This document shows, piece after piece, positions 1 to 64,000 of a stretch of DNA of 64,000 nt; position 1 is the first letter of the stretch; each line of letters starts with the position of its first letter. Source of the DNA: Euprymna scolopes (lineage: Eukaryota); the NCBI GenBank assembly GCA_053919585.1, contig CM132806.1. One strand, given 5' to 3'. The notes beneath the pieces are model-generated. The model did not search any database. It saw nothing but the letters and a program-made list of their open reading frames with translations, and was not told the DNA's origin. A program made the translations under genes and the position numbers.

Positions 1-1382
1 TAGTAATTGTTTTTTTTAATAAAACTAACATATTATTTTAACGTTTGAAAACTAAATTCAAGAATACTGGATACTTTACCTGTTTTCTATATACTATCAT
101 GTGGAAGTTCATGATCGAACTAAAATATGGGCAATTTTAAATAAAAAAGGATAAAAACCAAAAGGGTAACAGTATAGAAAAGGAGGAATTTATACGTCTG
201 ATTGCTTTCCATGTGGAAAAACGCTGGGAACTCATATTGCGACTGCGCTATGAATAATCAAAACGTAAAGGAAAATAAAATGAAAAAATGAATATATAAA
301 TCATAGACGAACAATAAATCCATGACAATGTGCCAACAAACAGCTAACCTCAATCGCCAACCTCCATTTGATGCTAAAGATAAAATCCCAGAAGGTCACT
401 AGAAGAACGGAAAACGGAACAACGAAAATGTAAAAGACGTGGGTTGGCGCAGAGAAAGATGTTCAGAAAATAACAGATGAGAGACAGGTTTTAACAAAAA
501 GTGAACGTCTGCTACACTTTTCGCATTCTAGTATTACTACGTCCGTATGTGTCTAGGTTATTTCTAAAAAAAAATTTATGTGGACGAAGTCGACGAGCAA
601 GTAATACGTAATGTTAAATATTAACCCGTTTATTCTTCAAATGTTATAATCATATCAGAATNNNNNNNNNNNNNNNNNNNNNNNNNNNNNNNNNNNNNNN
701 NNNNNNNNNNNNNNNNNNNNNNNNNNNNNNNNNNNNNNNNNNNNNNNNNNNNNNNNNNNNNNNNNNNNNNNNNNNNNNNNNNNNNNNNNNNNNNNNNNNN
801 NNNNNNNNNNNNNNNACAAAATGTCATTATTGCAATCATGACAGAAAGACACATTTTGATATAAATGATTAAAAATGAAAAATGAAAAAAAATGACTGGG
901 GGAGCTGACCGTTTTTGCTCTACCTTTTAAGAAGATGGATCGACGGATTTCTTTTTTTATTATAAAAATCGTGAGGAATTTGAGACAATAAGGAATACAC
1001 TCTTAGAGAAGAAAGCTTTCTTACATCTATAAACCTCTCCAGTGTAGGGGCATGTTGCTGATTGTCTGTTTGACGGGGGTATTAATTCGGGGGGACTAAA
1101 AGGGTTTTAAATAAAATTGCAAACTATATATTTCAAATAAAATTGGAGAGGATAGCGATATTGTGTATTAGAAAAAAACGGTATACACTATATATCCGAA
1201 GAAACGATAGTATGATATCACCTAGAGACCGATCACAGTCAAATTAAGGGAATTCTCTCTGCTTGCAGGGTAGGATTCTTCAAGCGAACGTGAATAAACT
1301 CCAAGATCGTCAGGTGATTTGTCGAATTAGTCGAATGAGCATGATTCAGAATAGTGAATGAATCAGTGCTAAAGTTCATGGC

Positions 1383-1466
<84 letters not shown>

Positions 1467-1559
1467 CATTTTCATCCCAAACAAAGCACAGTTTAAGTTC
1501 GATGTAGGCAACTATCAGGGGCATGAGTTGCATGGATACTATGTAGGGATTTGAGAAGC

Positions 1560-4420
1560 AAGATGTATGTTCACATTACACTTGAACTTCTGCATGACAG
1601 TAAGATTGGGGAAGCTGGAACTCGGAAGAAAATGCTAGAGTCTAGCAGTTCTATTAGAGGAGAAAATTTCTTACATCTATACACCTCTCCAGTGTAGGGG
1701 GATATTGCTGCTTGTCTGGGGTATTTATGTCGGGGGGTACAAAGGCTAGTAGTTAGTCGGAGCACCCACTAGTAAACTACTTGTAAAATAGGCGGAGGAA
1801 TGCAACATTTCGTCGGTAGAACAAAGGTTGAATCCTAGATGACAGTTTAGTACCTATCAGGTCGGCGACTCTCTTTTAGCCTCTATCAAGTAGTTAAGAC
1901 AAGTAGCAAATGAACCAGTCCAAATGTGTCAACAATACTTCAGAGATTGGCGAATGGTTGCCTTATAGAAGTACAGGATACTTTCAGGCATAAGCAATTT
2001 TCTAGTCCGGTAAATAGGCCCCCTAATTCATAGCAGCCTTGGAAATGCTCTCGATGTATATGTTCCAAGTCATGTACCTTGTGAACGTTAATCCGATGAG
2101 TTTGAACGAAGTACTTTCAGGTAATGTATATTTAGATATAGCTATTGGTTATTGAGAAGGATTCTTGTAATTATTGATGAAAACAAGCTTAGTCTTAGCA
2201 GTATTGAGTGTGACCATCCATTTTTACCTCATCCAATTACTGATTGCAGGGTTTCCTGTATTGTTTCTGTCATTGCTTTAGATATGTGAACATTCGTTCT
2301 CCCCTCGTACCTATTATAAAGCGTGGTGTCATCAGCAAATACACGCATCTCAGAGACAATTTTATAAGGGAGCTAATTTATGAACATAAGGAATGATAAA
2401 TGTCAAAGGATCGACCTCTGAGGTACATCCGCATTGATATCATATTGTTGGATGTACGACCGTCGTAGACAATCTGGATTCCTCTCTTTTTTAAGAATTT
2501 AAATATATTAAGTATTCCTCCAGTTATACAGTATGATCTGATTTTCCTGAAAAGACCATTGTGCCATAATCTGTCACATGCCTTAGACATATCAAGGGCT
2601 ACTGCTCTACTCCCGTCTGCTTTGTCCAGTGTAGGGTATATACATTACGAGATTAGTTAGGATATCTGATGTAGAGCGGGTTTGCCTTGATCCATATTGT
2701 TGGTCGGTCAGAAGTTTAGCGACTGTGCTGGATTTAACTTGAATTATTATGGACTAATATATTTTTTCCAAAAGAGGAAGGAAGCTAGAGGATCGATAAT
2801 TTAATGGATCATTTCTTTAGCCAGAATTCTTGTAAACTGTAAGCACAGAAGCAGTTTACCAGCCGTTAGGAAAACAAGATTCGTTAAGGCCTTAGTAGTA
2901 AAGTTTGGAGAGGACTGGATCAACCTCAGTGGAGCATTTTTTTAATAGCACAGCCGGGATAAGATCGGATCCACACGCTTTCGTGGTGTCTAGGTTTTTT
3001 ATGATATCATATACTTCTGAGGGAGTGATTTACGGATCATCTAGTGTGTTGTCTATCCACAAAGAATATCAGGGGGAGAGTAGTTTGCTAGGTCCAAAGC
3101 AGAGTTTGAAGAAAACTGACTAGCAATCATGGGAGTTTCCTTATTTCTGCGCTCTAGTGGGTGTTCAGGTGATTTCGGTTTATTCTGTTTAAGCGATGAA
3201 AACAAGCTTAGTCTTAGCAGTATCGCGTGTGACCATCCATTTTACCTCATCCAATTACTGATTGCAGGGTTTCCTGTAGTGTTTCTGTCATTCCCTTACA
3301 TATGTGAACATTCGTTCTTCCCTTGTACTTATTATAAAGCGTGGTGTCATCAGCAAATTTTGTGTCTTACAGTAAGTTCTAGCTTTTTTCTTACAATGGG
3401 TGTTCAGGTGGTTTCAGTTTATTCTGTTTAAGCGATCGCTTTTTTCTTACAGTAACTTCTAGCTTCAATATTTTTTTTATTTGTACTCGACATATGTCGC
3501 ACAAATCTGTTATCTGCTGCTGCCTGTTACAATGGCAACTGCACAAGTAGAAGTAAACTATTGGGGAGGGGGGTTTTCTATATAATGTCTGCATAGGAAC
3601 ATGCGCTTCATTTGCCCCATTGAAACATTTAGTCCTTCATTTGCGCACTGTTCTGCAAGAAGAGAAAAGATATTTCCCTTTGGGCATCTTGGATGACATC
3701 CCTAATGGCTTCGAAGTCAGCCTTCTCATAATACTTTTTTTGCTTTTAGTAATGGCTCTTCAGCTTTTGGTCGAGAATTTAGAGCGATTTTACCATGATT
3801 ATAGCATTATCAACATTCCCAATTGGCTATGAACATTCGTCACAAATTGATCGGGAACTGTGGTCATAGACGTAGTAGTGAGTATTTATGGTCTTACCGG
3901 TCTGTGAAACGTGACGCAAATGTAACTGTCTCTTATAAGGAATGTGATATAGAACAACTATGTGTTATTCTACCAGCTCCGTCTTTGTAAGTAGAGAAGT
4001 CAAGCCAATCACTATGGTTGACATTAAACTCACCATATACATGCACTTTCCCGCTAGTATCAAGGAAAAGACTTAGTTGATTAGACTAAAGTTTTGGGTG
4101 GGGGAAGAGCTGTAGAGAAAATATAAGTAGCTAACGCTATGTTGCAGGTTAAGTCTGAATCACATAAAGGTCTGGTCGTATATGCTTGTTTTTATTCTCT
4201 GATCAAGGGGAGGATGTTTCTAATATATACATCAAGTCCAGGCATATATTGTTTGAGTCGTTACGGAAAAATCAAAGATAACTAGGAATGTTAAAGTAAT
4301 TAGTTTAACTTAGCACCAGGTTATCCGGGGTGTTTTCCTATAAAAATGATTCAACATAATCTAAATTATTTGTAAGCCTGCAGATACTCATGATTACAAG
4401 TCTCAAGGAAGCGGCCATTT
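1560..4420 (-). mobile_element. Degraded, rearranged CR1/L2-type LINE (AP endonuclease to RT C-terminus)
   Basis: Endonuclease-like GLDVYIRNILP near 4200-4250. RT motifs ALDMSKACDRLWHNGL (~2600-2555) and FADDTT (~2340-2322). Many stops, and an RT segment is duplicated at 3195-3358. Confidence 0.75.
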
Positions 4421-5488
4421 TTTTTTGTTTAATTTTACGCCTGCTTTGATTAAGCTGCCATTTAATTTTATTTAAAAGTTTCAGATTAAGGTTAAGAGGT
4501 GCTGGACAACGTCCTTGTGCAGAATACGAAAAATTCAACACAAGTAGATACACANNNNNNNNNNNNNNNNNNNNNNNNNNNNNNNNNNNNNNNNNNNNNN
4601 NNNNNNNNNNNNNNNNNNNNNNNNNNNNNNNNNNNNNNNNNNNNNNNNNNNNNNNNNNNNNNNNNNNNNNNNNNNNNNNNNNGGACGTACTACAAAATGA
4701 ATAAAATTAAAACCAAATATTGTTCAACAACGTTTTTCTTCTTTATTTCAAGACGACCCGATGCAAACAAAACACGTTAAAAACGGGTGCACATACGCGT
4801 TGAATATTTACCTCTGAGATTAACCTAACATTGTCTAAGTGCTTAAGTGACAAAAAATCAAGGAACTGTTTAATAATTGCAATGATACAAATGTTGATTA
4901 TTGTTCAAAAAAGAGAAACAATTCAGAGCTAAACCTCGCTAACAACTTTATGTAGATGTAGCAAAGATAACTGAAAACAAATATGTAATTAATAAGCATG
5001 CGATGAATCCCCATTGTTAGATCGACTTTATAGTCGGTATGTTAAATAGCCACATTTCTGCCGCTACTACACTAACGGCCACAACCAGGGTAACTACAAT
5101 CAGATCAATAACAACGCAGATGATAACAACAAAAACACTACTAATAATAAGAAAAATAACGAAACAATAAAATAATAATAATAATGAAATCATAATTGCT
5201 ACATCGATTGACACCAGAATATCTTTTTATCAAGCAGTTAGACGACAGTAAAGACATTAAAAATTAATAAACACTAAATACTATGCTTTTATATTAGCAT
5301 ATATGAGAATTAAAATACGAACCGTACTACGATATATACTTTGTAATTGCTAAGTAAACATAAAAAAAACTTGAAGTAACTGAAAATGTACATAAAAATT
5401 AATCGAACAGTATATATTTCCATACAGATACATAAAATTAACGAGAAAAATACTGATACTGAATAATAATTATAAACATGGAGCAGCA

Positions 5489-5489
<1 letters not shown>

Positions 5490-5544
<55 letters not shown>

Positions 5545-5547
5545 CAT

Positions 5548-5578
<31 letters not shown>
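5490..5578. repeat. (TTA)n followed by (TAA)n: inverted microsatellite
   Basis: Repeat orientation flips at ~5550. Confidence 0.9.
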
Positions 5579-5581
<3 letters not shown>

Positions 5582-5638
5582 CTGATTTCGTTTCTGTGTA
5601 AAGAATACCGCTGATAATAATAACAACAACAATAATAA

Positions 5639-7057
5639 TTCTGATTTCGTTTATCAACGTCTCTCTGGAAAGGGATGGGATTCATTTCCAGAGAATTTCC
5701 TTTACTCCCGGCTTCCAACCAGGAGCTTCAAAGATCAAGGGTTTTCCTAAGGATGTTGGTGGCACTTATAATTGAAGGACACCTAACACATCGGGGATTT
5801 GTAGTTTTTTTTCAATTGTGCTTCCAGACGACTTGATACTACTCCTAGTGTACCAACTACGACCGGGATTATTTGTGTTTTACCCCCGTGTATACGCCTT
5901 ATCTCCAAGGCCAATGGAGCATAATTGCTCCACTTCTCATTCTCCTTCTCTCTCACATTCGTATCCCAGGGTACTGAGAAGTTTACAATCTGCTAGTTTT
6001 TTTTTAAACCTTGTAAATGACGTCCAAATCCGGACGATTATGTTCCAATTGCTTGGTCGTTATGAAACTTTTGTCCCACCATGCATCTACCTTGCCAGCC
6101 TCACTTGTTCTCATTTCATCAGGCACCTCCTCAAACCATTTTCCAGCACACTTCACCCCAACCCTCTTACACACCTCTGAATATATCCGGAGTCGCATGC
6201 TATCGTTTCTTTTGCGGTACTCTCTTAGCCAATCCTCTACACCCTGCTGCAAGGTGCGCAATTGACTCTGAATTCTTACCACAAATCCGGCATTCTCCAG
6301 CAATTTCCTCTCCTAGAACCACTTTTTTGAGCAATCGTGTTCCTAATGCCTGCTCTTGTGATGCGCAAACAAAAGCTTCAGTACTCTTAGCCAGATAGCC
6401 AGCACTAAGCCATTGCCATGATATTTCATCAGCCACTTCTGCTATATCCTGGAAGAACCTTCCATGCATTCTCTTCCTAGCCAGTTCCTCTGCCCTTTCT
6501 CTATCCATACGTTTCACATAATCAGTCTTAGTCTCACATAATTCCACTTCATTGGCCACAACCTTAAGCATCCACTCCCCACTTCTAACCACATGCCCTT
6601 TCAACGACATCTTCTCGGTTCTAACACAATCTTTTACACTTTTCAATCCTCTCCCATCATCTTTCCTCTTTTGACACAGCCTTGCTACACTACTTCGAAT
6701 GTGAAATATACTAAACATTGCTAAAACGTTTCTTGTTTTGATATCCACGGCATGCAAATCCTTGTCAGACCATTCTAAAATTACCGCACTGTATCTCAAA
6801 ACGCTGACTGCCCATGCATTTACTGCTTTCATTAGGTTTCCTCCATACAGTTTCGACTTTGCAATTAGGTTCACCCTTCTAAGATACTCCTTCCTGACTT
6901 TTTCCTTCATTTCTTTGTTCATGATGCTTACACCCTCAAACACTCTCAAATACTCATACACCGTATTTTCTATTTCTCTCATGATTTCTCCATTTGGCAG
7001 CACTATTCCATTCGAATGAACCTTTACTCTTCTTTTCATCACGAGCACAACACATTT
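5639..7057 (-). mobile_element. 5'-truncated R4/Dong-clade non-LTR retrotransposon (RT C-terminus, CCHC, restriction-like endonuclease)
   Basis: KCVVLVMKR...GIVLPNGE...YEYL...AVNAWAVSVLRYSA; CRICGKNSESIAHLAAGC; WWDK...HNRPDL endonuclease motif; stop at 5728-5730; short 3' UTR; (TAA)n-type repeats on both flanks. Confidence 0.88.
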
Positions 7058-7082
7058 ACTACTACTACTACTACTAATAATG

Positions 7083-7119
<37 letters not shown>

Positions 7120-8841
7120 TTTGAATGTGCAATATAGGTTTCATTCATTTACAGCAGCTAAGTAGCGATACAGAATCCTGTTTTAGTCATGTATGTATGA
7201 TGAACACATGTGATAACTGGACAAATTAAGCTCATTGCATCATAGATTAAAACAATAGTAAATTATGTATTCGCACTTATACGATTCACGTACATGGTTT
7301 CTCCACAAAATCAGGATAAAACCATGGAATATGATTTAGATTTATTAATACCATCTATAAATTCCATGAAATTTATTATTTGAATGTCACATCATTTCAA
7401 ACATTTTGTCCTGTTTGAGATTATAATCACGTATTGCTACATATGAAAGTTAAACATATATTAAACAATGGCAAGCAAGAAAAACAATTTAAAATTAAAA
7501 TCTGTAGAATCTATTCACTGTATCATAATCAAAAAGAAGACCCGAAAAAATCTTAATTAAGTCAGCATTAATATAATTTATTAGACACATTCATCTCAGT
7601 GATATATTTTTATTTTGTAAATAAACGTGTTTTACTACTAATAAGGGAAAATATAATTTGTCATATGTTCACAAATCATTAAAATCATATACGTGAGTTA
7701 AATATTCGGGAAAACAATTATACAAAACAACACAAAAACTGGATTAAAAATGAGTAACACAATAGAATTATCTAAACTATGACAACGCCCGAAATGTTAA
7801 ATAAAAAGCTAAAATGCGGAAACCAAAAATCATAAGGTTAAGAACTGCCGTGAATTTAAAATAAAAATATGAAAAAAATATATAAAAAGTATATAATACA
7901 AGTCTAGTAGGACTAAAGCTCCAATATTCAAAATTGACACTTCATTGTTTATCTATGTTTAAAGGGGATGATGGAATAGTTTGGAGGGTTATTGCAACTA
8001 AAATATGTGGCTAGTCATAAATAAAAGTGTAATTACCGTTTTTAATCCAAACCTATTTGAAAATATTACTGAACGAGGTTTTCACGCCCTCAAACATGCA
8101 GAATATGTTACTCAGATTCAAGATTACGTTTTGCTTGTAAGGAGCACTCACTTAGAAATAATTATAAGAAAATTACTATTGGGAAAATAAAACATTAATA
8201 ACAAATAATACAGCGACCTATGATACTGGAAACAGAAAGGAAACCAAATAATAAGTTAATTCGGAAGATGAACTGACAATAATTCAAATACGGTGTTGCA
8301 TTTGAAAACGCTTAAATAAATACGATTCAAAAATCTGTATTTTAGTCATGTGTTTATTCATAGCTCACCGGTGACAAAAGACATTGCACGTTTGCTGAAA
8401 GCATCAGCAACACACGTGTGTGAAAGATATTGTGTCTTCATATTTGTAGCCAATATATGAATCTGGATGTAATTGTTAAAAATATAACAATTTAATGCAC
8501 ACAATGTGTTCGTCAGCCGGCGATCTACCCGGGAAAATTAAAAAATTTAGTCGGAAACAATTTGATTAATAACTGTGATGCCATCGGTCACAGTATTACG
8601 TCTCTTGGCTCTAATATTATTAATTGTAAATTTTTAGCTATGTGTTTTCCTATAACAACTAATATTTGCTACTCAATAAGTTTGATGTTTACTCCGACAT
8701 CTTATTGATCTGTACTGACATTTTCGTTGGGGCGGAAACCATCGTACATCTAACTTGCTGCTGATAATAAATTTTGAATCAGAAATGTTATAATTCTGTT
8801 TAATTATTAAGCGTAACACACATACAGAAACAAATGTACAC

Positions 8842-8887
<46 letters not shown>

Positions 8888-9063
8888 CTGGAACACATCC
8901 TTTTTCTCAACTTGTTTTGTCTCATGCTGCAAATACAAGCAATTTGTCGTCGGTATTAATTTTCTCTCGATAATCCACAGAATATTTATCACCACATAAG
9001 AATTGTTGCAAAGTTATGCCTTCTATTATTTTAGTACAAAAATTTGTATATCTACAAAGACCA

Positions 9064-9192
9064 AAGGAAGGAACCCATCACCTAACTGCGCTGACATCAA
9101 CTTCATTGACTTCATTAACGTTCAATAGGCGCCGATGAATATTGGTCCGATCAATAGTTTCTGCATGGAGGAAATCAATGACTTTTTTCTCC
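9064..9192 (-). mobile_element. Mariner transposase N-terminal (HTH) fragment
   Basis: Translates to KVIDFLHAETIDRTNIHRRLLNV...VDVSAVR*WVPSF, matching the mariner pattern VIxFLxAE...IHRRL...SxVRRW. Confidence 0.65.
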
Positions 9193-9779
9193 TTCTGATT
9201 CACGTTGATGAATGAGGTTACTTTCCTAGACTGCTATATTCCGAAATATTTTTCTGTGGACTTGAAGACAAATTTATGATCTGAAAATCATCCTTTACTT
9301 TGGTCCGTAATACCATAAAAATAGACACCTCCAAAGATATACAAATTAGGAAATGCTAATTGCTTTCGGATTTTAGAAACTCTACAACAAATGCCTTGCT
9401 GAATCTTGCTTCCTTAATAATTGGAAAATTACATCTGTGGTAGCACTGTACCAGAATTTTAATAAAAAGACACACCCTTTTTATTTATAGCCGTATCAGT
9501 CTCATCCCCCGCTTTGCTAAAATTTTCGAGGCGTCAATCCTCCCAGCAACACACACACACACACACACATACACACACATACACACACATACACCCACAC
9601 ACACACACATGATACGTTTTTTTCAGGTTACGATGTGGAGTGTGATTCTTTTCCAGCCACTGGTTACGGTATTTTGCCCGTTTTCCGGTGTTATTAATCA
9701 TTTTATTTGATTATATACATGTGCATTTTATACTGTAGTCTATTTTGTTTCTAATTTTTAATGCTGTATTCCAAGGTTC

Positions 9780-9861
<82 letters not shown>

Positions 9862-12800
9862 GGGGTGCATGTGTGTGGGTCCGTGTATGTAATATTACTT
9901 ATTTCTACCAGAATCTACTTACATAGCACATATCAATAAAAAGGTATATATCAAGCAATTGAATTATTTTATATACTGGTAAATTTCTAGATTATTTTGC
10001 CGAATTATTTTTAAAATTAATAATATCATAAAACATATCGAAATTTCTATAAGCGAATTCAGTAATATTTTAAATTATAAATTTATATACAATTTGGAGT
10101 GGATAAATCATTATTTGTAACAGCATTTAAACTATATTATTTAGTCTTGTGTTAAGTTTGGCTAATATATGATAAGATTGTAGTTAGATGACCGTTAACA
10201 ACTAAATGATATATCGATCAACCGAAGTGTATGACTTAAGTTATCTAAATGATAAGATGGATTAAATATAATGTAAATAAAATAATAATTTTCATTATAG
10301 AGACATTCGATTGCTACTTGAATATTTACTACATACAGTCAAATGAATACCTTTTCCAGACTGATTAATGGATAAGAACAAAAATTACACCGTAAGTCCT
10401 TCCCCCGAAATATTTAAGATATTGTTTGTCTACCATTAAATAGTTAAGTGTAAGCGCAACTATATACGCCATTTTGTCCTTCTTTCCGTCTAAATACAAT
10501 ATTGCCACCGTGAGACGCATGCGCTTGAGTGAATCCTCTGTCAGAAGAGAAGACACCATCTATTTCACTGGTTCCACTCGATGATTTCAAAGAATGGACA
10601 AAAAGTTGTATAACTAATCTCCGTTGTTTTGTCCACAAGAATTTAACAGACTGAAAATGATAGATTATGTCGAAAAGCACATTTTCTAATGTGCTGTGCA
10701 TTATGGCATTCTTCCGAAACGAGACGAATAAGCTAACTGAGATATTTCTTCTTCAAAACACGACACAAAGAACACCCGTATGAGAGAAAATATGTAGTTC
10801 TGTTGTAAAACCGTTTTACTTTGTAATGCTTCACGCATTTTATATGTAGTGATTTAAATTTAAAAAAAAAACGCTAAACTTTTATGAGTCAGCTATAGTG
10901 TAATACGCATAGTGCTTTTGTTATTAGCACGCAAACATTGCACCCTTAATGACAAAAATGGAATAAATCAATGCATATTTTATAAGTTTCAACAGGAAAT
11001 GCTTTTATAATTTTGAAAAAAAAATGATTGAATAAACAAAATCCCCCTTGAATTAAAAAAACAAAGAAAGAAGAACAAAGGTTAAATATTTATTTTAGTT
11101 AAGAATACGCTGTTAAAATGCAAATAAGTCTTGGCAAATTTTGATTTAATTATAAAGTTATATTTGCCGGTAGAAAGCGGATACACTTTGGGGCGGGGTC
11201 TGCTATATTCACTGGATTACGATGGCATTTTTAGCCTTTGCTTTCATGAACAGTGCTGTATTGTTTTCTCTACAATTAAATATAAAATAAAGATAATTAG
11301 CAATATTTTTAATGTGATTTAATATATCTTGTTATTCCCATTAGACTCCTAACCTAGAAAACGATTACAATACAAAATAGCTTAAATCAATAATTACATT
11401 TTTAAATGATGACAAAAATATTAAATTGTACACTTTATATAACTTTGCCGAAATGGTTATCTAATTAATAGCCAAACATTGGCAGCAAAATATAGCTTAA
11501 ATAAAGTAGAATTGTAACTCGATCTGCTTCAAGCTTAATATTGTAAAGAAAACATAGTTTCAAGAAGTCAAGAAATTTAAATTAAATAGTCATAATTGAG
11601 TAAATATTCGTGTAAATAAAAATACGTCGTAAGTTTCCGAAATGTAGGCGAATATATTCCAGTGATTAACAAGTACTACCTTGACAAAAACATAAATAAT
11701 CGTTAAATGTAAAACTAACACGGAAAAACAAACAAACATAAAATTATAGAAATGAACATTAGTGTCTTGCAAAGAAAAAGAGGTAAAAGGGACAAATGAT
11801 GTGAATGAGAAGGGAAAGGGAGTTTATAACTGCGAGAGAGAAGGAGGAGGCGATGGCTTTAAACTATACATTATTTGAGTTTTGTTTATTGTCTTCCCGT
11901 ATTGTCTAATATACATATTTTCTTCACCTAATAATGAAAACGAGATAATATTAATTTGTATGTTTTTTTTTATTTCTTCGGTAAAAGCTATGTAGCCTGA
12001 TCGTTTCTCTTGTCGACTAGAACATATTCATGCAAAAAATGTTATATGTATATATATATATTTTTTAATAAATTAAGTTAAACCAATTACCGCCCTTAGA
12101 CTCGTAAATCAAATAATAAATAAAGCCATGACAATTATCTCCCCTTAAAAACTTGCAAAAAAAAAAAAAAAAAAACAAAAAAAAAAACTCTCTCTCTATA
12201 GATATTAACTGTAGCGTCTCTAAATCAAAATACGCTAACGGAAACAATTTACTGCACGAGCGTCGCCCTTTTAAAATTCATCATTCAATAAAATAAAAAG
12301 CTATAGCAAACATCTAAATGACTACTTTAAATACAGTTCCTGATTTCAAAAAAAGAAAAACCAAAAGGTAATTATATATCTATATATTTTTAAATCAAAT
12401 TTATTATGTAAATTCAAAAATATATATTTTTTTTCTACTCATTTCTATCTCTAACCTATACAAATTTTCTTATTAATTTTCTTATAAATTTTATATCCAA
12501 ACCTTTTACTTCAATTTTTCAGATTCATCTGCCTTACTTTTAATGCTAGGTTTATTTTTGGTGTCTTTTCAATTCAATAGAAATTCTCCTAAATTTGCTG
12601 ATGAGGAGACCGTGCTTACCAAAAAAACTATGTATAATTATTCTACGTGACTTCATGTATACCACAAATAAAAAGCACGGATTTCCGAAACGATCGTACA
12701 GATAATTGACTTTGTTGTTGTTCCTTCTTATGAAACTGATTTTTAATTTAATTAAATTTTGATTGTTAATTTTAAAAAATTTTAAAACTTTTAAATTATA

Positions 12801-12895
12801 AATCACATTACTTAATATATATATATATATACATATATATAATAAACTATATTATTATATTAATTTAGTTAGTCTAACTATATACACGCACACAT

Positions 12896-12927
<32 letters not shown>

Positions 12928-12929
<2 letters not shown>

Positions 12930-13510
12930 TATATGGAAAAATGCGCGCATGAAAAGTAATATTCTTAAGATTTTATTAAACCTGGAAAAGTAAAGAATAC
13001 GAATTTTTTAGACTTAAAATATTGCAGCTAAAAATAAAATTTGAATATTGATAAATATTTTATTTATCATTTGCATATGTTGTTGTTATTGTTGAGTTAG
13101 AAAGGGTGTCAGTCGCTGGATTGAACTTATTTCCCCCCTATTATTTGCAAATATTTATGTAGTGAAAATTGTTTGAATAAAATTAATGCATTAGTTAGTT
13201 AGTTAGTAGATGGAATTAATAATTTTATAATTTACATAAAAATTAATAATTTTATTATATCATAATTAGGATCATTTAATTCTTTCTAACTCAACAATAA
13301 ACAACATATGCAAATAATAAATAAAATATTTATCAATATTCAAATTTTATTTTTAGCTGCAATATTTTAAGTCTAAAAAATTCTTATTTTTTACTTTACT
13401 AGTATATCTTGTTCTTTACTTTTCCAGTTTTAATTTCTTGTCCTTTACTTTTCCAGGTTTAATAAAATCTTAAGAATATTACTTTTCATGCGCGCATTTT
13501 TCCATATAAT
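12928..13510. repeat. Long inverted repeat (foldback or MITE-like): arms 12928-13104 and 13282-13510
   Basis: About 175 bp of near-identical reverse-complement arms with a 177-bp spacer; the right arm has ~50 bp extra. Confidence 0.9.
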
Positions 13511-13619
13511 CCATGATTTTTCCAGGCATTGCTATTGTATTAATATATAAATTTATAATATTTATTAATGATTGTCAACAAAAATTAGCTCTCAAACACA
13601 CATTTATGCAATATTTATC

Positions 13620-14050
13620 ATTCAATCACAGTAGTTCCGAGCCAGGGTCTCTACCGAGACTGCGGTTCATGAATTCGTGATCTGTATAGAGCGTAAACTA
13701 ACAAAAAAGAAGATGGCACTCGGTGTCTTTTTAGATATCGTTGGAGTTTTTGACAACATACCCTTCAGTAGTATGTTCAAGTCGCTACGAGAACTCAATG
13801 TGCCACCAGTACTCATCCGATGGATTGAGTATATGGTGAGGCACAGAACAGTTCAAGTAGAACTACTGAGGGCAACTGTTAAAAGGGAAGTAGTTAAATG
13901 AACTCCCCAAAGTGGGATTTTATCACCTTTACTATGGAACTGTATGCTGAATCCTCTTTTAAAGGAGTTTAAAAATAGGAATATTTATGCCCAGGCTGCT
14001 GCTGATGACATCGCAGTGCTGGTCGCGGGTTCAACAGCATCATTGGTCAG
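13620..14050 (+). mobile_element. Non-LTR RT fragment, R1/LOA-like
   Basis: STETAVHE...ALGVFLDIVGVFDN...IRWI...*TPQSGILSPLLWN...AADDIAVLVAG (degenerate YADD). Confidence 0.8.
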
Positions 14051-14249
14051 ACGCATTGCCAAAATGGGACTACATGGTTCATCAAATGTGATAACGAAAA
14101 ATTTGAGTTCATTCAAAGAATATGTATATCATAGAATTCACTAATATTTTTAATCGATAAATTCACCATTTTTTGCTATAAAATCATAAGGAGAGTTAAA
14201 AAAAATGAGTTATTAAAAAAAAGTTCGGTTTTTTAATTATAAAAAAAAC

Positions 14250-14312
14250 GATACACGGGATTGAACCTAAAATCTTTCCACCAACCTCCGGTACTCTAAC
14301 CGTTACGCTAAC
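14250..14312 (-). mobile_element. tRNA-derived SINE head or tRNA pseudogene
   Basis: Minus strand has A-box TAGCGTAACGGTTAGAG and B-box GGTTCAATCCC at tRNA-like spacing; no intact cloverleaf seen. Confidence 0.5.
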
Positions 14313-14822
14313 ATGTCATATTGGCAAAATCGCAGTAAAAAATATTTATATACAAAAAAAGTTATGCAAAATAAAAAAAAGCGTTAGTCACTTATGTATG
14401 TACTTACTCTCCTGTTTGTGAACCCACATATTTTGTTGTAACTTTTTTTCTACTGAACCAATTTTCGAAATTTTTTTTCAAAATGTAGCTAATGAGGTGT
14501 TCTATCCAACGATATAAGCTGTTTGAAATTTGGTTGCGAACGGAATTAGTGGTGGGGGTTTGAATGTGTCTCGATTCATTCAATTTCGGACTTAAGCATA
14601 TATTCAACCACTACCGTGGTTGAATGATATATATATATGTATGTATGTATCGAGTTTTGAAATCTAAGGAATCATACCTACGTAATATTTCGTTATTTGT
14701 GTTTTCTTTCGCTAATATTACTAGCTCTACCTATCTATTAGGCACTTTTGAAGGAAATACTTTAAGTGTACGCATAAATTTATACTTTTGTATATTAATT
14801 TTATGTGATTACATGAAGTAGT

Positions 14823-14902
<80 letters not shown>

Positions 14903-17900
14903 CGTATATGGTGGTGCGTAAATCACCAATATTTTGTTCACGAAAGTACGCATTCATAATTATCGGCATAGTAATAAGGAAACATCGATTATAAAAACAA
15001 TTAATTACCATGGAACCGATTACTTGTATATTTTAGGATCAGTGTTACCGTTTTAACAACAGACTAGACGTTTTAATGCGACAAATAAAGTAACAAATTT
15101 TGAGAAATATTAACTAATAATTATGAAACTGCAGAACAATTAGCTACCAATGAAAAGCAAAAGAATTGCATGTTGCATTTGACAGGCTTGTTATTACTAG
15201 TCTTTATTGAAATACATACTCGCACATAATTAAGTGTGCATTATTCATATGTAAATATTAATAACAGTTTAATGTTAAGCAATTTTTTTGTGGTTTAGTT
15301 TCGTGATTTTTTAATTTCTTTAATGCAGTTTATAACCTAGACTTTTAAATTGAATGCGTTCGGCTTTGATGGTGTTCATTTCAACATTTGATTTGACTTG
15401 TTTAATAAAGTTCCATACAAATGAAATAGGACACAAAAATAAAAAGATTCATTTGAGATCGTAATTAATTTTTAAGCAATGTTTCGTGACAAGCGAACCT
15501 CTTTTTTACTATATAATAATTTTATTCATTCACTGTATTTTATTTAGTTTTAATCCGCTTTGCTTTCCAGCACGTGTCGTATCGTTTTCTGCAATCGCAT
15601 GTAATTTGAGATGGGGAAATATCCTTTAAGGTATTTACTGACTTTTTTATGTTAGCTCTATTATCAACCAAACGTCGTACGGTGTGAAGATTCTATACGT
15701 CTCTCTCATTTTCAACCATTATATTGCATGTTTCAATTGTGTATCACTTGTCAAAGCCTCGTGTTTACCTAAAGTGGCTTTCAGGAAAATGTTCATGCAG
15801 TGCATCGAGCACGTCATCACCCGTTGTGTTATATGTGCACACAAGAATCCTATTGGGCTCTTGTTAAATTACAAGCAGAGTTTAAATTCTATCAGTGGCA
15901 ATCAATCGATGCCTAATCTGAACGAATTTCCATCATATTGGCTTACTGATAATGTGCCTTTAAGAGTGTGTGATATTGAAGTGGGTTTTATTAGTTGGTT
16001 TTCTTTGCTTTTTTAGAATCTATTTGAATACCGTAGAAAATTATTGCTTCTAACGTTGCTAATTAATCGTAATATTTAGCATGTTTTTTTATTTTAAAGA
16101 AATACATAATAAATATATACTATCTATACTTCCACATCAAAATATAATAAGCCAATGATGACATAAAATTGGCCTTAGATTGAATAGAAATTACTAAACC
16201 CATAAACAGAGGAAGTATAAAGTGACGAGATTAACCAAATCACAACCTTAATATATTTATCATTCTTAAGCATATTGTTTACGTTTGTTGTTAATTAAAT
16301 GTGCTATTCTTAGATGGGATTTTTGTCTTGAATTCAATTCCTTGCAAATTATTCGTACCAAACTATTTTTTTTATTTAATTAGAATACCTAATGATGCAT
16401 TATTAATTTACCCTGCTCATATTACAACAATTTATCAGACTAGCATGAAACATATTGAAAGAGATGGGTATCAATTGTCATACATTAGACTATGAAAAAA
16501 GCGAAAAACAATTTTTGAAGACAAGAAAAGTACACATTCGCGAAATTCTGCTTCAAACGTCTAATCTGTCAACTCCTCTCAAAATATGAGAGAAACTTAC
16601 TATGAGGTAGTCTCGTTTAAACTCCNNNNNNNNNNNNNNNNNNNNNNNNNNNNNNNNNNNNNNNNNNNNNNNNNNNNNNNNNNNNNNNNNNNNNNNNNNN
16701 NNNNNNNNNNNNNNNNNNNNNNNNNNNNNNNNNNNNNNNNNNNNNNNNNNNNNAATATTTTATTTCATGTCATGTAGTCACTTTTTTAACGGTGTTCAAA
16801 TCTTCCACTTTTTCCTTAATATTAATCATGCGACTAACTTTTCCGCGAAACATTTCATATTGAATATATTTGTTATTTATCTGATGATGTATTTTTATTT
16901 GTCTGATTATGTAATAACGTTTTTTAATTAATTTCGAATTCTTGTGTCTTCCACCAATATTAATTTCTCCAATTAACTATGTGTAGTCTTTCTATATAGA
17001 TAGGTTTGTAAGCTAAACAATATTTTGAATATCTAACATGTTTATTGCTATATGTATTAACAATTATTAAATATCTATATTATTGCTTAATATTATCAAC
17101 GTTCTAAGAACATACTTGAAGGGGGCAGGAATATTTACTGCTGATAATGTGTAAATAAAACTATTTAATGTATGGTACGAATAAACAATCAAATGTAAAA
17201 AAAATGTGCAGCGTTAAAATAGAATTATAAACATGTCAAAACAATTATACTACTTCTTATAATATATTTACAATCACAGTAGCAATGCATATTTTAATGC
17301 AATTTTGGTGATAACTGTCGTATTAGAAATTCCGTATAATATGATTAGATTCACTAGCGTTAAGTTAGAATAAATAGGCGAACGTTATATATCCGGTGTG
17401 TTTTCAAGCACTAGAGGGGAACTGAAATGAATCCGGTGACGTCACATTAACTGGAAGTTCGATAGGCTAGTGCCTATAAAATAAATTACGAACATATGTC
17501 TATAAGATAAGGAAATGAAGAATGCATTAAGATCATAATAGAATAGAATTTGCATAAAGAAATGTATGGAAAGATAGAAGAGTGCAGAATCATCGAATCT
17601 AACTAGATCTCTGTGCTGTTTTACATTGTGCTTATACATTTTCCCCAAATGCTTGAAGAAATCGAAAAAAAAAAAACTGAGAATCACAGATTTACTTTAG
17701 GACTCGCCAAGTGTAAATATGACAAGCTTGTGATTCAGTGAAAGATGTAAAGCATCAGCACACTACTATGTTTTGTAGATCAAACTACGAAAACATTGAA
17801 CTAAAAACACATCGAGAAGAGAATGGTTGAAACTAGAGGGTGATAACCCTTTCTGCTAATCTTGCGAATTTTTAAAAAAGAATCTGTCACTCTATTAACT

Positions 17901-18200
17901 ACATTGGCAACAGAACGGAAAAGAACGGACGTGACAATAATCAGCGGGCCAAGACCAAAGGATAGTATCTGTTCTTCAGATGTTGCACTTCAGTTTCTTG
18001 TTCTCTGTCAGTGGAGGAAATCCTTCACGGCTGAGCCAATTTTTATTTTTGTTCCTTTTCTCCACATAAAAAACGACCCTGGTGTCTAACTCTGTCCCGT
18101 GGGGAGGCATTGTAAATAGGACAATACTTCATAAGAACGAAACAATCTGTAAATTCGTGAACTTTGAAAGTGGGCTGAGTATCAAAGAGACAGGAATCTA

Positions 18201-18265
<65 letters not shown>

Positions 18266-18599
18266 CTTGCCAGAAAATCAAAAGAAATATTACAGAAAAA
18301 GACGAAAGTAAAAGCCTAAGTTGTCTAATCGCCAGGGACATGAAAATGAAGAAGTAAACCTAAAATAAATTAATCGAACACCGTACACCGAAGGGCAATG
18401 CAACCGGCAGACAAATGGGGTCACTAGTAAGTTCTATTAAACATAGAAATAAATAAGCAAAACACCATATATGTTAAAATCAGATTAATCGGCGAGAAAG
18501 CATGTGATATAATCCCAGCAGCAGAAAATCAATATTGAGGAATTAGTCCCGGGTAGTACCACATGAAATGATCAATAAAAACAAGTAGGGAAGGAAATC

Positions 18600-19050
18600 C
18601 TTCAACGTCTTTCTCACAGAAGAGACGCTACGAGCGTGCCACGGTTTTTGTTATTTTCATGGCAAGTGCTCGTCTTAGCTGCAATCTATGGTACCACTTC
18701 GCAACACATTCAGTAGAAACACTCATCTATCTGAAAACACTATCAATAATTTCTACCACTCTTTATCCTTATTTAGACCTAAACGTAGATTCCCTGAACA
18801 AAGCTTCTTTCTTAGAACTGCACACCTGTTGAAGTGTTTTCCGTTTGCCTACTATCCAGGTGACGACCATATGGTCGTCTTCAAATCAAACGTAAACAAG
18901 TTCTTGATGAGCCCTTGAGTATTATAATTTACCAATTTTACACTACTAACGATTACTATGATATTTACCCATTGACTATTGTACATTCTTTAACGTTGTC
19001 CATGTGGCCTTTGCGTTTTGACAAGATGGGACTCTCATGTAAACAAATAC
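18600..19050 (+). mobile_element. CR1-type LINE 3' end fragment
   Basis: Homologous to 54455-54770 (shared catggcaagtgctc, aaacgtagattcc, ttctttcttagaac, gtcttcaaatca). Confidence 0.75.
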
Positions 19051-19576
19051 ATAAAAGGGGCAATGATAGAATCCCGTCCCGAGATATACAGCAGCAGTAG
19101 GGGGATTTATTGCTGATATATACACTAGCCGGAGACAAGACTTTAAAAACAACATTTTAAAAATCAACATGTATGATTGTACAGACAAACTATTTCAAGC
19201 AAGGATACTAGGTGTTATAATATTAACGAAGCATATAATATAATAAATAGCAAGGAAGCAGAAAAAACATGTATGAAAATTGCCTATGAACTGAAAGAAA
19301 TAAAAAACGCTACTAAGGCAAATGCCATATCGACAATTAAAGCTAGACTGGAGATTATCTTAACTCGGGAATATAGAAGAATAAATATGATTCATAGATT
19401 ATGAATAAGGCAATATTTGTGAACGCAAAGACATAAATAGCTAAAAAAAATAAGGAGAAACGTCCACACAAGTACCCAAGTAAACCCAATGAAACAGCGA
19501 GATCTAATCCTCCCCGTATATGATGAAGTGGAAATACAACAAAAATACCGATAGAATATTATACACGCATAATAAA

Positions 19577-19896
19577 TATCGGATTTTAACCGACTGAAGG
19601 GGGGGGCGGCGTTTCTGCAACTCAACGGCTAAACCTGAACTCGACGTAGAAGGAAAAAACAATGAATCTCTTAACTTGTGTGGAGAATCACACATCAACG
19701 ATAGGGGTGTTTTATAACCCACAAGTTGATGCTATGCAACGTTCAGTCCTACCCACGTGGTGGACAACAAACTACTACTACTACTATAAAATCAGTCGAC
19801 CAAGCACTTTTTAAACCTTTTGCTTGAACCACTGCCTCCCAGAATTCCACTGCCTCCCCCCTCCACATCGAGTTCCGGTCAGTAATAATTACCACA
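19577..19896 (-). repeat. 3' LTR of the BEL/Pao element (320 bp)
   Basis: Matches the 5' LTR with about 11 substitutions (hand count). It lacks the 122 bp equivalent to 25781-25902, and its terminal CA is mutated to TA. It is preceded on the minus strand by a short purine-rich GATATGGGAATG. Confidence 0.92.
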
Positions 19897-20038
19897 CATT
19901 CCCATATCAAAAAAAAAAAAAAGAAAAACGAAAAAAAGAAAAATGTCTTTTACGGGATGTGAGATAGGGAAAAGAGAAGGGAATTCATCTTCTAGTTACA
20001 GTTTGCTTGAGACCTTCACCTGGAATTTCTGGTTCTTT

Positions 20039-20299
20039 TTAGACCCCTAACAAACTGGGTCTACCCCGACGCCTTGGTCTGCAAGTTAGACAATACCATT
20101 GTTCTTCTTGGTGTGCATCTACCAGGCCCACACAACCAAAGTGGAACCAGTCATTACACTGATCACAAGCCACCATAGGTCTGAAATCTTCTGGTTTATC
20201 ACATGCAGGGCAAATCAAGATTCTAACACACTCATCAGGTCGGGGCGATATATTTTGATCTGGCACATCCTCTGTTTCATGAAGAATTTCATTATCCAC
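20039..20299 (-). pseudogene. C-terminal extension of the BEL polyprotein: C4HC3 PHD finger (20081-20212) and AT-hook (20054-20080)
   Basis: CPAC-x11-CDQC-x4-H-x2-C-x13-CLTC followed by RPRRRGRPS. Same frame as the integrase tail (20344-20299 = 15 codons), separated only by TGA at 20345-20347, and inside the LTRs. Confidence 0.9.
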
Positions 20300-21900
20300 A
20301 TTTTCAGAAAGAGAATTAATCTCCAGAGGAAATAAATGGTTGATTCAATGGGTTAATGTAGCTCCATTTCCTTTTCTCACTCTTGCTGAACGAACCAACC
20401 CATCCTTTCCTTCAATCAACTCCAGGACTTCACCTATAGACCAAAATGGTCTAGTTTTAAGAGGGTCCTTTATTAACACTATGTCACCCTTTTTGATGGC
20501 ATTATCAAAGGAAGGGTCAGATAACTCAAGAGTTCTTTCACTCAGGCTCAACAGGTAATCTTCGTGCCACATCTTTCTAAACTTTTCTAAACTTTCTTCA
20601 CGAAGACGGAGCGTTATCTTTAACTCGATCCTGCTAAGTGGCTCTGTTAGTCCCAGTTCTTCATTGTCCAATCTTATCATTAAACCTTGACCCACATTTG
20701 GATTAATGAGAGAGTTGGGAGTTGGGCAATCCATTTCATTAGAGCTTTTATAATCAGAGGACGACTATTAATGGCACGCTGGATATCTGATAACATGGTT
20801 AATAAACCAAAATAGACAACCTTTCCCCTTCCTATAGTTTTGTAGAGACAGGATTTAACTGTCTTGATTGTCCTTTCCCAAGTACCTCCATACCAAGCTG
20901 AATAAAGTGGAATAGTACAATGCTTAAGGTGATAAGAACCAACCTTCTCCTTGAACTCATCAGTGATCAATCCCTGATCAATTATTTTGGCTGCAGAAAT
21001 GAAAGTCCTTGCGTTGTCAGAGTAGAGGTGAGAGGGGATTCCATTCGCATTTGTGAAACGAATAAAGGCCTGCAAGAATGAAGATACACTCATATCTGGG
21101 ACTAGTTCTATGTGAACCGCTCTGATAGCCATGCACGTGAAGATGAGGATATACATTTTATAGTCCTTCACTTCTCCCTTAACCCAGATGTGACTGGTGT
21201 AATCCACACCGGTAAAGAGATATGGTCTTACCAAATTTACTCTAGAGCTAAGAAGGTCTGTTGCATTCGGTGTCGAGAAGGCAGTGGCATTGTATCTTTT
21301 GCACTTGGCACAAGTGCTCACAATTTTTTTAACAGCCTGTCTGGCTTGTGGTATCCAATATCCTTTTAACCTTATTTCATTTTAGGTTGTTGCCAAACCC
21401 AAATGTTGGTTTCTCTGATGAGTGTCCGTTATGATCAAATCGGTTAAATGGTGTCTTTTTCCTAAAATAATTGGATTTTGCACTTCATAGGAATGCCATT
21501 CCGAGCCACCTATCCTTCCTCTTGAACGAATGATATTGGAGGTATCCAGGAATAGGTTTAAGTTTTTCACTAATTTTGGTGGACTCTTACCTTCAGGATC
21601 CAACAAAAAATCCAACTCTGCAGCAAAAGATTCCCCTTGCATCAACTTTATCAAATAGATTTTTGCCAGAAGGTGATTGTCCTCACTTCTCTTCAACGTT
21701 TTCGTGACAAACTTGAAAACCAAAGTCATTACAGTAACTAATCTGTTGAAGTTGGAAAATCTTTCTACAGAGACTATAGGGTAACTTTCGTTGTGTCTTG
21801 TAAACAAATTCATTGCAGGATGAATGCATTCCTTTTGTTCTTCCAGGAGACAACCTAACTCGAGCTTGTTCCACCGAATGTCTTCCTGCTTTATCCATGC
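20300..21900 (-). pseudogene. BEL/Pao integrase (HHCC zinc finger, DDE core, DUF5641-like tail), disrupted
   Basis: HQRNQHLG...CAKCKR zinc finger; TGVDYT, YSDNART and GGTWERTI catalytic motifs; tail FRKMWHEDYL...GDIVLIKD...GKDGLVRSARV...H*INHLFPLE. Confidence 0.92.
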
Positions 21901-24250
21901 AGGCCCTTCATACAAATAGGAAAGGTGTTCCTGAAATATTTTAAAGGAAAGTCCTCTTGTGATGTAATCGACTAGATTCTCCTTAGTTGGCACGTATTGG
22001 AAACTCAGCTCCAACTTCATTTCCGACCTGATTGTTGCAGACATTTGCGTTATATCTTGCAGCCTGTTGCGCGCAAAGATGTTTTTTGTGGTTATCGACT
22101 TTGATAGTATCCAAGCCAATACCACTTGAGCGTCCGTTAGAACATATATTTTTTCTATCAGGGAGTTCTTCAAGGCTTCCTTTATAAAGGGAAAACATTT
22201 TTATGCTAGAAACACTGACAAAAGCTCCAAAGTGGGTAGAGATTTACCTTTTAAGGGTGCTACTTTTGCTTTAGCAAACACCAGTGCAGACTGTCCATCT
22301 TGTACAGCATATGCTGAAAAGCCGTATGCACTTTTGGAGGCATCACAATATAGGAATAATTATAGGGGCTTATTGTCGTTTAGGACTCTCCTTGGAAATG
22401 ATACAGCGCCCAATTCTGTTAAGTCCTTTGCCAGAGCTTTCCAGGGTTTTTTTGACTCTTCTGAAACTTCATCATCCCAATCCAACTTTTGCCTCCAAAG
22501 TTCTCCTATCAGCATTCTGCTCCCTTCTGTCATTGGAAGATATAGGGACAAGGGATCAAATATTTTGGAAACTTCAGACAGCATTTTCCTTTTTGTTGAT
22601 GCGGTTACATCGCATTGGTGCGAACAGACCTTCATAGTATCATGTTGAGGGTTGTACAAATACCCTAAAACTTTCTCCACACAAGAATCAAAACCTGACA
22701 GAGTTCCATCTGCCGCTATTTTTTCTTGTAACACTGCACTGTTCGAGTTACAGGATTGTATCTCAAAGTTACCCTCTTGTATTCGTTCCTTCACCGCTGA
22801 GTATAACGTAGATAGAGTATCTACATCATTTCCTGTTTTCACCAAATTGTCAACATAAAAGTTGACCTGAGTACTTGGGAATATTCATCTGCAGGAAATT
22901 TTTCTGCATGATATTTTAAGACATAATTTAATATAAATGAACTTGCATTGAAACCGAATAAGATGGTAGAGTATCTGTAACAATGCAAGTTGTCGCCTTT
23001 TTTCAAGAAGAAACAAAACCGATTGCAGTCCTTTTCTAGCTCTAGACGAATCATAAGGAATGCTTTCCTTATGTCGGCCAATAATACATATTTGTTGGCC
23101 CTAAAGCGAATCAACAGTTCTAACATGTCTCCCATTAGGTTGACTCCTGGATAGGCTGCCTCATTCAAAGATGTAGCATTTGCCCCCTTGTAGGAACAAA
23201 TGAACACAGTCGTTTGATCAGTCAGTTTTAGTACCGGTCTGTGCGGAATCCATATGTACTTTTGAAAGTCTTCTGGAGTCACTGTTATTTCCTCTATAAT
23301 CCCTTCGTCTTCCTGTTGTCTAAAGACGTCTACGTATTGGTCATAGAGGCCTTTCTTCTCCAGGTCTTTAACTACTCTTTCCAGTATTCTAAGAGCAGCA
23401 TTGTAGTAAGAAGGCACAGACTTCACTTTGTCTTCATACCATGGCAGCTGTACATGGTATCGGCCATCTTTGTAGGATATAGTGTTCCTAAACTTTTGTA
23501 CCATCTCTTCATCCACGGTGGAGAATTCCTCTGTGATAGGTAACCCTAGTGAGTCCATGCTAAACATGTTTCCTAGTCTTCTCTGGACGTTTCCTTCTTC
23601 AAACCAAGCTTTTAACGGGTATGGATATTTCTCCTCTGGGTTCAGCACAAAATTAATTTTGTACTCTGAAAGTGGAGGTGTTTTGTCCAACAAGGAGGTA
23701 TAATTAAATTTTGCCCCTCTCTTCACTTTGTGTCTTGGTTTTAACTGATTCTCATACATGAATCAACGGCTGTTATCAAAGGGTACAAGCCCTCTCGGTG
23801 TGGAAAAAGCGGTTCCATACATGCAGGGTACGATTTCAAATGGTTCTAGGAATTGAATGGCGTCAACTCCCAACAGCCCCTCAATTTTAATATAACTGTC
23901 CCGGGAATTGTACTTAGTTGCTAACTGATGTTGTTTCAGGTTTTTAATTATCTGCGGAAGCTCCAGTAACTCATGAGAAAGACTCAAATGACTGGACAGA
24001 ATTTGAAGAGAGTGAACTTTCTCAGGGATAAGTCTTAACTCCACTGTGGCCTCTTTAAAAGGTCTTGTCTCTGAGCCCAAAAAGGTTTTCACTTCCAACC
24101 TACTTTCTTTAGCTGTAGAAATGCAATTCAGTTTTTCCAGCACAGAGGTATCCAAGTAGGTCCTTTGGCTTCCGGTGTCCAGGAGACAATTTATTTCCAA
24201 CTGACTATTTCCCTTTCCTACTACTATGTTGATTACAGGAGACATGAAAC
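21900..24250 (-). pseudogene. pol: BEL/Pao Pol: aspartic protease, reverse transcriptase and RNase H, disrupted
   Basis: Protease LLDTGSQRTY. RT motifs IPHRPV, SLNEAAYPGVNL, ADIRKAF and FGFNASSFIL, plus FYVDN at ~22850 across a frameshift. RNase H region: SKIFDPL, WRQKLDWDD, CDASKSAYG, TDAQVVLAW. Confidence 0.92.
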
Positions 24251-24309
24251 CATAGCTGTAATCATTCGTATGTACACAGGTGTCCACATGCACCTTGCCT
24301 CTCTTGTCT

Positions 24310-25638
24310 GGGAACATTGCTGTCACGTGGCCCTTAACAGTGCAGCTGCTACAGCTACTATATTTAGCTGTTCTCAAAGGGCACATTGCTCCCCTATGTG
24401 TCTTTTTTAGGCATCTAAAACACAGCCAAAGTTCTTTGCACCTTGTAATCCGGGCTTCATGGGAGGTGTAGCAGGGACAATTTTCCGAAGAATGTTCATG
24501 CTTTTTACAAAACTCACATTTTTGTGGTTTTGATTCCACTTTGGCATTGAAAGACTTCACGGAGGAATGTGATTCTTCTTCACATTCTTTCCTAAGTCTA
24601 GGTGGGGGGGGCTCAGCTTGGTCACAGGGTACTGTTCAGGTTTTCTATTAATCAAAAAAGGATTAATAATTTCTGGTGTCTTCAACAGGATTATTGATAA
24701 TGTTGGATAGGTTTTTCCAGAAATCCTGATTAGTTCATTTTTTATGTTGGATGGTAATTTTGCAAACAATACCTGAGAAATTATTATGGTACCTGCCGAC
24801 TGGTCATCATATAAGTCGCAGATGTATGATGCTCTAAGTTCCAATACGTCCGCCTGCGTTTTTATCATAAAGTCCTTCAACCCCACCGAGACTTTTGGAC
24901 TCTCCAAGCGAAAATCTAATATACCTTGGATTATTTCGCCACGTATTTCTTCCTCATCCAAGTATTGTTCTTTCAACAATTTTAGAGCCACTGGGTAACT
25001 GTCTTCGGAGACGGACAAGTGGTCAATAAGTTGAAGGGCTCTAACCCCAAGAGAACACCTCAAAAATATAGCTTTCCTGATGCCGATAGTATAGACATTG
25101 CACAATTCTCAAACTTAGTGAGAAAGTCCTTAAAACCTCTTCTATTTCTTTCAAAATCCCTTCCACTGAAATGTGGCTCTTTCAGTTTGATTTTAAAAGG
25201 TTCTACTGAAAAGGAAGAATGTGCGGTTGGGTTGAAGCATTTGGTTGCTTCTGGGATTCTAGTGGCTTCTTGACTATGAGGGTTGAAGGTTGGTTCAATG
25301 TTGGTGGACCTCGTATCTTCTATAGGGACCTCTGGAGTATTTCCTTCACTGACTGTCCGTACAACTCCCAGTCTCTGTCGTATCTCTCTCTTAAATCTAA
25401 ACGAAGCTTGAAAAAGTTCAGCAAGCGATTCAGCTTCCTCTTCTGCAGCCAGTTGCTCCTCCATACTCCAAGACACACACTCTAGCTCCTCTAGCCATCC
25501 TTCTATATCCTTTTCAAAAGATAAAAACACATTCAAGGATAGAGGTTCTTCTTCCATACCCACCACAGTCGCCCTTATCTTTCTTTGAAGATGGGATAGC
25601 CTTCTCTCTAGTTCCCTCCGAGTAATAGGGTCGTTCAT
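24310..25638 (-). pseudogene. gag: BEL/Pao Gag (DUF1759-like region plus three Cys-His knuckles), frameshifted
   Basis: FSG...FKDFLTKFEN...KAIFLRCSLGVRALQLIDHL...YPVALKLLKEQY, then CEFCKKHEHSSENC, CFRCLKKTHRGAMC and CSSCTVKGHVTAMF, the triple knuckle typical of BEL Gag. Confidence 0.88.
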
Positions 25639-25671
25639 TTTTTTTTTTTTTTTTTGCGTTACGTTGCAAAG

Positions 25672-25983
25672 TGTCGGATTTTAACAAACTGAAGGGGGGG
25701 CGTTTCTGCAACTCAACGGCTAAACCTGAACTCAACATAGAAGGAAAAAACAATGAAACTCTTAACTTGTGTGGAGAATCCTTCTCGGCTTTTCTCGGCT
25801 AACTGGAGTTGCAACGTATTGCCTCGTTGCTTACAACGACAAATTGTCTTTGTAATAGTAACTGTGAAACGTGTAACTTGACTAAACAAAAAAGTCCAAC
25901 TAACACATCAACGATAGGGGTGTTTTATAACCCACAAGTTGATGCTATGCAAAGTTCAGTCCGACCCACGTGGTGGACAACAA

Positions 25984-26014
<31 letters not shown>

Positions 26015-26124
26015 TAAAATCAGTCGACCAAGCGCTTTTTAAACCTTTTGCTTGAACGACTGCCTCCCAGAATTCCAATGCCTCCCCCCTCCACATCGAG
26101 TTCCGGTCAGTAATAATTACCACA
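25672..26124 (-). repeat. 5' LTR of the BEL/Pao element (453 bp)
   Basis: Reads TGTGGT...CCGACA on the minus strand (TG..CA termini), is a direct repeat of 19577-19896, and contains a (TAG)n tract. Confidence 0.93.
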
Positions 26125-26349
26125 TAAACTTCAATTTCTTTTCGTACATATCATGCACAACATTTTGCATCAACCGGCAAATAAAAGCACCAGAAATATA
26201 TATGGTGGCGGCATCAGTTCTGTTTGGTACAACAAAAATTATCATGAACAGTGAAGAAAGAACTTAGAGAGTTTAGCACTAACCATAAGAAGATGGTAAG
26301 GACTGCGGCTAAAATGTTAAGTATATTTTTAGAAAATGAGAAATCAATA

Positions 26350-26627
26350 GTTGGTTGGTTGTTTTTCTTTTATGGCATTTATGACACCTTTTTTAGGTTT
26401 TTAATGCCGAATCTAGCGATTTTGAAGAAAAAATTTGAATAGAATATATTTGTTTCTTTTTCAAGTCGGTTTCTGTTTAACCCATAGTTTGGACCCTAAT
26501 AGGTACTACTACTCCGGGTCAGTATGGACCTGGGAGAAATGGCAATTAAAGGGTGGCTCTACATATCCTAAAGTCCGCAAGCGATGGGATAGCCATCGGA
26601 TATAGTTAAATGTCATATCCAGGACCA
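26350..26627. repeat. Interspersed repeat (SINE or LINE-tail-like) of unknown class
   Basis: Distinct, more GC-rich block (ggaccctaataggtactactactccgggtcagtatggacctgggag...tgtcatatccaggac) that I recall as a common cephalopod repeat; not verified. Confidence 0.35.
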
Positions 26628-29426
26628 GAGTACACAGTAAAACAGTTAAGATAACACAAAATGATTTACAATGATAATAAATCAGTTTTTTTAGAAGGCT
26701 TGTCTTTCAGACACTACATTTCTTTTCACTGAACTTTTTGGTCTAATTCTGTGACTAATACTTTGTGTGAACGCGCCTTGTTCGTTTAATATCTCTTTAT
26801 AAATAAAGTGTTTGTTCGTCTTATTTCAGTCACCGTATGGGAATACCAGAAGACATTTGGAGAAAAACTCTTCCGTTACTCAATTTTCCACAATTCTCAC
26901 GCGTATTTATAGAAAGCTAGAACGTAAATAATTCTCATTAAATATTTACTATATTTAATCTAATCTTCAATAGTATCTAAAGCACCTGTCATAGTTTAGG
27001 TAGCATCACCTTTCGTTATTATTTACTTGTCTTTATTTTCTACATATCTTATAATTCTATAATTAACGAAACAGTAAATTCAAATTAATTACTTAAACGC
27101 CTAGAATAATAAGTGCAGAAAAACCTAAATAATAAACGTTCGGCATGCTTGGAGTATCACGATTTTCACATTGGCATTTTATAAAAAAATATCATAATTA
27201 AATTTACTCATCCAAGCGCGGAATAATTGAATATCAGAATTGCGAGTCAACTTAATTCTTAATCGTCTTTAAAGGTGTCCTAAATCATTTTCCGTCTTCC
27301 CTGAATAATAAAATAACATTATATGTATGTAATTGGCCGTAAAGTATAGAATCTTCGTACATTAACAATGAAATTAAAATAATTCAACTTACACATAGAA
27401 ATATCTTAGGTAAAACATTAAATACAATAAACCTAATCGACTCTTGTCCACACAGCAAGCTTCAGTTTATTGTAGACAAAAGATAAAACTACACGTTTTG
27501 CATATAGTTTCATGCATTTAATTGGCTTCTTGCCTCCGCTACACGATCAAATAGTTTGCTTTTTACGCGACTTTAACATCACACGGAAATGACTGTGGTG
27601 TGTTTCAGTTCATAAGAAATTTCTTTCATGAATTTGATAACTGGTATTTATTCATTATAATAAGGATACAATAATTGCATAGCAATTTAGATTTCTACCA
27701 ATCAAAATCTCAGGAAGTATTTTTTGTATGAAACTTTATAACATATTAATGTTATAAAAACTGATTTTTACAGTGGGAAACAATTATAAACTGATAAAAA
27801 TAAACAATGCGATAGTGGCAGTCGAATTTGTTCGTATTCGATTCGTAAAATAACAGTAAAATGAATCGCGTTCTATTTTTATATATACACTGACATGAAT
27901 TGATTAAAACAAGCAATACAATTGCGAAAGAAACAAAAAAATCCACTTTTTTCGTTCACCAAGTTCATAAAATATTATTAAAATATATAAATCATTAAGT
28001 ATGATAAAACTATGAGAAAGGTTTGCTTTGAAATGTAAACCGCATTTCATTTTTACATGTTAAGAATTTTTACATTTTTATACATGATGCTCTTAGTTAC
28101 ATTAAATAAGTTGGAGTAATCAACGAAAACTACTTTCTTTATGTTATCACATATAAATCACTTCAGTAGTCAGAGTTGTTTTGGCAGTGTCGTTCTCCTT
28201 TCTACATAATTAAGGAGACAACAATTTTCATTCATGAACGAAATTTGATATGTACGTAAGATTGATGTTACTATTCTCTTTTTTTAATCGATAAATATAC
28301 AAACAAACAACAAATGATCTCTATTATAAAATAATTATAAATCTATATCACAGAATACATAAAAATTGTATTAAATCTTAATTCGAATGTTGCGCTTCTT
28401 GCCGATGTGGAAGGCGATAATTCATTTGTTGCTTACTGTAATTGTCTATGGTAAATTGGTCTTTCAAGACGCAGTTGGATTTATCGTAGGCATAAGTTCA
28501 CACTACAATATCGATTAATATTGTCCTTGTTTAATCCATGACGTATCCTGGGGAATAGATATGACATGTGCGACAACGGATAGAAATGGTGCAAATGGAC
28601 GCCGGTGGTTGTTACTGCGCCTACCTTCCTGTGCTCAGCTGCTGCTTTATCGCCCAAGGAAAATGTTCCTCCGACACAAATATCCATCCCTTCTCTTCCA
28701 TTTAAGATTCGCTTGATTGTGCTGCCCCCGAAACCCTACCTGCCATGAACTTTCTTATACAGATGACCTTTTCAAAGAAGAGAAGTATTCAATCGAAATC
28801 GCTTAAAGAAGAACAGCAACCAGCTTATCCCATAAATGCAAAGCATTCACTTGTAAAATCATTCCACACATTTGTTGTCTTCGACGCGCCCATGCATCTT
28901 TATTTAAAGCTTTAGACGTCAGTCGATTTCTAACAGTTAATGTTTAAATGAATATTTCTCAGCTAATGCTGTGGATATGATGCAAATATCTGTATTCTTT
29001 TCATGAGACACAACTTATCAGAACTAAGAGACACTCAAATTTATGATTAATGAGTTTTATTGAGCTTTAATTCAATACTGTTTTTTCAGGAAAATATTTA
29101 CACACAGAATAAACGTAAACTGTGTTCCCATTCAAAACAAAACAAACTATATAAAGCGATTGATTTCATCCCTATATTACATTATGAACTTTAAATGAGA
29201 TAGTTTACTCATTTAAAAACTACATGCTAATTATAAATATATTTTTTTCTAGACAAGTAAAAACTTATAATGGATTAATTTCATAAAATCAAAATGAACA
29301 TCTTGAAAATTTTAAGACACAAAATTATATCTTCAAAAAATTAAAAATATTCCATTTGGTGTCCCCCTAATTAAAATATTCTGTAGATCACTGTGGGTTC
29401 ATTTTGACCCGGATTATGAATCCTTC

Positions 29427-29736
29427 TGTATCAGATGTCTTAGTCTAACGCAAAGCCACAACACTTTTTGGTTAAAACGTCAAGCAGAGGTTCGCTAATC
29501 ACAAGTTGAGTTCGCTCGTCACAAGTTGAGTCGAGTAAAGTTCGTTGGTCACAACAAGAAATGCACGTCGACGTTGTCGATTCGCATATTTTAAAATGCT
29601 TCTTCACTCCTCCAAGCGATTCGAGACTTTAAAAGACAACAGCCGCCATCTTGACCTCTTTTTTTCTGTCTTTTAAACTGCTGCCGAGACAGATTCTCGC
29701 CCGTTTCTGAGATAGGTCCTCTCCATATATATCACA
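29427..29736 (-). mobile_element. Solo LTR of the same Gypsy family as 44540-46371
   Basis: TG...CA termini; perfect 5-bp TSD CCTTC (29422-29426 and 29737-29741); reverse-complement homology to 46105-46371. Confidence 0.9.
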
Positions 29737-31374
29737 CCTTCATTAGTAATATATGTATGATTGCGCATACTTTTATTTGTCGGTAGTTTATTTTATTTTG
29801 ACATATAAAATACATCATTTTTATAGAAAATATGTAACGACATAATACTTCTTTTATATTTTACCTCATAATTCATGTTTTACGTTGTAACTTAAATGGA
29901 TGTGTTTTTTTATTTAAACGTCAAATTTTTAATACCTTAGTTCACATAGTTGTTTAAACCAGCAGTTCTAATCGTGAAAATATAGCTTAAACACTTGATT
30001 AGTCCAGACCACCGGAGTTAAAAAATGTGGGCTTAGTCGGTATTCGATGTGTGAATTTCTTTGTAAAGGGAAGGTGCACTAAGTTTATATGGAATCACTA
30101 TTTTAGTACTCTTGGAAACATAAAGGATTCTCTCTCTCGTGAGAGATTTTACTGTATTATTCGAGTGTTTAAAAGCCTTATATTTTTAAACAACGGTCTA
30201 ACAATAATTGTATGAATAACACCTTACATTTCTTCATAAAATATAGTAGTTACTCCCATTTCCTGTCTGTCTCTTTGCTCGTGATTATTCAGCGAATAGG
30301 AATAGACTGCAATCGATAATATATTCAATCATCCCGATCACACTTTGTTCCATGCAAATATCCAATAAACAATATATCTGAATATAGGTGTCATGATTCC
30401 TTGAGAACACTATATTTTAAAGAAACAAGCTAGAGTAAAATTAAATATAGCTGAATATGAGAAGCAGATTACGATCGCTGTACCTATCACAATCATTACA
30501 TCAGAGTCAAGTTCCTACAGAAGACTTTCTTAACGATACTTTACACAGTGCTCTAATTTTACCCTCGGTAGTTAATGCAATCACATTTTACATAACTCCG
30601 ACAATAGCGCCCCTAAAAAGTTTTTAGATTACTTTGAAAACACCTGGATAAAAAAAAAACTTATTTGATCATTAGCATTCCATCCAATGTTTACTTAGAA
30701 ATATTACATAAATGTAATTATGGAGAAAATAATTTAGATTTGTTTTAACTTTTATTCAACCAACGTGTTTGTATTTAGGTTTAATTTTATTAAATAGCAT
30801 ATTGGCATATTGATTTGAAGAAACTCCGTTATTATTTTATAGAGTTTTCGCATATTCAATAAAATTTTAATATATAAGTTTCGTAGATTTCTTGTTTCGA
30901 GTTTCTTTCTTTATCACAAGTATTTATAATTAATTCATCAAATAATTATACGCTGATTAAATCTATATGTGTTAACAAATGTCTTAGTGTTGACTTGTTT
31001 TTATGGTTAATAATACGCATATTAAGAAGGGAATGCCAGTAGTCGTGGATCATTTCATGCGAACATGATTGCGTTCAAAGTTATAAAATTAAAAATGGCA
31101 TTGTTTAATGCCTAAGCATATTTTAATGTTAATTTCACTTTAATATTCTGTGAATAGTTTTATAATTAATATATATTAATATAATATTTTAAGACTGCTT
31201 ATTTTAAATGAAAATAGCTTTATCGATGTTTAATATGTTGATGTTAATGTCGTTCTATTTTATTTCAGATTAGATAAAAAATAATTATATATTTAGGGAT
31301 AGGACAGTCTGTTTATATTCGTTAGTAAACTTAGATTTAATTTGGATGCAATGTGTATGCATACATTGGAGTTC

Positions 31375-31668
31375 TTATCGCCTCCGTTGAGTCTCAAAAT
31401 CAAATGGATACATCCTGTATGATTCGTTGCGTTTAATTATGAGGTAAGAGTTGCACAATCTCCAACAGCACCTATCTTGAATCGACACCCCTTGCTTCCA
31501 GCGACAAGCAGAACCCAAGAAAACTGTAAACAATGCGGAAGTTCATTGGAGAGTACATACAGCACCTTGAATTCCCAAGTAGTCACCAATTATTGCACTG
31601 GCTAGGCTAAACGTTACTTAACTTCGGTTACCTAACGGAATCGATGTGTCACCGTGATTATGCCTTAT
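31375..31668 (-). mobile_element. 5S rRNA-derived SINE (SINE3-like), copy 2; 5S head 31556-31668
   Basis: tacagcacc..ttcccaag..gtcacc..acgttacttaacttcggt aligns to the reverse complement of 5S rRNA. It shares the 5' boundary and the gagag.acatac junction with copy 1. Confidence 0.65.
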
Positions 31669-33272
31669 ATTCAAGTACATAGCGTATGAAAGATTTTTTC
31701 TTATCATCAAAAAGATATTTTCTTGAAAGATCATTTTATATTTATCACAGCATTTTTACCGGACAAATAAAGTAGTCTGATGCTTTGGGTTGTTTATAAT
31801 AAATAGGCGATTGTATTTGATTTTTTCCAACTGTGACGTTAAATTTCTTACACAATGAAGAAAAATAAACAGAGGAATCTGGGGCATGTGCATTCGAGTG
31901 TTGTGTTTTTTCTAAACAGTTCACTTCTTGTATATAAAAAATATGCTTGAGCGGAAATGTAAACCAAGACGTATAGTTAAGTTCGATAACCATTAGATTA
32001 CCTTGCAGCGATCTTTAAAAAGTATTTTTCAACCTTCGAAAAAACAGTTGACAAACAGAGAAATATCCGATGAATCCTCACGAAACAATTCTTTCAAATT
32101 TAATCCCTAAGCAGCATTTTACAAATAAAAGCTAATTAAAAAGATTCCCCCATGTGTGAATATGTTATATATCTAATTTCAAGTTTGTAGATCAAAGATT
32201 TGTTGAGTATGTGGTTAGAAATATTCGTACACACATTCTTATTTTATACACATGTAGATTATTATTATTATAAGCGTTTGCATCTAATAATAATTTCTGG
32301 TACATTTAGTTACATTTGAAAAATATGGTAAGAACTATTTAGCTAATTCTTATAAATATGGTCAAACATTCTAATCATTGATTCAAAACACTAGTAAAAT
32401 GTAGTAACAGTCGTGGAAAATATGTATATTGCCCCATTTTCTAAAGATCTGTTAAGTGAACGTAATGTATGTTCGTGTGTTACAGTGTTTAGACTGCATT
32501 ACTACGGGAAGTGATCGACTCTAGTTATCTGTCTTATTTCGTGGTAAATTCTGATCTTAAAAGTGATTAAAACAGTGGATACTATCTAATATAATCCACT
32601 GCGTAAGACAACAGTGCATAATATTACATGTATCATCAACACTATTTATACTGAACACATTATAACATTTGTAGTATGACGTTGATACTGGCAAAATATA
32701 TATGAATTAGTTACACTGATTATTTCGAAAAACGATTAAAATGTTACCAGAAAAGCCAACACGTCTCATCATTTGTTACTACTAATTCTGATTTTATTTA
32801 TTTTACGTACATGTGCAAGTGTAACATGTGATTTCAATGAAACCGTGGTCATAAACTTATACGTATCTGTTTATTCCGATCATCGGTAGAACATAGTAGA
32901 TTATCTTATGTTATATTACGGATAACATGTATCGACTTATGTCTAGTAGGTGTGATTGATCAGCTCGTCCGCACTTACATGTCGAAACGAATAAACGTAC
33001 GCTTTCGCTCATTAATCAATCACTGCACACTTACCGCTATCGATCATTCATTATCAACGCGAACACAGCGTTCAATCAATATTGTCTTGACTGGTCTTTG
33101 CTCGATATCCAATCTATTGTAGTGTCCGTTCTGTATTCAACATCGCCCACAGCCCAATACATGGGCGCGCTCACCAATGGGCAGTTATTATTTACTTTTG
33201 TTATCATTGGACAATACATTCATTCAGTACCATTTGCTCACTCTAACTCATCGAGATTCGATGACATTTACC

Positions 33273-33342
<70 letters not shown>

Positions 33343-33343
<1 letters not shown>

Positions 33344-34439
33344 TAGCGGACTAGCGGGGGGTACCCGGCGTTGCCTTGGTTTTAAGAGGACTGCGTCGTT
33401 GCGGGGGGCTGAAATGAAAACAAAGTGAAGTCATGACCCTGTTCAAATATTATAAAACCAAACAATGTTAAAACTAATTAAAAAAAATCGTGTAAAAAAC
33501 AACAATTAAAAAAATGAACGTTATGCAATACGAACGGTTCGGTAGTGCCCGGGTGTTTGAAAATTCCCCAAAAAAGTTTGGAGGGGGGCGGCTCTAACTC
33601 GAATCATTGAGGCGAACGCGCAAAAAAAAACCCAACAAACGTGATGAATTAACTAAAGAGTAAATTAGGTCAAATATAAATTCCGCAGTGAATTTTGTTT
33701 TGGTTTCAGTAGTCCATCACACTCGAATCCTAAATGAATGTTTTTGTTTTCTTGGATTCTAATTCAATTTATTTGTTTTAATTTTAATTTAAGTGTAATG
33801 CAAGTGAATTAAAAGTATCGTTGCGTTGTAATATCTCTGTATAAGTAAATGTTGAGTTGAAAGTACTAATAAATAAAGGTCATAAATTTCACGGTAAGAG
33901 TCGTTAAAACAGGAACTAAAATGCGGTTAGTCTCGCAGATTGCGTCTTACACTAACGAAAAAAAAAAAAAAAGAAAACAATAATAGCAATCGCGTTTCCG
34001 CGTTTATTTATTTTTTTATTTCTATTTTAATAAGGAAAAAACAGAATGCATGAATCAGGGAAAAAAGATAACGAAGAATTACAAAAACGGCCTAAGTAAC
34101 CTTGTACGATTCCAAACCGGTGTGTTTCCTCGTACTGTTCCTTGTGAACGCATCCGCTGCGGTGTAAATGGGGTGAGGGGAAAAGAGGAAGCTAATAGAG
34201 AGAAAAGATGTTGCAATTTCCAATAACTCCAAGCTATTTTGGCAGTGGACTCTCGCCGAAAAAAAATATAGGAATGTACCATTGTCGAGGAACTGTAGAG
34301 GTAATAGGCATATAGCAAACCTTTGATAATGTGCTACAGTCTGTATGCATTACATTTCCATGTAATGTCATGATTTTTAATCCTATTAAGGTCAAAGTCG
34401 GTGGGAAAATGAGTTCATTTTATTTATATAGATAGAAGA
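33343..34439 (-). mobile_element. Non-autonomous Helitron
   Basis: Minus strand starts TCTTCTATCTATATAAATAAAATG and ends CTAG after a GC-rich hairpin-like CAAGGCAACGCCGGGTACC. Inserted between A and T in a TA tract. Confidence 0.75.
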
Positions 34440-35980
34440 TATATATATATATATATATTTAAATATATATATAAATATATATATATATAAATATATATAT
34501 ATATTTAAAGGTAAATGAATTAAGCGTATAAAGTCTATATGAAGACGCCATGTCCTATTGATAAATTAAATCACAAAGAAATGGAAGAGGCTTTATGATG
34601 TACTTTACCTTATCCTCCCTCGCGCTCTCTATATACTTTTACGGCGGTACGCGAAACCTAAAACATGTTATGTTGCTGAAGCGTTACAGCACCTCCGGTC
34701 TTAAGTTGGGAAAGTGTAATAGGTGTGTGGAGAACCACTGTAATAAGCGCTGCGGTTGGCGTGTGTCCTCTGCCGACAACCGATGGGATCCGAACCCGAA
34801 ACACAACTGAAACGATAAATAAGAAGATTAAAGCATATTTGGCGGCTGCATAAAAACACGTTTTTTATTCGAAGGCACTGGCATTGTTTTGTTTTTTTAT
34901 CTCGGGTAAGTGAGGATGTCAGCAGCTAAGAAGACGAAAAGAGAATTACAATGGCGACGGCGATCGAGAAGAACTATAACACTGATTGTAAAATATAATT
35001 CTGGATCTGATGCTTTTTTCTTTTCAGCTTTCACTGCTTTCAGAATAAGCTTACGTTTTGTCCTAAAAAACACGAACACAATTTTCGATAACGTTCGCAG
35101 TCAACTCTAACGTATGTACGTTTCTAAAATAGGGATTAATTTTCGAAGAAAAATTTAGAAATCTTTCAAGCTATTTCGGCCGTTATTTCGTCCGGGTCGA
35201 CGATGGTGTGGTGAAGCCGTTTACCGGGGAAAAGTAACGAGCCTGCTACAATTGTATTTAGAGGGAGATGAATGCGACGGACGAGGATGCAAGTGCAGTG
35301 TGTCGGACTATTTTTAGAATTGACATCACGCATATGATTCGGTTGGATTTACTTTTTATATTGTCGTCATCGTAAAATGAATATATTAAAATACGATTCG
35401 GTTGAATGTTCAATGTACATTCGAAATAAATGTGGACATTTGTTCAGCCGTGAATATTTTTAAGATGTATTCATAAACCAGATGTTGTGAAAATGCGCTA
35501 TACTACGGAGAGATTTAAATACCTATCCAAAAGGCGGAATTTGTGAACATTTGTCAAGCTATAGAGAATTTTAATATGTAAGTTTATGTCGAACTCTATG
35601 AAATGTTTTCGTTCTATAGAGAATTTTAAATAGCAATTCTAGTACCGGACTTTGTGATATTGGTTCTCGTCGTGAAAAAATTAAACTACGAATTGTGTCT
35701 GACTTTTAGACGTGCGTTGTTATGTTATAGAAACAATTTAAATTATAATTTTAGCCGGATTTTTTTCTTTTTTTTTAGAATTAACGTTGTATCGTGGGCT
35801 AGTTTCGTCTAGTGGTGTATCGTATACCATTTGCGGTCAAAGCGGTTAATATGAAACGGAACCAAACGGTTTTCACACAAGTGGAACTACATGTTCTCGC
35901 GGGTGCTCCACATCAGCGAATTAGTACTCGATAAAATCGACTGCCACCGTCGTGTATGTGACTACGGGGTCAGGGAGGAA

Positions 35981-36321
35981 TGTAATAACGATGTGAAGAA
36001 CCACACTAATAAGCGCCAACGGTTTGCGTGTGTCCTCTAGAGATACGCTTGCATTCGAATTCAAAACCCATGCGATACGAAAAATGAGAAGATAAATTCA
36101 AAATTAGGCACTGTCCTCATTTGCGAGAGTAGTATGAAAAGGAAGTTTAGATCAGAGGTCAGTGAAATCTTTATCACCGCACGTTCAGATATTATCAGCT
36201 GGATTTACTGTGTTTTCGTTGGTTTTTTTTTTTTGCTTGTTTTAAATTATCTACAAAGAAAACGTAAATTTTACAATCTTTGTTTTTGTTTTTCTTCTCG
36301 TCCCTCTCTGACGTTGTTACA
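35981..36321 (+). repeat. LTR-like repeat; diverged direct copy at ~34715-35120
   Basis: TGTAATAACG...CGTTGTTACA terminal inverted repeat, purine tract GGGAGGAA immediately upstream, and ~130 bp homologous to 34715-34830. Confidence 0.5.
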
Positions 36322-36499
36322 TTACATTCTGGGGCTATGTTGCCCATTGTCATGCATTAAATAATTGAAGCAATTTTAGATTATTTACAGCTGCCTTGTA
36401 TCAGATTTGACTTAAGCAGTTGGCAGGAAGCTTTTGAAAATATACGTGTCCATCTACCAAAGCTTAAGCGTCTTAATCAGAGGTTTGAATTATAGGCAG

Positions 36500-39025
36500 A
36501 ACGGGATATGAGTTAACTAGCGGTCTGGGCTCCGCTAGGGGTATAGTGTCTAGCCGGGCTCTGTCTGTCAAACTATGGATCCGTCCCTGACAGCCGCAGC
36601 ACGCCAGGGAATTTTTCACCGGTTTGTCACCTGAAGCGTTATCTCGATTAATTTTGCTATGCAGTCGATTAGGTAATCCAACTATTGGAGTGGTTTAGTA
36701 TGGTGGCATAGAATCGCCAGCGATCTAGCAGTAAAACAAAGAACGAGACCATAAACTACAAGCCCACCCGCAGTAATGTAGAGATTCAGCATGTAGGAAT
36801 GTATGAGACCAGCTAGGTAGATGAACTTCCAAAAGCAGGAGCCCACCTACCTAGATCTATTGTCGATGAAGGCAGGCTGTATCGACCGGGAGGGAGCACG
36901 GAAACAGGTCTTAGAACAGAGGCCTTACTGCAAACGCAGTTTAGAAGAAGATGAAGACCTTGAAGTTTCGGCGACAACAAGAGATTCACGTCAAAGAAAG
37001 ACAGTAGGACAGTTTTGTCAGCACACCCAGGAGAGTATGACGAGCGTTCCTCTGCCTGTGTCCTCAATAAGCGAGTGACCATCCCTCCCATTGCCACAAT
37101 AGCTATACTGCCATTAGACAGTATTAGTTGTGGCTGTCCTCAGTCAAATCCGTGGATGACAGAAACTTCGGCATTTCCCAAATACAATCGAGGCAAAGAC
37201 GGAAACAGCTTAGGGGCGCCAGTCTTAGTTGATATCGAGAACATTTTGTTTGTATGAAAATTCCTTAAAACTGTCCCGGGATCGATAGATATCCCGCTAA
37301 AAAAAAAAATCGTTGGTGACAATTGATAGTAAGAAAAAGGGCTGACCGGGGTCACCCAAATAATAATAACAGACCTTCTGGGGCAGCTGACGTTTCAACT
37401 AAATATATGTATATAACGCGGAGAAGCTACGCAATGTTGGACTTGCTACTCTCCTAAAAAAGAAGATGCAATAAAGATAGAGAAGTCTAATTGAGGAGAA
37501 ACAATACAGCCAGAGTATTCGTCTTGAAGGCGTTACAAAAGTGTCAATCTTCGGCGTCTGCTATTACATAGGATACAAACAGCTAGGAGCAGTGATGTAG
37601 CTGTGCGAGGACGCCAAATCCATAATCCTGATCTACGGTCCCAGTAACCTAATTATAGTTTTTATCAGTTTATAAGGAGTTTAGAATAGGCTGGGTTTTA
37701 CGTCATTCTAGCCCTGCTCAGGTACACGACATAGACAATATCGATAATTTTAGAGGGCGGAAAGCTGCATTACTGGCATTTTCAGCAGCCAGGGCATATA
37801 GGGCTGAAAGCCGGATTGCTGGTATTCTGAGCTGCCGGGGTATATAACAAAGCCGTGCCCTAAGAGGCAGATGGTCACAGCTGCCACGATTTGAAAAGAG
37901 CCTGCCACTCTAGAACCGGCAGCTCCTTCTACACAATCAGCGGCCAGAAATAGCTGGAGCACACTAGCGAGAAAAACAAAAACTCTAGGAATTCTATCAC
38001 TGCCACAGCAGAGAAAAAATGAAACAATCCCCATGTGAAATTAAGTGTGCAGCCTCTTACACTGTTGAACAGTACCAAACTAACCACGTTGAATAAGACG
38101 TGCTGCCAACACAAAAACAAACATAAAGATGTATCTTCCTGATACCTACTCATTATCCCCACAAGATTTGGAAGAGGAGTACGCAATCAGCGGAGAGTGG
38201 ATGTGTACAGATGGTCTCGGCGAGAAATCGAGACATGAAAAACCAAAAAAATAAAAAAGAAATAGCCATTTTTCCTACTGAGACTCCTTAACCCCACTAC
38301 CCATCCAATACAAACTGAACAGATTCTGCCCCCTGTTTTACTCCACAGACTCGTCTTGCTCTCCGTCCCAAAAAAAGAGAAGAGCCAGGAGTGTATGTCT
38401 GCATCTCCTTCTTTGTTATTAAGAAGTAAAAGAACACGTAAGACATTGGACAATATCGTCGAGATTGAACCTTACTTTTCGGAAACGAGTCTGACGGCAA
38501 ATAAAACTGATACGATCTCTGAAGCTTATGATTTTGGTCCGATGTCTTGAGATAGACCAACAGAATAACTTTCTCTTCCTCATAACATTCGTGCGGCAAC
38601 AAATGAGAAGCCGGGCAAAAGTCATGTTGGATATGATAGAGATTACAAAGTGGGCGATCCCGGGGCTTAAACTCGTGGAAGGGGAGCACGACTCGCTCCG
38701 ACAGTTATGGGAAAATGTGAAGGAATTTAACTTTCTCATTAGATGTCTTCTTACGTGCGAACTGCAAATCGGCACTATCGGCGAATCGTCGGCATCCTTG
38801 CGCCTGAGAATTTCGACTCAGTAATTGACACTGACTAAAGCAATGGACATACCCTGTAATCTGGGAAGTTTAAATGCTAGGGTCACGTGATTCTGAAACA
38901 AAGTTGATCGTGTGTTAAGGGCCCTCTTGTTCCTAAGTAGAGATTTGTTTGCTCTACAGGAAACCCACTATGATTCAATCAACGATCATCATGTGTTTTC
39001 AGGGCATTCTGATATATGTATTTTG
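36500..39025 (+). mobile_element. L1/Tx1-like LINE 5' portion (degraded ORF1 and start of ORF2 endonuclease), 3'-truncated
   Basis: Relatively GC-rich block. Degenerate zinc knuckle CWYSELPGYITKPCP near 37815-37860. ORF2 start MDIPCNLGSLNAR...DLFALQETH at 38844-38970. Confidence 0.6.
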
Positions 39026-41105
39026 AAGACCATTTCCTTTAACTGCCCAGGCTCCACCTCCAGGAATTCAACAGCTATTTGACCGGTTTATTGATGGCAG
39101 GCTAAATGAATAGTAACAGATGAAAGTCACGTAATTAAACTAAAACGGACACATTGTTAGGCAGTGTATTGGCGTCCATGTTTTGGATACGAATTATATG
39201 TATCTCATGAATTGCATGAGGACGGAAAAAAGCATCAATAGCAGATGTTATATAGCATTAATGCTTTGTATTAAGGAGGAAAGAACTAAAGACTGAATAA
39301 AAAGAAGTGCATTTTAACTAACACAATACACCGTGTCAAAAGAATATCACAGAAATACTAAAATTCCAAAAATAAATATTGATTGCTTCTGTCACAATCT
39401 TCACTTCACCTCACTTTCATCTACTGCTGTATCTTTTTTTTTTTTTGCAGAATTCTCAGGTAGAACCAGTATGTTGCAACAATGATTAAATGATGGCGAA
39501 CTCTGTAGTGTATTTTGAGAATAGAAGAGTTCTAAGAAAAATCATTGAATTGTTGTTGCATGGCCATCGAAGAAAATAATGAAGTTGAATATTGTTGATT
39601 ATTAATCTTTTGAACTCAATTCGAAAAATTTTGCCGTAGTGTTTTTAAGGTAAATATGATTCTTTTTATTTGAAAACATGATCCCCACCTAATGGAAATG
39701 AATCATGTGATAAACAGGTTTATTTATTGCTGCGACACTCGGTTGTCTTATGCGTTAAGGAAAAAGCGATATACAAAACTTCTTGGTTTAGAATAACCAC
39801 GCTAGTAAATAGCATGAATTTGAACCACCAAAAACACATTTTTCTTATGGTGTTTAATTCGAATATTAAATAGTAAAGTTACATTGTATATTAAAAGTAT
39901 ATTTGATAAGGCAAGCTTTTTGGATTTTATTTTCATAAAATTATATCTTTATAGAATAGATAACGGGTGTTATGTCGATTTCTGGTTAATTAGTGTATAT
40001 TACATTTTATAGTTGGATACAAACCGAATACAGCAAAAACTACTCTAAGTATATTCTGATAAATGTCCGTAAGTCATCAATAGTCGCATCAGTGTATGCA
40101 ATCACACAATAAGAGAAAGCAATTATATACCTTATTTAATATAAATTAGTACGGTTTCACCAAAGAGTAAGTCTAAGAAAAATAGGTATTTCTGTTAAAA
40201 ATATGAAAATATGTTTGAAATCTTTCAGAATTATTATGAAAACTACTTGTATTAGCAATAAACCATGGTGAAAGGAGTTTCTCGAACGAAAATATAAATT
40301 TCGTGCATCTGTTATTTTCTCCTGTTCTATAGCGAAACAGTCGGCGTTAAAGCAATTAATCAATATGTATCGTGTAGTGGCAATGTTTGGGTAACTTGAG
40401 AATTCTTCTACTTCTTTTCTTCCGATCACTCAGCGCTTTGTTTGACCACTCAAGTACTGTCCAGCAAATATTGATCTGTTTTTTACAGTGTCAATGCGGG
40501 ACCGTTTCAACCTCTCTGACGCATGTTAAAATCATTGACTATTGACTAATGTCAACATGTAAATGATAGCATAGCGGCCAAACTAATGTAATGGGATAAA
40601 CGTAGAAATAGAAAGACAGTATCGACCTGAAGTATAAGGACATCAGCTCTATAAAGTTACATGCTGTTTATATTTATACCACAAAGTTGTGCATATTTAT
40701 ATAATTTATTAAGATGAATAATATGCAAATAAAATATGTGGACGTTATGTAATATATTGTACATACATATATTTCTTTCTTCGTCGAACATTAACAATAT
40801 TAATTTCTCATGATGAAAATTACATCAGTAAAGTTTCAATCTCTATTTCCTCATTGGCATACACACATGGAAAGAGATTTGTATACACACACGCACACAC
40901 ATACACACACACACACACATATATATATATGCATTGAAACTTGAGATTTTGAAGAAGTTAATCTTAAAATACAGAATAGTTTATTGCTTGAAAACAAAAG
41001 AAAAACACAATTGTATAAAACTATTTCCTTAGCACATGTATTTTCGATGCTAATTCATCTTCTCAGAGGAAAATATTAACAAATGGTTTTATTGTGTTGC
41101 ACCTG

Positions 41106-41261
41106 ATTTGCTAAAACCAAAAAAAAACAAAAAAAAAAACAAACATAGAAAATTAATGATTTTAAAAATATTTTAGATATATATTTGCTAAAACCAAAAA
41201 AAAAAAACAAAAAAAAAAAAACATAGAAAATTAATGATTTTAGAAATATTTTAGATATATA
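41106..41261 (+). repeat. Tandem duplication of ~78 bp
   Basis: atttgctaaaacc-A-runs-catagaaaattaatgatttta.aaatattttagatatata occurs twice. Confidence 0.85.
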
Positions 41262-41489
41262 GGATAAGGATATGGAATATTGAGGATAAAAATCATATTG
41301 TACTTTAAATCAAAATGAATCTTAAATCTTGAAATGGAAATTCCTAGTTATAAGGAGGTAAAGAAAGGTATTAGGTAGCAATTACATGTCAAACATATTT
41401 CCTTCCTTTCACCGCTTCATTACATATATACAGAAAAGAATTTATTCATATAATATTCAAAAAATTATCTATAATGTAAATATAACCTG

Positions 41490-41847
41490 CTTGTTTAAAT
41501 GTATGTATGTATGTGTGTATGTCTGCCTAAAACTTTCGATAGAGGCGACGGATTTTCAGGATATTGTTTTGATGCTCGACCATTCATACGACAAATATTG
41601 AAAAATTGGCTAAAACATATTTTTCTTCACCCTGAATTGGGCCATCCCCTCTTATCGATTGATTAGCCTTAATTTAAACCTTCCCTACTTCCGGTTTGGT
41701 GATAGTTGCAACGGCTAAGACGTCACGTCTTTTCTCATTCTTTTCCTCCTTCGCTGTATTGGTTTGAGCTTGCTTGCCCACTACCACATTTTATTTTGGC
41801 AAGAACACACCGGCAAACAACAGGGATACGCCGAACATCAAGGCTAG
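41490..41847 (+). mobile_element. Helitron-like non-autonomous repeat (related copy at ~62420-62830)
   Basis: (GTAT)n subterminal repeat, shared cctaaaactttcga.agaggcga and downstream blocks with 62420-62830, ends GGCTAG|T. Confidence 0.55.
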
Positions 41848-41988
41848 TCATATGTATAATAATTATTATTATATAAAATTATTTGGCTGAAATTGTTTTA
41901 TATAAAATATTACATCTAATAATATTTTTTAAAACAAAAAATCACTGGGATGCAGATCAGTAGATATATTCAATATCATCATTCTCAA

Positions 41989-42044
<56 letters not shown>

Positions 42045-42201
42045 TAGAATATAAAGCACGCTTTAAATAAAGAGAGCGTATTATTCAGTTCAAACTGCTT
42101 TTAATACATAGACATATATTAACCTATAAGGAAACAAGTAAACATGTGATCCAGATAAGCAGTTCATTGTATGTGTGTATATATGTTCATAAATACACAC
42201 G

Positions 42202-42262
<61 letters not shown>

Positions 42263-43344
42263 AATATCGCGTATTTAAACAACATGTCTCAATTCGTGCA
42301 AATATATTTTAACTAAGAATTGATTTTTCATCATNNNNNNNNNNNNNNNNNNNNNNNNNNNNNNNNNNNNNNNNNNNNNNNNNNNNNNNNNNNNNNNNNN
42401 NNNNNNNNNNNNNNNNNNNNNNNNNNNNNNNNNNNNNNNNNNNNNNNNNNNNNNNNNNNNNNNNNNNAGATGTTATCAATACAATATATACTAATAATTA
42501 TAGAATGTTTTCTTTTTTTTTGCTAAATGGGATCTCATTCCGATGCAAATTAGCGTCGCATTTATGTTCATGCATTCTACTGAAAATGTATTTTTTTTAT
42601 TTGTCTGTTAGAGTAAAATCTAAACTATTTGTTGTAATGCATTTGTTGTTTTATATATTCTTTATCCAATGTTTTCCTAAAACTGTATGAAGTATATTTT
42701 CTTGTATTTTAAGCTTGATGTATTATCCTCGGTACGATATTATCATAAGGGATTGCGACCCAACCACTTATGGTGGTCGATTTTTACATCAATAACGGTT
42801 ATGATAGAACTTAGTAGGAGTTTTTATTGTATGAACAATCCAGGAGATTTTCGATTGCCTTGCTGACTCCATTTATTTGGCCGATGATTCAACCCAAACC
42901 AAGAAAAATATCTTCAGTCAGCTAATTTGGGAGTGCTGGTAATTATATATTGATACTAACATTGTTTTGCTAAGTAAACAATGTATTTGGAGTGTATGGT
43001 AGTGAAAAGTTCTTTTATGTTGCGACCGGTAGCAATACCTGACCATGAGGTCAGGTCCTAAGGACTTCACGGCATGAGAGCACCTCGATGGAAATTTACC
43101 TTGATAAGCGATTATGTACAATTGGAACTGGACCAATCAGAAGGGAATGAGATATGACGCAGCGGCCACTGATTGGCTGGATTGGACCGTGGAGCTCCAG
43201 TCCCTACCATCTCCGATCATTATATAAGCTTATACACCAGTGATTTGAAAGGAGACCACATTTGAGTTTAACGGAAATCAGAGTTTACATTGAGTTTAGG
43301 AGAAGATATCTCGAAGCCCTGACCGGTGAGCATACGCCGACGTT

Positions 43345-43643
43345 TAGTATCGCCGTTAACTCTTCTCCCTCTAGCTAGCTGAAAGATACCTGATTAAGTA
43401 CGTTTTATGGAGTGTATGAAAAGAGATTCGTGGCTTGTTTAAACCCCCTGCTGCTAGAACGATTGATCGTTTTGACGTTATCGCTTACAAAATTCTCCTT
43501 CACCCTTTATGGCGAGATAAGCAGAGAGCACATACAACATCTGGAAGTACTAAATGGTCACCCATTTAGTACTGACCAGGTTCACGTTGCCTAACTTCGG
43601 TGATATTGCGAGAAACGCTGTGTCAACATGATTTTGCTTTATA
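43345..43643 (-). mobile_element. 5S rRNA-derived SINE (SINE3-like), copy 1; 5S head 43531-43643
   Basis: Plus strand ggtcacccat..gtactgaccagg..acgttgcctaacttcggtgat..cgagaa aligns to the reverse complement of invertebrate 5S rRNA. Body resembles 31375-31555. Confidence 0.7.
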
Positions 43644-44539
43644 AGCAAACTATAAGTAGCAAAAAAAGACAAACAGTTATTTGCGACTGTTTCACCTTTT
43701 TTTTTCATTTTTCACTACTATCGAGATTAACGATACATGCAAATGGTATTTGTTTGAACAGACTCTTGGCGTCACGATTCAAGCACTTATAAGTGCATTC
43801 ACACTTTTTTCTCCATTGTACTAGACTTTGTAATAAGATCGTTAGAGCGTCAATATGACCTACAGTTGTAACAACTTATCAGCTTTTTAAAAACAATTTT
43901 CTTGATTACTGTACGGATTAATTTTCCGTTATTTGCAAGAACTAACACTGTCCGAGTGACGGTGCAGGGGACTTAACCTAATTAGAACGTGGGATGTGTG
44001 CCTTTGTGTTGGATTCAAAAAGATCGTTTTCGTCAATCTTGGGAATGAAGAAAGCTGAAGCGACAAACCACCCTAGTCTCTGTGTAGATGATCAAGGCCA
44101 AGCGACCGTGGTGTGAGAGTTGTTCTAGGTATAATTGTTGGCATTTTTTGGTGTTTACTGATCGGAAAGGTCTAAAACGAAATCATACACCAATGATTAA
44201 CCCCGGTAGGGCACCGTCGGCTTATCTTGGGTGGCCGGTGTAACAACTTGATTAGCCTCGCGTTATAAAATGATGGTATAGATGTTATTAATTAACATGC
44301 CAAACCGTTTAAAATTACAATGGGTTACACCCGCACAGACACAGGCACATACACACACTCCCACACATACACACACACGCATATATATTTATATATATAC
44401 ATATATATATTTATATATATATAATTTCATTTATAACCCTATAATAGTATAATGTTATATAATATATCGTGTGTTAATATTTAGTATGTGCTTTCTCGAT
44501 ATTAAAAAGTGTATAGAGCTCCATACTAAGTTAGAATAT

Positions 44540-46371
44540 TAAGACTTCGTGCTGCGGTGGCGTTCTTAAACAGGAGAGCATCTGAGGAGGTCACTGATGG
44601 GACGATGCGGTACTCGATGCCCCTCTCAACACAATGCTGGAGGAATTCTTCACCAGAGAGTGTAGGGAGAACCCTGCACGAGGCAGATTGTGCGTCGACA
44701 GTCGGGGCCTGTTTATGTGGGTTGATGCGAGCTTTCTTGCCACGGGCGTATCAATAGTCCATGATGGGGCCGTGGTAGAAATGCCTGCTGATTACGCCAA
44801 GAACGGCGATCCTCTGAAAGTCTACCCTGCGACTGTTTACAGATTGACTGCGTCCACAAGTGAATTTCGGGCACCCTTACTGGGAGGGCCAGAGTACGGA
44901 CTAAAGCTACGAGCGAGATGCTCATCCGACGGTTGCTCGATACCATCATAAGGATCAAATAGAATATGCGCTGTCAATGGAAATCTCCCTGGTCAGATCC
45001 GGCCTGAACAAGGATGATTGTTTAACAAGAGTTCCCGCAGATAGATTGACGCTACTAGAAGAACAATCGATTCCATACAACCGACCTGCGCCGCAGCCGC
45101 GTGTTCTGCTTACTTTGATCGAATCAAGGAATTCCACCACCAAAGTAAACATTCAGGAATCAATCGAACCTTGTGTTTTGCTAAGTTGGATGACCCTGAA
45201 GTACGAAAAGCAGGCGTTAAAAGACAAATTGAGAGCTGCGTGGCTTGTCAATCCATAGACCCGGCATCCGTTCACTGAGAAAAAGAAAACTGGTTGTAAA
45301 GATCCACTGGAGCCGGCTGGCGATAGATGTTACTCACCAAAACGGCGAGGATTAGCTAATGATCATTGACTGCGTCCCATCTAGGTGCAAGCAATCATCA
45401 TTCAGCTAAACGGCATCTTCCTCGAAGGTGGCCCCCCCCAACAGAGATACTAACTGACAACCGCACCGCTTTCATCAGTGAACAATTCAGAAAGTTTGCC
45501 GATGGCTTGGGAGTGCATCTGCAGTTCTGATGTGCCTGCATACCGAGTGTCACAGGACTGTCAAAACTATCGCCGCCAGAACGGGCTGTGCGGTGTCTGA
45601 AGCAGTTTATTTATACAACGTGACCCTTTAGGATGATGCATCACCCTCTACACCACCGGCCGACATTGTACAAGTATCACGTTAGGGGGAAGAGAATACA
45701 AACGAACCTAGTACCTGAGACGAAAGTAACTGGAGGGAGGCTAGAAAAACGGTATGTTGTCTGGATCAAGAACCCGCGCGGAAAATGTACGACTCAATAT
45801 GGACATTGACGCATCACTGAAGTGATCAGCAAGCAAGCAGTGTGTGTCGACGATGTCCCCCATCACATTAAGGACTTACGGCCGATAACACAATTGCGGC
45901 TACCCGTGAACAAGGAACCTGGTTCACAGCAGCTCCCTCAGAAGGTGACTGATATCAGTAGCCTCCCAGCGGAAGCGGGATTCTTCAACCCTCAATCCGC
46001 GGAAGGGAGCTTAAGCGAAGAAGAGACATGCATCGTTCTCCTTCGGAGAAGCACCTGGCGACAGCGATCACCCCATCCCCTAAAATTGCCATTTCTGCGA
46101 TCATGAAATGGCGGCTGTTGTCTTTTAAAGTCTCCGGTCACGCGTAGATCTTGAGCAGTCTCGTGCGGTATATGCAAATTGGGTGTGCCCGAAATATTAT
46201 AAAAGGCGAGTCGCTGAGAGGAGTGGGAGACGCTTTTAAGACATACGAATAGAGAATGTCGACGTGTATCTCGTGTTGTTAACAACGAACTCTACTCGAC
46301 TACAGAACCTCTGCTTGACGTTTTAACCAAAACGTTTTGTTGCTTTGTGTTAGATAAAGACATCTGATACA
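44540..46371 (+). mobile_element. Ty3/Gypsy LTR retrotransposon remnant (RNase H, integrase, partial 3' LTR)
   Basis: WVDASFLATGV (RNase H); HHQSKHSGINRT...CVACQSIDPA (HHCC); WSRLAIDVTH and LTDNRTAF (integrase core). LTR-like 46105-46371 ends CATCTGATACA. Confidence 0.8.
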
Positions 46372-46399
46372 TATCCTCTTACAAATATATTTGATATTA

Positions 46400-46670
46400 C
46401 TGATATGGGTTAATAGAGGGATGAGAGATCATCTATGATAAGAGATTCTAAAAAGTTAACGTGAAAACTTTTTAAAAATTATACACATTGTAATGAAAAC
46501 TTTAGACATAAATGTAGAAGTAGCGTCTAAAATAGAAATAACTAAAGGCTTAGATTTAACTCTAAACCTTAATATAAAATAATGATGAGTTATGCATAAA
46601 AAATAATGTTAATCTAACATACGTAACTCCAAAGTAATACAAAGTCCATCAATTATAAAACAAGTCAACC
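46400..46670 (+). mobile_element. Possible Penelope-like element RT fragment, very degraded
   Basis: Pieces resembling GLYRDD, LDLTLNL and PSIIKQ motifs, in mixed frames. Confidence 0.4.
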
Positions 46671-46679
46671 ACATCAGTC

Positions 46680-47032
46680 AAAAATAATCTTTTTTAGTGA
46701 CATGTAATATGGTTTCCGTGCTGCTAAATCTACAGCAGATTTGTTAAGGGTTATATCTCATAGAATGAGTGAATCTCTTGACGGAGGCTTCCTTTCTAAG
46801 GCAATTGCACTTGACATATCAAAGACCTTTGATAGAGTATTACGTAAAGGTATACTTCATAAGATATCAAGCTATGGTATAACTGGAAATGTTTTGTCAA
46901 TTATTAAATAATTTCTGTCGGATAGGTTCATAAGTGTAGTGGGTGATAGACATAAATCAGAAGCTTACAGTATTAATGCTGGAGCCCGTCGGGGATCCAT
47001 CCGGGGTTCAACTCTGTTCCTGATCTACATCT
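46680..47032 (+). mobile_element. CR1-type LINE reverse transcriptase fragment
   Basis: YGFRAAKSTADLL...IALDISKTFDRV...GILHKISSYGITG...INAG...GSTLFLIY. Confidence 0.85.
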
Positions 47033-48549
47033 TAAATGAGTATATACACGGTGTAAAACTTAGCTAAAAAGATATAACTTTGAAATACAGAGTTTTTGTT
47101 AACGTTAGCAATGTATATAATGAACATGTTCGTTGTTTATTTTAAATACAGTAGTGAAGTCATTTGAATAGTTCATATAAGATACCCCCTATTATTCTGG
47201 GTTATTTGTTAATCATTTCGTTCACGATATCATACGTTCGAGTACGACCGCCGAAAATATTTCCTCATAACATACACACGCATAGGTTCGACTTTGCTAC
47301 ATGGCTATATCTGGAATATAAGGACACTAGTCGCATGTTCATAGAGTATCGTGGCTATTACAATATCTGAGATGGAACGCAGTATTTTCACTTATAAGCT
47401 CTCGCACTGTTTACAAATTTCCAGTCAGACGAGTGTCACGAGTATTTTACACGCTAATAAATGATTTACATGCACTACAAGAATATGCTTAGATTATCTC
47501 TCTCCAAAATAACAGCATAGTATGAATACAATTTCATATGCATGTTATACTAATCTCTCCATATCGAATAATATATTACTACAAATGACTTTTTTCTTTA
47601 ATTGTTTCTTATTGTCATTTCCGTCACCATCCTGCTTCTTTCGATCCTAGTGACAGGTTGAATGTTTAATCCAATGCGCCTATAAATATGTAAATTTAGT
47701 CCATTTATTATTATTTAGTGTAGACCAGTACAATTATGCGGAAGTACTTATTGTTGGCGTCAGTGAAAACTGTTGAACAAATCCAAAGTAAAGTTTTCAT
47801 TGAAATATGTTTGACAAATATTTCAGCCAACTAATCATTACAATTTACAAGGAAGAAATGTATTATTAACTTTTCAGAAAACAATAAAATATCATTTCGG
47901 AAAACATAAAAAAAATAATTCATTACTGACTTTTTAGAAAAGAAACATCGCCACGGAAAAATTAAACCCCATTCAATATTCCAAGTTAATAAAAATATGT
48001 CATGGTCAAAGCTAGGCTTACAAAATATGGCATACTCAACATCTTTCAATAAATAATCCTAAAAAAGTTCAGCACGGTGATTTTTAAAGTAAATCATACT
48101 ACTTAAATAAGCCTCATGAATTATTATGAAATTGTGGAATGTGAATAAAATTGTCAAAATTAAACTCACATTATAATTTTCAATACATTTTAAGATAAGT
48201 TCTTTTATTTAAGAAAGTTGAATAAAGGTGTAGATAAGCGACAAGAGAAAGAGAGAAGATAAATGAAACATTCGTCGATAAATCACCGCAATGTGTTCTT
48301 TATGCACACACGTCATTGATGTAAAATAGAAGTCATAAGAGATTGCAAATGTATTTGAAAACAGGTTCTGTCACCCACTGTTGGTAAAGGCAGCCATTTA
48401 TTATCTTCGGGGACTGGGCATGAGTACGCCCGATTAATTGTTTAGAGTGGTCAAAGATAAAATGATCGAATACCACTTGGGAGATAGAAATACATATGCG
48501 TGCGTAAGTCTATATCAACATATATATGTTTGTGCGTATGTATGTATGT

Positions 48550-48590
<41 letters not shown>

Positions 48591-48660
48591 CGTATATAAG
48601 TGAATGCATGCAAGCCTTCTTATGTATATATTTATATATTTAAGCATCTATATGCATATA

Positions 48661-48790
48661 CAGAGGATGACCCAAAAAAACAGAGGACATTCAATAGTTT
48701 TTCTGAGCATTTTACAGGCAACGGAGAAAAAAGGCCAAAACACTACAAAACGGGGCGTAATGCGAGTTGGGACCCGTGTTTTTTGGGTAA

Positions 48791-48795
<5 letters not shown>
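48661..48795. mobile_element. Short Tc1/mariner-type MITE
   Basis: TA-flanked imperfect inverted termini CAGAGGATGACCCAAAAAAAC and the reverse complement CAATGTTACCCAAAAAAC. Confidence 0.5.
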
Positions 48796-48848
<53 letters not shown>

Positions 48849-48986
48849 TCTATAAAATTATGCACGCGCGTATCATCTTTCTATTCTTCTTGTATTCGTA
48901 TTTATCTAGTTCGTTCGATGTAAATATTTTACTAGTATATATATATATGTATAGATATATATATATATGTACTTTAATTAGATTGC

Positions 48987-49037
<51 letters not shown>

Positions 49038-49191
49038 TTTAATTAGTTGGCAGATATATGTATCAATACAGGCTATATACGTATATAATTATGCATTTTT
49101 ATATCAGTATGCATATGCTTACACAATTATTCTATACACGTAAAGCTATATTGATGCATATATTTGAACACACACATCACATAAGTGTGCG

Positions 49192-49253
<62 letters not shown>

Positions 49254-49256
<3 letters not shown>

Positions 49257-51426
49257 TACCGCCAAAAAGAAAGGCCGCATATGTCATTTATTCAAAAACT
49301 TCAAATTTAAGCAATATTGAATGTAAATGATTAAACAATTTACCCCTCATTTGATTCTCTTTTCATTCCTTTATAATTTTACCTGTCTATATTTAACTTT
49401 AACGTATCCTACTGTTCACATCATTGTAAAAAAAAGCTTCAACTCGAGAAAGCAAAAAGAAAACTTCCGCAGTAAAAATCGTAAAATATCCATGTTTAAG
49501 CATCTTTATCCCTTAGTGTTTTTGTTTCTATTTTATACAACGTAACATTTACTCAACAAACTTTGAGTCTCTCTTAGTGATCGTCACGAGCTCATTTATC
49601 TACACCTTTCTGTTTTATCCAATCGTGAAATCAGTCGCTGATTTTAATGTGATGAGTAAACGGTACGAATAACTGCAAAAGCACCAAAGCACCGGCAATA
49701 TCCGCGATGCTCCTAAATCTAATCGTCCTAATGTTACTTCTTACATGGAATACAATACTATCAAGATTAGGAACAGATTTGAAACGGCTCCCCAAAATCC
49801 AACAACAGTATAATCTTTTTAAACCTGGTCTCTTTCTACATTTTAAAAGAGATTGAAGGAATTTGATCGTCTATGCCGTGTTCTCAGACACAAGCTATGA
49901 TTTCTGTAAAGAATATAAAGCTTTGCCAGGATTACTCAGATACAATGAATATTATGGCTTTTCATATTGAATAATTTTTAACGACGAAAGCAAGTTCAAT
50001 AGATTTGTCAGTGATTGTAGGCTGTGCATCCGTCCAGGTGCACGATTTCAGCCCTGCAAGTTCAATAGATTTGTCAGTGATTGTAGGCTGTGCATCCGTC
50101 CAGGTGCACGATTTCAGCCCTGCAAGTTCAATAGATTTGTCAGTGATTGTAGGCTGTGCATCCGTCCAGGTGCACGATTTCAGCCCTGCAAGGTGATGGA
50201 TAGTTTGTTTTGGTGTGCGGCGTAATTAGTACGAATGGTCCAGGGCCTATAAGTCGTTTGCAATGTCGAAATATTTCGACCAACTGTGGAACAATAACGT
50301 AGCTTCCTTTTGGGGTAGCCGGGTAATTTCTATTAATAAACCTTATACCGAACTCCTAACCTTGTGCCTAACTTGTTCTATAATTTTGAGGAAATGCAGG
50401 TGTGTCACAAAGGTGCTTTGTGATTTTAAAAATGTTAGAACATATCAACCATATTTTATTGACAAGTGTTTGTAATAATTTGTCAATGTAAAATCGTGTG
50501 AGAAAGGTCAACATTATATGCAGGTAGCTGAATTTGAAAACAACAACACAATTGCATGAAAACGTATATTTCTTTCGCTCTCTCTCCCCCCCTCTCTCTC
50601 TTTCTCTCTTTCACTTCCTTTCTCTTTCTTTCAAGTAAGAAGAAGAGGTGAATTGAATTGTAATTCTTTTTTTTTTTTGTAAGAATTGGGACTTGGATTA
50701 TGTGCGCGACCAGACGCATATAGCAGTTTTCCCGCACGCATGTGTCGACGACTAAATAAGCTCCTCCATTGTTAAACGTAAAATAAATTATATATTTTTA
50801 TAAAAATGCATTTTACGCTATTTTTGTACAAGCCTTCGATTTCAGAGTGTGGTCTCTGCCATATAAACGACGATGGAAAAGCTACGTACATGCAATTAAG
50901 ACTCAAGAACCGACCCATACCAACCGGTTCTAGTCGACGACATATCCACTCGTTGATATTTCCATGTGCCCATCATTTGATATTAGATACCTTGTCTAAC
51001 ACCCAGGGTGCTGGTTTCCTAAACCAATTAACTCTCCCCGTCAACGATCGTGTCATACAACTAGAATATGTTGATTGGGCATATTTTACCCTTCGTTAAA
51101 CGGAAGCTGGGTGATAATCTCATATTGATACAGGATAATTCTCCCATTCACAGAGCTGGAAATGTCAAGAGGTTTATTGAAGAGCATGATATTCTTTTTG
51201 TGAATTGGCCGGAACAATATTCTTACCTCAATGTTATCAAAAACGTATGCCATTATATTAGGCATCAGCTACGCAATGATAAAATTTAAATTCTGGAATA
51301 ACTTTGGATAAAAATTAAAGAGAAGTTGCCTGCTCTTTCACTTGAGTAACTCAAGAAAATGGCCCAAGATTTGATTGTCTGATTAAGCTTAAATGTGTGG
51401 TTGTTGAAAAACTGTATTGTGCTTAT
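49254..51426 (+). mobile_element. Tc1-type (DD34E) DNA transposon remnant, interrupted
   Basis: TA|CAGTACCGCCAAAAAG terminus; TGNIRDAPKSNRP; IFNDESKFN; then QDNSPIH...WPEQYSYLNVIKN with 34 residues between the second D and the (mutated) E position. About 750 bp of unrelated sequence lies at ~50300-51060. The right end runs into a gap. Confidence 0.82.
49990..50192 (+). repeat. Three perfect tandem copies of a 66-bp unit inside the Tc1 transposase
   Basis: Unit gcaagttcaatagatttgtcagtgattgtaggctgtgcatccgtccaggtgcacgatttcagccct, three identical copies plus gcaag. Confidence 0.97.
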
Positions 51427-51656
51427 NNNNNNNNNNNNNNNNNNNNNNNNNNNNNNNNNNNNNNNNNNNNNNNNNNNNNNNNNNNNNNNNNNNNNNNNNN
51501 NNNNNNNNNNNNNNNNNNNNNNNNNNNNNNNNNNNNNNNNNNNNNNNNNNNNNNNNNNNNNNNNNNNNNNNNNNNNNNNNNTGTATATACCTGTGCATAT
51601 ATGCACATTTTCGACATGTATAACTTTTATGCATGTAAGTATATATGTACACACAT

Positions 51657-51691
<35 letters not shown>

Positions 51692-52610
51692 AAGAGAGAG
51701 AGAGAGACATACACACATACGCATAAATATAAGGTAAGGGTGTGTAGAAAAAGGTTACGATGGATGCAGTAGAATGAAGGGTTTGCACTGAGTGATTTAA
51801 TGTGATTGAATTGTTGCGTGCCTGCACTGAAAGCTCTTTTGCAAATGAGTAATTTACGAGACCTGCAGATCGTTGTGTGTCCGACTACCCTTGAGATATA
51901 TCCGGTGATGGACTGACGCTCGTCATTTATTGGTGTATAAGGAATAGAAAAACTAAACTGTTTCTATGGAATAAAATAAAAATAAAATCGAGTTGCACTG
52001 AAACAAAATCGAACTGTGAAAATGTTAAGCGAATTGGACTGTCTCCGAAAGGTGAACCCTCCAGCGATGTCTATTGAAACTGGACATAAACTTGATGCAA
52101 ATAACAGATGCAAAGGCATCTATATATTCATGTAATGGTGTACATTGTTTTCAATTTCAGCTTAAGAATACACTAGGAAATATTATCTAGTAAGAGTGAC
52201 GGACTCACATGCTGACTAATAGATAGGTGGATAAAATCCAATGGACATGTGTTGAAAAGAGCAAATACTTTGTGAATGTTTTATTTGAAGAAAAATCTAA
52301 AGGCTTTTATTTTACTAAAAAGAATGTGACAGACAATTAAAACTTGGATTTCTTATTAAGGCAAGGCAAACCAAACATATTATTCATTTGCCCCCAAAAT
52401 ATTGAAACATAAATCTCATACACTCAACCAAATCGGTTTAATATACGAAAGTTGTGCCATTACAATTATAAACGTAAGATTTATACATAAAACATATATC
52501 AATCTTAATATTAAAGCCAATTTTTTACAATGTTGATTTCGTTTAAATCGCCACCATATGTAAATGATGTTTTGAATTTTACAACAATAAAGCGAAAACA
52601 ATCTCAGTGA

Positions 52611-52790
52611 AACTTGGAATTAATGATAATAGTGATAAAATTTGAATATATAAACATAAACTTGGAATTGATGATATAACTAGTGATAAAATTTGAATAT
52701 ATTAAAAAAAAACTTGAAATTAATAGTATAACTAGTGACCAAATTGGAATATATAAACATAAAATAAGAATTGATAGGATAACTTGTGAT
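52611..52790. repeat. First ~3.5 units of the same 51-bp satellite, separated from the rest by the CR1 insertion
   Basis: Same unit and orientation as 54886-61412. Confidence 0.92.
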
Positions 52791-54882
52791 TGAAACCCAA
52801 TTACTGGAGACGAAATCGAACATATTATTTCTAAGCGAAACTGGAATAGGGCCGACCACTTTCCTGGATGAATTCATAATTAACAGATACTCTAACTTAA
52901 CATCGAAATCTGACCCCCAAGATCGCCATGGGCATGGAATATGTGCCTACATAAAAGATGGCTTCCCGTGTGGCAGGAATATCTCTAGAGAAGACCCTAA
53001 TTTACCTTATATATGTGCTTCCGTGTTGCACTTGCTTTCACCACTGCATGTGTATTTGCCATTTATCGCTCCCAAAATAGCGGAGTTACTATCTTTAAGA
53101 GTATATCTGAGAAAATAGACAAATCCTGTCTGCACATCCCTCGGCTAACATTCACATTTGTGGTGACTTCTATGTCCATAACGTGGAATGGCTGACCCAC
53201 TCAAATAAGACAGATGACGAGGGGAGGTTCTGTCATGACTTGCCCATTGCCTATGACCTCACTCAGATTGTTCGCGAGCCCACCAGAGTGCCAGATATTA
53301 CCGGTCAGTTTGCAAGCCTTCTAGACCGTTTTCTCTCAACCTCCCCTGAGCTTTGTTTATGCACTGTTCTTTCTCCTCTAGGATCCCCCGACCACTCCGT
53401 TGTATCAGTTCAGATAAAAATGAAATGTAATAAGTCCCCAGACGTACCCCTCCACCATACTGTATACCGATACTTCATGGCTGACTAGGATAGCTTCCGT
53501 ACATTCATATCTTATCTACCGCAGCATTCAATATTTAACAAGGAGGTGTCCTCTATAGAATGAGACCTAACCGAATGGTTAATTGTAGGCATAGACAGAT
53601 TCCTACGATCTAAAAAATTACAACAAAAACCTAACAGTCAGCCATGGTTTTCCCCAGAATGTGCTGCTGCCATTGTGCACATAATTCACTTTTTCCATAG
53701 CTACCAACGTAATAAAGGCACTGAGAGTAAAGCTGATTTTAGGAACGCCAGCAACCACTGTAAAAGAGTAATAAAAAATCCAAGAGAGCTATATATTCAG
53801 TCTGTTAAATCCAAAGTAGCTGATCAGCGGCTTGGTTCCCACCAGTTTTGGCAAAGAACAAATAGTATCTTGAACAGAAGTGTGCGTTCTATCCCAACCA
53901 TTATCAATGGACCAGATGTCATCTCATCAGCATCAGACAAGGCCACACTATTTGCCAAGAACTTTGCAGCTAATTCTACCCTATGCGACGAAGGCCATAA
54001 ACTCCCCATATTTCCTCCTATAACAAAGAACACGCTAGGTAACATACAAATATCTGTGCCTGAGGTCGTAAAGCTAATCAAGAACCTTGATTCCAGTTAA
54101 GCAACTGGCCCTGACGGCATCCCAATTATAGTGTTAAAAAAGCTTCAACCTGAACTTGCTACCATACTTATAAAACTGTTTAAGCGTTGCCATAAGGAGA
54201 AGTGCGTTCCAACACCCTGGAAAATCTCATCAGTATGCCCTGTATTTAAGAATTACGGTGATAAGTCCTCTCCCTGCCAGTACAGACCTATAAGTCTCCT
54301 GCGTGTCCTGAGTAAGTTGCTGGAATCTATACTTAATAGAGAAATAGTCAACCACCTCAGCAGAAATAACCTCCTAGTCTATCCCGCCTTGACAGAGTAC
54401 AAAATATACTTCGTGGCTTAGTGGGGGGTGTCATTTTTTCTACCATGCAACCTCTCTCCCACAGAAAAGATGTTGCGAGCCTGTCTTTGTTTTACCGTTA
54501 TTTCCATGGCAAGTGCTCATCTGAGCTCCAATATCTTGTCCCCCTCGCCAATCTTTTACGAAAAACACCCGTCCAGCTTAAGCCACTATGACAAATGTTC
54601 CCCACTATCTATCTGTGCCTAAATCAAAACGTAGATTCCATCAACACAGCTTCTTTCTTAGAACAGCACAGGAGTTGAATTCTGTTCCGTCTGTCTGGTT
54701 CCCACCTGAATAAAACTTGGATGTCTTCAAATCACCCGTAAAACAATTTCCTACTGAACCGCCCCCTTAAGTAGACACTTTATGAAATCTCAACACTAAC
54801 GTACAACGTACTGTATTTGCAATAACCCTTATCCCTGAGTGAATCCGGGCCTTGATAAGTAGTGACCTCCTCGTAAAAAAAA
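52788..54882 (+). mobile_element. CR1-type LINE with internal deletion of the RT core, inserted in the 51-bp satellite
   Basis: AP endonuclease LFLSET, GICAYIK, GDF, PTRVPD, LGSPDH. RT N-terminus ATGPDGIP, YRPISLL, NNLL, then a jump at ~54376 to the C-terminal LDRVQN. Ends in an A-rich tail. Confidence 0.9.
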
Positions 54883-54885
54883 TAA

Positions 54886-57800
54886 ATATATCAACATAAG
54901 CATCGAATTAATAATATAACTAATGAGAAAATTTAAATATATAAACATAAACTTGGAATTGAAAATATAACTAGTTATACAATTTTAATATATCAACATA
55001 AGCTTGGAATCAATAACACAACTAATGATAAAATTTGAATATATAAACACAAACCAGGAATTAATTATATAACTAGTGATACAATTTGAATATATTAAAA
55101 AAATTGGGAATTAATAATATAACTAGCGATAAAATTAAAATATAAAAATGAATAGGGAATTAATAATCTAACAAGTGATAAAATTTGAATATATAAAAAT
55201 AAATAGGGAATTAATAATATAACTAGTGATAAAATTTTTATATATAAACATCAACTTGGAATTAATAATATAACTAGTGATAAAATGTTAATATATAAAC
55301 ATAAAATTGGAATTAATAATAAAAGTAGTGGGAAAATTTGAATATATAAACATACACTTGGAATCTAGTAATAAAATTTGAATATATTAACATAAACTTG
55401 GAATTGATAATACATCTAATGATAAAATTTGAATGTATAAACATGAACCTGGAATTAATAATATAACTAGTGATAACATTTTTATATATAAACATAAACT
55501 TGAAATTAATAGTATAACTTGTGATACTATTTGAATATATAAACATAATCGCGGAATTAATAATAAAACGAGTGATAAAATTTGAATATATAAACATACA
55601 ATCGGAATTAATAATATAATTGATAACACTTGAATACATAAACCTAAACATGGATTAATAGTATAATAGTGATAAAATATATACACATAACCCTGGAATT
55701 AATAAAAAAAATAGTGATTAACTTTTAATATATAAATATAAACGTGGAATAGGTAATATAACTAGTGATAACATTTTAATATATAAACATACACTTCAAA
55801 TAAATAACTAGTGATAAAATTTGAATATATAAATAATAAACTTGGAAATAATAATATAACTGGCGATAAAATTTTAAATTATAACCATAAACGTGGAAAT
55901 AATAATATAACTAGTGAGAAAATCTGAATAAAAAGACATAAACGTGGAATTAATAATATAACTAGTGATGAAATTGGAATATATAAACATCAACTGAGAA
56001 TAAATAATTTAACTTATGATAAAATTTAAATACATAAAATAAACTTGGGATTAATAATATAACTAGTGATAAAATTTGAAAATATATCCATAAACTGGGA
56101 ATTAGTAATACAAATAGTGAATAAATTTGAATATATAAACAAAAACTTTGAATTAATAATATTACTAGTGATAAAACATGAATGTATGAAGATTAATTTG
56201 GAATTAAAAATATAACTTGTAAGAAAATGTGCAAAAATAATCATAAACGTGGAATTAATATGATAACTAGTGATAAAATTTAATATATAAACATAAACGT
56301 GTAGTTCATAATATAACTTATGATAATATTTGAATACATAGACATGAACTTGGAATTAATAATATAACTAGTGATAAAATTGGAATATATAACCATAACG
56401 TGGAATTAAAAATATAACTAATGATGAAATTTGAATATATTAACATAAACGTGTCATTAATACTATAACTAGTGATAAATTTTTAATATATAAACATAAA
56501 CTTGCAATCAATAATGTAACTAGTGGTAAATTGTAATATATACATTAACGTGGAATACATAATATAACTAGTGATAAAATTTGAATACATAAACATAATC
56601 TTGGAAATAATATTATACCTAGCAAGAAAATCTTATTGAAGAAACATAAACGTTTAATTGATAATATAACAAGTGATTAATTTGAATATATAAACATCAA
56701 CCTGAGAATTGATAATATAATTAGTGATAGAATTTGAATACATAAACAAAAACTTGGAATTAATAATATAACTAGTGATAAAATTGTAATACATTAACAT
56801 AAACTTGGCCTTGTTTATATAACTAGTGATAAAAGTCGAATATATAAACATAAACTTGGAATTAATAATATAGCCTATGATCAAATTTGAATATATAAAC
56901 ATAAACTTGGAATTAATAATATAACTTATGATAAAATTTTAATATATAAACATACACTTTTAATTAATAATACAACTAGTGATAAAATTTTAATATATAA
57001 ATATAAACTTGGAATTAATAATATAACTACTGATATAATTTTAATATATCAAATTTATCTTGGAATTAATATTATAACTAGTGATACAAATTGGATATAA
57101 TAGCATAAACTTGGAATTAATATTTTAACTAGTAATAACGTTTTAATTTATCAACATAATCGTGGAATAAATAATAAAACTAATGATAAAATCTGAATGT
57201 ATAAACATAAACTTTGAATTAATAATATAACTAGTGATAAAATGTTAATATATTAACAGAAACGTAGAAGCAATAATATAACTATTAATAACATTAGAAT
57301 ATATAAACATAAACGTGGAATTAATAATATAACTAGTGATAAAATTGGAATATATAAACATAAACTGGGGATTAATAATATACCGAAAGAAAAAATGTGT
57401 ATATATAAACAAAAACGCGGAATGATTAATATAACTAATGATAAAATTTTAAAATATGAACACAAACTTGAAAATAATACTATGCCTACTGTGAAAATCT
57501 TTATTAAGCAACATGAACGTAGAAATAATAATATAACTAGTGATAAAATTTGAATATATAAACATAAATTTGGAATTAACATTATAACTAGTAATAAAAT
57601 TTGAATATATCAAGATAAACTTGGAATTAATAATATAACTTATGATAAAATTTGAATATATAAACATATACTGGAAAATAGTAATATAGCTAGTGAGAGC
57701 ATCTGAATGAAGAAATATAAAGGTGGAATTGTTAATATAACTTTTGATTAATATGAATATATTAAATTAAACATTGAAATAATAATATAACTAGTGATAA

Positions 57801-60800
57801 CATTTGAATAAATACACATAACCTTGGAATTAATAATATAACTAGTGATATAATTTGAATATATTAACATACATTTGGAATTAATAATATAACTAATGAT
57901 ATAATTTAATATATGAACATAAATTTGGAATTAATAATATAACTAATGATAAAATTTGAATATATGAACATGAACGTTGAATTAATAATATAACTTATGA
58001 TACAATTTGAATACATAATAATAAACGTGGAATTAATAATATATATAATGATAACATTTGAATATATAATAATGAACGTGGAATTAATAATATAACTAAT
58101 GATAAAATTTGAATATATGAACATGAACGTGGAATTAATAATATAACTTATGATACAATTTGAATACATAATAATGAACGTGGAATTAATAATATAACTA
58201 ATGATAACATTTTAATATATAATAATGAACGTGGAATAAATAATATAACTAATGATAAAATTTGAATATATAAACATGAACGTGGAATTAATAATATAAA
58301 ATATGATACAATTTGAATACATAATAATGAACCTGGAATTAATAATATAACTAATGATAAAATTTGAATATATAATAATGAACGTGGAATTAATAATATA
58401 ACTAATGATAAAATTTGAATATATGAACATGAACGTGGTATTAATAATATAACTTACGATACAATTTGAATACATAATAATGAACGCGGAATTAATAATA
58501 TAACTAATGATAAAATTTGAATATATGAACATGAACGTGGAATTAATAATATAACTTATGATACAATTTGAATACATAATAATGAACCTGGAATTAATAA
58601 TATAACTAATGATAAAATTTGAATATATAATAATGAACGTGGAATTTATAATATAACTAATGATAAAATTTGAATACATGAACATGAACATGGAATTAAT
58701 AATATAACTTATTATATAATTTGAATACATAATAATGAACCTGGAATTAATAATAAAACTAATGATAAAATTTGAATATATAATAATGAACGTGGAATTT
58801 ATATTATAACTAATGATAAAATTTGAATATATGAACATGAACGTGGAATTTATATTATAACTTATGATACAATATGAATACATAATAATGAACGTGGAAT
58901 TAATAATAAAACTAATGATAAAATTTTAATATATAATAATGAACGTGGAATTAATAATATAACTAATGATAAAATTTGAATATATGAACATGAACGTGGA
59001 ATTAATAATATAACTTATGATACAATTTGAATACATAATAATGAACGTGGAATTAATAATATAACTAATGATAAAATTTTAATATATAATAATGAACGTG
59101 GAATTAATAATATAACCAATGACAAAATTTGATTATATGAACATGAATTTGGAATTAATAATATAACCAATGATAAAATTTGAATATATAAACATGAACG
59201 TGGAATTAATAATATAACTTATGATAAAATTTGAATACATAATAACGAACGTGGAATTAATAATATAACTAATGATAACATTTTAATATATAAATATGAA
59301 CGTGGAATTAAAAATATAACTTATGATACAATTTGAATATATAATAATGAACCTGGAATTAATAATATAACTTATAATACAATTTGAATACATAATAATG
59401 AACGTGGAATTAATAATATAACTAATGATAACATTTTAATATATAAACATGAACGTGGAATTAATAATATAACTTATGATACAATTTTAATATATAAACT
59501 CAATCGCGGAATTAATAATACAACGAGTGATAAAATTTTAATATATAAACATAAACTAATAATATAAATATTGATAAAACTCGAATACATGAACATAAAC
59601 ATGGAATTAATAGTATAATAGTGATAAAATATATAAAAATAACCCTGGAATTAATAAAATAATTAGTTATACGATTAGCATATATCAAAATAAACTTCGA
59701 ATTAATGATATAACTAGTAAACAAATTGTAAATTATAAACATAAACTTGAAAATAATAGTATAACTAGTGAGAAAATCTCCATAAATAGATAAAAAAGTG
59801 GAATTAATAATATAACTAGTGATGAAATTGGATTATATAAACATAAACTGAGAATATATAATATAACTAATGATAAAATTTTAATACATAAACATAAACT
59901 TGAAATTAATAATATAACTAGTGATGCAATTTGAATATATAACCATAAACTGGGAATTAGTAATATAACTTGTGATAAAATTTGAATATATAAACATAAA
60001 CTTAGAAATAATTATATAATAAGTGAGAAAATCTGAATAAAAACATAAACGAGGAATTAATATTATAACTAGTGATCAAATTTAATATGTACACATAAAC
60101 GTGGAATTCATAATATAACTAATGATAAAATTTGAATATATAAACATGGACTTTTAATTAATAATATAACTAGTGATAAAATTATATATAAGAAAATATA
60201 ATATAATATAACATAAGAACATCTTATTAAAGAAAAATAAAGGTTGAATTGCTATTATAACTAGTGATTATTTTAAATATATAAACATAAACCTGAGAAT
60301 TGATTATATAATTAGTGATAAAATTTGAATACATGAACATAAACGTGGAATTAATAATATAACTAATGCTAAAATTTGAATATATAAACCTAAACTTGGA
60401 ATAAATAATATAACTAGTGATAACATTTGAATATATAAGCATAACCTTAGAATTAATAATATAACTAGTGATAAAATTGTAAAACATGAACATAAACTTA
60501 GAATTAATAATATAACTAGTGATAAAATTTGAATACATGAACATAAACTTGGAATTGTTAATATCACTAGTGATTAAAGTCGAATATATCAAAATGAACT
60601 TGGAATTAATAATATAACTTATGATAAAATTTGAATATATAAACATAAACTGTGAATTAATATTATAACTAATGATACAATTTTAATATATAAACATAAA
60701 CTTGGAAATAATAATATAACTAGTGATAAAATGTGAATGTATAATCATAAAGTGTGAAAATATAATATTACTTGTGAGAAAATCTGAATAAAGAAACATA

Positions 60801-61412
60801 AACGTGAAATTAATAATATAACTAGTGATAAAATGTCAATATATAAACATACACTTTTAATTAATAATATAATTAATGATAAAATTTGAATATATAAATA
60901 TAAACTTGGAATTAATAATATTACTACTGATATAATTTTAATAGATAAAATTAAACTTGGAATTTATATTATAACTAATGATAAAATTTGAATATATAAA
61001 CATAAACTTGGAATTAATATTATTACTAGTAATAATGTTGTAATTTATCAACATAATCGTATAATGAATAATATAACTACTAATAAAATCTGAATATATA
61101 AAGATAAACTTGGAATTGATAATATAACTAGTGATAAAATTTTAATATATCAACATAAACTTGGAGTAATAATATAACTATTGGTAACATTAAAATATAT
61201 ACACATAAACGTGGAATTAATATAATAATTAGTGATAAAATTGGAATATATAAACATGAACTGGGGATTAATAATATACCGAAAGATAAAATTTTTATAT
61301 ATAAACATAAACGTGGAATGATTAATATAACCAGTGATAAAATTTGAATATATTAACTTAAACTCTGAAACAATAATATAATTAGTGATAAAATTTGAAT
61401 ATATAAACAAAC
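54886..61412. repeat. 51-bp AT-rich satellite array (~125 units)
   Basis: Consensus ggaattaataatataactagtgataaaatttgaatatataaacataaactt, which gives the 17-aa periodic pseudo-ORFs in the track. Confidence 0.97.
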
Positions 61413-61701
61413 TTTATTTTTGAGTTTGAGTCCGTAAAAATCGGTGGAAATTGTTAAAATTAAATAAAATCAAATTTGCCGGATAAAGGTCGAACGCCGG
61501 CATTACGAATGCATAATGTAGTAGATATTGGTTCACGTTTTAATTGTTTGCCGCGAAGTAAACATGTTTTCATGGCCCAGTCATTGACGGGATAGGCAAA
61601 ATAAATCTTGAGCTGGACGTTTTGGTTTCGATTCTCAGTGGTGGCGCATGAGTCATTTTTATATACTGCTTAAATCATTACTATATATTGCATCCAATAT
61701 A

Positions 61702-61874
61702 TCTATCTATCTATAAAAGTGAAAATATCTGTCTGTCTTTTTTCTATGGCAGTTAAGGAAGCCTATTATACAGAAACGCATTACTTTACATAATCACACT
61801 TTTTAATATATACATATGCACATAACTTTATTAACAATGCATAGGGGCTGAGCAAAGCCGGGCGGAACTGCTAG
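61702..61874 (+). mobile_element. Short non-autonomous Helitron, followed directly by a second Helitron 5' end at 61879
   Basis: 5' TCTATCTATCTATAAAAG; 3' GAGCAAAGCCGGGCGGAACTGCTAG|T; the next element starts TCTATAAAATTG. Confidence 0.6.
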
Positions 61875-64000
61875 TATATCTATAAAATTGAACATGTCTG
61901 TGTGGCTGTGTGTATGTCTGTGTACATTTCCCCACGCAATAACTGTGCCAATTTTAAGTCTACAGACTCGAAATTTGATATACAGATTTGATTAAGACTG
62001 TTGATTTTCTTCTGTTCAATTTACTACACAAACCCATTCACATGATGGTGATTATGCATCCACATATTTGTTAACATCTTTGTGATCGTTTTTGGGCCAG
62101 AAATTTGGCTTTAAGGGGTCAAACTTCAAGGATTTGACCTTTGAGGACTCTACCAAACTCTTCCGCTAATTTTTGGTCTAAACACTTGAAACTTCAGATA
62201 TAGATTCCTTGGGCATCGACCTAACTTAATAACTTGATTTGAGCCCAAACCAAGAAATATTAAGGGATCATAATAGAGGTCAAATAAAAAAAGATCTCTG
62301 CGGTCTCTACCAAATTACTCAGACAATTTCTGGTCTAAACATTTTAAATTTTACATAAACGGTATTCAGAGATAGGGCAGCTTTTTAATCGGTTTAGGTT
62401 ATATATTTTTAGTTACCAATATTAAAATGTATGTATGTATGTGTGTGTATGTATGTATGTATGTATGCTTTTATGTCTTCCTAAAACTTTCGACAGAGGC
62501 GAGATTCTTACAATATCAGTATCGTTTTGAAGTTCCACTTTTCAGACGACACATATCGAAAAATTGATTAAAACATTATTATCTTCATTTTAAACTGAGC
62601 ACTTTTCTACAGGGATCTTTTTTTCGCCGATATTTTCGAAAATCATCCTCTCCTTTCGATTGTCTAACCTTAATTAAAACCCACGTCACTTTCGTTTTGG
62701 CTATGGTCGTAAAAGCAAATACGTCAGGTTTATTCCCCGTTCTTTTCGTCCTTCGCGGTACGGGTTCGAGTCTGCCTTCCTGCTACAAATTTTTTGTTGC
62801 TCAACACACACATTCAAACTTCTTTCGTTAATCAAATTCCCAAGTCAACGACGAAACATGCGCCAGCTAGTTACAATAATGTGCTCTACTGTTAATACGC
62901 GTAGATATTTACTTAACAAATGGCNNNNNNNNNNNNNNNNNNNNNNNNNNNNNNNNNNNNNNNNNNNNNNNNNNNNNNNNNNNNNNNNNNNNNNNNNNNN
63001 NNNNNNNNNNNNNNNNNNNNNNNNNNNNNNNNNNNNNNNNNNNNNNNNNNNNNNNAAACATGTTATAAAGGATTCAGAACATAAGTACATTTTTTAATTA
63101 CGATTATATGTAGTGTGTATTCTTTGTTTATACTTGCCGCTAAGCTGTTAACGTAAAACGCATATGAAGTTTGAAACAAATATGAGATAATTCACAATCC
63201 TCTCAATATTGTATTAATTTGCGTATGTTTAAAATTTCTATAATATTTTATTAAATATAGTTGATTATTAATGTTAAGTAAATAACGGATGTAATCCCAT
63301 TATAAGAGAGATAAATAAAAATGAGCAGTTGCATCTTTAGCTGCAGATTTTTACATATGATATAAATGATTCTTAATTTATAAAAATAGAAAACAAATAT
63401 AAACCAACCGGGCAATCTGAGGACGACTATACGGAATATTGAAATCCGGAAAGCATCTCGTCATGACAGCATATACGTGTATTAGTTTTAGAGATTTGAT
63501 GGAATACACACTAGATCCGTCTTACTATTTAATTGGTACACATTTCAAAAGAATGCAGTAGCAGATGATTATATAGAGAATAACATTCATTTAAAAAGCT
63601 ATCAAAACGTATATGATATTTTATTGCCCCAGTCCTATGACTTATTATTAGATATGTAGTAAGTATGGAGTGAGAAAGTAACAGTGGATAGCTACTGTTC
63701 AGTTTATTTCTTTAAGAGGAACAACAAACGATACCGAAAAACGACATAAAGTAATTATAGGCTATTATGTGTTAAGGTTTAATTTATAACATATATAGCA
63801 TATGTGAACTAAACTAATTTTAAAAGACACACATATATACGTCAATGTTTCATTGTGTAGCTTTATATTTCGGGTGTAGTTTATTATGTATTCTGTTGTC
63901 ATGAAATCATCCCAGGCATCACTTCTAATTTGGGAATGTAAAATAATTTTTTTTTGTCATAATAACATCTCTTCAGTAACATAATAATAATAATAATAAT

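What the first reader, a model, noticed from the sequence alone, without database searches (positions are those of the whole stretch)
20039..20734. BEL/Pao integrase fused to a TAF3-like PHD finger and AT-hook: candidate chromatin-reading integration module
Seen: the integrase tail reads ...GATLTH*INHLFPLEINSLSENVDNEILH... in one frame into CPACDKPEDFRPMVACDQCNDWFHFGCVGLVDAHQEEQWYCLTC-RPRRRGRPS, ending ~140 bp before the 3' LTR. The single TGA (20345-20347) sits inside the conserved BEL 'xIxxLxPLE' motif, so it looks like post-insertion damage. All eight C4HC3 ligands are intact. Established: chromoviruses (Ty3/Gypsy) carry a histone-reading chromodomain at this position; PHD fingers read H3 tails; RGRP is the AT-hook core. 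From memory, the finger aligns nearly gap-free to the H3K4me3-binding TAF3 PHD (WICPGCNKPDDGSPMIGCDDCDDWYHWPCVGI...QWFCPKC). The PHDs I know in BEL/Pao lie at the Gag N-terminus; I know of no description of a post-integrase PHD plus AT-hook in this group, though that may be a gap in my knowledge. Inference: the lineage captured a host reader domain and may tether integration to marked nucleosomes next to AT-rich DNA, convergently with chromoviruses.
Basis: partly seen in the sequence, partly recalled or inferred. Interest (0 to 1): 0.9.

Follow-up and report, generated by a model that had tools for sequence, protein, structure and literature searches.

The report
Retrotransposon integrase with TAF3-like PHD finger
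This is a dead copy of a BEL/Pao retrotransposon whose family has fused a histone-mark-reading finger, copied from the transcription factor TAF3, to the end of its integrase, probably to steer where new copies insert; I found no description of this design.

Summary
Window 19577-26124 (minus strand) is a 6.5-kb BEL/Pao LTR retrotransposon. Its Pol ends in integrase-DUF5641, a linker, a C4HC3 PHD finger and an RRRGRPS tail, all in one frame broken by one TGA.

That stop is private to this copy: 0 of 29 other copies have it, and 8 are open over all 231 codons.

The finger is clearly TAF3-type:
- Its best solved-structure match is the TAF3 PHD (E 2.6e-19, 72 bits); the next family, ING, scores 43 bits.
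- The model superposes on TAF3 at 1.2 A with 60% identity.

The family keeps the TAF3 H3K4me3 cage. The PHD evolves under constraint between subfamilies (dN/dS 0.30), like the integrase tail (0.26).

PHD-bearing elements form one Pol clade (support 100). They occupy at least 2,000 places in this 5.9-Gb genome and occur on contigs from other organisms.

Histone binding and guided integration are untested. The AT-hook reading is unconfirmed, although the tail is conserved and target sites are AT-rich.

The window copy itself is dead: 4 frame changes, 5 stops, and the first cage tryptophan lost.

The scan has noted this architecture 17 times on other DNA of this genome. I found no paper describing it. 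I class it as a new variant of a known kind.

The parts
19577..26124 (-). Whole BEL/Pao LTR retrotransposon copy (6,548 nt), non-functional
   Evidence: LTR pair. Pfam domains in BEL/Pao order. 4 frame changes and 5 in-frame stops against a same-family copy with a long open frame.
25672..26124 (-). 5' LTR (453 nt, TG...CA)
19577..19896 (-). 3' LTR (320 nt). It lacks 122 nt and five TAG repeats present in the 5' LTR. 11 mismatches in 316 aligned nt (3.5%).
26125..26128 (-). Target-site duplication TTTA, upstream copy
   Evidence: one search compared
19573..19576 (-). Target-site duplication TTTA, downstream copy
24557..25105 (-). Gag region (DUF1759)
   Evidence: Pfam E 2.7e-06
23763..24560 (-). 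Aspartic protease region
   Evidence: Weak Pfam hits to gag-asp_proteas and Asp_protease_2, below cut-off. Position agrees with family copies.
22839..23759 (-). Reverse transcriptase region (no Pfam hit in this damaged piece)
   Evidence: Aligns to residues 353-941 of a same-family Pol. RVT_1 is found at the matching place in sister families.
22360..22845 (-). Pao-specific Peptidase_A17 region
   Evidence: Pfam E 2.8e-16
20680..21321 (-). Integrase catalytic core (rve)
   Evidence: Pfam E 1.5e-04, below cut-off in this copy. rve and Integrase_H2C2 are found in sister copies.
20321..20734 (-). Integrase C-terminal domain DUF5641, ending in the FPLE motif
   Evidence: Pfam E 2.5e-11. Alignment with relatives.
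20345..20347 (-). In-frame TGA, private to this copy
   Evidence: 0 of 29 other copies. table 3: another letter at 20346 in all four runs.
20219..20320 (-). Acidic, variable linker between DUF5641 and the PHD
   Evidence: dN/dS 0.55 with a wide interval.
20081..20218 (-). TAF3-type PHD finger (codons 173-218). All eight zinc ligands are present, but the first cage tryptophan is lost in this copy.
   Evidence: Pfam PF00628 E 9.3e-10. TAF3 PHD E 2.6e-19. Foldseek top five hits are TAF3, 1.2 A. Copy table.
20042..20080 (-). Basic C-terminal tail RPRRRGRPSLLGV (RGRP core at 20057-20068). AT-hook-like; predicted disordered.
   Evidence: The tail is conserved as RRGRPSLLP in distant relatives. pLDDT 50-59. 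Pfam AT_hook not matched.
20039..20041 (-). Pol stop codon, shared by 26 of 29 other copies

Best explanation
The window holds a decayed copy of a BEL/Pao (Belpaoviridae) LTR retrotransposon. It belongs to a clade in which a PHD finger derived from the host TFIID subunit TAF3 was inserted after the integrase C-terminal domain (DUF5641). The finger is followed by a short basic RRGRPSLL tail, and the whole is translated as the last part of one Gag-Pol polyprotein.

Shown: the architecture, its single origin within the sampled Pol tree, its conservation, and purifying selection on it.

Inferred mechanism: the finger stays attached to integrase in the intasome and binds the N-terminal tail of histone H3 trimethylated at K4. 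It would use the same W/W/M cage as TAF3, while the disordered basic tail adds a contact to AT-rich DNA or to the nucleosome. New copies would thus be tethered to nucleosomes at active promoters. This would be the mirror image of chromoviruses, whose integrase chromodomain reads H3K9 methylation.

This particular copy can no longer do any of that.
For: Architecture:
- Pfam finds DUF1759, RVT_1, Peptidase_A17, Integrase_H2C2/rve, DUF5641 and PHD in single ORFs of 1,771-1,886 aa in sister families, and in the same order in pieces in the window.
- The stop is private to this copy, and 8 of 29 other copies are fully open over the 231 codons.

TAF3 origin:
- phmmer against PDB gives TAF3 PHD at E 2.6e-19 (72 bits); the next family, ING1, scores 43 bits.
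- The AF2 model has a core pLDDT of 82-92.
- The Foldseek top five are all TAF3 PHD structures, rmsd 1.2 A, 60% identity.
- The best host hits in 1.8 billion representatives carry Bromo_TP plus PHD, which is the TAF3 architecture.

Reader residues:
- The TAF3 cage is W868, W891, M882 and D877, with E905 among the R2 contacts; the D890/W891 mutant abolishes H3K4me3 binding (PMC12238850, PMC4429956).
- Family copies carry W, W, M, E and E at the aligned positions.
- The first W is kept in 26, the second W in 27 and the M in 26 of the 29 other copies.

Selection:
- Between the two subfamilies, dN/dS is 0.30 for the PHD (bootstrap 0.14-0.73) and 0.26 for DUF5641.
- Among young copies it is about 1, as expected for decay after insertion.

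Single clade:
- The eight PHD-bearing Pols group with SH-aLRT 100 on a tree built without the PHD columns, nested among PHD-less BEL/Pao.

Breadth:
- At least 2,017 candidate PHD places in this genome, with 150 of 150 scored places significant.
- At least five families.
- Contigs L031 and L049 match this genome at only 67-72% DNA identity at best, so they come from other organisms or from lineages not retained here.

Tail:
- RRGRPSLLP is kept in lineages only 41-46% identical over DUF5641-PHD.

Target sites:
- The 4-nt duplications have 17% GC against 32% background (p = 0.001).
- 3 of 22 insertions lie in (TA)n runs, which cover 1.4% of the window.

Precedent:
- An ING2 PHD fused to the LEDGF integrase-binding domain redirected HIV-1 integration towards transcription start sites (PMC8149907).

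Complex prediction of the PHD with H3 residues 2-45:
- Verdict 'weak support'. Score 0.35, best control 0.01.
- Runs agree in at least 88% of contacts; partner pLDDT is at least 51.
- In calibration the mark was reached by 51 of 78 solved complexes and 2 of 108 mismatched pairs, but only 5 of the 78 solved ones scored 0.60 or below.
- The pass may come from the model's memory of TAF3-H3 structures.
Against: - No binding or integration-site data exist. I could not test enrichment near promoters or H3K4me3.
- The window copy lies in AT-rich sequence with no recognisable gene nearby. One old insertion says little either way.
- D889, one of the two R2 contacts in TAF3, is N in this family, and D877 is E.
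- Two of the five families (L046 and L044 types) lack the basic tail, so the tail is not essential to the design.
- Pfam AT_hook did not match.
- The AT-rich target preference is modest, and many integrases without an AT-hook show one.
- Transcription is not proven. Contigs from RNA libraries cover the element, but DNA carry-over cannot be excluded.
Confidence: 0.6

Rival explanations
1. The finger is functional but serves a step other than target choice. It might hold the pre-integration complex on chromatin through mitosis or nuclear entry. It might compete with or mimic TAF3 at promoters to favour the element's own transcription. Or it might bind nuclear phosphoinositides through the basic tail, as the TAF3 PHD and its polybasic region do.
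For: In TAF3 a polybasic stretch follows the PHD and binds phosphoinositides independently of H3K4me3 (PMC4429956). The element's tail sits at the same position (alignment). Selection shows function but not which function.
Against: The domain is fused to integrase, where every characterised retroelement reader or tether acts on target choice: the chromovirus chromodomain, the MLV IN tail with BET, and LEDGF (PMC6673714, PMC8149907). The cage residues for K4me3 are kept.
Confidence: 0.25
2. The RRGRPSLL tail is not a captured AT-hook. It would instead be a remodelled version of the basic [S/G]-R-P-x-R-x-A-A motif that ends most PHD-less BEL/Pao integrases, or a nuclear localisation signal, or an arginine anchor for the nucleosome acidic patch. 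On this reading the PHD was inserted in front of an existing tail.
For: About 16 of the 24 PHD-less Pols shown carry an R-P-x-R basic motif about 20 residues from the C-terminus, after an acidic linker, as the PHD clade does. Pfam AT_hook was not matched. Conservation extends beyond the GRP core into SLLP, which is not part of the AT-hook definition.
Against: R-G-R-P flanked by arginines is the canonical AT-hook core (general knowledge). Target duplications are AT-rich and some insertions lie in (TA)n. The motifs are too short to establish homology.
Confidence: 0.45
3. The finger reads the H3 tail irrespective of K4 methylation, or reads a non-histone ligand. The element would then gain general chromatin affinity rather than promoter targeting.
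For: Two TAF3 contact positions differ (D877 to E, D889 to N; alignment read). PHD specificity shifts with few changes (general knowledge).
Against: Both cage tryptophans and the floor methionine are nearly invariant across 21 TE and TAF3 fingers. All close structural matches are H3K4me3 readers.
Confidence: 0.12
4. The PHD reading frame is a host exon or an assembly chimera next to a retrotransposon, not part of the element.
For: None beyond the high similarity to a host protein domain.
Against: The PHD lies inside the LTRs, 142 nt before the 3' LTR. It is found at the same place in 29 of 29 other copies on many chromosomes, and on independent contigs from other samples.
Confidence: 0.01

Closest known systems
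Chromoviruses (Ty3/Gypsy elements with an integrase C-terminal chromodomain, e.g. Tf1, MAGGY; Gao et al. 2008 as cited in PMC6673714)
   Same: A histone-tail reader domain of host type is fused to the C-terminus of the integrase of an LTR retrotransposon. It is conserved across a whole clade and thought to tether integration to marked nucleosomes.
   Different: The superfamily differs (BEL/Pao, not Gypsy). The fold differs (zinc-binding PHD, not chromodomain). The predicted mark differs (H3K4me3 of active promoters, not H3K9me of heterochromatin). The donor is identifiable here (TAF3).
CopiaMBD elements of arthropods (PMC6673714)
   Same: An LTR retrotransposon clade captured a host chromatin-reader domain, with restricted taxonomic range and a traceable host origin.
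   Different: The captured domain there is a methyl-CpG-binding domain in Copia, and binding was shown experimentally. Here nothing has been measured.
PHD fingers in other transposable elements: CR1 non-LTR elements, Rehavkus DNA transposons, REM1 and Chlamys elements of Chlamydomonas (PMC8557442, PMC6673714)
   Same: A PHD finger serves as an accessory domain of a transposon protein.
   Different: Those fingers sit in other element classes and other positions (ORF of LINEs, inside RT or EN of Penelope-like elements). They are not reported as TAF3-type or as integrase C-terminal fusions in BEL/Pao.
TAF3 PHD finger (TFIID subunit 3; PDB 2K16/2K17, 5WXH, 5C13)
   Same: 56-60% identity over about 50 residues for the window family and about 70% for a sister family by my count. 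Same fold at 1.2 A. Same W/W/M cage. A basic stretch follows the last cysteine.
   Different: There is no histone-fold (Bromo_TP) domain and no TFIID context. D877 is E and D889 is N. The tail is RRGRPSLL instead of the lysine-rich phosphoinositide-binding region.
Engineered LEDGF(IBD)-ING2 PHD fusions for HIV-1 retargeting (Ferris et al. 2010, reviewed in PMC8149907)
   Same: An H3K4me3-reading PHD coupled to an integrase complex moves integration towards transcription start sites. This is the behaviour predicted here.
   Different: That system is artificial, acts through a tethering factor rather than a direct fusion, and uses a lentiviral integrase.

Membership tests
BEL/Pao (Belpaoviridae) LTR retrotransposon | Two LTRs (TG...CA) flanked by a short target-site duplication | tested here: met
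   LTRs at 25672-26124 and 19577-19896 with a 4-nt TTTA duplication. The 3' LTR now ends TA.
BEL/Pao (Belpaoviridae) LTR retrotransposon | Pao-specific Pfam families (Peptidase_A17, DUF1759 Gag, DUF5641 after the integrase core) in the order Gag-PR-RT-RH-IN | tested here: met
   for the window pieces; for sister copies in single ORFs. The closest Pol relatives are BEL/Pao proteins.
PHD finger (PF00628) | C4HC3 zinc ligands with canonical spacing, and a Pfam score above the gathering cut-off | tested here: met
   38.8 bits against a cut-off of 24. All eight ligands are present in the window copy and, by my reading of the copy table, in 19 of 29 other copies.
TAF3-type H3K4me3-reading PHD | Closest sequence and structure match is the TAF3 PHD rather than another PHD family | tested here: met
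   72 bits against 43 bits for the next family. Foldseek ranks 1-5 are TAF3. A 47-column tree cannot resolve TE fingers from TAF3 fingers but separates both from KDM5/MLL fingers, support 100/99.
TAF3-type H3K4me3-reading PHD | Cage residues W868, W891, M882 and D877 (PMC12238850) | tested here: met
   The family carries W, W, M and E. In the window copy itself the first W is lost, so for this copy the feature is not met.
TAF3-type H3K4me3-reading PHD | Measured binding to H3K4me3 peptide | not testable with these tools
   Only a weak complex prediction with H3 residues 2-45: score 0.35, best control 0.01.
TAF3 (TFIID subunit 3) gene | N-terminal histone-fold / Bromo_TP domain | tested here: not met
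   No Bromo_TP in any element ORF. The finger is a captured domain, not a TAF3 gene.
AT-hook | G-R-P core flanked by basic residues | tested here: met
   The tail carries RRRGRPS in the window, and KRRRGRPS in distant relatives.
AT-hook | Match to the Pfam AT_hook model, or shown minor-groove binding to AT tracts | tested here: inconclusive
   No AT_hook hit at E up to 10 on three tails; short-motif models are insensitive. AT-rich target duplications are only indirect evidence.
Chromovirus | Ty3/Gypsy Pol with an integrase C-terminal chromodomain | tested here: not met
The resemblance is functional analogy only.

The most novel reading that the evidence does not exclude
A clade of BEL/Pao retrotransposons uses a TAF3-derived PHD finger on its integrase to read H3K4me3 and insert at active promoters. 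That would be the first natural retroelement integrase carrying its own reader of an active histone mark. A more distant BEL/Pao (P0080) also ends in a TAF3-like finger, joined differently, which hints that this capture happened more than once. The clade's spread to at least 2,000 places in a 5.9-Gb genome, probably a mollusc's, would then link chromatin-guided targeting to genome expansion.
Probability: 0.4. Interest if true: 0.82.

Novelty: new variant of a known kind. Interest (0 to 1): 0.66.

Why it matters
Where retroelements insert decides both their own survival and the damage they do. The known natural solutions are few:
- chromodomains that read heterochromatin;
- tethers to Pol III factors;
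- tethers to BET or LEDGF.

A directly fused reader of the active-promoter mark has so far existed only as a laboratory construct for retargeting lentiviral vectors. Here nature seems to have built it, from an identifiable host donor (TAF3), in a superfamily where no targeting module is known.

The case is directly testable. The finger is small and soluble. Its donor has solved complexes. The genome holds PHD-bearing and PHD-less BEL/Pao families side by side as internal controls.

Tried and rejected
1. A tree of the PHD fingers alone (33 fingers, 47 columns) was unresolved. TE and TAF3 fingers form one unresolved group, so neither a single capture nor the donor lineage can be read from the finger itself.
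2. I searched this genome for the host's own TAF3 PHD using a tunicate TAF3 finger. All 150 scored hits looked like transposon copies, and the most TAF3-like one (64% identity, L044) is also preceded by a DUF5641 end. The host TAF3 exon was not found.
3. The search for homologous proteins with the last 102 residues of a same-family Pol found nothing among long proteins. That search depends on shared words, so the blank means little.
Only 3' junctions were analysed.
5. Pfam AT_hook did not match the tails.
6. Looking up sample and project accessions in papers to name the source organisms of L031, L049, L050 and L052 found nothing. Cluster look-ups gave no names.
7. I considered and rejected that the PHD is a host exon beside the element.
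8. I considered that all public hits come from this species. That holds for L050 (96% identity) but not for L031 or L049 (67-72%).
The question it was meant to answer was settled by a copy-by-copy tally.
Full report
**What is at the coordinates**

The finding lies on the minus strand.

- Pfam places DUF5641, the C-terminal domain of BEL/Pao integrases, on 20348-20734 (E 2.5e-11).
- Pfam places a PHD finger on 20039-20299 (PF00628, E 9.3e-10, 38.8 bits against a cut-off of 24).
- Upstream, in the right order, lie rve, Peptidase_A17, an aspartic protease region and DUF1759 Gag.
- Direct repeats and an alignment define the LTRs at 25672-26124 and 19577-19896, flanked by a TTTA duplication. The element is therefore 19577-26124.
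- The Pol stop is 142 nt before the 3' LTR.

**State of this copy**

I compared it with a same-family copy that keeps a long open frame, used only as a ruler.

- The window copy has four frame changes, near 25070, 24606, 22860 and 20741. The last lies just upstream of the finding.
- It has five in-frame stops.
- Its LTRs differ at 11 of 316 aligned positions (3.5%), and the 3' LTR lacks 122 nt.
- It has lost the first of the two cage tryptophans of the finger.

It is a dead copy.

**Is the fusion real?**

The window's genome (5.9 Gb, 925 contigs) holds at least 178 candidate copies of the 696-nt stretch; I fetched 29 others. I compared them copy by copy and built no consensus.

- None of the 29 has a stop at codon 130.
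- Eight are open over all 231 codons.
- 26 end at the same stop.
- Contigs of four public runs all read another letter inside the TGA codon.

A protein search with a TAF3 finger found 2,017 candidate places, and all 150 scored were significant. Some lie in open frames of 1,798-1,904 codons that end with the finger. Three sister families show DUF1759, RVT_1, Peptidase_A17, Integrase_H2C2/rve, DUF5641 and PHD in one ORF. So the TGA is private damage, and IN-PHD is one protein in the family.

**What the finger is**

- Against all PDB sequences the best matches are the TAF3 PHD (E 2.6e-19, 72 bits). The next family, ING, reaches 43 bits.
- An AlphaFold model built on an alignment of 21 fingers has a core pLDDT of 82-92 and a disordered tail at 50-59.
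- Its five best Foldseek matches are TAF3 PHD structures, at 1.2 A and 60% identity.
- In a search of 1.8 billion representatives, the best host proteins carry Bromo_TP plus PHD, the TAF3 architecture. They come from mites and a tunicate.
- A tree of the fingers alone is unresolved. It separates TE and TAF3 fingers together from KDM5/MLL fingers, support 100/99.

**Reader residues**

In TAF3 the K4me3 cage is W868, W891, M882 and D877. R2 is held by D889 or E905, and the D890/W891 mutant loses H3K4me3 binding (PMC12238850, PMC4429956). By the alignment the family has W, W, M, E, N and E at these places.

Among the 29 other copies the first W is kept in 26, the second in 27 and the M in 26. Across 21 TE and TAF3 fingers the methionine, the second tryptophan, the histidine and four cysteines are invariant.

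A complex prediction of the finger with H3 residues 2-45 of this genome gave only weak support.
- Score 0.35, best control 0.01.
- Runs agree in at least 88% of contacts; partner pLDDT is at least 51.
- The mark was reached by 51 of 78 solved complexes and 2 of 108 mismatched pairs, but only 5 of those 78 scored 0.60 or below.
- It may reflect the model's memory of TAF3-H3 structures.

**Selection**

I computed pairwise Nei-Gojobori estimates between natural copies.

| Comparison | Region | dN/dS |
|---|---|---|
| Within the young subfamily | whole stretch | 0.98 (neutral decay) |
| Between the two subfamilies (dS about 0.2) | DUF5641 | 0.26 |
| Between the two subfamilies | PHD | 0.30 (bootstrap 0.14-0.73) |
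| Between the two subfamilies | 13-codon tail | 0.44 (interval includes 1) |

The finger has therefore been as constrained as the integrase domain it follows.

**History and range**

On a Pol tree built with the finger removed (35 proteins, 1,378 columns), the eight TAF3-PHD elements form one clade (SH-aLRT 100) nested among PHD-less BEL/Pao. This argues for one acquisition followed by diversification.

This genome has at least five families with the finger.

| Contig | Source | Best DNA identity to this genome |
|---|---|---|
| L050 | public contig | 96% (same or a close species) |
| L049 | ENA | 71-72% |
| L031 | JGI metagenome | 67% |

So the clade reaches beyond this species. None of the public proteins carries a name.

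A much more distant BEL/Pao, P0080, also ends in a TAF3-like finger (44% identity). It is joined 10 residues after the PLE motif and has no tail, so it may be a second capture.

Runs labelled 'mollusc metagenome' and 'invertebrate metagenome' hold the element. From the genome size and at least 46 very large contigs I guess a decapodiform cephalopod. This is inference, not a tool result.

**The tail**

RRGRPSLLP ends three of the five families here and also the foreign contigs, although DUF5641-PHD is only 41-46% identical between them. That argues for function.

It has the AT-hook core, but Pfam's AT_hook model does not match, and conservation extends into SLLP. Two families lack the tail.

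PHD-less BEL/Pao integrases mostly end with an acidic linker and a basic [S/G]-R-P-x-R-x-A-A motif. The tail may therefore be an ancestral feature in front of which the finger was inserted. TAF3 itself has a polybasic phosphoinositide-binding stretch after its finger.

As an indirect test I read the 3' junctions of 22 independent copies.
- The four bases after the LTR have 17% GC against 32% background (p = 0.001).
- Three insertions lie in (TA)n runs, which cover 1.4% of the window.

This fits an AT-hook but is not specific to one.

**Expression**

Contigs from oligo-dT and polyA RNA libraries cover 28-29 of 30 bins of the element. One 715-nt contig bridges the DUF5641-linker junction and reaches the first residues of the finger (20209-20922). 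A second contig of the same run, overlapping it by 30 nt, carries on across the finger into the 3' LTR (19848-20238). DNA carry-over cannot be excluded.

**Known or new**

PHD fingers are known accessory domains of other transposons: CR1, Rehavkus, REM1 and Chlamys (PMC8557442, PMC6673714). Reader domains on integrase are known from chromoviruses and CopiaMBD.

An engineered ING2-PHD tether redirects HIV-1 integration to start sites (PMC8149907).

Searches combining BEL/Pao, Belpaoviridae, TAF3, PHD and integrase found no description of this architecture. A survey of mollusc BEL/Pao does not mention a PHD. Subscription literature and Repbase could not be searched.

The scan's own notes list 17 earlier sightings on other DNA of this genome, and one follow-up reached the same reading.

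**Verdict**

The architecture, the TAF3 origin and the constraint are well supported. H3K4me3-guided integration is the most likely mechanism (about even odds) but is untested. I class this as a new variant of a known kind.

Noticed in passing
L052 (protein P0080, ENA metagenome contig): A distant BEL/Pao Pol (1,813 aa) also ends in a TAF3-like PHD finger, 44% identical to the window family's. It is joined only 10 residues after the PLE motif and has no basic tail. This may be a second, independent capture.
   Followed up: partly
Proteins P0003 and P0017 (short public contigs): Some relatives carry two TAF3-like PHD fingers in tandem after DUF5641. This matches an earlier scan note of tandem fingers in this genome.
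   Followed up: partly
C-termini of the 24 PHD-less BEL/Pao Pols shown: Most end with an acidic linker, a basic [S/G]-R-P-x-R-x-A-A motif and about 15 more residues. This looks like a conserved integrase tail motif, and I do not know of a description of it.
   Followed up: no
L011, just after the 3' LTR end: The LTR is followed directly by the sequence that follows the 5' LTR in the window copy (CTTTGCAACGTA...). Two elements therefore seem to sit in tandem sharing one LTR.
   Followed up: no
L020 and L021 (same contig, about 340 kb apart, opposite strands): Two copies share the same 3' flank and the same internal stop and deletion. This is a duplicated segment carrying one insertion, not two insertions.
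   Followed up: no
window 19771-19786 and 25984-26014: The LTR contains a (TAG)n microsatellite that differs by five units between the two LTRs of this copy. The 3' LTR also lacks 122 nt present in the 5' LTR and in most other copies.
   Followed up: partly
Proteins P0004, P0013, P0204 (mite TAF3): TAF3 proteins of several mites are predicted with two or three PHD fingers instead of one. This inflated their scores in my search.
   Followed up: no
L004/L051, L010, L027 3' junctions: Three of 22 insertions of this family lie inside (TA)n microsatellites.
   Followed up: partly
window 6200-7144 (-) and 58212-58883 (-): These are the only other ORFs above 150 aa in the window. Neither has a Pfam match.
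   Followed up: partly
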